Of a DNA stretch of 42,595 nucleotides, positions 1 to 42,595 are shown in pieces. The stretch is from contig JAGXBI010000001.1 of the NCBI GenBank assembly GCA_018971155.1, positions 1-42,595 on the forward strand. The letters run 5' to 3'. A program made the translations under genes and the position numbers. The notes beneath the pieces were generated by a model. It had not been told where the DNA came from. It worked only from the letters and a program-made list of their open reading frames with translations, and made no database searches. The stretch comes from Burkholderiales bacterium (GTDB lineage Bacteria > Pseudomonadota > Gammaproteobacteria > Burkholderiales > Burkholderiaceae). Numbering within the stretch: position 1 is the stretch's first letter; each line of letters opens with the position of its first letter.

Positions 1-799
1 AGTCTTCGAGCTTGTTCGGATCGAAGGGGCGATCGTTGCGGTAAACGAACGACTTGATCTTGTCGTCGTGGTGCGCATGATGGTGATGCGCATGACCTTC
101 GTGGGCGCAATGCCCGTGATCGTGATCGTGGTGGTGCGCGTGATCGTCCTCGGCCAGGAAATCCGGATCGATCTCCAGCTTCGCATGGAGGTTGAAGCCG
201 CGCAGATCGAAGATCTCCTTGATGTCGGCTTCGCCGAAGTTGACGACCTTGATCGTCGCCTTCGGATTCATATGGACGAGACGGTGGCGCAGATCGGCCA
301 GCGTGGCTTCGTCGACGAGATCGGACTTCGAGACGAACAGGCGATCGGCGAAGCCGACTTGGCGCTGCACGACTTCGTGCTCGTCGAGTTGAGCATTGGC
401 GTGCTTGGCGTCGACGAGGGTGATGATGGCGTCGAGCAAGAACTCGTCGGCGATTTCGTTATCCATGAAGAACGTTTGCGCAACGGGGCCGGGATTGGCC
501 AAGCCCGTCGTTTCGATCACGATGCGGTCGAACGCGATTTCTCCGGCCCGCTTGCGGGCCGCGAGATCGCCGAGCGCGCGCGCCAAGTCGCCGCGGATCG
601 TGCAGCAGATGCATCCGTTGCTCATCTGCACGATTTGCTCGGCCTGGTTCTGGACGAGGATCTCGTTGTCGATGTTCTCCTCGCCGAATTCGTTTTCGAT
701 CACGGCGATCTTCATGCCGTGCGCTTCGGTGAGGATTCGCTTGAGCAGCGTCGTTTTGCCGCTACCGAGAAAGCCTGTCAGGATGGTGACGGGAATCAT
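1..799 (-). CDS. COG0523/CobW-family zinc-chaperone GTPase (3' end truncated by the window edge)
   Basis: Not in the ORF track. Translated by hand from ATG at 799: MIPVTILTGFLGSGKTT (Walker A), ENEFGE, GCICC metal motif, ETTGLA, and a His-rich stretch at 68-142. Confidence 0.93.
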   Translation of the reverse strand, partial: MIPVTILTGFLGSGKTTLLKRILTEAHGMKIAVIENEFGEENIDNEILVQNQAEQIVQMSNGCICCTIRGDLARALGDLAARKRAGEIAFDRIVIETTGLANPGPVAQTFFMDNEIADEFLLDAIITLVDAKHANAQLDEHEVVQRQVGFADRLFVSKSDLVDEATLADLRHRLVHMNPKATIKVVNFGEADIKEIFDLRGFNLHAKLEIDPDFLAEDDHAHHHDHDHGHCAHEGHAHHHHAHHDDKIKSFVYRNDRPFDPNKLED

Positions 800-862
800 G
801 GAAATGAGGTCCTTTTCAATGAAATTGCTGAAAACCGAACAGTGAGGCTGCAGACGGCGCCG

Positions 863-1345
863 TCAGCTAGCGCATTGGGCGCACCTGCCCCGAATGGTGA
901 ATTCGATCTGCTCGCCGACGAAGCCCCTGGGCAACCGCTTGAACTCGTGCCCGCTCAGTTGGGGGCGAGCCGGCCAATCGTCAAGGCAAAACGTACGGTG
1001 GCACTGCATGCAGCGGAAATGCCCATGTGCGGTGTGGGGTTGTGCCTCCGGCACCTGCTCGGCGCGCGCGGGTGTTGCCGTCGCAAAACGGAAAATCCGG
1101 TCGTCGCCGACCCGCTTGAGCGCCCAGCCCTGCGCAACCAGCCAGTCGAGCACGCGATAGACAGTCACCCGATCCAGCGGGGCGCCGCCGGCCAGACCGG
1201 CCAGCACTTCATGATGCGCCAGCGGCCGACCGGCCTTGAGCAGTAACGCAAAAATCCTGGCCCGGGCACCCGTGACCCGCCCGCCACGCTCCCGCAGACG
1301 GGCGCGCGCCTGTTCCAGATAGGGCTGCAACGCGAGTTGATCCAT
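863..1345 (-). CDS. zur: Fur-family transcriptional repressor, probably Zur
   Basis: Fur DNA-binding signature (T.AR..I, DRVTVYRVL), HGHFRC plus two CxxC motifs (CMQC, CAQC). It lies directly upstream of the COG0523 GTPase. Start chosen at MDQLAL (1345). Confidence 0.8.
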   Translation of the reverse strand: MDQLALQPYLEQARARLRERGGRVTGARARIFALLLKAGRPLAHHEVLAGLAGGAPLDRVTVYRVLDWLVAQGWALKRVGDDRIFRFATATPARAEQVPEAQPHTAHGHFRCMQCHRTFCLDDWPARPQLSGHEFKRLPRGFVGEQIEFTIRGRCAQCAS

Positions 1346-1370
1346 GCATCGATTTAAGCACAGCCATCCC

Positions 1371-1395
1371 ATTGACGCAACGCAGTTGCATTAAT
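1371..1395. promoter_or_regulatory. Putative Zur operator (inverted repeat)
   Basis: ATTGACGCAAC-GCA-GTTGCATTAAT, 9/11 symmetric arms with a GCAAC-N3-GTTGC core, 25 bp upstream of the zur start. Confidence 0.7.
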
Positions 1396-1439
1396 GGGAT
1401 GGCGCCGCGCAACGGCGCGATCCCCGGGCCGGTGTAGCG

Positions 1440-2639
1440 TCAGTCAGCCCGCTGCAGCCACAGCCCCTTCAGGTATTCGCCTTCAGGAAAACTCATCAGC
1501 ATCGGATGATCCAGCCCGGCGCACAGGCGCCGCAGCAAACGCGCGTCGACACCGGCATCGGCCGCCGCGCCAGCGACGATCTTCTGGAACAGCTCGCCGT
1601 CGATCGCACCGGAACAGGAATAGGTCCACAACTGGCCACCCGGGCGCAACAGGCGCAACGCTGCCATATTGATGTCTTTGTAGGCGCGCGCGGCGCGCGC
1701 CACATGCTGCGGTGACGGTGCGAATTTCGGCGGATCGAGCACGATCAGGTCGAAACTCCTGCCTTCCTCGCGCAACGTTCTCAGCGTCTTGAACACGTCC
1801 GCATCGCGCCACTCGGCGCGCGACGCCTCGAAGCCATTGGATTGGGCGTTGCGTGCGGCCAGCGCAAGCGCCTCGCCGGAAGAGTCGATCGAAATCACGT
1901 GGCGGGCCCCGCCCTTGAGGGCCGCCAGCGAAAAACCGCCGGTATAGCAGAAGCAGTTGAGCACATCGCGCCCCGCCGCCTGCTGCTGAATCAACAGGCG
2001 ATTGTCGCGCTGATCGATATAGAACCCGGTCTTGTGGCCATGGCGCACGTCGACGTGATAGCGGATGCCACTTTCCTCGGTCAGCAACGTCGCGGGCGGC
2101 TCGGCCCCGGCCAGTACGCCGGTGATGCTGGCCAGCCCCTCGCGCTCGCGCACCGCCACGTCCGAGCGTTCATAGACATTGGGGCAGCCGGTGGCAGCGG
2201 CAAGCGCCGCCACCAAGGCCGTCTTCCAGTGCTCGACGCCGGCGGCCATGAATTGACAGACCAATTGGTCGGCGCCATCCCCGCCGCGATAACGATCGAC
2301 GATCAGTCCCGGCAGACCATCGGCCTCGCCAAAAATCAACCGCACGGCGGCGATGCCGGGCACCATGGCTTCGCGGTAGGCGAGCGCCGCCTGGACGCGG
2401 CGCTTGAAAAATGCGTGATCGACCGGCTCGGCCTCGTTGAATGTCCACACCCGGGCGCGAATCGCCGAGTGCGGGCTATACGCCGCGCGCGCCAGAAAAC
2501 GGCCATCGTCGGCCTTGACCACGACGGTGGCCCCCAGCGCGGGCTTGCCCTCGACGCGCGCGACAGCACCCGCGTAGATCCACGGATGGCGGCGCAGAAG
2601 CGACTTTTCCTTACCGGGTTTGAGGGTCAGTGTGTTCAT
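1440..2639 (-). CDS. rlmI: RlmI-type class I SAM-dependent 23S rRNA m5C methyltransferase
   Basis: N-terminal PUA-like RRHPWIY, EADGLPGL, GHKTGFYIDQRDNR, NCFCYTGGF, LDPPKF and EGEYLKG. Start at MNTLTLKPG. Confidence 0.85.
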   Translation of the reverse strand: MNTLTLKPGKEKSLLRRHPWIYAGAVARVEGKPALGATVVVKADDGRFLARAAYSPHSAIRARVWTFNEAEPVDHAFFKRRVQAALAYREAMVPGIAAVRLIFGEADGLPGLIVDRYRGGDGADQLVCQFMAAGVEHWKTALVAALAAATGCPNVYERSDVAVREREGLASITGVLAGAEPPATLLTEESGIRYHVDVRHGHKTGFYIDQRDNRLLIQQQAAGRDVLNCFCYTGGFSLAALKGGARHVISIDSSGEALALAARNAQSNGFEASRAEWRDADVFKTLRTLREEGRSFDLIVLDPPKFAPSPQHVARAARAYKDINMAALRLLRPGGQLWTYSCSGAIDGELFQKIVAGAAADAGVDARLLRRLCAGLDHPMLMSFPEGEYLKGLWLQRAD

Positions 2640-2735
2640 GGGCGCAAGGCTGTGCAGGAGATCGCCGCCGGCGCTGCGAAAGCGTTCGCCGCCGGTCAAG
2701 AGGGCCGCATGATACACCCGCCCCGGCGCCCCGGC

Positions 2736-3701
2736 TCAATCTTTCTTTTTGGCGCGCGGATGGGCCTGGTCATAAACCTTGGCCAGATGCTGGAAGTCGA
2801 GTTTGGTGTAGATCTGCGTGGTGGAAATATTGGCGTGCCCAAGCATTTCCTGCACCGCCCGCAGATCGCCGCTCGATTGCAGCACATGGGATGCGAACGA
2901 GTGCCGCAGCATGTGCGGATGCACGTGGGTCGGCAGGCCGGCCGCCAGCGCATGCTGCTCGAGCGCGAGCTGAACGGCGCGCGCGTTGATGCGGGCGCCG
3001 CGTGCCGACAGAAACAGGGCATGCGGCTCGCTCTTCGCCATTTGCTCGCGCACGGCCAGCCATGTCTGCAGGGCCTGGGCCGCATGGCGACCGACCGGCA
3101 CGCTGCGCATCTTGCCGCCCTTGCCGGTCACCACCACTTCGTGCTCGGCGGCATTGAGCCAACTGCGCGACCGGTAACCGGGGCTATCGAAGAAGGCTGT
3201 ATCGAGGCTGACCAGCTCGGACAGGCGCAGCCCGGACGAATAAAGCAATTCGAACATCGCGTGATTGCGCCGGGCAAGCGGATCGTCGCCTGCGCAGTAG
3301 GCGGTGAGCGCCACTGCCTGCTCGGCCGACAACGCCTTGGGCAAGGGCTTGGGACTCTTGGGCGCGCGCACGCCATTGACCGGATTGGCCGGGAGGGTCA
3401 CGCGTTGCGCCAGCCATGCGAAGAATCCGCGCCAGGCGGACAATTTGCGCGCGATGGAACGCCCGCTCAACCCTTGCGCGTGCATTTGCATCGCAAACCG
3501 GCGGATATCGGGATGCGACAATCGCGCCAGCTCCCTGCCGTCGGCCAGTTGTATCAATTGCGCCAGATCGCGTCGATAGCCATCCAGGGTGTGTGTAGCG
3601 AGCTTGCGCTCGGCCGCCAGCGACACGAGGTACTCATGCACCTGCGCTTGCCCGGCTCGGCAGGACGCTGGAGCAGCGAGGTCGTCCGGGCGGGTCGGCA
3701 T
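2736..3701 (-). CDS. xerC: Tyrosine recombinase XerC
   Basis: GLRLSEL, GKGGKMR, HPHMLRHSFASH, LGHANISTTQIY and C-terminal HPRAK. Located in the dapF-DUF484-xerC operon. Confidence 0.93.
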   Translation of the reverse strand: MPTRPDDLAAPASCRAGQAQVHEYLVSLAAERKLATHTLDGYRRDLAQLIQLADGRELARLSHPDIRRFAMQMHAQGLSGRSIARKLSAWRGFFAWLAQRVTLPANPVNGVRAPKSPKPLPKALSAEQAVALTAYCAGDDPLARRNHAMFELLYSSGLRLSELVSLDTAFFDSPGYRSRSWLNAAEHEVVVTGKGGKMRSVPVGRHAAQALQTWLAVREQMAKSEPHALFLSARGARINARAVQLALEQHALAAGLPTHVHPHMLRHSFASHVLQSSGDLRAVQEMLGHANISTTQIYTKLDFQHLAKVYDQAHPRAKKKD

Positions 3702-3719
3702 GTGTGTTTTGGCCAGCGC

Positions 3720-4388
3720 TCAGCAGTTGGTGCGCAACCTGCCGAGCGTCGCGCTGGCCAGCTGCCCGATCTGCGTGAGGAAATCGGTCGACATGCCCGC
3801 ATGGAAGCGACGCGGGTCGGGCGAGCCCATGACCAGCAATCCGAATACCTCGGCGTCCTCGCGCAGCGGATCACGCAAGGCCAGCAGCGCCACCGACGCC
3901 GGTTCGACTTCGGCGCCCAGCCAGGTCACGGCCTCGAAGCCGGTATTGCTGCCGCAGTAAGGCGTCGTCAGGCTGCCGGCGAAAATACGCACTTCTTCGC
4001 TGACATTGCGCGCGAACTCCGCCGGCTGATAAGGCTCGTCGACATGCCACACGCGCAATGCCGAGACCGGCACGTCGAACACCTCGCGCAAGCCTCGCGT
4101 GATGGCGCCCGGCACGGCGTGCGGGTCGCGCTCGCCAAGCACCTGCAGCGTCCAGCGATGAATCTTGCCGGAGGTGCCGTCGTTCTCGTGGCCATAACGC
4201 AGCAGCTCGGCCAGCCGGCGTTCGAGCTGCTTGTTTTTGTCGCGCTGCATCTCGACCTGCCGCTCCTGCAGCGATACGGCGCGCTGGCCATGCGGGCTGG
4301 TCAGCTTGATGTTGGCCACCAATTCAGCATGCTTTTCGAAGAATTCGGGATGAGACTGCAAATACTCGACAATATCGCGATCGTTCAT
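3720..4388 (-). CDS. DUF484 (YigA-like) protein
   Basis: YLQSHPEFF, AVSLQERQ and RFHAGMSTDFL motifs. Conserved position between dapF and xerC. Confidence 0.88.
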   Translation of the reverse strand: MNDRDIVEYLQSHPEFFEKHAELVANIKLTSPHGQRAVSLQERQVEMQRDKNKQLERRLAELLRYGHENDGTSGKIHRWTLQVLGERDPHAVPGAITRGLREVFDVPVSALRVWHVDEPYQPAEFARNVSEEVRIFAGSLTTPYCGSNTGFEAVTWLGAEVEPASVALLALRDPLREDAEVFGLLVMGSPDPRRFHAGMSTDFLTQIGQLASATLGRLRTNC

Positions 4389-4437
4389 GGTGTCCGTGAA
4401 AATGAGGAGGGCGTCCGCCAAGGGTGCGCGCCTCTCG

Positions 4438-5286
4438 TTACAGTTCGATTTCGCCTTCGAACACGGTGGTCGCCGCGCCGGTCATGACGACCGTGCCGGC
4501 GCCGTCCCAGGCGATCGACAGGATGCCGCCGTGCGTATGCACCGCGACGGGCGTGTCGAGCAGGCCGCGACGAATGCCAGCCACCACCGCCGCGCAGGCG
4601 CCCGTGCCGCAAGCGAGCGTTTCGCCGGCGCCCCGTTCGTAGACGCGCAACCTGATCGTGTGACGGTCGAGCACTTGCATGAAGCCGGCGTTGACCCGAT
4701 TCGGAAAGCGCGCATGACGCTCGATGAGCGGGCCATCGAGTGCCACCGGGAACTGCTCGACGTCGTCGACCGTTTGCACCGCGTGAGGATTGCCCATCGA
4801 CACCACCGAGATCCACACCGTCTTGCCGTCGATCTCGAGCGGCCATAGCAGATCGTCATGTTCCGGCCGGCCGGTGAGCCCCTGCGCGTCGAATGGCACC
4901 TTGGCCGGCGACAGTTCGGGCCGCCCCATATCGACCGAGACTTGTCCATCCTCATGCATGGTCAAGGTGAGAATGCCCTGCTGCACCTGCACCCGCACGC
5001 TGCGCTGGTCGGTCAGGTGATGGTCACGCACGAATTTGACGAAGCAGCGCGCGCCGTTGCCGCAATGTTCGACCTCGCCGCCGTCCGCATTGAAAATCCG
5101 GTAACGGAAATCGACGCCATCGATGGTCGGCTTCTCGACCACCAGGAGCTGGTCCGCGCCCACCCCGAAGTGGCGATCGGCCAGCGCGCGCCACTGGTCG
5201 GCACTCAGGTCGATCTGTTGATGGATACCGTCGAGCACGACAAAGTCGTTGCCGGCGCCGTGCATTTTGGTGAATTTGAGTTTCAT
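4438..5286 (-). CDS. dapF: Diaminopimelate epimerase
   Basis: [45 protein letters not shown]. The true start is inside the longer ORF 4438..5958. Confidence 0.97.
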
Positions 5287-5324
5287 TGCGCTATTGTAGT
5301 GGAGTCGCGGAGCCGGCACCGCCG

Positions 5325-6221
5325 TCAGTACACCCCGGCCTCGCCTTCGGGCCGTGTCTTGAAGCGCTTGTGCACCCAGTAGTACTGCTCGGGCATGCGC
5401 AGGATCTGCTCTTCGAGGAACGCATTCATGCGGCGCGTATCGGCCACCGGATCCCCGCTCGGGTAATTCTCCCAGGGCGCGAACACCTTGAGCTTGTAGC
5501 CGCGGTAATTCGGCAGCACCTCGGTGACGATCGGCAGGATCTGCGCACGCCCGGCCTGCGCCAGGCGCGAAATCGATGTCAGGGTGCATGCCTGTACGCC
5601 GAAAAACGGCACGAACACCGAATTGCGCAAACCGTAGTCCATATCGGCGGCCAGCATGATCGGCTTGCGCTCGCGCAGCACCCTCAGCACCTCTCGCGCG
5701 CTGTCGGCGCGCGATATCATTTCGGCGTCGAAGCGGCCGCGCTGGCGTTTGGCCAGCGCATCGAAAAACGGATTCGACATCGGCGTATAGAGTGACGCGC
5801 ACGGCCGCCTCAGCGCATGATTGATGAATATCGAGCCGGCCTCGATGCCGACGAAATGAAAGCCGAGCAGAATCGTCGGCGGCATGTCGGGATCGGTCAG
5901 GTCGACCTCGCTCTCGACCTGCACCAGTCGCTCCATCTTCTCGCGGTCGGCAAACCACTGCACGCTGCGCTCGGCGTAGCTGCGAATCGCGTGCCGGAAC
6001 GCGGCGCGCGCCACGCGCTCGCGCCGCGCGTCATCCCAGTGCGGGAAACACAGACGCAAATTGGTGTGCACGACCCGGCGGCGCGAACTGGGGATCAGGT
6101 ACAGCAGGCTGCCCAGCGCATCGCCGAATCGGCCCACCACCCCATAAGGCAGGCAATTCAGGGCACGCAACAAGGTCGCGCCGAACAAGTAACCGAATTT
6201 CCCGGATTTCTTCTTGGACAT
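5325..6221 (-). CDS. lpxL: Lipid A late acyltransferase (LpxL/HtrB family)
   Basis: [13 protein letters not shown] (HxxxxD/E), FVPFFG and [15 protein letters not shown]. Start at MSKKKSG. Confidence 0.88.
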
Positions 6222-6293
6222 AATCGAATCACAATCAAGCGCGAAGCCGCTTAGCTCCCGCCCGCCTATCCATGGCGAACCACCTGCGGCGGC

Positions 6294-6326
6294 TTGACAG
6301 CGCAAAAATTTTCAGAGGCGTATAAT
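6294..6326 (+). promoter_or_regulatory. Putative sigma70 promoter for metK
   Basis: Perfect TATAAT at 6321-6326. TTGACA at 6294-6299, but the spacer is 21 bp. The implied TSS near 6333 coincides with the start of the leader's P1 helix. Confidence 0.55.
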
Positions 6327-6329
6327 AAA

Positions 6330-6414
6330 CGGATCGCCGAGTTAACAGACAACTTGCGGGGCGATTCGCGGCCAGGGTAACCGGGCCGTCAGTAAAGTAA
6401 TCCGCTAAAGCGTC
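6330..6414 (+). ncRNA. Candidate SAM-II-like riboswitch aptamer (long-loop variant) in the metK leader
   Basis: P1 CGGAUCGCC(6330-38)/GGCGAUUCG(6360-68); L1 GAGUU; pseudoknot CUUGCGG(6353-59)/CCGCUAAAG(6402-10) plus GAC/GUC; inserted hairpin CGGCC-A-GG-GUAA-CC-G-GGCCG. Located upstream of SAM synthetase. Confidence 0.68.
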
Positions 6415-6469
6415 GCCGCTTCAACGAAAGACGGCAACGTGAAAAGCCAAAATCGTTTAGGAGCTTGAA

Positions 6470-7648
6470 GTGGCGACCGACTACCTGTTTACCTCCGAGT
6501 CCGTTTCCGAAGGTCACCCCGACAAGGTGGCCGACCAGATTTCCGATGCCGTGCTCGATGCCATCCTGACCCAGGACAAGTATGCGCGCGTCGCAGCCGA
6601 GACGCTGTGCAACACCGGCCTGGTCGTGATGGCCGGAGAAATCACCACCACCGCCACGGTCGATTACCAGCAGGTCGCGCGCGACACCATCCGCCGCATC
6701 GGCTACGACAACACCGATTACGGTATCGACTATAAGGGCTGCGCGGTTCTCGTGGCTTACGATCGCCAATCGCCCGACATCGCGCAAGGCGTGGACCGTG
6801 CCCACGACGACAACCTCGATCAGGGCGCCGGCGACCAGGGCCTGATGTTCGGTTTCGCCTGCAACGAGACGCCGGAGCTGATGCCGCTGCCGATCTATCT
6901 GGCGCACCGTCTGGTCGAGCGGCAGTCCGAGCTGCGCCGCGACGGCCGCCTGAACTGGCTGCGCCCGGATGCCAAGTCGCAGGTGACGATCCGCTACGTC
7001 AACGACCGGCCCCACAGTATCGACACAGTCGTGCTTTCGACCCAGCATCATCCGGACATCGCGCTGGACAAGTTGCGCGAGGCAGTCATCGAGGAAATCA
7101 TCAAGCCGGTGCTGCCGAAGGATCTCATCAAGGGCGACGTCAAGTTCCTGGTGAATCCGACCGGACGCTTCGTGGTGGGTGGCCCGCAGGGCGACGCCGG
7201 CCTGACCGGGCGCAAGATCATCGTCGACACTTACGGCGGAGCCGCGCCGCACGGCGGCGGCGCCTTCTCCGGCAAGGACCCGTCCAAGGTCGACCGTTCG
7301 GCCGCCTATGCCGGCCGTTATGTCGCGAAAAACATCGTGGCCGCCGGTCTGGCGGAAAAATGCCTGATTCAGGTGTCTTATGCGATCGGCGTGGCGCGCC
7401 CGACCTCGGTGATGGTCAATACCTTCGGCACCGGCAAGGTCAGCGATGCGAAGATCACCGAACTGGTGATGAAACACTTCGACCTGCGACCCAAGGGCAT
7501 TATCCAGATGCTCGACCTGCTGCGACCGATTTACACCAAGGCCGCAGCCTACGGCCACTTCGGTCGCGAAGAGCCGGAGTTCAGCTGGGAAGCGACCGAC
7601 AAGGCCGCCGAATTGCTGGCCGACGCCGGTTTGCGCGCCGTGGCCTGA
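6470..7648 (+). CDS. metK: S-adenosylmethionine synthetase
   Basis: [39 protein letters not shown] and AYGHFGR. GTG start with AGGAG SD at 6459-6463. Confidence 0.98.
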
Positions 7649-7671
7649 GCGACGCCCGAGAGAACGCCGCG

Positions 7672-7704
7672 ACGCGCCGCCGGGGTAACCGGCGGCGCGT
7701 TTTT
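7672..7704 (+). terminator. Intrinsic terminator after metK
   Basis: 12-bp stem ACGCGCCGCCGG/CCGGCGGCGCGT with loop GGTAA, followed by TTTT. Confidence 0.8.
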
Positions 7705-7711
7705 CATTGGC

Positions 7712-9106
7712 TCAGCGCAGCAACAATCGCAGCATCGCGGCAAAGCGCTTGCCGTAGGGGGCGCTGAGCAACCCCATACCGTTGACGCGCGCCTGATAGA
7801 ACACCGGTTTCATTTTGGTGAACGCCAGAAACCCGTCATGGCCGTGATAAGCACCCATGCCGGAGGCGCCGACGCCGCCGAACGGCAGCGTGTCCTGCGC
7901 AATATGCAGCAGGGTGTCGTTTACTGTCACGCCGCCCGCCACGGTTTGCGTCAGGACCTGCTCGACCCGCCGGCGATCATCGTCGAACATATACAACGCC
8001 AATGGACGGGCATGACCGTTGACATAGGCGATCGCCTCGTCGAGCGAGTCATAGGGCACCAGCGGCAGGAGCGGCCCGAAAATTTCTTCCTGCATCAAGC
8101 GCATCGCATCGCTCACACCCGTGTAGACCACCGGCGGCAAGCGCCGCCGATCCGCCTGCGGCGCATCGGCCGACAGCAGGTGCGCCATCGCGCCCTGGCT
8201 CAGCGCATCGTCGTGCAGCCCCTGCAGGCGGCTGAAATGCCGCGGTGAAATGATGCTGGCGAAATCCGGATTGTCGGCCGGCCGCGGATAGAGGCGCTGG
8301 GCAATGCGCGCGGCCTCGGTCACGAAATCGTTCTGCCGCTCGCGCGGGATCAGCACGTAGTCCGGCGCAATGCAAGTCTGGCCGGCGTTGAGCAGCTTGC
8401 CCGCGAGAATGCGCTCCACCGCATTCGAAAAACGCGCGCCCGGGCCAATGATGGCGGGCGACTTGCCACCGAGTTCGAGCGTGACCGGCGTCAGATGCTC
8501 GCTCGCGGCCCGCATCACGTGGTGACCCACCGCAGTAGAACCGGTAAACAACAAATGGTCGAACGGCAGCGCGGAGAACTCGCGGGCCACCTCCGCATCG
8601 CCATTGACCACGGTGATCTGGTCGGGCGGGAAATAACGCGCAATCAGTTCGGCAAACAGCTCGCCGAAGCGCGGCGTGTATTCCGAGAGCTTGATCATCA
8701 CGCGGTTACCGGCGGCCAGCGCATCGGTCAGCGGGCCGACCGCGAGATACAGGGGATAATTCCAAGGCACGATGATGCCGACGACCCCCAATGGCTGGGG
8801 CACCAGCGCGGTGCGAGCCGGCAGGAACCACAGGCCGGCCCACTGCCGGCGCCGGCGCATCCAGCGCCTGCCGTGCGCCAGCGCATGCCCGATGCCGCCC
8901 AGACTGGGAAACAGTTCGAGCAAATCCGTCTCCTGCCGCGGCCGGCCGCCGAAATCGGCATCGATGGCCTGCGCCAGCGCCTCACGATGCTCGCGCAACA
9001 TCGTGCGCAAGATTGTCAGGCGCGCCGCTCGCGTCGACCAGACCGGCACCGGCTCGCGCGCATAGGCCGCGCGCAGCGCAGCAAAACGTTGCGCTAGAGT
9101 TTCCAT
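7712..9106 (-). CDS. NAD(P)-dependent aldehyde dehydrogenase, coniferyl-aldehyde dehydrogenase (CalB/AlkH) type
   Basis: PWNYP, FTGST, LELGGKSP, NAGQTCIAPDY (catalytic Cys), EEIFGP and PFGGVGASGMGAYHG. Confidence 0.9.
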   Translation of the reverse strand: METLAQRFAALRAAYAREPVPVWSTRAARLTILRTMLREHREALAQAIDADFGGRPRQETDLLELFPSLGGIGHALAHGRRWMRRRRQWAGLWFLPARTALVPQPLGVVGIIVPWNYPLYLAVGPLTDALAAGNRVMIKLSEYTPRFGELFAELIARYFPPDQITVVNGDAEVAREFSALPFDHLLFTGSTAVGHHVMRAASEHLTPVTLELGGKSPAIIGPGARFSNAVERILAGKLLNAGQTCIAPDYVLIPRERQNDFVTEAARIAQRLYPRPADNPDFASIISPRHFSRLQGLHDDALSQGAMAHLLSADAPQADRRRLPPVVYTGVSDAMRLMQEEIFGPLLPLVPYDSLDEAIAYVNGHARPLALYMFDDDRRRVEQVLTQTVAGGVTVNDTLLHIAQDTLPFGGVGASGMGAYHGHDGFLAFTKMKPVFYQARVNGMGLLSAPYGKRFAAMLRLLLR

Positions 9107-9139
9107 CCTGCTCTCCCTGTCGATTTTATTGATGTCGTG

Positions 9140-10804
9140 TTATCCGGCAAATGCGCGCGCCAGAATCGCTTCCTGTGTTGCCTGGTTGATGTCAGTGGAC
9201 AACGTGCCATAGACGCGCCCACCCGTGGTCTCGAAGCGGCTGGCGAGAAATGCGCCGGCGACCGCGCTCGGCGCGTGCGCGAGCATCAGCCCGGCTTGCG
9301 CCAGCAGGATCCACTGCTGCGCGATATGTCGCGCCATCGGCTCGCGGGCTTCCGGCGGGCTGCTCAATTGTCGCCGCAAGTCGGCCAGCGCCGCCTTGAG
9401 CGCCGCGTGCCCCGACACCTGGTCGGCCAGTGCATCGAGCAGCCCGTGCGCCATCTCTGGCTCGCGCTGGACGGCGCGCAACACGTCCAGGCACATGATA
9501 TTGCCTGAGCCCTCCCAAATCGAATTGACGGGCGCCTCACGATACAGTCGTGCCATCGGCCCGGTCTCCACATAGCCATTGCCGCCCCAAACCTCCATGC
9601 TCTCGCCGGCAAACTCGAGCGCGCGCTTGCAGACCCAGAATTTTGCGGCCGGTAGCAAAACGCGCTGCCAGCCTCGCGCTACGGGATCGTCGGGCCGGTC
9701 GAATGCGGCCGCCAGCTGCATCATCAGCAGCGTGGCGGCTTCCGACTCGAGGGCCAGATCAGCCAGCACATTGCGCATGAGCGGCTGCGCGATCAGCGCA
9801 CAGCCGAACGCACGTCGATGCCGCGCGTGATGGATTGCCTGCACCAGCGCCTGCCGCATCAGCGCGGCGCTGCCGATCACGCAGTCGAGCCGGGTGTAGG
9901 TGGTCATCTCGAGGATAGTGGGAATGCCGCGTCCCTCGTCGCCCACCATTACGCCGTAGGCGTCCAGGAATTCGACCTCGCTGCTGGCATTCGAGCGGTT
10001 GCCCAGCTTGTCCTTCAGGCGCTGGATCTGCACCGGGTTCTTTTGTCCGTCCGGCTTGAACCGCGGCACGAAAAAGCACGACAACGCATCGTGATCGGTG
10101 GTGCGCGCCAGCACCAGGTGGGCATCGCACATCGGCGCGGAAAAGAACCACTTATGGCCGACCAGCGCATACGCGCCGCCGCGTCCGCCCGCCCCGAGCG
10201 GCGCGGCCCGAGTCGTATTGCTGCGCACGTCCGAGCCGCCCTGCTTCTCGGTCATGCCCATGCCGATCAGAACACTGTGCTTTTGCGCCAGCGGCAAATC
10301 GCGGGCATCGTGCTCGCGGGCGAACAGTTTGTCCTTGAGTTGGGCAAATAAGGCCGGCTCCCTGGCGAGCACCGGAATGCTGGCAAAGGTCATCGTGGTC
10401 GGGCACAGGGTGCCGGCCTCGACCTGTCCATGCAGAAAATAGCCGGCCGCGCGCGCGGCCATCGCGCCGGGCCCCGGCGCGGACCACGGCAGCGCATGCA
10501 AGCCCTCGCCGCGCAGTAACGCCATCAGCGCGTGCCAGCTCGGGTGAAAATCCAGGCGATCGATGCGTCGCCCCTGGCGATCGTGGGTCACCAGCTCGGG
10601 CACATGATGGTTGGCCTCGTCGGCCCACTGCTGCACCTGCGCCTGGCCAAGGCGCGCGCCGCAGCGCCGCAGTTCGGCGGCGTGCCAGCCGGCGCCATGA
10701 CGCTCGACGGCCTGGCCGAGCACGGTGTCGCAGGCATACAGGTCGTAGTTCTCCAGCATGGGCACCTGGTTCTCGACCTGATGCGTCACCCATGGTGAGC
10801 TCAT
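9140..10804 (-). CDS. aidB: AidB-type acyl-CoA dehydrogenase
   Basis: THQVENQ, GTLCPTTMT, GMGMTEKQGGSDV, GHKWFFSAP, KDKLGNRSNASSE and IWEGSGN. GGAGG SD before MSSPW. Confidence 0.85.
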   Translation of the reverse strand: MSSPWVTHQVENQVPMLENYDLYACDTVLGQAVERHGAGWHAAELRRCGARLGQAQVQQWADEANHHVPELVTHDRQGRRIDRLDFHPSWHALMALLRGEGLHALPWSAPGPGAMAARAAGYFLHGQVEAGTLCPTTMTFASIPVLAREPALFAQLKDKLFAREHDARDLPLAQKHSVLIGMGMTEKQGGSDVRSNTTRAAPLGAGGRGGAYALVGHKWFFSAPMCDAHLVLARTTDHDALSCFFVPRFKPDGQKNPVQIQRLKDKLGNRSNASSEVEFLDAYGVMVGDEGRGIPTILEMTTYTRLDCVIGSAALMRQALVQAIHHARHRRAFGCALIAQPLMRNVLADLALESEAATLLMMQLAAAFDRPDDPVARGWQRVLLPAAKFWVCKRALEFAGESMEVWGGNGYVETGPMARLYREAPVNSIWEGSGNIMCLDVLRAVQREPEMAHGLLDALADQVSGHAALKAALADLRRQLSSPPEAREPMARHIAQQWILLAQAGLMLAHAPSAVAGAFLASRFETTGGRVYGTLSTDINQATQEAILARAFAG

Positions 10805-11017
10805 GATATGTCCCTCCGAGCACGGTCCGTTCGGCGAACGGCCTGCTTTCATCATAGGCGAGGCGCGGCTTGCGCGACGCTGCCCACATCATAGAAGGGT
10901 TGCCTGCGCGCGGCAGCCGGCAAATTAGAGGAATACCTCGCATTGAGTCCGTCGACGCGGCGATTGCCATGACTACAATCAGCGCACAACGACGATATAA
11001 AAAACCGGGAGGAAGAC

Positions 11018-12610
11018 ATGGAATACGACTATCTCGTGGTCGGCGCGGGATCGGGTGGGTGCGCGCTCGCGGCGCGCCTGGCCGACGCGCTGCCCGAGCG
11101 CACGATTGCGCTGCTCGAGGCCGGGCCCGACGATCATCATTGGCTGGTCAAAACACCGCTCGGACTGGCCGGCCTGGTGCCGTTCAAGTCGGCCCGCAAC
11201 TGGGCGTTCCATACGACGCCGCAGCCCGCGCTCGACGGCAGGCGGGGCTATCAGCCGCGCGGGCGCGGCCTGGGCGGCAGCAGCTCGATCAACGCCATGA
11301 TCTACACGCGCGGCCATCCGCTCGACTACGACGCCTGGGCCGATGCCGGTTGTCCCGGCTGGCGCTGGCAGGACGTGCTGCCGTATTTCAGGCGAGCCGA
11401 GCACAATGAGCGCGGCGCCGATGCCTGGCATGGCACGCAGGGGCCGCTGAACGTGGCCGACCTGCGCTCGCCCAATCCGTTTTCGATGCGCTTTGTCGAG
11501 GCCGGCCGCCAAGCCGGCTTTCCGGTCAATGGGGATTTCAACGGCGCCGCGCAGGAGGGCGTGGGCCTGTACCAGGTAACGCAAAAGAACGGCGAGCGCT
11601 GGAACGCGGCACGCGCCTATTTGCATGGCCGCACGCGGCAAAACCTGCACGTCATGACAGGCACCAGCGCATTGCGCATCGTCTTCGAGGGCCGGCGCGC
11701 CGTGGGGGTCGAGGTGCAGCGGCGCGGCCGGCGCGAGACGTTGCGCGCGCGCGCCGAAATCGTGCTTGCCGCCGGCGCGTTCAATAGCCCGCAGTTGCTG
11801 ATGTGCTCCGGCATCGGTCCAGCCGAGCACTTGCAATCGCTGGGCATCCCAGTGCTGGTGGAAGCCCCCGGCGTCGGTGGCAATCTACAGGATCACCTCG
11901 ATGTCATCATCAATAAATGCGTGCCGTCGAGCGATCTGATCGGCTTTTCGCCTGCCGGCCTGGCGCATTTGACAGGTGCGCTGTTCAACTACCTGCGCGA
12001 GCGGCGCGGCGTGTTCAGCAGCAACGTGGCCGAGGCCGGCGGCTTTTTGTCGAGCCAGCCGGGTCTCGATCGCCCCGATCTGCAATTGCACTTCCTGGTG
12101 GGGATTTCCGACGATCACAATCGCAAGCTGCACGTGCGTCACGGCTTTTCGTGCCATGTGTGCGTGTTGCGTCCGAAAAGTCGCGGCAACGTCACCCTGG
12201 CCAGTGCCGATGCACGCCAGGCGCCGGTGATCGACCCGCGCTTTTTGAGCGAGCCCGAGGATCTCGAGGGTCTGTTGCGGGGTCTGCGCATTGTGCGCAA
12301 GATTCTGGCGGCGCCCGCGCTCGCCGAATTCGGCGGCAAAGAGTTGTACTCGCAGGATGTGCAGAGCGATGACGCGCTGCGGGCGCTGATTCGCGCGCGG
12401 GCCGACACGATCTACCACCCGGTGGGGACCTGCCGCATGGGCAGCGACGCGGCCGCCGTGGTCGATCCTCAGTTGCGCGTGCGCGGCGTCGAGCGGCTGC
12501 GCGTGGTCGACGCCTCGGTCATGCCCACGCTGATCGGCGGCAACACCAACGCGCCGACCATCATGATCGCCGAAAGGGCTGCCGATCTGATGCAGCAAGA
12601 CGCGCCGTAA
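11018..12610 (+). CDS. GMC-family FAD oxidoreductase (choline/AlkJ-like alcohol dehydrogenase)
   Basis: DYLVVGAGSGG, RGRGLGGSSSINAM, GNLQDH, YHPVGTCRMG, RVVDASVMP and GNTNAPTIMIAE. GGAGG SD. Confidence 0.92.
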   Translation: MEYDYLVVGAGSGGCALAARLADALPERTIALLEAGPDDHHWLVKTPLGLAGLVPFKSARNWAFHTTPQPALDGRRGYQPRGRGLGGSSSINAMIYTRGHPLDYDAWADAGCPGWRWQDVLPYFRRAEHNERGADAWHGTQGPLNVADLRSPNPFSMRFVEAGRQAGFPVNGDFNGAAQEGVGLYQVTQKNGERWNAARAYLHGRTRQNLHVMTGTSALRIVFEGRRAVGVEVQRRGRRETLRARAEIVLAAGAFNSPQLLMCSGIGPAEHLQSLGIPVLVEAPGVGGNLQDHLDVIINKCVPSSDLIGFSPAGLAHLTGALFNYLRERRGVFSSNVAEAGGFLSSQPGLDRPDLQLHFLVGISDDHNRKLHVRHGFSCHVCVLRPKSRGNVTLASADARQAPVIDPRFLSEPEDLEGLLRGLRIVRKILAAPALAEFGGKELYSQDVQSDDALRALIRARADTIYHPVGTCRMGSDAAAVVDPQLRVRGVERLRVVDASVMPTLIGGNTNAPTIMIAERAADLMQQDAP

Positions 12611-12635
12611 CGCGCGCACGCCAACCGGCCGCGGG

Positions 12636-14108
12636 CTAGGCCGACAGCTTCTTGCGCAGCAATTCGTTGACCTGCTGCGGGTTCGCCTTGCCTTTGGTGG
12701 CTTTCATCGCCTGGCCGATCAGCGCGTTGAAGGCCTTCTCCTTGCCGGCCCGGAATTCCTCGACCGACTTGGCATTGGCCGCCAGCACTTCGTCGATGAT
12801 CTTCTCCAGCGCGCCGGTGTCGGAGATCTGCTTGAGACCCTTGGTCTCGATGATGCGATCGGCTGCCGCATCGTCGTCGGCAGGCTCGTCCCACATGTGC
12901 TGGAACACTTCCTTGGCGATCTTGTTGGAGATCGTGCCGTCGGCGATGCGCGCCAGCAAGCCGGCGAGTTGCGCGGCCGACACAGGGCAGGCCGCCAGTT
13001 CGATACCGTCGCGATTGAGTTGCGAGGCCAGCTCGCCCATGATCCAGTTGGCGGCCGGCTTGGCGCTGGCCGCGCCGGCCCGGGCGACGACCGCCTCGAA
13101 ATAGGCAGCCATGGCCTTGGACGAGGTCAGCACGGCAGCGTCGTATTTGGTCAGGCCGTACTGCTCGACCAGGCGCGCTTGCATCGCGCCGGGCAACTCC
13201 GGCAGCTCGCCGCGCACACGCTCGACCCAGTCGTCGGCGATCACCAAAGGCATCAGATCCGGATCGGGGAAATAGCGATAATCGTGCGCGTCTTCCTTGC
13301 TGCGCATCGAACGGGTTTCTCGCTTGTCCGGATCGTACAGGCGTGTCTCCTGCACGACCTCGCCGCCGTCCTCGATCAATTCGATCTGGCGCCGCACCTC
13401 ATAGTGAATCGCCTCCTCGAGAAAGCGGAACGAATTCAGGTTCTTGATTTCGGCGCGCGTGCCGAAAGCCTCCTGGCCCATCGGGCGCACCGACACGTTC
13501 GCGTCGCAGCGAAACGATCCTTCCTGCATGTTGCCGTCGCAAATGCCCAGCCAGACCACCAGGCCGTGCAAAGCCTTGGCATAGGCCACGGCCTCCGCGG
13601 CGCTGCGCATGTCCGGCTCGGTGACGATTTCGAGCAACGGCGTGCCGGCCCGATTCAGGTCGATGCCGGTCATGCCGGCGAAATCCTCGTGCAGCGATTT
13701 GCCGGCATCTTCCTCGAGGTGCGCGCGCGTGAGCTGCACCGTCTTTTCATAAGCCGGCATGCCCGTCTTCTCGTCGGCCGGTACCTGGATGGTCAGCGCG
13801 CCGCCCTGCACCACCGGGATTTCGTACTGGCTGATTTGATAGCCCTTGGGCAAATCCGGGTAGAAATAATTTTTCCGGGCGAAAATGCTTTGCGGCGCGA
13901 TCGTCGCGCCAATCGCCAGGCCGAACTGGATCGCGCGTTCGACCGCGCCCCGGTTCATGACCGGCAATACGCCGGGCAGCGCCAGATCGACCGCACAGGC
14001 CTGCGTGTTGGGCGCCGCACCGAAGCGGGTCGAGGCGCCCGAAAAAATTTTGGAGACCGTGGAGAGCTGCGCATGCGTCTCCAGGCCAATCACGACTTCC
14101 CATTGCAT
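12636..14108 (-). CDS. gatB: Asp/Glu-tRNA amidotransferase subunit B
   Basis: [38 protein letters not shown] and [10 protein letters not shown]. Alternative start at 14129 overlaps the upstream stop codon. Confidence 0.97.
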
Positions 14109-14128
14109 AGTGCTTACCTTTTCATTCA

Positions 14129-14581
14129 TCAGCCCGCGCGGCGCGTGGCCGCCGCGCAGATGCCGGCGTGAGGATCGAACATGACCGGCCATGCCTCTTG
14201 GTAAATGCCCGGCGTACAGTACTGCTCGCAATTCGCATGCGCCAGCGTCACGCGCCCCGGCTCCTGCCAGACCATCAGCTCGCAAGCGCTGCCGTCGCGC
14301 GCGCGCAGCTCGATTTGCGGACGCGTGCGCGTTTGCCGAAACTCGGACAGCTCGAAATGACAACTGCCGCGCTGCCCAACCCATAGTCGCCAGGACAGCG
14401 CCTGCACCCAGTTGTCGCGCACCTTCAGGGTCGCCTGCTCGCGAAAGCCGTCCACGTCGGTCTGGGCGCAATGGCCGTCCAGATCGATCGGGTGATAGGC
14501 AATCGGCGCGCTCGGCAGCGAACTGAAACTGCACGACGCGAGGAGCACGGCGCAAGCGGCCGCGGCCAGCGCATACCGCAT
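14129..14581 (-). CDS. Hypothetical lipoprotein
   Basis: Signal peptide [17 protein letters not shown] with an LASC lipobox. It fills the gatA-gatB gap, and its ATG overlaps the gatA stop (TGATG). Confidence 0.8.
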
Positions 14582-16077
14582 CAGGCGCTCTCCTGCGGCT
14601 GGCGGCGATGCCAGTCGGTTACCTGCTGGAACGCGTGCGCGACCTGCAGCATGCGCGCCTCGTCAAAATAATTGCCGATGATCTGCATGCCGACCGGGCG
14701 CTGCGCCCGGCCAAAGCCAACCGGCACGCTCATGCCCGGCAAGCCCGCCAGACTGACCGACAGCGTATAGATATCGGCCAGGTACATCTTGAGCGGATCG
14801 TCGCTCTTCTCACCCAGATTCCATGCCACGCTCGGCGCGACCGGTCCGATGATGAGGTCGCACTGGGCGAAAGCGTCCTGGAAGTCTTGCGCGATCAGGC
14901 GGCGAATGCGCTGCGCCTGCAGGTAATAGGCGTCGTAATAGCCGTGCGACAGCACGTACGTGCCCACCAGGATGCGGCGCTTGACCTCGGCGCCGAAGCC
15001 TTCGGCGCGGGTCTTCTTGTACATGTCGAGCAGATCGGCATATTGCGCGGCCCGATGCCCGTAACGCACGCCGTCGAAGCGCGACAGATTGGACGAAGCC
15101 TCGGCCGGCGCGATCACGTAGTACACCGGGATCGACAGTTCGGTCTTGGGCAGCGAAATCTCGACCCGCACGGCCCCGAGGCGCTCCAGCGTCTGCAAGG
15201 CAGTTTCGATCGCTGTGCGCACGTCGTCGGCCAGCCCGTCGCCGAAATACTCGCGCGGCAGGCCGACGCGCAGCCCGGCCAGCGGCTGTGCCGCACTCGC
15301 GCCGGGCAACGGCTGGTCGAGCTGGCGCATGTAATTTTCGGCCGGACGCTCCAGGCTGGTCGAGTCGCGCTTGTCGAACCCTGCCATGGCGCTGAGCAAC
15401 TGCGCACAGTCCGCCGCGCTGCGGCCGAGCGGGCCGCCCTGGTCGAGCGACGAGGCAAACGCGATCATGCCGTAGCGCGACACGTTGCCGTACGTCGGCT
15501 TGATGCCCGTGAGCCCGCAAAAAGCGGCGGGCTGCCGAATCGAGCCGCCGGTGTCCGTGCCGGTAGCCACCGGCGCCAGCCCACCGGCAACTGCCGCGGC
15601 AGATCCGCCGGACGATCCGCCGGGCACGGCGCTCAGGTCCCATGGGTTTTTCACGGGGCCAAAATGGGAGTTTTCGTTCGACGAGCCCATCGCGAACTCG
15701 TCCATATTGGTTTTGCCAAGGCATACCATGCCCGCTTCGGCCAGGCGCTCGACGACGGCGGCATCGAACGGACTGCGGTAGCCCGCCAGCATGCGCGAGC
15801 CAGCCGTGGAAACCCATTCGCGGGTGACGAAAACGTCCTTGTGAGCCAGCGGAATACCCAGCAGCGGGGCTGTCGCGCCGCCTTCGCCGCGCGCCAGGCG
15901 CGCGTCGGCCGCGCGCGCTTGGGCCAGCGTGGCCTCGGGCGACACGTCGACAAAGGCGTTGAGCGCCCGAGCCGCGTCGATACGCGCCAGATAATGTTGG
16001 GCCAGCTCGACGCTGGACACGCGCCTGGTGTCGAGCGCCGTGCGCAGGTCTTGCAAATCGGTCAGAGAGAGTTCCAT
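14581..16077 (-). CDS. gatA: Asp/Glu-tRNA amidotransferase subunit A
   Basis: Amidase signature: [32 protein letters not shown], and [11 protein letters not shown]. Confidence 0.97.
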
Positions 16078-16128
16078 AAAACCGTCAAGAGAAGATGCGA
16101 TTGGGCGGCGTACAGCTTCGCGCCGCGC

Positions 16129-16428
16129 TCATTCAATGACTTTGGGCACCAGGTACAGCCCGTCCTGCACGGCCGGCGCGGGCCGTTGATTGGCTTCGCG
16201 GTCCACCGTCTCGGTCACGGCGTCCTCGCGCAGGCGCAGGCTCACCGCCTGGATCTGCTCGATCGGGTGCGCCAGCGGCGCGACACCCTCGGTGTCGACC
16301 GCCTGCATCCGTTCGACCAGCCCGAAAAACCCGTTCAATTCCGCAAGCGTATGCTCGGCTTCGCCGGGAGCGAGTTCGATGCGCGCCAGATGCGCGATGC
16401 GCGTGACATCGCTGAGATTCAATGCCAT
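16129..16428 (-). CDS. gatC: Asp/Glu-tRNA amidotransferase subunit C
   Basis: IAHLARI, LREDAV and LYLVPKVIE. 99 aa, upstream of gatA. Confidence 0.95.
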
Positions 16429-16459
16429 GAAATATCTCGATATAAATCAATGAGTTTGA

Positions 16460-17881
<1,422 letters not shown>

Positions 17882-17949
17882 ACTTGCCAAGAGCACGGCT
17901 CCGCGGCGCGGCCGACGGATCCCTTTAAGACGGTTTTTCAAGGCATTGC

Positions 17950-18963
17950 ATGCAGTACAGTCCGCCGCCACTCTTCAAGCAAGGGCCGTCGGCGCTGGCG
18001 CGACTCATCTGTTTCGTCGCGTTGGCCGTCGGCCTGCTCGTGGTCGACTCGCACTACAAAACGCTGGAAAAGCTGCGCTATTTCATCGGCACGGCCCTGT
18101 ATCCGTTACAGCGCGTGATGCTGGTGCCGCGCGACAGTCTGGTCGGCGCTTCCGATTTCCTGGTCAGCGAAGGCCAGTTGCGCGCCCAGAATCGCCTGCT
18201 GCGCGAGCGTAACCTGGAGTTGTCGGCGCAAGCGATGCGCAACGCCGAGCTCAGCGCCGAGAACGACCACCTGCGACAATTGCTGGCGCTGCGCGACCGC
18301 ATGCAGGTACCGACCATCCCGGCCCAGATCGAGTACGACACGCGCGATCCGTTCACGCAGAAGGTAGTCATCGACCGCGGCTCGCGACAGGGGGTCAAGG
18401 CCGGCGCCCCCGTGATCACCGAGCAGGGGCTGCTGGGACAGGTCACACGCGTATTCTTGATGTACTCCGAAGTAACCCTGATTACCGACAAGGATCAGGC
18501 CGTGCCCGTGCAACTGTTGCGCAGCGGCGTGAACAGCGTGGTCTACGGGGGCTTGCCGGGCGGCGCGCTCGATCTGCGCTTCATCCCCTTGAGCGCCGAC
18601 GTGAAAGTGGGCGATCAGGTAGTCACCAACGGCCTGGGCGGTGTGTATCCCGCCGGCGTGCCGGTCGCTCGCGTCACACGTGTGGACAAGCAGTCCGACA
18701 CGACTTTCGCCCGCATCGTCTGCCAACCGGTGGCGCAACTGCACAGCCAGCGGCAGGTGCTGGTGCTGCAATACAATCCGCCACCTCCGCCCCCGACCGA
18801 GGCCGCCGGCTCCACCGATCAAAACGCGCCGCCGACCGACAAGAACGGCAAAGACGGCAAGAAAGGCGACGCTCGCAAGACCGGCAAGCCCCAGGGTGCG
18901 ACCGCGCACGGCAAGGCCACTGCCGCGCCCGCGCAGAAAACGCCGGAAAAGAAAACACCATGA
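17950..18963 (+). CDS. mreC: Rod shape-determining protein MreC
   Basis: N-terminal TM segment, coiled coil (ENDHLRQLL), IDRGS, GLGGVYPAG. Operon position. Confidence 0.93.
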   Translation: MQYSPPPLFKQGPSALARLICFVALAVGLLVVDSHYKTLEKLRYFIGTALYPLQRVMLVPRDSLVGASDFLVSEGQLRAQNRLLRERNLELSAQAMRNAELSAENDHLRQLLALRDRMQVPTIPAQIEYDTRDPFTQKVVIDRGSRQGVKAGAPVITEQGLLGQVTRVFLMYSEVTLITDKDQAVPVQLLRSGVNSVVYGGLPGGALDLRFIPLSADVKVGDQVVTNGLGGVYPAGVPVARVTRVDKQSDTTFARIVCQPVAQLHSQRQVLVLQYNPPPPPPTEAAGSTDQNAPPTDKNGKDGKKGDARKTGKPQGATAHGKATAAPAQKTPEKKTP

Positions 18964-18973
18964 AGAGTCTTCC

Positions 18974-19486
18974 ATGACCCGCCCGCAATACATACTGCTG
19001 CCGGTCAATCCGTACTTCATCGCCATCAGCCTGATCGCCGCCTTTCTGGTCAACCTGATGCCGTGGGGTGACATTCCGGTGATGCCCGACTTCGTCGCGC
19101 TGGTGTTGATTTTCTGGAATATTCACCAGCCCCGCAAAGTCGGCATGGGCATCGCCTTCATCGTCGGGCTGCTGATGGACGTGCACAATGCGGGCCTGCT
19201 TGGCGAGCACGCACTCGCCTATACGCTGCTGTCCTACGGTGCGATCATGATTCACCGGCGCGTGCTGTGGTTCACGCTCTTCACCCAGGCGCTGCTGGTG
19301 CTGCCGCTGCTGTTGCTCGCCCACCTCGTGCCGTTCCTGATACGGTTGGCGACCGGCGCCCCGTTTCCCGGCTGGTGGCCATTGCTGGCCGCGTTCGTCG
19401 AAGCGGCGCTATGGCCGATCGTCAGCATCCTCCTGCTGGCGCCGCAGAAGCGCGCCGTCGATCGTGACGATACGCGGCCGATCTGA
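18974..19486 (+). CDS. mreD: Rod shape-determining protein MreD
   Basis: Hydrophobic protein with PDFVALVLIFW, GLLMDV and LGEHALAY. Start at MTRPQYILLP. Confidence 0.92.
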   Translation: MTRPQYILLPVNPYFIAISLIAAFLVNLMPWGDIPVMPDFVALVLIFWNIHQPRKVGMGIAFIVGLLMDVHNAGLLGEHALAYTLLSYGAIMIHRRVLWFTLFTQALLVLPLLLLAHLVPFLIRLATGAPFPGWWPLLAAFVEAALWPIVSILLLAPQKRAVDRDDTRPI

Positions 19487-19516
19487 TTTCGCCACTTCAG
19501 GGACGGCCCGCTTCGC

Positions 19517-21658
19517 ATGACCGAATTCAAAAATCTCGAGCAGCAACTCAAACAGTTTCACCTGCGCATTTCCGCTGCCGGACTGTTCGTGCTGCTGTGC
19601 TTTGGGCTGCTCGCGGGACGCTTCGTCTATTTGCAGGTGTTCAAGCACAAGCTGTATGCACTGCAGGCCGACGAAAACCGCATCGCACTGGCGCCGATCG
19701 TGCCCAATCGCGGCGTCATCATGGACCGCAACGGCGTGGTGCTGGCCGACAATTACTCCGCCTATACGCTGGAGATCACGCCGTCGAAGATCGACGAACC
19801 ACTGCCAAAGCTGATCGACCAACTGGCCACGGTGGTACGTATTACGCCGCGCGACCGCTCGCGCTTCAAGCGGCTTCTCGAGGACGGCAAAAGCTTCGAG
19901 AGCTTGCCGATCCGCACTCGGCTGAGCGATGACGAAGTCGCGCAGTTTGTTGCTCAGCGTTATCGTTTTCCGGGTGTCGAGGTGCATGCCCGCCTGTTCC
20001 GGCAATATCCGCTCGGCGAGACGGCCGCACACGTGATCGGCTATGTCGGCCGCATTTCGCAGCGCGATCGCGAGCACCTCCAGAAAATGAGCGAGGAAAA
20101 CGACGCCGATCCCGCCCACTACGACATTCGGCGCGATATCAACAACTATCGCGGCACCGATTACATCGGCAAGACCGGTGTCGAGCAGAGTTATGAAACC
20201 CAGCTGCATGGCGTCACCGGTTTCGAGGAGGTCGAGGTGACCGCGGGCGGCCGGCCCGTGCGCGTCATCTCCCGCACGCCGGCGACGCCGGGCGACAACC
20301 TGATCCTGTCGATCGACATCAAGCTGCAGGAGGTCGCCGAGAAGGCTTTTGCCGGACAGCGTGGCGCACTGGTGGCAATCGAGCCGTCGACCGGCGATGT
20401 GCTGGCTTTCGTATCGGAGCCCAGTTTCAACCCCAACCTGTTCGTCGAGGGCATCGACCAGCAAAACTGGGATGCGCTCAACAACTCGCCCGACAAGCCA
20501 CTGCTCGATCGCCCCTTGCGCGGCACTTATCCGATCGGCTCGACCTACAAGCCGTTCATGGCGCTGGCCGGACTGACCCTGGGCAAGCGCACCGAGGACT
20601 GGAGTTTCCACGATCCTGGTTTTTACAAGCTCGGCAACCACGTCTTCCGCAACGACGTGCGCAGCGGACAGGGGCAAGTCAATATGTACCGCTCCATCGT
20701 GGTATCGAACGACACCTATTACTACATGCTCGCGCACGATCTCGGCGTCGATGCCATTCACGATTTCATGGTGCCCTGGGGCTTCGGCCAGCTCACCGGT
20801 ATCGACATCGCCGGCGAGGCGCGCGGCGTGTTGCCCTCCAAGGCCTGGAAGCGCATGGCATACAAGACGCCGGCGCAACAGCGTTGGTACGAGGGCGAGA
20901 CGGTGAGTCTTGGCATCGGCCAGGGCTATAACTCGTTTACGATCCTGCAGACCGCGCACGCGGTCGCCACGCTGGCCAATAACGGCGTGGTGATGAAACC
21001 GCATCTGGTACAGGCCGTTCAGGATCCGATCACGCATCAGATTCAGCTGACCGTGCCGCATGCCAGCTTCCGGATCCCGGTCAAGCAGAAGTACATCGAC
21101 TTCGTCAAACATGCGATGGAAGGCGTGACGAGCAATCCCGAAGGCACGGCCTACCGCCAATTCATTGGCGTCCCCTATACGGTCGCCGGCAAAACCGGTA
21201 CTGCACAGGTCTTTTCGCTGACCAAGGGCGAGGTCTACAACCATAACCTCGTGCCGGAATTCAAGCGGGATCATGCCGTTTTTGAAGCGTTCGCTCCGGT
21301 AGACCACCCGAAGATCGCGCTGGCGTTGTTGGTCGAAAACGCCGGGTGGGGCGCTTCGGTCGCGGCGCCCATCGCCCGCAAGGTACTGGACTATTATTTG
21401 ATCGACGAGCCCAAGGAGCGCGCCGCGCAAGCCGCCGCCAACCAGGCGGCGGGCATCCCCGGCGCTGCCAGTGCGCCCGGCGCCGCCAGTGGCGTCGCGG
21501 CGCCGGCCTCGGCGGCGGACGCCCGCTCGGCGCAGTCGCCAGGCGCGACCGTATCGCGCACGTCAGGCCCGCCGCATGCCGCCAAGGCTCCCTTGCCGCT
21601 GTTCAGGGACGAGGCGCGCCGACGCGCCGCGCTTCGCTCCCACGGAGAAAGCCAATGA
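19517..21658 (+). CDS. mrdA: Penicillin-binding protein 2
   Basis: PNRGVIMDRNG, SxxK (STYK), SxD (SND) and KTG motifs. Confidence 0.95.
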   Translation: MTEFKNLEQQLKQFHLRISAAGLFVLLCFGLLAGRFVYLQVFKHKLYALQADENRIALAPIVPNRGVIMDRNGVVLADNYSAYTLEITPSKIDEPLPKLIDQLATVVRITPRDRSRFKRLLEDGKSFESLPIRTRLSDDEVAQFVAQRYRFPGVEVHARLFRQYPLGETAAHVIGYVGRISQRDREHLQKMSEENDADPAHYDIRRDINNYRGTDYIGKTGVEQSYETQLHGVTGFEEVEVTAGGRPVRVISRTPATPGDNLILSIDIKLQEVAEKAFAGQRGALVAIEPSTGDVLAFVSEPSFNPNLFVEGIDQQNWDALNNSPDKPLLDRPLRGTYPIGSTYKPFMALAGLTLGKRTEDWSFHDPGFYKLGNHVFRNDVRSGQGQVNMYRSIVVSNDTYYYMLAHDLGVDAIHDFMVPWGFGQLTGIDIAGEARGVLPSKAWKRMAYKTPAQQRWYEGETVSLGIGQGYNSFTILQTAHAVATLANNGVVMKPHLVQAVQDPITHQIQLTVPHASFRIPVKQKYIDFVKHAMEGVTSNPEGTAYRQFIGVPYTVAGKTGTAQVFSLTKGEVYNHNLVPEFKRDHAVFEAFAPVDHPKIALALLVENAGWGASVAAPIARKVLDYYLIDEPKERAAQAAANQAAGIPGAASAPGAASGVAAPASAADARSAQSPGATVSRTSGPPHAAKAPLPLFRDEARRRAALRSHGESQ

Positions 21659-22806
21659 TGACGCTCGACAAGCCGTCCATCACGGACCGGGTAAAGCGGG
21701 CATTCGCCGCATTCGATTTGCCCCTGGTGGTAATCATGTTGTTGCTGCTGGCGATCGGACTGGTCGCACTCTACAGCGCCAGCATCGACGTGCCGAGCCG
21801 GGTCACCAGCCAATTGCGCAATATCGGGCTGGCGTTCGTGCTGATGTGGCTGCTGGCATCGCTGCCGACCCAGAAACTGATGCGCATCGCCGTGCCCCTT
21901 TACGCGTTCGGCATCGCCCTGCTGATCGCGGTATTCGTGATCGGCGTCACCAAGAACGGGGCGCGACGCTGGATCAATGTGGGCGTGGTGATCCAACCGT
22001 CCGAGATCATGAAAATCGCCATGCCGCTGCTGCTGGCCTGGTATTTTCAGAAGCGTGAAGGCGGCGTGCGCTGGTACGACTATGTTGTGGCGGTGGTTTT
22101 GTTGCTGATCCCGGTGGGACTGATTGCCAAACAGCCCGACCTCGGTACGGCGCTGCTGGTCGCTGCCGCCGGACTCTACGTGATTTATCTGGCCGGACTG
22201 AGCTGGAAACTGATCTTGCCGGTCTTTCTCGCCGCCGTCATCGCCATCGGGTCGCTGCTGGCCTTCGAGAGTCGCATCTGTCAGCCCAACGTCAGTTGGG
22301 TCGGGCTGCATGATTATCAGAAACATCGGATCTGCACATTCCTGGATCCGACGTCGGATCCGCTGGGCAAAGGGTTCCACACCATTCAGGCAGTCATCGC
22401 CATCGGCTCCGGCGGCGTTACCGGCAAGGGTTGGCTCAAGGGCACCCAGGCCCACCTCGAATTCATCCCTGAAAAACACACCGACTTCATTTTCGCGGTC
22501 TTCGCCGAGGAATTCGGCCTGATCGGTGAGAGCGTGCTGTTGCTGCTCTATTTTGCGCTGGTGGTGCGCGGCCTGATGATCGCCGCCAGCGGAGCCACGC
22601 AGTTCGGGCGATTGCTGGCCGGGGCGATCAGCATGATTTTCTTTACTTATTCGTTCGTCAACATGGGCATGGTCAGCGGCATCCTGCCCGTGGTCGGCGT
22701 GCCATTGCCATTCATGAGTTACGGCGGCACGGCGCTGGTCACGCTCGGCGTGGGCGTCGGCATTCTGATGAGCGTCGCGCGCGAAAAACGCCTGATGCAG
22801 AGTTAG
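21655..22806 (+). CDS. rodA: SEDS peptidoglycan polymerase RodA
   Basis: GARRWI, QPSEIMK, QPDLGT, PEKHTDFIF and PFMSYGG. ATGA overlap with the mrdA stop. Confidence 0.95.
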   Translation: MMTLDKPSITDRVKRAFAAFDLPLVVIMLLLLAIGLVALYSASIDVPSRVTSQLRNIGLAFVLMWLLASLPTQKLMRIAVPLYAFGIALLIAVFVIGVTKNGARRWINVGVVIQPSEIMKIAMPLLLAWYFQKREGGVRWYDYVVAVVLLLIPVGLIAKQPDLGTALLVAAAGLYVIYLAGLSWKLILPVFLAAVIAIGSLLAFESRICQPNVSWVGLHDYQKHRICTFLDPTSDPLGKGFHTIQAVIAIGSGGVTGKGWLKGTQAHLEFIPEKHTDFIFAVFAEEFGLIGESVLLLLYFALVVRGLMIAASGATQFGRLLAGAISMIFFTYSFVNMGMVSGILPVVGVPLPFMSYGGTALVTLGVGVGILMSVAREKRLMQS

Positions 22807-22811
22807 AGGCC

Positions 22812-22833
22812 GCCTGCCCGAGCGCGGGCAGGC
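22812..22833. terminator. GC-rich hairpin between the convergent rodA and Sel1 genes
   Basis: GCCTGCCCG-AGCG-CGGGCAGGC with no clear U-tract. Confidence 0.4.
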
Positions 22834-22849
22834 AACCTCCCTTTATGGC

Positions 22850-23584
22850 TCAGTGGGCCGGACTGCCCGCCGGCGCCGCCTGTTGAGCAGTCTCGGCCGC
22901 GCGTCGTGCTGTCAGGGCTCGCAATTTGCCCAACGCAGCGATGTCGCCCTGCGCTGCCGCGCGCGCATACCACACGCGCGCTTGATCGATGTCGGGCGTC
23001 ATGACACCGTAGCCGTGCTCGTAGTAACTCGCGACGATGTATTGCGACGGCAGGTCGCCCCCTCTGGCCGCTTTGAGATAGAGATCGAAGGCTTTGTGGT
23101 AATCCAGCGGGACGCCGCGCCCAATGAAGTATTCGTTGGCCATCGCCGCTTCAGCCTCGATGTGCCCCTGTTCGGCGGCCTTGCCGTACCAAAAATTGGC
23201 GTCCTTGATGGATTTGTTCACCACATACCCATCGTCGAACATCTTTCCGTAAAGAAATTGGGCCTGACTCATGCCAGCCAGAGCGGCCTTGTGCAGCCAT
23301 TGCGCGCCCTCTTGCGGCGCCGCCTTCGCTGCGCCCTCGCCATTGAGCAGCATCATCGCGTAATCGAATTCAGCCAGGCGGTTTCCCTGGCCAGCGGCCT
23401 GGCGAAACTGCGCCAACGCCTGTTTTCGATGTCCTGCCTGGTAATTGCGTATGGCCTGCTCGGTCAATTTTTTTGCCGGCGGCGGCGCCTGGGCGGCGTC
23501 CGCCGACGATGAGAGCGCTGCGATCGCAGCACCGCAGACGAGCGCCATCGACGCGATCCGCCTCATGTTTTGCCATGCTTTCAT
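22850..23584 (-). CDS. Exported Sel1-like repeat (TPR) protein
   Basis: Signal peptide followed by repeated AAxxG..A..Y..G.GV units. Start uncertain (23605, 23584 or 23566). Confidence 0.85.
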   Translation of the reverse strand: MKAWQNMRRIASMALVCGAAIAALSSSADAAQAPPPAKKLTEQAIRNYQAGHRKQALAQFRQAAGQGNRLAEFDYAMMLLNGEGAAKAAPQEGAQWLHKAALAGMSQAQFLYGKMFDDGYVVNKSIKDANFWYGKAAEQGHIEAEAAMANEYFIGRGVPLDYHKAFDLYLKAARGGDLPSQYIVASYYEHGYGVMTPDIDQARVWYARAAAQGDIAALGKLRALTARRAAETAQQAAPAGSPAH

Positions 23585-23720
23585 GAAATACCCCCGCAGC
23601 TTCATTGCACCTGGTTGAACGCCTGACGCTTAGTCGGTATGCAAGCGGAATCCTGACACCTCGCTCGTTGCACCGATCATCATAGCCCGATCGGCCCGAA
23701 CCTGCGCTGCGGGTTATCGG

Positions 23721-24164
23721 CTAGCGGCAGACCTCGGCCCAGCAGTTGGGCGTTTCGTACAGACGCACCCGCGTCAGACGCAGATTGACGCCGTAATGAG
23801 CGTCGAACACCGCTGCCAAAACGTCGAAAGCGACGGCCGCGAGGTTCTCTACCGTCGGCACCCGGTCCAGCACGACCGTCTTGTGATCCGGCAGGCTGTC
23901 GAGAAACCCCCTGACGGCAGCATCGTTCTCGTAGACCAGGAAGGCGTGATCCCACACGTCGATCAGGTGCTCGCGAGCGAGCGTCTTGACGTCGGCGAAG
24001 TCCATCACCATGCCGTTGTCGGAGGCGCCCTCGTGCTGCATGATCTCGCCGCACAGGGTAATTTCCAGAACGTAACGATGTCCGTGCAGGTTACGGCACT
24101 GGCTCCGATGATCGGGAATGCGGTGACCTGCGTCGAACTCAAGTTTTCGGGTAATGGTAATCAC
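23721..24164 (-). CDS. queD: 6-carboxy-5,6,7,8-tetrahydropterin synthase
   Basis: FDAGHR, CRNLHGHRY, MDFADVK, PTVEN and LYETP. GTG start at 24164. Confidence 0.93.
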   Translation of the reverse strand: MITITRKLEFDAGHRIPDHRSQCRNLHGHRYVLEITLCGEIMQHEGASDNGMVMDFADVKTLAREHLIDVWDHAFLVYENDAAVRGFLDSLPDHKTVVLDRVPTVENLAAVAFDVLAAVFDAHYGVNLRLTRVRLYETPNCWAEVCR

Positions 24165-24251
24165 GCAAAATCGCTCTTCAATGAGGAGGCGGCCCCGTAG
24201 CCGGCGTTGCACTCAATCGACACACGCCGCGCTGGCCGGGCCTGGCGCCCC

Positions 24252-24887
24252 CTAGGGAATATTCAGATACTTGTGCGTTTGCATCGACAGCCGCCAGCGC
24301 GGATGCTGCTTGCAATAATCGATAGCCCAACGCGTATTGGCCTCGCGCAGCGGGCCGTCCATCGGCTGCAAATAAAAGTGCTCGAAGCCCAATGCCTCGT
24401 ACCCGGCCAGCGACTGACGCGCCTGCGGCACCACCACTTTCAGCTCGTGCCCCCGAGTCACAACCAGCGGCGCATCCGCTTTCGGGCTGACGCAAACCCA
24501 ATCGATGCCGGGTGGCACAGGCTGGGTGCCGTTGGTCTCGATCGCGATGCGGAAGCGCGAGCGGTGCAGCGCATCGATCAATGGCTCATCGAGCTGCAGC
24601 AAAGGTTCTCCACCGGTGCACACGACGAAGCGGTGCTCGCTGTCGCCAGCGGGCCAGAGCGACGCGATGCGTTCGGCCAGGGCTTCCGGCGTCGCATATT
24701 TTCCGCCGTTCTCGCCGTCAGTGCCGACAAAATCTGTATCGCAAAAGCGGCACACCGCGTCGGCGCGGTCCTGCTCGCGGCCAGTCCAGAGGTTGCAACC
24801 CGCGAAGCGGCAAAATACGGCCGGCCGGCCGGCGTTGGCGCCCTCGCCCTGCAATGTATAGAAAATTTCCTTGACGGTGTAGGTCAT
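24252..24887 (-). CDS. queE: 7-carboxy-7-deazaguanine synthase (radical SAM)
   Basis: [10 protein letters not shown] and the Cx14CxxC variant ([19 protein letters not shown]), plus TGGEPLLQ and QTHK. Confidence 0.93.
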
Positions 24888-25597
24888 TGTCCGCCCTGGG
24901 CTATGTAGCCCTCATATCCACGGCGACGCAACTCGCACGCCGGGCATTCGCCGCAACCGTAACCCCAGGCATGCAGCTCACCGCGCTCGCCGAGGTAACA
25001 GGTATGCGTGGCTTCGCGCACCAGCTCGACCAAAGGCGCACCGCCCAGCGAGTGCGCAAGCCGCCAGGTCTGGGTCTTGTCGATCCACATCAGCGGCGTC
25101 TCGACGATGAAACGGCGATCCATGCCAAGATTGAGTGCCACCTGGAGCGCCTTCATGGTGTCGTCCCGGCAATCCGGATAACCGGAGAAGTCGGTCTCGC
25201 ACATGCCGCCGACCAGCACGCGCAAGCCGCGACGGTAGGCAATGGTGGCGCCGATCGTCATGAACAGCAGGTTGCGGCCCGGCACGAAGGTGTTGGGCAA
25301 ATGATCCGCGCTCATTGCAATCGAGACTTCGCGCGTCAATGCGGTGTCGCTGATCTGACCGAGCACCGACAGGTCGATCATGTGATCCTCGCCCAGCCGC
25401 GGGGTCCACGCCGGGAATTCGGCACGCAACCGTGCCAGCACGTCGGTGCGGCAATCCAGCTCGACCCGATGGCGCTGGCCGTAATCGAAACCGAGCGTTT
25501 CCACGCGAGCATAGCGCGCCAGCGCCCAGGCCAGGCAAGTGGTCGAGTCTTGTCCGCCGGAGAACAAGACCAGTGCGGCATCTTCAGATATCGTCAT
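24884..25597 (-). CDS. queC: 7-cyano-7-deazaguanine synthase
   Basis: [27 protein letters not shown] and CY...CGECPAC. Confidence 0.95.
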
Positions 25598-25732
25598 GAT
25601 CGCATGTACGCAAATTCCCCTGCTGCGGGGATCCCCGCGCCGAATCCATCACGCATGCGGGACAGCGGCGGGCTCTGGCGGCGACCATTTTGCCGGACCG
25701 CGCATGAGGCGGGCAAAATCGTCGCAAAACGC

Positions 25733-25761
25733 AAAAAGGGCTTGCATGGATGCAAGCCCTT
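25733..25761 (-). terminator. Intrinsic terminator after tRNA-Phe
   Basis: Minus strand reads AAGGGCTTGCA-TCCA-TGCAAGCCCTT-TTT. Confidence 0.85.
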
Positions 25762-25769
25762 GGTGTTCT

Positions 25770-25845
25770 TGGTGGCCTGGGACGGAATCGAACCATCGAC
25801 ACACGGATTTTCAATCCGCTGCTCTACCAACTGAGCTACCGGGCC
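25770..25845 (-). tRNA. tRNA-Phe(GAA)
   Basis: GGCCCGGTAGCTCAGTTGGTAGAGCAGCGGATTGAAAATCCGTGTGTCGATGGTTCGATTCCGTCCCAGGCCACCA. 76 nt, cloverleaf, encoded CCA. Confidence 0.97.
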
Positions 25846-25856
25846 AAGGAAGCGAG

Positions 25857-25885
25857 ATTATAAGCAAATCCCGGTATGACTGCAA
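25857..25885 (-). promoter_or_regulatory. sigma70 promoter for tRNA-Phe
   Basis: TTGCAG-N17-TATAAT on the minus strand, with the -10 element ending 11 nt before the tRNA 5' end. Confidence 0.75.
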
Positions 25886-25911
25886 GCCGCCTGCAACAAA
25901 TAGGCGGCGTT

Positions 25912-26637
25912 TCAGCGTTCGTGCTTGGCCCTGCTCAGTTCAACCCCCAATTGCTTGAGCTTGCGATACAAATGCGTCCGTTCCAGCCCGGTTTTCTCGG
26001 CCACACGCGTCATGCTGCCGTTTTCCTTGGTCAGGTGGTACTCGAAATAGGCGCGCTCGAAGGCGTCGCGCGCTTCGCGCAGCGGAACATCGAACGAAAT
26101 GCCGGAGGACGACGCCGGCGCAGTGCCGTCATGAGTGCTGGCTCGGCTTGCCACGCCATTGCCGAACCCGTCCTCGTCGATATCGACATAGCTATCGGAC
26201 TCGTCGTCGAGACCGGCCACCTCCACACCTGCCGCATCGGCGGCACCGACCTTGCCCTGGCCCGCGTCCTGTCTGCCGTGGGCGAGTCCCTGCGCGACCG
26301 CCTGCAGCAATTTCTGCAATGCGATCGGCTTCTCCAGGAAATTCAGCGCGCCAATCTTGGTCGCTTCGACCGCGGTATCGATCGTCGCATGTCCCGACAT
26401 CATGATGACCGGCATCGTCAGTTGACCCTGTGCGGCCCACTCCTTGAGCAACGTCACACCATCGGTATCGGGCATCCAGATATCGAGCAGGACCAGATCC
26501 GGAACCTGCTGCGCGCGATAGGCGCGCGCGGCCTGGGCGTTCTCCGCCACTTCCACCACATGACCTTCGTCGCTGAGAATTTCCGAGAGCAACTCCCGGA
26601 TACCCATTTCGTCGTCCACCACCAAGATGGTTGCCAT
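25912..26637 (-). CDS. ntrX: NtrX-like response regulator (REC plus Fis-type HTH, no AAA+ domain)
   Basis: ILVVDDE, LLDIWMPD, FLEKP and a C-terminal LERTHLYRKLKQLG. 241 aa. Confidence 0.8.
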   Translation of the reverse strand: MATILVVDDEMGIRELLSEILSDEGHVVEVAENAQAARAYRAQQVPDLVLLDIWMPDTDGVTLLKEWAAQGQLTMPVIMMSGHATIDTAVEATKIGALNFLEKPIALQKLLQAVAQGLAHGRQDAGQGKVGAADAAGVEVAGLDDESDSYVDIDEDGFGNGVASRASTHDGTAPASSSGISFDVPLREARDAFERAYFEYHLTKENGSMTRVAEKTGLERTHLYRKLKQLGVELSRAKHER

Positions 26638-28974
26638 TTACGCTACCTTCGTGTGTTCCACCGTCTGCTCGCCGGACGGCGCAGAGTCTTCTTTCAACTG
26701 CGTGAACAGAATCGCGATCTGTGCGCCAATCACACCCTCGCCGTCGGGACCCGGTCGATTCCTGATGTCGATGCGCGCGTCGTGCTCATCGATGATCTTC
26801 TTGACCATCGCCAACCCCAGTCCCGTTCCCTTGGCCTTGGTGGTGGCATACGGCTCGAAGGCGCGAGTGAGAATGCGCGCCGAAAATCCCGGGCCGCTGT
26901 CGGTGATCGTCAGGCGCACCGCATTGCGCTTGCGTGCGCCGTCGCGCGACTCGCCTTCTTTGTATTCTACTGTCTTCGTTTCAATACTGATAAGAGGGTT
27001 TGCGGATTCAGCGACCGCGTCCTGCGCATTTTGCAGCAAATTGTGAATCACTTGGCGCAATTGCGTGGGATCGCCGCGAATAATCGGCAAATCGGCCGCC
27101 AGGTTGGCGGTGATGATGTGACGGCTGCCGTCGTCGGCGTACAGGCCCAGCACCTCGACGATCAAGTCGTTGAGCTGGAGGTTCTGCAACACGGCCGGCG
27201 GGGTGCGCGCATAGTCGCGAAAATCATCGACCATCCGCTTCATCGCAGCGACCTGATTGACGATCGTGGCAGCCCCCCTTCGCAGCACTTCCGCATCGGC
27301 CGGCGGCAGCTTGTCCGACAGCTTGTGCTGCAACCGTTCGGCCGACAGCTGGATGGGCGTCAGCGGATTCTTGATCTCGTGCGCCAGCCGGCGCGCCACC
27401 TCGCCCCAGGCTGCGGAACGCTGGGCCGAAATCACATCGCTGATGTCGTCGAACACCACCACATAGCCGCCGGTGTTTTGCGCACCCTCGGGCAAGCGCG
27501 CCCCGCGCACCAGCAACGTCACCGGATCGGGCTCGTTGGGCAGCGTCAGCGCGATCTGCTGTTGCCAATGCCCGCCCGTGAGCTCGGCATTCGCTCCCTG
27601 ATCGGCAAACGCCTTGCGCAGGATCGCGCCAAATTCCACCAGGGCCGGTATATCGTCGAGCAGGCGATTGAGCTCGTCCTGGAAGCTCTGCTTGAAAATA
27701 CGTTCGGCGCCCGGATTGGCCGTCGTCATTCGAAACTCGCGATCGAACACGAACACGCCGGCCGTCAGGTTGGAAAGAATACTCTCGAGATAGGCCTTGG
27801 AGCTCTCCAGAGCCAGGCGATTATGCTCCACCGCGATACGGGCATCGGCCAGCTGGCGTGTCATCGCATTGAACGCCTGGGTCAGGAAGCCGAGCTCGTC
27901 GTTGGTGCGCATCTCGTGCTTGGGCGTGTAGTCGCCCTCGGCCACCTCCTTGGTGCCCTTGGCCAGCAAAAACAGCGGGCGAGCCAGCTGGTTGCCCAGC
28001 GCCAGCGCCAGCATCATTGCCACGAACGTCGCCAGGAACAGGCTCAGGGTCAGCGTGCCGATATACATTTTGCGCAGCCCCGTGCGCCCCAGGGCCTTCT
28101 CCTGATACTCGCGATAGGCGGTCTGCACCGCCTCGGCGTTGCTGGCAAGATTACGCGGCACGAGCTGAGTGACTTGCAGCAACCGCTGGCTGCTGCGCAG
28201 CGACGCGCCATACGACGACGGTATCGGGATGATGACGAGCCAGCGCAGCTGATTGCTTTGCGCGTCGCTGCTCTTGATGTCGCCGCCGCTGTCGATGCTC
28301 TCGTTGCCGCCCTCGAATCCGGCATAGCCGCCCGGCGCGCGCGCCTGGCGCAGTTCAAGGGCGGTTGGCGCCTGGGGCAGCAACTGACTGAAATTGCTCG
28401 AGGCCGAGGCCAGCACACGGCCGTTGCTGTCGAGCACGGTGGCCTCCTGCAGGCCGAACTGGTCACGCAGGCGCAGCAGGCCCAGCGACGAGGTCGGGTC
28501 GCCGCTTGCCGCCAGTTGATCCGCAACCAGATGCGCCTTGTTGCGCAGATCGCTCAGCCCATTGTCGAGCACCGCCCGGCCAAGCTCAAGGCCGGAGTCG
28601 AGCGCCGACTCGACGCGCACGTCGAACCACGATTCGATACTGCGAGATACGAACTGGAGCGATACCAGATAGATGATCACTCCGGGCAACACGCCGACCA
28701 GGGCAAAGTAGAACGCCAGCTTGGCAAGCAAGCGCGTGCCGAATTTGCCCTGCCGCAAACGCGCTACGATGATCCAGATCAGCGAGAAAAAGATCAGCAG
28801 GAAAATCAGCGCGACCGCGACGTTCGCGCCATAGAGCCACGAGTAATAGCGATCGAAAAACTCGGTGTTGGCGCTTGCCAGCGCCAATAGAATAAGCAAC
28901 ACCAAGGCGACCACCGCGACGGTGGCAACCAGCGCGCGACTGACGATTCGTTTGAGACGGTCGCTATTTGCCAT
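26638..28974 (-). CDS. ntrY: NtrY-like membrane sensor histidine kinase (HAMP-PAS-HisKA-HATPase)
   Basis: Multiple TM segments, SIESWF, DELGFLTQAFN, AHEIKNPLTPIQLSAE, NLLQNA and GTGLGL. Confidence 0.85.
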   Translation of the reverse strand: MANSDRLKRIVSRALVATVAVVALVLLILLALASANTEFFDRYYSWLYGANVAVALIFLLIFFSLIWIIVARLRQGKFGTRLLAKLAFYFALVGVLPGVIIYLVSLQFVSRSIESWFDVRVESALDSGLELGRAVLDNGLSDLRNKAHLVADQLAASGDPTSSLGLLRLRDQFGLQEATVLDSNGRVLASASSNFSQLLPQAPTALELRQARAPGGYAGFEGGNESIDSGGDIKSSDAQSNQLRWLVIIPIPSSYGASLRSSQRLLQVTQLVPRNLASNAEAVQTAYREYQEKALGRTGLRKMYIGTLTLSLFLATFVAMMLALALGNQLARPLFLLAKGTKEVAEGDYTPKHEMRTNDELGFLTQAFNAMTRQLADARIAVEHNRLALESSKAYLESILSNLTAGVFVFDREFRMTTANPGAERIFKQSFQDELNRLLDDIPALVEFGAILRKAFADQGANAELTGGHWQQQIALTLPNEPDPVTLLVRGARLPEGAQNTGGYVVVFDDISDVISAQRSAAWGEVARRLAHEIKNPLTPIQLSAERLQHKLSDKLPPADAEVLRRGAATIVNQVAAMKRMVDDFRDYARTPPAVLQNLQLNDLIVEVLGLYADDGSRHIITANLAADLPIIRGDPTQLRQVIHNLLQNAQDAVAESANPLISIETKTVEYKEGESRDGARKRNAVRLTITDSGPGFSARILTRAFEPYATTKAKGTGLGLAMVKKIIDEHDARIDIRNRPGPDGEGVIGAQIAILFTQLKEDSAPSGEQTVEHTKVA

Positions 28975-29668
28975 GATCGGCGGCACTGGCCGGCCCCGGT
29001 ACAGGTACAGGTACAGGTAACACCCCGCTCGCGGCGCTCGAAGCTGGCGCTGCCTCCGACACGGACGCAGCCGGCGGCGCAGGTGCCGGCTCGGCCGGCT
29101 GCGTCGGGGTAAAGATGAAATGCTTCCAGCTGGAACTCATATTCCAGTCCCGGTTATTGACGGCATCGATCTGAAACGGCTTGGGCATCAAAGCGGTATC
29201 GAGCCGCATGCGCACCGAGGCATGGTAAGTCTCGCCCGGCCTGACTTCATCACTTTTGATGACCCGCCAGGCGCTGACGTTGCGCACCAGGGCCAACGCC
29301 GACGCCAGCGTCGGAAACCCGAGTTGCAGGCCACCGCCGTTCGAGACGCGGTACTGGCGAGTCAGCGGCTGAAACCACAGACGGGTGCTTTGCGAGGCAC
29401 TGACCACCTGCCGGTCGAACCAGTACCAGCGCGACTGGGTCAGCTCGAAATCAGTCGTGAAGTAAAGCGGAATGCCTCGATTGACCGCATCCTCCAGACT
29501 GCTGTTGAGCACGAAGTCGAAGTGGGCATCCAGCGTCCAGCCGCCGGCGCCGCGTTCGAGCCGGGTATCGCCGACCTTGATCTCGTTATCCGCGCGCGCA
29601 GCGTCCGTGCGCGACAGCGCAGAAGCAGCCAGCAGCAGCGTGAGCCAAACCAGGAGCGGTCGTCGCAA
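28964..29668 (-). CDS. DUF4390 exported protein
   Basis: Signal peptide, GIPLYF, RWYWFD and MPKPFQI. Conserved position between rsmB and ntrY. TTG start. Confidence 0.82.
   Translation of the reverse strand: MRRPLLVWLTLLLAASALSRTDAARADNEIKVGDTRLERGAGGWTLDAHFDFVLNSSLEDAVNRGIPLYFTTDFELTQSRWYWFDRQVVSASQSTRLWFQPLTRQYRVSNGGGLQLGFPTLASALALVRNVSAWRVIKSDEVRPGETYHASVRMRLDTALMPKPFQIDAVNNRDWNMSSSWKHFIFTPTQPAEPAPAPPAASVSEAAPASSAASGVLPVPVPVPGPASAADHGK
28998..29019. repeat. 6-bp microsatellite (GGTACA)x3.7
   Basis: GGTACAGGTACAGGTACAGGTA, which encodes the PVPVPVP tail of the DUF4390 protein. Confidence 0.8.
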
Positions 29669-29670
29669 GG

Positions 29671-30963
29671 TTACCGTTTCCGAAAGCGTGCGTAAAAAAA
29701 GCCGTCGTGCGCGCCGTCAGGGGCTGGCAACAACTGGCCGGGAGCGTCCAATCGTACCGCATCTGGCGAGACTCGTTCAAACCATTGCGCCTGGGCCTCG
29801 TTTTCGTCCGGAAATATCGAACAGGTGACGTATAGCAGTTCGCCACCGGCCGCCAGGGCACCCCACAAGGCCTGCAGGATGCGGCGTTGCGTCAGGACCA
29901 GGCGGGGGACGTCGTCGGCGCGACGCAACCAGCGGATGTCAGGATGGCGCCGCACGATACCCGAGGCCGAGCAGGGCACATCGGCCAGAATGCGTTCGAA
30001 CGGCCGGCCGTCCCACCATTGCGCCGGGTCGCCGGCATCGCCCACGCGCACCGTCGCGTGCAGCCCCAGCCGATCGAGATTCTGATCAATGCGATCGGCG
30101 CGGCCGGCATCGGCCTCGAGCGCTACCAGGTCGATATCGGCCAGTTCGAGCAAGTGCCCGGTCTTGCCGCCAGGGGCCGCGCAAGCATCGAGCACGCGCA
30201 TGCCGTCGGCCGCGCACAGGAGCGGCGCGGCGAGTTGCGCTCCGGCATCCTGAACCGACAACAGGCCTTGTTGGAATCCCGGTAACCGCTCGACGGGCAC
30301 TGCGCGCGCGAGCCGGATCGCCGCGGCATCGCTCGGCTCGCCATCCAGGCCGGCCGCACGCAGGCTTGCCAGCGCCGCCTCCAGCGTCGTGCGACGACGA
30401 TTCACGCGTACCGTCAGCGGCCCGCGCGTATCGCCGGCCGTCAAAATCGACTCCCATTGCGTGGGCCACGCGCGACGCACTGCATCGATCCACCACAGCG
30501 GATAATTCCAGCGCGCCTCGGGTTGTTGCATGACCTGCGCCGTGAGTGTCTCCTGTTCGCGCAGGAAGCGTCGCAGCACCGCATTGACGAACCCTTTGGC
30601 CGACGCCGTGCGAACGTTGGCCGCCACCGCGGCGACGGCCTGGTCGACGACCGTGAAGGGCGGATAGGCCGCCTCGCCAGGCGCATCCAGCAGCAACGCC
30701 AGGGCGCACAGCAATATACCCCGCACCTGACCGGCGGGCGCCTGTCTGGCCAGGGCGGCGAGCAACGCCCGCGTCGTCCCGAGGCGGCGCATCGCGCGAT
30801 ACGACAAATCCTGCGCCGCCGCCCGCGCGTTGACCGGCGCACCGAGCGTCGCGCGGCCGAGGGCCGCCGGCAGGGCGGTGCCGCTCAGGACGGCATCAAC
30901 GGCGCGCGCGGCGCGGTCGAGCGAAAAAGCCAGGCCTTCCGGATTCAACGATGATTTCGGCAT
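29671..30963 (-). CDS. rsmB: 16S rRNA m5C967 methyltransferase RsmB
   Basis: NAVLRRF, SVQDAGAQ, LDACAAPGGKT, DVPCSASG, YVTCS and DGFFYA. Confidence 0.93.
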   Translation of the reverse strand: MPKSSLNPEGLAFSLDRAARAVDAVLSGTALPAALGRATLGAPVNARAAAQDLSYRAMRRLGTTRALLAALARQAPAGQVRGILLCALALLLDAPGEAAYPPFTVVDQAVAAVAANVRTASAKGFVNAVLRRFLREQETLTAQVMQQPEARWNYPLWWIDAVRRAWPTQWESILTAGDTRGPLTVRVNRRRTTLEAALASLRAAGLDGEPSDAAAIRLARAVPVERLPGFQQGLLSVQDAGAQLAAPLLCAADGMRVLDACAAPGGKTGHLLELADIDLVALEADAGRADRIDQNLDRLGLHATVRVGDAGDPAQWWDGRPFERILADVPCSASGIVRRHPDIRWLRRADDVPRLVLTQRRILQALWGALAAGGELLYVTCSIFPDENEAQAQWFERVSPDAVRLDAPGQLLPAPDGAHDGFFYARFRKR

Positions 30964-30991
30964 GAAGCGTAGTGCCGCACGACGCGGCCTC

Positions 30992-31021
30992 AAAAAAAGA
31001 AATGCCCGCACCAGGCGGGCA
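30992..31021 (-). terminator. Intrinsic terminator after htpX
   Basis: Minus strand reads TGCCCGC-CTGGT-GCGGGCA-TTTCTTTTTTT. Confidence 0.75.
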
Positions 31022-31040
31022 GGTCGGTTGGCGATACCTG

Positions 31041-31901
31041 TTAAACCGGATACTGCCCGGTGCGCGCCATTTCCATCAGGCGGGCAATCCGGTCTTCGGT
31101 GGCCGGATGAGTCGAGAACAGATTGGCGATCGCGCCGCCCGCGAGCGGGTTCATGATCATCATCTGGGCCGTGGCGGGGTGTTCTTCGGCCGCCGCGAAC
31201 GGGATTCCCTGCGCGTACCGATGAATCTTGTCGAGCGCCGAGGCCAGCGCCTGCGGGTCACCCGAAATTTCTGCGCCGCCGCGGTCCGCCTCATACTCTC
31301 GCGCGCGCGAAATCGCCATCTGGATCATCATCGCGGCCAGTGGCGCGAGAATCGCGACCGCGATGCTGGCGATCGGATTGGCCGGGCGGCCATTCTCATC
31401 GCGCCCGCCGAAAAACATCGCGAAATTGGCCAATGCCGAAATGGCGCCGGCCATGGTCGCCGAAATCGTCGAGATCAGAATATCGCGATGCCGCACGTGC
31501 GTCAGCTCATGCGCCATGACACCGCGCAACTCCCGCTCGGACAAGACCCGCAGGATGCCGGTGGTGGCGGCCACCGCGGCGTGTTCGGGGTTGCGCCCGG
31601 TGGCAAACGCGTTGGGAGCATCCTCGTCGATCAGGTACACACGCGGCATCGGCAAGCCGGCCCGTTGCGCCAGTTCCTGGACGACACCGTAAAACTGCGG
31701 CGCATTGGTCTGGTCGACCTCCTGCGCGTTATACATGCGCAGCACCATCTTGTCGGAAAACCAGTACGAAAAGAAATTCATCGCCAGCGCAAACGCAAGC
31801 GCCATCATCATGCCTCGCTGGCCCCCGATCACTCCGCCCACGACAACGAACAACGCCGTAATGGCGGCCATCAGGATGGTCGTTTTCACCCAATTGAACA
31901 T
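31041..31901 (-). CDS. htpX: Zinc metalloprotease HtpX
   Basis: PNAFATG, HELTH (HExxH), SRAREYEAD and FSTHP. AAGGAG SD before MFNWVKT. Confidence 0.95.
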
Positions 31902-31971
31902 GCGCGTCTCTCCTTGCGTGCGAAGCGTTGCAGAGCCATACGGCTCGACCACCTTATGTAGTCGGCGCTTT

Positions 31972-31999
31972 AGATGGGGGAATTTTCCAAAAATTCAAG
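31972..31999 (-). promoter_or_regulatory. sigma32 (RpoH) promoter for htpX
   Basis: CTTGAA-N14-CCCCATCT on the minus strand, matching the RpoH consensus. htpX is a known heat-shock gene. Confidence 0.85.
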
Positions 32000-32021
32000 C
32001 GCTTAGGATCTGTCTTAAACG

Positions 32022-32657
32022 CTAGCGCCTCACCAGAGCCAGGCGCAGGCCGAGCCCGATGAAAGCGCCGCCGACGATCCGGTTCAGCCAGCGTTTGAGC
32101 GCGGGACGCTGCCCCATGCGGTGTGTGAGGCTGCCTGCCATCCATGCCACGCCGCTGTTCCAGACCGTGCTCATGGCGACGATGATCGCGCCCAGCGTGA
32201 GAAACGCAAGCGCCTGGTGAGGACTGTCGCCACGCACGAACTGCGGCAGGAAGGAAAGGAAGAAAAGGATCACTTTGGGGTTCATGACGTTGGTCAGGAA
32301 GCCCTGCAGAAACACCGCCCGCAGCGATCGCTGGGGCGCCGTCTCGGTCGGCCCCGCCGGTGCCGCGTGGCGCGCGCTCAACAACCGAACGCCCAGATAG
32401 ATCAAATAGGCTGCGCCGGAAAACTTGATGATGGTGAAAGCCAGCGGCGAGGCGGCCAGCAGCGCAGTCAGCCCAAACGTGCTGGCCAGCGTATGGACGC
32501 AGCAGCCGGCGGAAATGCCCAGCGCGGAGGCCACGCCCGCCGCACGCCCCTGCGCGACACTGCGCCCGACGATATAAGCCGTATCGGGGCCAGGGGTGAC
32601 ATTAAGCAAAAAGACGGTCAACACGAACAACGGCAGACTTGAGATACCCAGCATCAT
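32022..32657 (-). CDS. LysE/RhtB-family exporter
   Basis: [14 protein letters not shown] and NVMNPK..FF. Start overlaps the fmt stop codon. Confidence 0.9.
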
Positions 32658-33646
32658 GCACTCCTGGCCGCACCCAGGCGCTCGCCCGGCTGAATGGGAA
32701 ACCCTTGCAGAAACTCGCGCGTCGGCAAACGTTTGCCGCCAGGCTTCTGCCATTGCGTGATGCGCACGGCCTGCCCCGCATCGGCCGCGCCGCAGGCGAT
32801 CACCACCCCCTCGGGTCCGACTGACAATATCGTGCCCGCGGCCGCCCCAAAAGCGTGCCCGTCGGCGATCTGGGCACGCCATACCTTGAGCGCTGCATCA
32901 TGCAGCTCGGTCATCGCGCCCGGAAACGGGTCGAACGCCCGAATCTGGCAAACGAGTTGCTGCGCGCTGCGGGTCCAGTCGAGCACGGCCTCGTCTTTGC
33001 CGATCTTGGCCGCGTAGGTTACCCCGTCGGCCGGCTGCGGCGTGGCCGGCAAGTTGCCGTCGCGCGCCAATTGGGTGAGCGCCAGGACGATCTGGCGAGC
33101 GCCCAGCGATGCGAGTCGATCGTGCAAGGTTGCGGTCGTGTCGTCGGGGCCGATCGGCTCGCGCGCGACCGACACCATGGCGCCGGTATCCAGCCCGGCA
33201 TCCATTTGCATGATGGTGATGCCGGTCTCATGGTCGCCTGCCTCGATCGCGCGATGAATCGGCGCGGCGCCGCGCCAGCGCGGCAGCAGCGACGCGTGGA
33301 TATTGAGACAGCCGTAGCGGGGAATATCGAGCACCTCCTGCGGCAGTAACAGGCCGTAAGCCGCCACCACCATCACGTCGGCATGCGCCTGGCGCAATTG
33401 CGCGAGCGCCTCGGCGGCTTGCTCGGGATACTTGCCAGTGCGTTTGAGCGACGGCGGCTGCGCCACCGGCAAGCCGTGCGCCAGCGCGAACTGCTTGACC
33501 GGGCTGGCGTGAAGTTTCATGCCGCGCCCCGCCGGACGGTCAGGCTGGGTCAGCACCAGCGGCACCTCGAAGCCTGCCGCTTGAATCGCAGCCAGGGCGG
33601 TTTCGGCAAATTCCGGCGTACCGGCAAAGACAACGCGCAAGGTCAT
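32654..33646 (-). CDS. fmt: Methionyl-tRNA formyltransferase
   Basis: [34 protein letters not shown] and MDAGLDTG. Confidence 0.96.
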
Positions 33647-33730
33647 GGGAGGTCGGGAATTCGAGTGAAAACAACCGGCTGCCAGGTCGTCATGGCAACT
33701 TGCCGACAAAGGGTACCGCGGTGTGCCCGC

Positions 33731-34237
33731 TCAGCCGGCTTCCCGCTCCAGCTTTTTCATTCGGCCCTTGATGCGGTTGCGTTTGAGCGGCGACAGGTAT
33801 TCGACGAACACGTGGCCTTTCAGATGATCGATTTCATGCTGGACGCATACTGCCAGCAATCCCTCCGCCTCCAGCTCGAACGACTTGCCGTGCTGGTCGA
33901 GCGCGCGCACGCGTACCCGCTCCGCACGCTCGACGTCGTCGTAGATGCCTGGCACCGACAGGCAGCCTTCTTCCCAGACCTTCCTCGCTTCGCTGCGCCA
34001 GACGATCTCCGGGTTGATGAAGACCTGCAACGCATCGCGCGCATCGGAGATATCGATCACGATCACCTGCTCGTGGACGTCGACCTGGGTTGCCGCCAGC
34101 CCGACGCCCGGCGCGTCGTACATGGTCTCGGCCATGTCGGCGACCAGCTTGCGGATGCGCTCGTCCACCGCGCCGACGGGTTTGGCGATCTTGTGCAGCC
34201 GCGGATCGGGGTAACGAAGGATATTAAGTAACGCCAT
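33731..34237 (-). CDS. def: Peptide deformylase
   Basis: [13 protein letters not shown] and QHEIDH motifs. Confidence 0.97.
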
Positions 34238-34440
34238 GGCAAATGTTTAGGACAGCGCCGCCTTGTCACGGGTCAACCGCTGCATGCAGAATCAGCGTCC
34301 GCACCGAGCAGCGCCGATCGTCGGGAAAACGGCCGAAAGCCCGCGCATGGCTCGCAACTTCATATATTGGATAATGGAAAATTTTAGCACAGCGCTCGCC
34401 TGGCCGCCCGCCGCCGCCAGCGCCAACCACCCGCGCCGCC

Positions 34441-35583
34441 ATGCCCAGTTCCGCCGATGAAATCCGCGACTGGCTGCGCTTGATGAACACTGCTGGCGTG
34501 GGCCCCGAATTCGCCCGCAAATTGCTTGCGGCGTTCGGCTTGCCCGCCCAGATCTTCGCGCAATCCGCGCGCACGCTCGCCACGGTCGTGCCGCCCCGCC
34601 TGGCCGCTGCCCTGCTGGCCCAGCCTGACCAGCCCTTCGAAGCGCTGGCGGCCCGCACCGCAGCCTGGGCGGCCGAACCAGGCAATCATTTCCTCACCCT
34701 GGCCGACCCCGACTACCCGCCCGCGCTACTGGATCTCGCGGATCCGCCGCCCGTGCTCTATGCCAAGGGGCAACTCGCAAGGCTGAGCCGCCCAGGCGTG
34801 GCGATCGTCGGCAGCCGCCATGCGACGCCTCAGGGCCTGGCCAATGCCGAGGCCTTTGCACGCACTCTCGGCGGCGCCGGCCTGACGATCGCATCGGGCC
34901 TCGCCCTGGGAATCGACGCGGCAGCCCACACAGGCGCCCTGGGCACGGCGGGCAGCACCGCGGCGGCCGTGGGCACCGGCCTCGATATCGTGTATCCCGG
35001 GCGACATCGCACGCTCGCTGCACGTATCGCGGCCGACGGCGTGCTGCTGTCGGAATTTCCGCTCGGCACCCCGGCCCTGAGCCATCACTTTCCGCGCCGC
35101 AACCGCCTGATCGCCGCGCTGTGCCGCGGCACGCTGGTGGTCGAGGCGGCCGCCCAATCCGGTTCGCTGATCACCGCGCGGCTGGCCGCCGAACTCGGGC
35201 GCGAGGTGTTCGCCATGCCGGGCTCGATCCACTCGCCGCTGGCCAAGGGGTGTCATCAACTCCTCAAGCAGGGCGCCAAGCTGGTCGAGACCGCACAGGA
35301 CATTTTCGAGGAGTTGCGCTGGGCCGCCGGCGAGGCGCCATGCGCGCCGCCCGCCAGGCTGATGCCGCTTCGACCCAGTTTGGCTCGCCCGGGTCATGAC
35401 GGCCCGGCCAGCGACGACACCTTGCTGCGGGCGCTGGGGTATGATCCGGTGAGCGTCGACCAACTGTGCGAGCAAACCGGCGTGCCGGCCGCGCAAATGC
35501 AAAGACGCCTGTTGGCGCTGGAGCTGGAGGGCGCCGTGACCCGCCTGCCTGGCGGACTTTACCAGCGCACCACCCAGATTTGA
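34441..35583 (+). CDS. dprA: DNA-processing protein DprA
   Basis: AIVGSR, SGLALGID, FPRRNRLI, SGSLITA and C-terminal LELEG. Confidence 0.95.
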   Translation: MPSSADEIRDWLRLMNTAGVGPEFARKLLAAFGLPAQIFAQSARTLATVVPPRLAAALLAQPDQPFEALAARTAAWAAEPGNHFLTLADPDYPPALLDLADPPPVLYAKGQLARLSRPGVAIVGSRHATPQGLANAEAFARTLGGAGLTIASGLALGIDAAAHTGALGTAGSTAAAVGTGLDIVYPGRHRTLAARIAADGVLLSEFPLGTPALSHHFPRRNRLIAALCRGTLVVEAAAQSGSLITARLAAELGREVFAMPGSIHSPLAKGCHQLLKQGAKLVETAQDIFEELRWAAGEAPCAPPARLMPLRPSLARPGHDGPASDDTLLRALGYDPVSVDQLCEQTGVPAAQMQRRLLALELEGAVTRLPGGLYQRTTQI

Positions 35584-35593
35584 CACGTTTTTC

Positions 35594-35983
35594 ATGGCTG
35601 CTCTCGACCCCGTCGCCCAGCGTGACCTCATCATCGCCAAGCTCAACACGCCGGATACGCTGTTGGTCGCATGCCTGTGCGCGGCATGGTGCGGTACCTG
35701 CCGCGAATACCAGCAAGCCTTCGATGCGCTGGCCGACAGCCATCCCGAGATGTGTTTCGTTTGGGTCGATATCGAAGATCATGGCGATTGGCTCGACGAT
35801 CACGACATCGAAAACTTCCCGACCATCTTGATTCAGGACGAACATCGCCCTCGTTTTTTTGGCACCGTGTTGCCATTTGCCAATATCCTGGAGCGCATGC
35901 TGAACGATCCCGCGACCCTCGGCAGCGATACGCCGCAGGCCCCCGATCTGCGCGCCCACCTGACCGCAACCGGCGCCCGCTGA
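35594..35983 (+). CDS. Thioredoxin-fold protein (WCGTC)
   Basis: CLCAAWCGTC and a cis-Pro loop ENFPT. 129 aa. Confidence 0.85.
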   Translation: MAALDPVAQRDLIIAKLNTPDTLLVACLCAAWCGTCREYQQAFDALADSHPEMCFVWVDIEDHGDWLDDHDIENFPTILIQDEHRPRFFGTVLPFANILERMLNDPATLGSDTPQAPDLRAHLTATGAR

Positions 35984-36020
35984 GAACCGCCCATCGCCTG
36001 CCGGCCCGTCGCTGCCATGC

Positions 36021-36049
36021 TTGCCGATTGATAAAACGGCGCTTATTAT
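36021..36049 (+). promoter_or_regulatory. sigma70 promoter for topB
   Basis: TTGCCG-N17-TATTAT. Confidence 0.55.
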
Positions 36050-36148
36050 GTGCCGCGTCTGGGCCCCGGATGCCGGCCCAGCGTGCGCCGGTATGTTATA
36101 AAGCGATCGAATACAGTCCGGCCGTCCCTCGAAACCCTATAGAACGTC

Positions 36149-38758
36149 ATGTCAAAAGCCCTGATCATTGCTGAAAAACCGTCCGTCGCGAATGACATCG
36201 CGCGGGCCCTGGGCGGCTTCACCAAACACGACGACTATTTCGAGAGCGACGATTTCGTGTTGTCCTCCGCCGTCGGCCACTTGCTGGAAATTGGCGCCCC
36301 GGAAGAATATGAAGTCAAGCGAGGCAAATGGAGCTTCGCCCATCTGCCGGTCATTCCGCCGCATTTCGACCTCAAGCCGATCGCCAAGAGCGAGTCGCGC
36401 CTGAAAGTGCTGACCCGGCTGATCAAGCGCAAAGACGTCGACCGCCTGATCAACGCTTGCGACGCGGGTCGCGAGGGTGAATTGATTTTCCGGCTGATCG
36501 TCCAGCACGCCAAGGCCAGGCAACCGGTCACGCGACTCTGGCTGCAGTCGATGACCCCGCAGTCGATCCGCGACGGTTTCGCCAAGTTGCGCGACGACGC
36601 CGACATGCTGCCGCTGGCGGACGCCGCGCGCAGCCGCTCGGAAGCCGACTGGCTGGTGGGCATCAATGGCACGCGCGCCATGACTGCCTTCAACAGCAAG
36701 GGCGGCGGCTTTTTCCTGACGACCGTTGGGCGCGTACAAACGCCAACGTTGTCGATCGTCGTCGAACGGGAAGAAAAGATCCGCAAGTTCGTGTCGCGCG
36801 CCTACTGGGAAGTCAAGGCGCAATTTGTCTGTGCCGCCGGATTTTACGAAGGGCGCTGGTTCGACCCGCAGTTCAAGCGCAACGAATTCGACCCTGAACA
36901 GCGCGATTCGCGCCTGTGGAGCCAGGCCGCCGCCGAATCGGTGGTCGCCGCCTGCCGCGGCAAGCCGGGTACCGTGACGGAAGACGCCAAACCGTCCACA
37001 CAGCTCTCGCCGCTGCTGTTCGACCTGACCAGCCTGCAACGCGAAGCCAACTCGCGCTTCGGCTTCTCGGCCAAGAACACGCTGGGCCTGGCGCAGGCGC
37101 TCTACGAAAAACACAAGGTCCTGACCTACCCCCGGACCGACGCGCGCGCGCTGCCCGAAGACTACCTTGCGACCGTCAAGGAAACGCTCGAAGTCCTCAA
37201 GGAAAGCAACAACTACAACCCGTTCGCCAAGCAGATTCTCAGCGCGGGTTGGGTCAAGCCGAACCGGCGCATTTTCGACAACAGCAAGATCAGCGATCAC
37301 TTCGCCATCATCCCGACCTTGCAGGCGCCGAAAAATCTGTCCGAGCCCGAACAGAAGCTTTACGACCTGGTGGTTCGACGGTTTCTCGCCGTGTTCTTCC
37401 CGGCGGCCGAATACCTCGTCACCACGCGCATCACCGAGGTCGTCGGGCATCGGTTCAAAACCGAAGGCAAGGTGCTGGTCGCCGCCGGCTGGCTCGCGGT
37501 CTACGGCAAGGAATCGGCACCGGCTGCCGACGACAAATCGGCCAAGGACGGCGAGAGCGGCAATCTGGTGCCGGTCGCCAAAGACGAAAAAGTCAAAACC
37601 GACACCATCGAGGCCGTCGGCCTGCAGACCAAGCCGCCTGCACGCTACTCCGAAGCCACGCTGCTCTCGGCAATGGAAGGCGCCGGCAAGCTGGTGGAGG
37701 ACGACGAGCTTCGCCAGGCGATGGCTGGCAAGGGGTTGGGTACGCCGGCGACACGCGCTGCCATTATCGAAGGCCTGTTGACAGAAAAATATCTGGTGCG
37801 CGAGGGGCGCGAACTGCACCCCACCGCCAAGGCCTTCCAGTTGATGACATTGCTGCGAGGCCTGGGCGTCGACGAATTGACATTGCCCGAACTGACCGGC
37901 GAGTGGGAGGCCAAGCTCTCGCAAATCGAACGCGGACAGCTCAAGCGCGACGCATTCATGCAGGAAATCGCGCAAATGACGCAGACCATCGTCAAGCGCG
38001 CCAAGGAATACGACTCCGACACGGTGCCGGGCGACTATGCCACGCTGACCAGCCCCTGCCCGAATTGCGGCGGCGTCGTGAAAGAGAACTATCGACGCTT
38101 TGCCTGCACCAACTGTGCCTTCTCGATCTCGAAAATCCCGGGCAGCCGGCAATTCGAAATCCCGGAAGTCGAGGAATTGCTGAAAACCAAGCAGATTGGT
38201 CCGCTGACCGGCTTTCGCAGCAAAATGGGCCGGCCGTTCTCGGCCATCCTCAAGCTCGTCGAAGATAAAGAGGCCGGATATAAGCTGGAATTCGACTTCG
38301 GCCAGGACAGCGGCGACGAAAACGGCGAACCCCCCGATTTTTCGGCACAAGAGCCGCTTGGTCTCTGCCCGAAATGCGGCGGCAAGGTCTACGAGCACGG
38401 CATGCGCTACGTGTGCGAAAACAGCGTCGCCCAACCGAAGACCTGTGATTTCACCTCTGGCAAAGTGATCCTGCAGCAGGAGATCTCACGCGAGCAATTC
38501 CAAAAATTGCTGTCCGACGGCAAAACCGACTTGCTGCCGAACTTCAAATCGTCTCGCACCGGCCGCACTTTCAAGGCCTATCTGGCCAAGCAAAAAGACG
38601 GCAAGATCGGTTTCGAGTTCGAGGAGAAGGCGCCGCGCAAAACGGCCGCAGCCACGCCGGGCAAGGCCGCAGCGGCCGTCAAGACCGCCAGGAAAACGCC
38701 GGCCCGGCGCACCAAGCGCGCCGCCGGCGATGAATCGGCCGGGCCAGGCGACGAATAA
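36149..38758 (+). CDS. topB: Type IA DNA topoisomerase (topoisomerase III-like, with C-terminal Cys-ribbon repeats)
   Basis: AEKPSVA, DAGREGE, GRVQTPT, TYPRTD (catalytic Tyr), GLGTPATRA, and the CPNCGG / CPKCGG repeats. Confidence 0.9.
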   Translation: MSKALIIAEKPSVANDIARALGGFTKHDDYFESDDFVLSSAVGHLLEIGAPEEYEVKRGKWSFAHLPVIPPHFDLKPIAKSESRLKVLTRLIKRKDVDRLINACDAGREGELIFRLIVQHAKARQPVTRLWLQSMTPQSIRDGFAKLRDDADMLPLADAARSRSEADWLVGINGTRAMTAFNSKGGGFFLTTVGRVQTPTLSIVVEREEKIRKFVSRAYWEVKAQFVCAAGFYEGRWFDPQFKRNEFDPEQRDSRLWSQAAAESVVAACRGKPGTVTEDAKPSTQLSPLLFDLTSLQREANSRFGFSAKNTLGLAQALYEKHKVLTYPRTDARALPEDYLATVKETLEVLKESNNYNPFAKQILSAGWVKPNRRIFDNSKISDHFAIIPTLQAPKNLSEPEQKLYDLVVRRFLAVFFPAAEYLVTTRITEVVGHRFKTEGKVLVAAGWLAVYGKESAPAADDKSAKDGESGNLVPVAKDEKVKTDTIEAVGLQTKPPARYSEATLLSAMEGAGKLVEDDELRQAMAGKGLGTPATRAAIIEGLLTEKYLVREGRELHPTAKAFQLMTLLRGLGVDELTLPELTGEWEAKLSQIERGQLKRDAFMQEIAQMTQTIVKRAKEYDSDTVPGDYATLTSPCPNCGGVVKENYRRFACTNCAFSISKIPGSRQFEIPEVEELLKTKQIGPLTGFRSKMGRPFSAILKLVEDKEAGYKLEFDFGQDSGDENGEPPDFSAQEPLGLCPKCGGKVYEHGMRYVCENSVAQPKTCDFTSGKVILQQEISREQFQKLLSDGKTDLLPNFKSSRTGRTFKAYLAKQKDGKIGFEFEEKAPRKTAAATPGKAAAAVKTARKTPARRTKRAAGDESAGPGDE

Positions 38759-38796
38759 TCAGGTGGCGCGCCGGGCGCGCCAGCAAAATAGGGTCG

Positions 38797-39780
38797 CTAA
38801 CGCACCGATTGCTGCCAGTCTTCTCCAGCGGGCATGGCGATGCCACCTTCGCGCTGCGCCAGCCAGCAATCGGTACGCGGCTTGGCGTCGGCCTGGCGAA
38901 AGCATTCCACGGTCATGTCGATAAACGTGCGAATCTTCGCCGACAGGTGCTTGCGGCTCGGATAGACCAGGTTCACGTCGAATGTCGGCAGCGTATAGTC
39001 GGGCAGCAACGCCACCATATCGCCATGCTTGAGGTCGCTGCCGACCAAATATGAGGGCAGGAACGCGATGCCGTGCCCGAGCAATACACTCTGGCGCAGC
39101 ATGGCGGTGTTGTTGCAGATGAACTGATTCTGAAATTGGATGCGAATTTCCTCTCCATCCGCGCTGGTGAAAATCCGCTCGTTTCCAAAAATCTCGCTGG
39201 GCATGCCCAGCATCGCGTGTTGCGCCAGGTCGTGCGGCGTGTTCGGCGTGCCGTGCGCGGCCAGATAGCCGGGCGACGCACACACCAAGACGCAGGTCTC
39301 CGACAACAGCCGCGTGATCAGCGTTTCGCTTTGCACCATATGCGCGGCGACGATGCCGACGTCATAACCCTCTTCGACCATATCGAACGGCCGATCCGTC
39401 AGGGTCAGATCCACCAGCACCTGCGGGTGTTGCTTTTGATAACGGTGCATCAGCGGCGCCAGATTGCGCAATGTGAACGACACCGGCGCAACCACGCGCA
39501 GCACGCCCTTGGGCTCGCTGGACGCGCTGGAGACCATCGCGTCGGCCTCCTCGACCTCGTCGATAATCTGCCGACAACGCTCCAAATACGCTTGTCCGGC
39601 CCCCGTGAGCGAGAGACTGCGCGTCGTGCGATTGAGCAGGCGAACGCCCAAATGCGATTCCAGCTCCGCGACATGGCGCGTGACCACTGCGGCAGACAAA
39701 TCGAGCTGCGCAGCAGCTCGGGCAAAACTGCCGTTATCGGCCACCTTGACGAAAACGCGCATCGACTGCAAGCGATCCAT
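38797..39780 (-). CDS. LysR-family regulator (CrgA/DmlR-like)
   Basis: MDRLQSMRVF..V...GSF..AA, LGVRLLNRTTRSLSLT, EEGYD and KIRTFID. Confidence 0.92.
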   Translation of the reverse strand: MDRLQSMRVFVKVADNGSFARAAAQLDLSAAVVTRHVAELESHLGVRLLNRTTRSLSLTGAGQAYLERCRQIIDEVEEADAMVSSASSEPKGVLRVVAPVSFTLRNLAPLMHRYQKQHPQVLVDLTLTDRPFDMVEEGYDVGIVAAHMVQSETLITRLLSETCVLVCASPGYLAAHGTPNTPHDLAQHAMLGMPSEIFGNERIFTSADGEEIRIQFQNQFICNNTAMLRQSVLLGHGIAFLPSYLVGSDLKHGDMVALLPDYTLPTFDVNLVYPSRKHLSAKIRTFIDMTVECFRQADAKPRTDCWLAQREGGIAMPAGEDWQQSVR

Positions 39781-39879
39781 GAAATATTCGACGACCCTTC
39801 GGGCCGCGCCAGCGATGACAAAACGAAATCTTACAGGAAGGCGCGTCAACGCGTCGGCTGCGCCATTACGCCTTCCTTT

Positions 39880-39922
39880 CTTGACTAAAGTTAAGGTGCA
39901 TACGATGAATCTGCACTAAAGT
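39880..39922 (+). promoter_or_regulatory. FNR/Crp-type site and class II promoter for hemN
   Basis: CTTGAC-TAAA-GTTAAG, resembling TTGAT-N4-ATCAA and centred at 39887.5. A TAAAGT -10 at 39917-39922 places the site near -41.5. Confidence 0.65.
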
Positions 39923-39961
39923 TTGTTTATTAATCCATTTTGTCGGCACATCCCCGCGCAT

Positions 39962-41368
39962 ATGCCCAACCCATCCGAAGCACTCTCCGTGGACGACCTG
40001 TTCGACCCCGCGCTGCTGCGCAAGTACGATCTCAACGGGCCGCGCTACACCTCGTACCCCACGGCGCCGCAATTCCACGACCGCTTCGGCGCCGCCGAAT
40101 ATCGCCAGGCGGCCGCGCAGAACCGTCAGAGCGGGCAACCACTGTCGCTCTACATGCATCTGCCGTTTTGCGACACCGTCTGTTTCTACTGCGCCTGCAA
40201 TAAAGTCATCACGCGCAACCGCGCCCGCACCCGTCCCTACCTCGATCGCCTGTACCGCGAAATCGCCGCGCAGGCCGCCCTGTTCGATGGCGCGCGGCGT
40301 CCGATTGCGCAATTGCACTGGGGCGGCGGCACGCCGACGTTTCTGTCGCACGACGAAATGAGCGAGTTGATGGCCGTCACGGGCGCTCATTTCCAGCTGC
40401 TGGGCGACGACCAGGGCGAATACTCGATCGAGGTCGACCCGCGCGAGGCCAGCCCCGACACCATCGCCCTGCTGCGCGAGCTAGGTTTCAACCGGCTGAG
40501 CGTGGGCGTGCAGGACTTCGATCCGCAGGTGCAGCGCGCCGTCAACCGGATTCAGCCGCGCGCCGTGACCGAGGCCACGGTGAACGCCGCACGCCAGACC
40601 GGATTCCGCTCGATCAGCCTCGATCTGATCTACGGCCTGCCGCACCAGTCGGTCGCCAGCTTTTCGCGCACCCTCGATGCGGTGCTGGAACTGGCGCCCG
40701 ATCGGCTGTCGGTGTTCAACTATGCACACCTGCCCCAGTTCTTCAAAATGCAGCAGCAAATCGACGAGTCGGCGCTGCCCGGCCCGGCTGAGAAATTGGC
40801 AATCCTCAAGACCTCGATCGAGCGCCTTGGCGAGGCCGGCTACGTCTATATCGGCATGGACCATTTCGCCCGGCCCGATGACGAGCTGGCCCAGGCGCAG
40901 GTCAACCGCACCCTGTACCGGAATTTCCAGGGCTACAGCACCCATGCCGATTGCGATCTGATCGGACTGGGCGTCTCCGCCATCGGCAAGATAGGCAATT
41001 TTTACGCACAAAATCTCAAAGTTCTGCCCGACTATCAAAATGCCATCGACGCCGAAGGCCTGGCGGTCACGCGCGGCATCATGCTCAATGACGACGACCT
41101 GCTGCGCCGCGCCGTCATCAACCAGTTGATGTGCCACTTCGAATTGCCGCTCGAACCGCTCGAGACGCAATTCGGCATCGACCCCGCCGACTACTTCCGC
41201 GACGAATTCGAACGACTGCGCGCCTTCGAGGCCGACGGCCTGCTCACCATCGAACCCGACCGGCTGCGCGTGCTACCGGCCGGACGCTTGCTGGTACGCA
41301 ACATCTGCATGGTGTTCGATCGCTATCTTGCCGCGCAGCCGGCGCAGCGCTTCTCCAAGACTCTCTGA
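39962..41368 (+). CDS. hemN: Oxygen-independent coproporphyrinogen III oxidase
   Basis: GPRYTSYPTA, HLPFCDTVCFYCAC, HWGGGTP, IGMDHFA and RNFQGY. Confidence 0.96.
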   Translation: MPNPSEALSVDDLFDPALLRKYDLNGPRYTSYPTAPQFHDRFGAAEYRQAAAQNRQSGQPLSLYMHLPFCDTVCFYCACNKVITRNRARTRPYLDRLYREIAAQAALFDGARRPIAQLHWGGGTPTFLSHDEMSELMAVTGAHFQLLGDDQGEYSIEVDPREASPDTIALLRELGFNRLSVGVQDFDPQVQRAVNRIQPRAVTEATVNAARQTGFRSISLDLIYGLPHQSVASFSRTLDAVLELAPDRLSVFNYAHLPQFFKMQQQIDESALPGPAEKLAILKTSIERLGEAGYVYIGMDHFARPDDELAQAQVNRTLYRNFQGYSTHADCDLIGLGVSAIGKIGNFYAQNLKVLPDYQNAIDAEGLAVTRGIMLNDDDLLRRAVINQLMCHFELPLEPLETQFGIDPADYFRDEFERLRAFEADGLLTIEPDRLRVLPAGRLLVRNICMVFDRYLAAQPAQRFSKTL

Positions 41369-41380
41369 GGCACCATACGC

Positions 41381-41415
41381 AAAAAACCCGCGGCATCGAT
41401 GCCGCGGGTTTTTTT
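41381..41415. terminator. Bidirectional intrinsic terminator (hemN / pckG)
   Basis: Perfect 34-bp palindrome AAAAAACCCGCGGCATC|GATGCCGCGGGTTTTTT, giving U-tracts on both strands. Confidence 0.92.
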
Positions 41416-41439
41416 GTGTCATGGCAACAACCAGCGGCC

Positions 41440-42595
41440 TCAAGCCCCCAGTTGCGCCTCCAGTCGGGCCTTGGCCTGCAGCAGCGCTTCCGGCATGCCG
41501 TGCTTGAGCTTCTCGAACAGCTCGCCATGCAGCGCCAGCTCATGGCGCCACGCATCCCGGTCGATCGAGGTGACCTGCTCGAACTGCTGCTCGGTGAACG
41601 TCAGGCCGGCCCAGTCCAGATCTTCGTAACGAGGCGAGATGCCGAACAGATGATCGGTGCCCGTGGCCTTGTCCTCGATACGTTCGAGCATCCATTTCAT
41701 CACGCGCATGTTCTCGCCAAAGCCCGGCCACACGAACTCGCCATCGGCATTCTTGCGGAACCAGTTGACGCAATAAATCTTCGGCAGCTTGCCGCCGGCC
41801 GCCGCCAGCTTCTCGCCGAGCGCCAGCCAGTGCTGAAAATAATCGCTCATGTTGTAGCCGCAAAACGGCAGCATCGCGAACGGGTCGCGGCGCACCACGC
41901 CTTGCTGGCCAGCTGCGGCCGCCGTGGTCTCCGAGCCCATCGTGGCGGCCATGTAGACGCCTTCGGTCCAGGTGCGCGCCTCGCTCACCAGCGGCACCGT
42001 GGTCGAGCGCCGCCCGCCGAAAATGAACGCGTCGATCGGCACGCCGGCCGGGTTTTCCCAGTCCGGATCGATCGACGGGCATTGCGCGGCAGGCGCCGTG
42101 AAGCGCGCGTTCGGATGCGCTGCCTTGCGCCCGGTCTGCGCGGCGATTTCCGGCGTCCAGTCGCGGCCTTGCCAGTCGATCAGGTGCGCGGGCGGCTCCT
42201 TGGTCAGGCCTTCCCACCACACGTCGCCGTCGTCGGTCAGCGCGACGTTGGTAAAGATCACGTTGTCCTTGAGGGTGGCCAGCGCGTTGTAATTGGTCTT
42301 CTCGCTGGTGCCGGGCGCGACGCCGAAGTAACCTGCCTCGGGGTTGATCGCATAAAGACGGCCGTCCTTGCCGGGTTTGATCCACGCAATGTCGTCGCCG
42401 ATCGTGCTCACGCGCCAGCCTTCGAAACCCTTGGGCGGGATCAGCATCGCGAAATTCGTCTTGCCGCAGGCCGAGGGAAACGCCGCCGCAATGTGATACT
42501 TCTTGCCCTGCGGCGAAGTCACGCCAAGGATCAGCATGTGCTCGGCCAGCCAGCCCTGGTCGCGCCCCATGGTCGAGGCGATGCGCAATGCAAAA
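41440..42595 (-). CDS. pckG: GTP-dependent phosphoenolpyruvate carboxykinase (5' end beyond the window)
   Basis: [42 protein letters not shown] and WPGFGEN. Confidence 0.95.

What the first reader, a model, noticed from the sequence alone, without database searches (positions are those of the whole stretch)
6330..6414. Variant SAM-II-like riboswitch upstream of metK, with an inserted GNRA hairpin and a substituted ligand-pocket base
Seen in sequence: a 9-bp P1 (6330-38 with 6360-68) whose loop contains GAGUU...GAC..CUUGCGG. A distal CCGCUAAAG-C-GUC (6402-14) can pair with that loop to form an H-type pseudoknot. Between them is a hairpin CGGCC-A-GG-GUAA-CC-G-GGCCG (6369-88) and an A-rich linker. 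Established knowledge: SAM-II aptamers have the order GAUUU ... UUGC ... GCUAAA, with the U of GCUAAA and the L1 uridines forming the SAM pocket, and they occur before met/metK genes. Inference: this is a long-L3 SAM-II relative. The first U of GAUUU is replaced by G, which could change affinity or specificity (SAM, SAH or another adenosyl metabolite) and could cause standard models to miss it. I cannot tell whether it is already catalogued.
Basis: partly seen in the sequence, partly recalled or inferred. Interest (0 to 1): 0.8.

Follow-up and report, generated by a model that had tools for sequence, protein, structure and literature searches.

The report
SAM-II-type riboswitch variant before metK
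The leader of the SAM-synthetase gene metK carries a pseudoknot-type RNA motif that is conserved across Burkholderiales and missed by the Rfam library; it is a diverged branch of the known SAM-II riboswitch and likely lets the cell turn metK down when S-adenosylmethionine is plentiful, although binding and switching are untested.

Summary
The element is real. It stands before metK in 24 of 24 same-genus relatives and in 109 of 119 collection hits, and P1 and one P2 pair covary. No Rfam family matches it. It is a metK-associated branch of SAM-II. (2) The L3 hairpin is common (105 of 109) but variable; GNRA loops occur in 5 of 109. (3) G6341 is the family norm (105 of 109). It maps to a position that props the SAM-pairing uridine; all four SAM-contacting bases are kept, and U returns before metK in several lineages, so a changed ligand is unlikely. 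(4) G does not explain the Rfam miss: U-form copies are missed too. (5) Two G-form rows already stand in a 2007 published SAM-II alignment. Added here: a candidate switch downstream, an ON hairpin (6411-6439) competing with a helix over the start codon (6415-24/6465-74). An equilibrium test showed no switching, so that step is inferred and kinetic. A 2014 survey found no metK regulator in beta-proteobacteria; this likely fills that gap. The scan reported this element before in other genomes.

The parts
6321..6326 (+). -10 box TATAAT of the likely metK promoter; predicted start about 6332-6334
   Evidence: same spacing in 78 of 104 homologues. TTGACA at 6294-99 is 21 nt away, and the promoter scan found no full site. 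Start not mapped.
6333..6338 (+). P1 5' strand (conserved 6 bp; 6330-32 can extend it but are probably not transcribed)
   Evidence: covariation
6339..6345 (+). L1 GAGUUAA, predicted third strand; G6341 = U10 of SAM-II / U8 of SAM-V; U6342 = predicted sulfonium contact
   Evidence: GAGUUAA in 101 of 109 metK leaders, L1 not part of the search pattern; mapping inferred
6348..6350 (+). P2a 5' strand GAC, pairs with GUC 6412-14
   Evidence: 98% paired, no covariation (3' side fixed by the search pattern)
6354..6359 (+). P2b 5' strand UUGCGG; U6355 = predicted sulfonium contact
   Evidence: G6358-C6403 pair: G-C 79, A-U 26, G-U 2, unpaired 0 of 107
6360..6365 (+). P1 3' strand
6369..6388 (+). Variable L3 hairpin (GUAA loop here)
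   Evidence: z -3.4; a hairpin of <= -3 kcal/mol in 105 of 109 homologues, GNRA loop in 5 of 109, L3 14-44 nt
6389..6401 (+). A-rich linker, likely minor-groove contacts to P1
   Evidence: consensus AAAU before the P2 strand; role inferred from SAM-V
6402..6414 (+). P2 3' strand CCGCUAAAGCGUC; U6406 predicted to pair with SAM adenine, A6409 predicted to bind the amino-acid end
   Evidence: contacts
6411..6439 (+). Predicted ON hairpin: CGUCGCCG 6411-18 with CGGCAACG 6432-39; takes GUC away from P2a
   Evidence: minimum-energy fold of transcripts ending at 6440-6470; 57 of 106 homologues vs 70 of 318 shuffled controls
6415..6424 (+). Anti-initiation strand GCCGCUUCAA, pairs with 6465-74 over the GUG start (predicted OFF helix)
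6460..6474 (+). Shine-Dalgarno GGAG (6460-63) and start-codon region that the OFF helix covers (6465-74)
   Evidence: SD itself predicted 0.82 unpaired, GUG 0.0
6470..7648 (+). metK, SAM synthetase, 392 aa

Best explanation
This is a conserved, covarying SAM-II-type pseudoknot motif in the metK leader that likely binds SAM and likely turns metK translation down. Shown: the motif, P1 and P2 covariation, retention of the four SAM-contacting bases, the association with metK, and the complementarity downstream. Inferred: transcription starts near 6333 and P1 folds first. Without SAM, the aptamer's 3' end (CGUCGCCG) is captured during transcription by CGGCAACG (ON hairpin 6411-39), which leaves the ribosome site free. 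With SAM bound, the triplex and P2a lock GUC 6412-14, the ON hairpin cannot form, and GCCGCUUCAA pairs over the GUG start next to the Shine-Dalgarno site (OFF). G6341 would replace the single U-to-U hydrogen bond by a G-to-U one and tune affinity without changing the ligand. In Rhodocyclaceae-like relatives the same ON strand lies inside a terminator-like hairpin, so there the output would be termination.
For: Conservation. Covariation: 216 cells with a change on both sides vs 94 in shuffles, 0 of 500; slid controls 38-51% paired vs 91%. Pocket: direct contacts in SAM-V are U47, A50, U9, U20, all kept; U8/U10 only bonds to U47/U44. Gene context: metK 109 of 119 and one metF; sister GAUUU elements stand before metX/metZ-like genes in the same genome and were called canonical SAM-II by McCown 2017. 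G and U interchange before metK: 5 changes on a quick MetK tree, at least 2 forced by strong branches. Two G rows in the 2007 SAM-II alignment. Platform: the 12-mer after the aptamer pairs with its own initiation region at -11.9 kcal/mol on average vs -8.9 for other species' regions (best of 5000 permutations -9.7) and -4.8 to -7.5 for 12-mers from other offsets. The ON helix shows a two-pair lineage swap, GCCG/CGGC (17) vs GCGC/GUGC (17). Terminator-like hairpins in 22 of 104 leaders by a loose rule.
Against: No binding or reporter data. The equilibrium two-state test showed no switch: mean accessibility of the initiation region 0.35 free vs 0.37 in the bound mimic, a slight shift the wrong way (p 0.008, n 106); in the window 0.35 vs 0.35, and the OFF helix wins by 2.8 kcal/mol without ligand. 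The model therefore needs kinetic trapping. The ON arm beats shuffled targets only modestly (-9.2 vs -7.9) and pairs at 7 of 8 or better in only 60 of 107. P2a shows no covariation, and most P2 columns were fixed by my search pattern. Covariation counts sequences, not events. U10 is nearly invariant in classical SAM-II (45 of 47 genomic rows of the 2007 alignment have U; 31 of 31 before met biosynthesis genes here), so the strong preference for G before metK is unexplained. No Rfam SAM model scores it.
Confidence: 0.75

Rival explanations
1. The G-form is a specificity variant that senses SAH, the SAM/SAH ratio or another adenosyl metabolite (MTA, decarboxylated SAM).
For: G in 105 of 109 metK leaders and 30 of 35 in the model-based set, against U in 31 of 31 sister elements before metX/metZ/metH/metY-like genes; the position flanks the adenine-binding U. 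Single-base specificity switches are known in other classes (search listing: spermidine variant of SAM-I).
Against: Both sulfonium-sensing uridines and both hydrogen-bonding anchors are kept. U-forms occur in the same metK context in several lineages with otherwise the same subfamily sequence. The gene set (metK, metF) is the usual SAM set. The SAH riboswitch is a separate family in these genomes.
Confidence: 0.1
2. The aptamer binds SAM, but the output in this genome is not start-codon occlusion. It could be Rho-dependent termination or mRNA decay, or the start-codon helix is constitutive and only dampens translation.
For: The OFF helix is the equilibrium fold with or without the ligand mimic; the Shine-Dalgarno site itself stays mostly unpaired in the window; relatives use terminator-like hairpins.
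Against: No intrinsic terminator on the + strand here; species-specific complementarity to the own initiation region; the ON hairpin is the predicted fold during transcription.
Confidence: 0.2
3. A conserved leader structure bound by a protein (for example MetK itself or another regulator), or a relic aptamer that no longer binds a metabolite.
For: No ligand data; Rfam SAM models give no score.
Against: The invariant bases are those of the SAM pocket, and the layout matches the RF00521 consensus block by block and the 2007 alignment.
Confidence: 0.08

Closest known systems
SAM-II riboswitch (Rfam RF00521 SAM_alpha; Corbino 2005 PMC1273637; alignment of Barrick and Breaker 2007 PMC2258182)
   Same: P1 plus pseudoknot P2; block order GA-N-UU ... 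CUUGC ... GCUAAAG; promoter directly before P1; met/SAM gene context. Two G-form rows (Dechloromonas aromatica RCB, Polaromonas sp. JS666) are in the 2007 alignment.
   Different: G at the U10 position as the norm; AAC in place of RGC/AGC before UUGC; one extra P2 pair (G6358-C6403); usually a hairpin in L3; sits before metK; no score with RF00521; output through a separate downstream helix.
metXZ element of beta-proteobacteria (Leyn 2014 PMC4239095; called canonical SAM-II in McCown 2017 PMC5473149)
   Same: Sister group: GCGCC GAUUUGA ... AGCUUGCG GGCGC ... GCUAAAGC; found by my model at low scores; two such copies in this genome.
   Different: U at the U10 position (31 of 31), stands before metX/metZ/metH/metY-like genes, usually followed by a terminator. 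Leyn 2014 looked for a metK element and reported none.
SAM-V riboswitch (Rfam RF01826; structure in PMC6061858)
   Same: Same pocket; a general hairpin (P3) in L3; translational OFF control.
   Different: In SAM-V the Shine-Dalgarno site is part of P2a; here it is 46 nt downstream and is reached by a separate helix. No RF01826 match in this genome at E <= 10.
SAM-II long loops (Rfam RF01726; Weinberg 2010 PMC2864571)
   Same: SAM-II with insertions that defeat the standard model.
   Different: Bacteroidetes and marine; no match in this genome.
SAM/SAH riboswitch (RF01727) and SAH riboswitch (RF01057)
   Same: metK or SAM-cycle context.
   Different: Different families; no match to this element. 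SAH riboswitches occur elsewhere in the same loci.

Membership tests
SAM-II class (general, incl. SAM-V) | P1 stem supported by covariation | tested here: met
   7 of 9 pairs with changes on both sides; inner 6 pairs 91.6-100% paired
SAM-II class (general, incl. SAM-V) | H-type pseudoknot P2 between the P1 loop and the 3' strand | tested here: met
   9 pairs, 98-100% paired; one free pair covaries G-C 79 / A-U 26 / G-U 2 with no mismatch; the other 3' columns were fixed by the pattern, so support rests on one pair plus conservation of GAC
SAM-II class (general, incl. SAM-V) | Bulged U pairing with SAM adenine (U44/U47) and A binding the amino-acid end (A47/A50) | tested here: met
   U6406 and A6409 present; part of my pattern but also kept in the MetK-anchored set; roles
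SAM-II class (general, incl. SAM-V) | Two uridines flanking the sulfonium (U11/U21; U9/U20) | tested here: met
   U6342 invariant in 107 of 107 and not part of the pattern; U6355 present
SAM-II class (general, incl. SAM-V) | U at L1 position 10 (U8 in SAM-V), bonded to U44/U47 | tested here: not met
   G6341; G in 105 of 109. The published SAM-II alignment admits 2 G rows of 47 genomic rows, so this separates a variant and does not exclude it from the class
SAM-II class (general, incl. SAM-V) | 5' UTR of methionine/SAM genes, promoter just before P1 | tested here: met
   109 of 119 before metK; -10 box 12-13 nt before L1 in 78 of 104
SAM-II class (general, incl. SAM-V) | Binds SAM and rejects SAH | not testable with these tools
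   needs in-line probing or ITC
SAM-II class (general, incl. SAM-V) | Ligand-dependent expression platform | tested here: inconclusive
   competing helices conserved, but no switch at equilibrium
Rfam RF00521 SAM_alpha (curated family) | Score at or above 36 bits | tested here: not met
   no match at E <= 10; homologues missed
Rfam RF01826 SAM_V | Score at or above 41 bits; Shine-Dalgarno inside P2a | tested here: not met
   SD at 6460-63, outside the aptamer
Rfam RF01726 SAM-II long loops | Score at or above 44 bits | tested here: not met

The most novel reading that the evidence does not exclude
The G-form is a distinct SAM-II subclass whose U10G change retunes the pocket, to a much weaker SAM set-point or to another adenosyl metabolite or the SAM/SAH ratio. 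It would be the missing feedback control of SAM synthetase across most Burkholderiales, and its tandems with canonical SAM-II in front of an uncharacterised 100-residue protein and a MATE pump would be two-input gates.
Probability: 0.12. Interest if true: 0.75.

Novelty: new variant of a known kind. Interest (0 to 1): 0.4.

Why it matters
Leyn et al. 2014 state that metK is not under any known methionine regulator in beta-proteobacteria and that their search for one failed. This element likely closes that gap for Burkholderia, Cupriavidus, Ralstonia, Pandoraea, Achromobacter/Bordetella, Sutterellaceae and Rhodocyclaceae (named records). It justifies a new or widened Rfam model, and it offers a natural G/U pair at a position thought near-invariant, testable in one ITC series. 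It is a known aptamer class with a known logic, and two G-form rows were filed as SAM-II in 2007, so the surprise is moderate.

Tried and rejected
Rfam at gathering score over the whole window (only a tRNA) and at E <= 10 on 6000-6700 (two irrelevant chance hits). RF00521 over the own genome: nine weak hits, none here; the three I inspected lie in unrelated DNA. RF01826 and RF01726: no hits. 'G causes the Rfam miss' rejected (in one search only 150 candidates per genome were scored, one search is the direct test). 'GNRA hairpin matters as a motif' rejected. '9-bp P1' rejected. Intrinsic terminator in this leader: none. Equilibrium two-state folding: no switch. RNA-run contigs: in three runs pieces begin at 6347, 6370 and 6381 and run into metK, in a fourth a piece begins at 6156; contigs cannot show a start or transcription, so inconclusive. 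Literature: 8 full-text searches gave no paper describing a beta-proteobacterial metK riboswitch; one search was too loose to be informative. Supplements that could hold these RNAs were unreadable (McCown 2017; Sherlock 2022) or held only in part (Corbino 2005, one small file, no hits). The careful MetK tree did not finish; the quick tree was used.

Full report
Observation. The gene downstream is metK, 6470-7648; a lipid A acyltransferase gene runs the other way from 6221. P1 and the L3 hairpin each beat 200 of 200 shuffles. Rfam 15 gives no match at gathering score or at E <= 10, nor do RF00521, RF01826 or RF01726 run over the genome.

Conservation. Anchored on the MetK protein, 24 of 24 same-genus leaders and 2 of 5 leaders from other families carry the motif within 260 nt. 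Two of the same-genus leaders match records named Pandoraea over the stretch printed, so the window is probably from that genus. An exact two-block pattern hits 35 of 401 genomes of the order in 8 families; 28 of 30 fetched loci precede metK. Of these 109 precede metK, one metF, one a small unknown ORF, and 8 look like chance hits. A covariance model built from 107 of them (3 of the 109 were left out for a long or unresolved L2) matches 72 of 151 genomes of the order, a count that includes weak hits to the sister group described below. It matches 14 of 151 genomes of the phylum, two of them apparent chance hits in coding DNA.

Structure. On the 107-row alignment 91.1% of cells pair (83.6% shuffled, 38-51% slid), with 216 cells changed on both sides against 94 (0 of 500 shuffles). 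The inner six P1 pairs are 91.6-100% paired and covary; the outer three are 45-59% paired. A -10 box lies 12-13 nt before L1 in 78 of 104 homologues, which places the start at the first base of the 6-bp stem. In P2 the one pair left free by the pattern is G-C 79, A-U 26, G-U 2 with no mismatch; P2a is 98% paired without covariation. Rows are related, so these counts overstate independent events. L3 is 14-44 nt, holds a hairpin in 105 of 109 and a GNRA loop in 5 of 109. SAM-V has a general hairpin at the same place (PMC6061858, parts 2-3 of 5 read).

The G. L1 reads GAGUUAA in 101 of 109, with G at the third place in 105, U in 2, C in 1, one unresolved. By alignment to the RF00521 consensus and the 2007 SAM-II alignment, G6341 is U10 of SAM-II and U8 of SAM-V. 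In those structures this base gives one hydrogen bond to the U that pairs with SAM's adenine (PMC3303485 passages). The bases that touch SAM are U47, A50, U9 and U20 in SAM-V, here U6406, A6409, U6342 and U6355, all kept. That G N1-H can replace U N3-H is my inference. In the model-based set, 30 of 35 metK elements have G (one row was misparsed by the script and corrected) and 5 have U, while 31 of 31 sister elements before metX-, metZ-, metH- and metY-like genes have U (genes named by short protein motifs). On a quick MetK tree of 59 rows (49 G, 9 U, 1 C) the U label needs 5 changes, at least 2 forced by strong branches. G and U thus interchange in one gene context, which favours one ligand. 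Why G is preferred before metK is unexplained; a different set-point is the simplest guess.

Why Rfam misses it. Not because of G or the L3 hairpin: short-L3 members with U (L214, L218) and with G (L210, L216) get no RF00521 hit at E <= 1, and two canonical GAUUU paralogues in this genome, before metZ-like and metX-like genes, are missed as well. The model is tuned to alphaproteobacterial sequences (inference); sister-group copies score 19-44 bits.

The 12 nt after the aptamer pair with the own initiation region at -11.9 kcal/mol on average, against -8.9 for other species' regions (best of 5000 permutations -9.7), -7.8 shuffled, and -4.8 to -7.5 for 12-mers from other offsets (n 107 with the window, 3 dropped for no start codon, and a few starts were mis-picked). 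In the window this is GCCGCUUCAA 6415-24 over 6465-74, covering the GUG but not the GGAG. A competing hairpin, 6411-18 with 6432-39, uses the P2a strand. It is the minimum-energy fold for transcripts ending at 6440-6470. In transcripts cut before the ribosome site, GUC pairs downstream in 57 of 106 homologues against 70 of 318 shuffled controls, and the helix shows a two-pair swap between lineages. About 13 of the 22 terminator-like leaders (of 104) have this ON strand inside a G+C hairpin followed by a U run, which fits the same OFF logic. Against the model: at equilibrium on full leaders the bound mimic is not less accessible (0.37 vs 0.35 free), and in the window the OFF helix wins by 2.8 kcal/mol without ligand. 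Polarity and mechanism are inferred and need kinetic control.

What is in print. Leyn 2014 (PMC4239095, passages) found no regulator for metK in beta-proteobacteria but described the metXZ element; McCown 2017 (PMC5473149, passages) calls that element canonical SAM-II. The supplement of Barrick and Breaker 2007 (PMC2258182; searched, and part 89 of file 2 read) holds two G-form rows among 47 genomic SAM-II rows, from Dechloromonas aromatica and Polaromonas JS666. Their sequences fit this subfamily; the part I read does not give their downstream genes, and the SAM-II passages of the main text do not mention them. Sherlock 2022 (PMC9481103, passages) reports 44 tandem SAM-II pairs, some with terminator then anti-RBS, like the tandems seen here, so an in-house alignment may already hold this subfamily; its supplement and that of McCown 2017 could not be read. 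Also seen: Corbino 2005 (parts 1-2 of 5), Weinberg 2010 (passages and supplement search), and term searches in PMC8632094, PMC7736828 and PMC5737381 with nothing relevant. Eight library searches found no description of this element; the library lacks most subscription papers. Earlier AI notes of this scan describe the same element in other genomes; my reading was set down before I opened them, and they are not independent evidence.

Verdict. Real, widespread, works like SAM-II and most likely is a diverged SAM-II subfamily for metK; it is not a member of any curated Rfam family. New variant of a known kind, interest 0.4. Probability that it is a SAM-sensing OFF switch about 0.75; changed ligand about 0.1.

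Noticed in passing
L188 (G000:C90, 16891, - strand) and L189 (G000:C368, 8651, - strand): Two canonical GAUUU SAM-II-like elements in the same genome, before a metZ-like gene (with terminator) and a metX-like gene; both missed by RF00521. Genes named from their translations only.
   Followed up: partly
L188:482-620 (+): Rfam Bp2_287 (RF02424, 'Burkholderia sRNA') matches the opposite strand of the metZ SAM-II element plus terminator (60.1 bits, E 2.4e-11, cut-off 70; weaker in L126, L063, L214). That sRNA family may be the reverse complement of a SAM-II riboswitch.
   Followed up: partly
L062, L063, L126, L202, L206, L211, L213, L214, L215, L224, L231: Tandems: a canonical SAM-II (44.4 bits in L126, Silvimonas terrae, above the cut-off), in several followed by a terminator-like hairpin, then a metK-type element (G, U or degenerate L1), in front of a 95-112 aa ORF starting MYDC/MFDC. 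None of the 8 such ORFs tested has a Pfam hit; the L217/L062 copy is followed by a MATE transporter. Fits the tandem SAM-II pairs of Sherlock 2022; the small protein is uncharacterised here.
   Followed up: partly
L278, L279, L280, L282, L283, L286: One gammaproteobacterial family outside the order (6 of 6 genomes; a Pseudomonas P11 sRNA lies in L283, so probably Pseudomonadaceae) carries a U-form relative with L3 hairpin before a conserved 102-106 aa ORF; no Rfam hit on the three tested. The ORF was not identified.
   Followed up: partly
L096: A metK-type element with a shortened L1 (GUUUAA) before metF in a Gammaproteobacteria MAG.
   Followed up: partly
L067, L083, L124, L238, L245, L262: Some metK elements have a long insertion in L2 instead of, or besides, L3.
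   Followed up: no
L028, L029, L030: Three metK leaders of the same order lack the element within 260 nt of the gene start; several families had no model match in the genomes searched.
   Followed up: no
window 25773-25845 (-): A tRNA gene, the only Rfam match at gathering score in the window.
   Followed up: no
window 5325-6221 (-): Divergent lipid A lauroyl acyltransferase gene (NF005399, 508 bits) shares the 250-bp intergenic region with metK.
   Followed up: no
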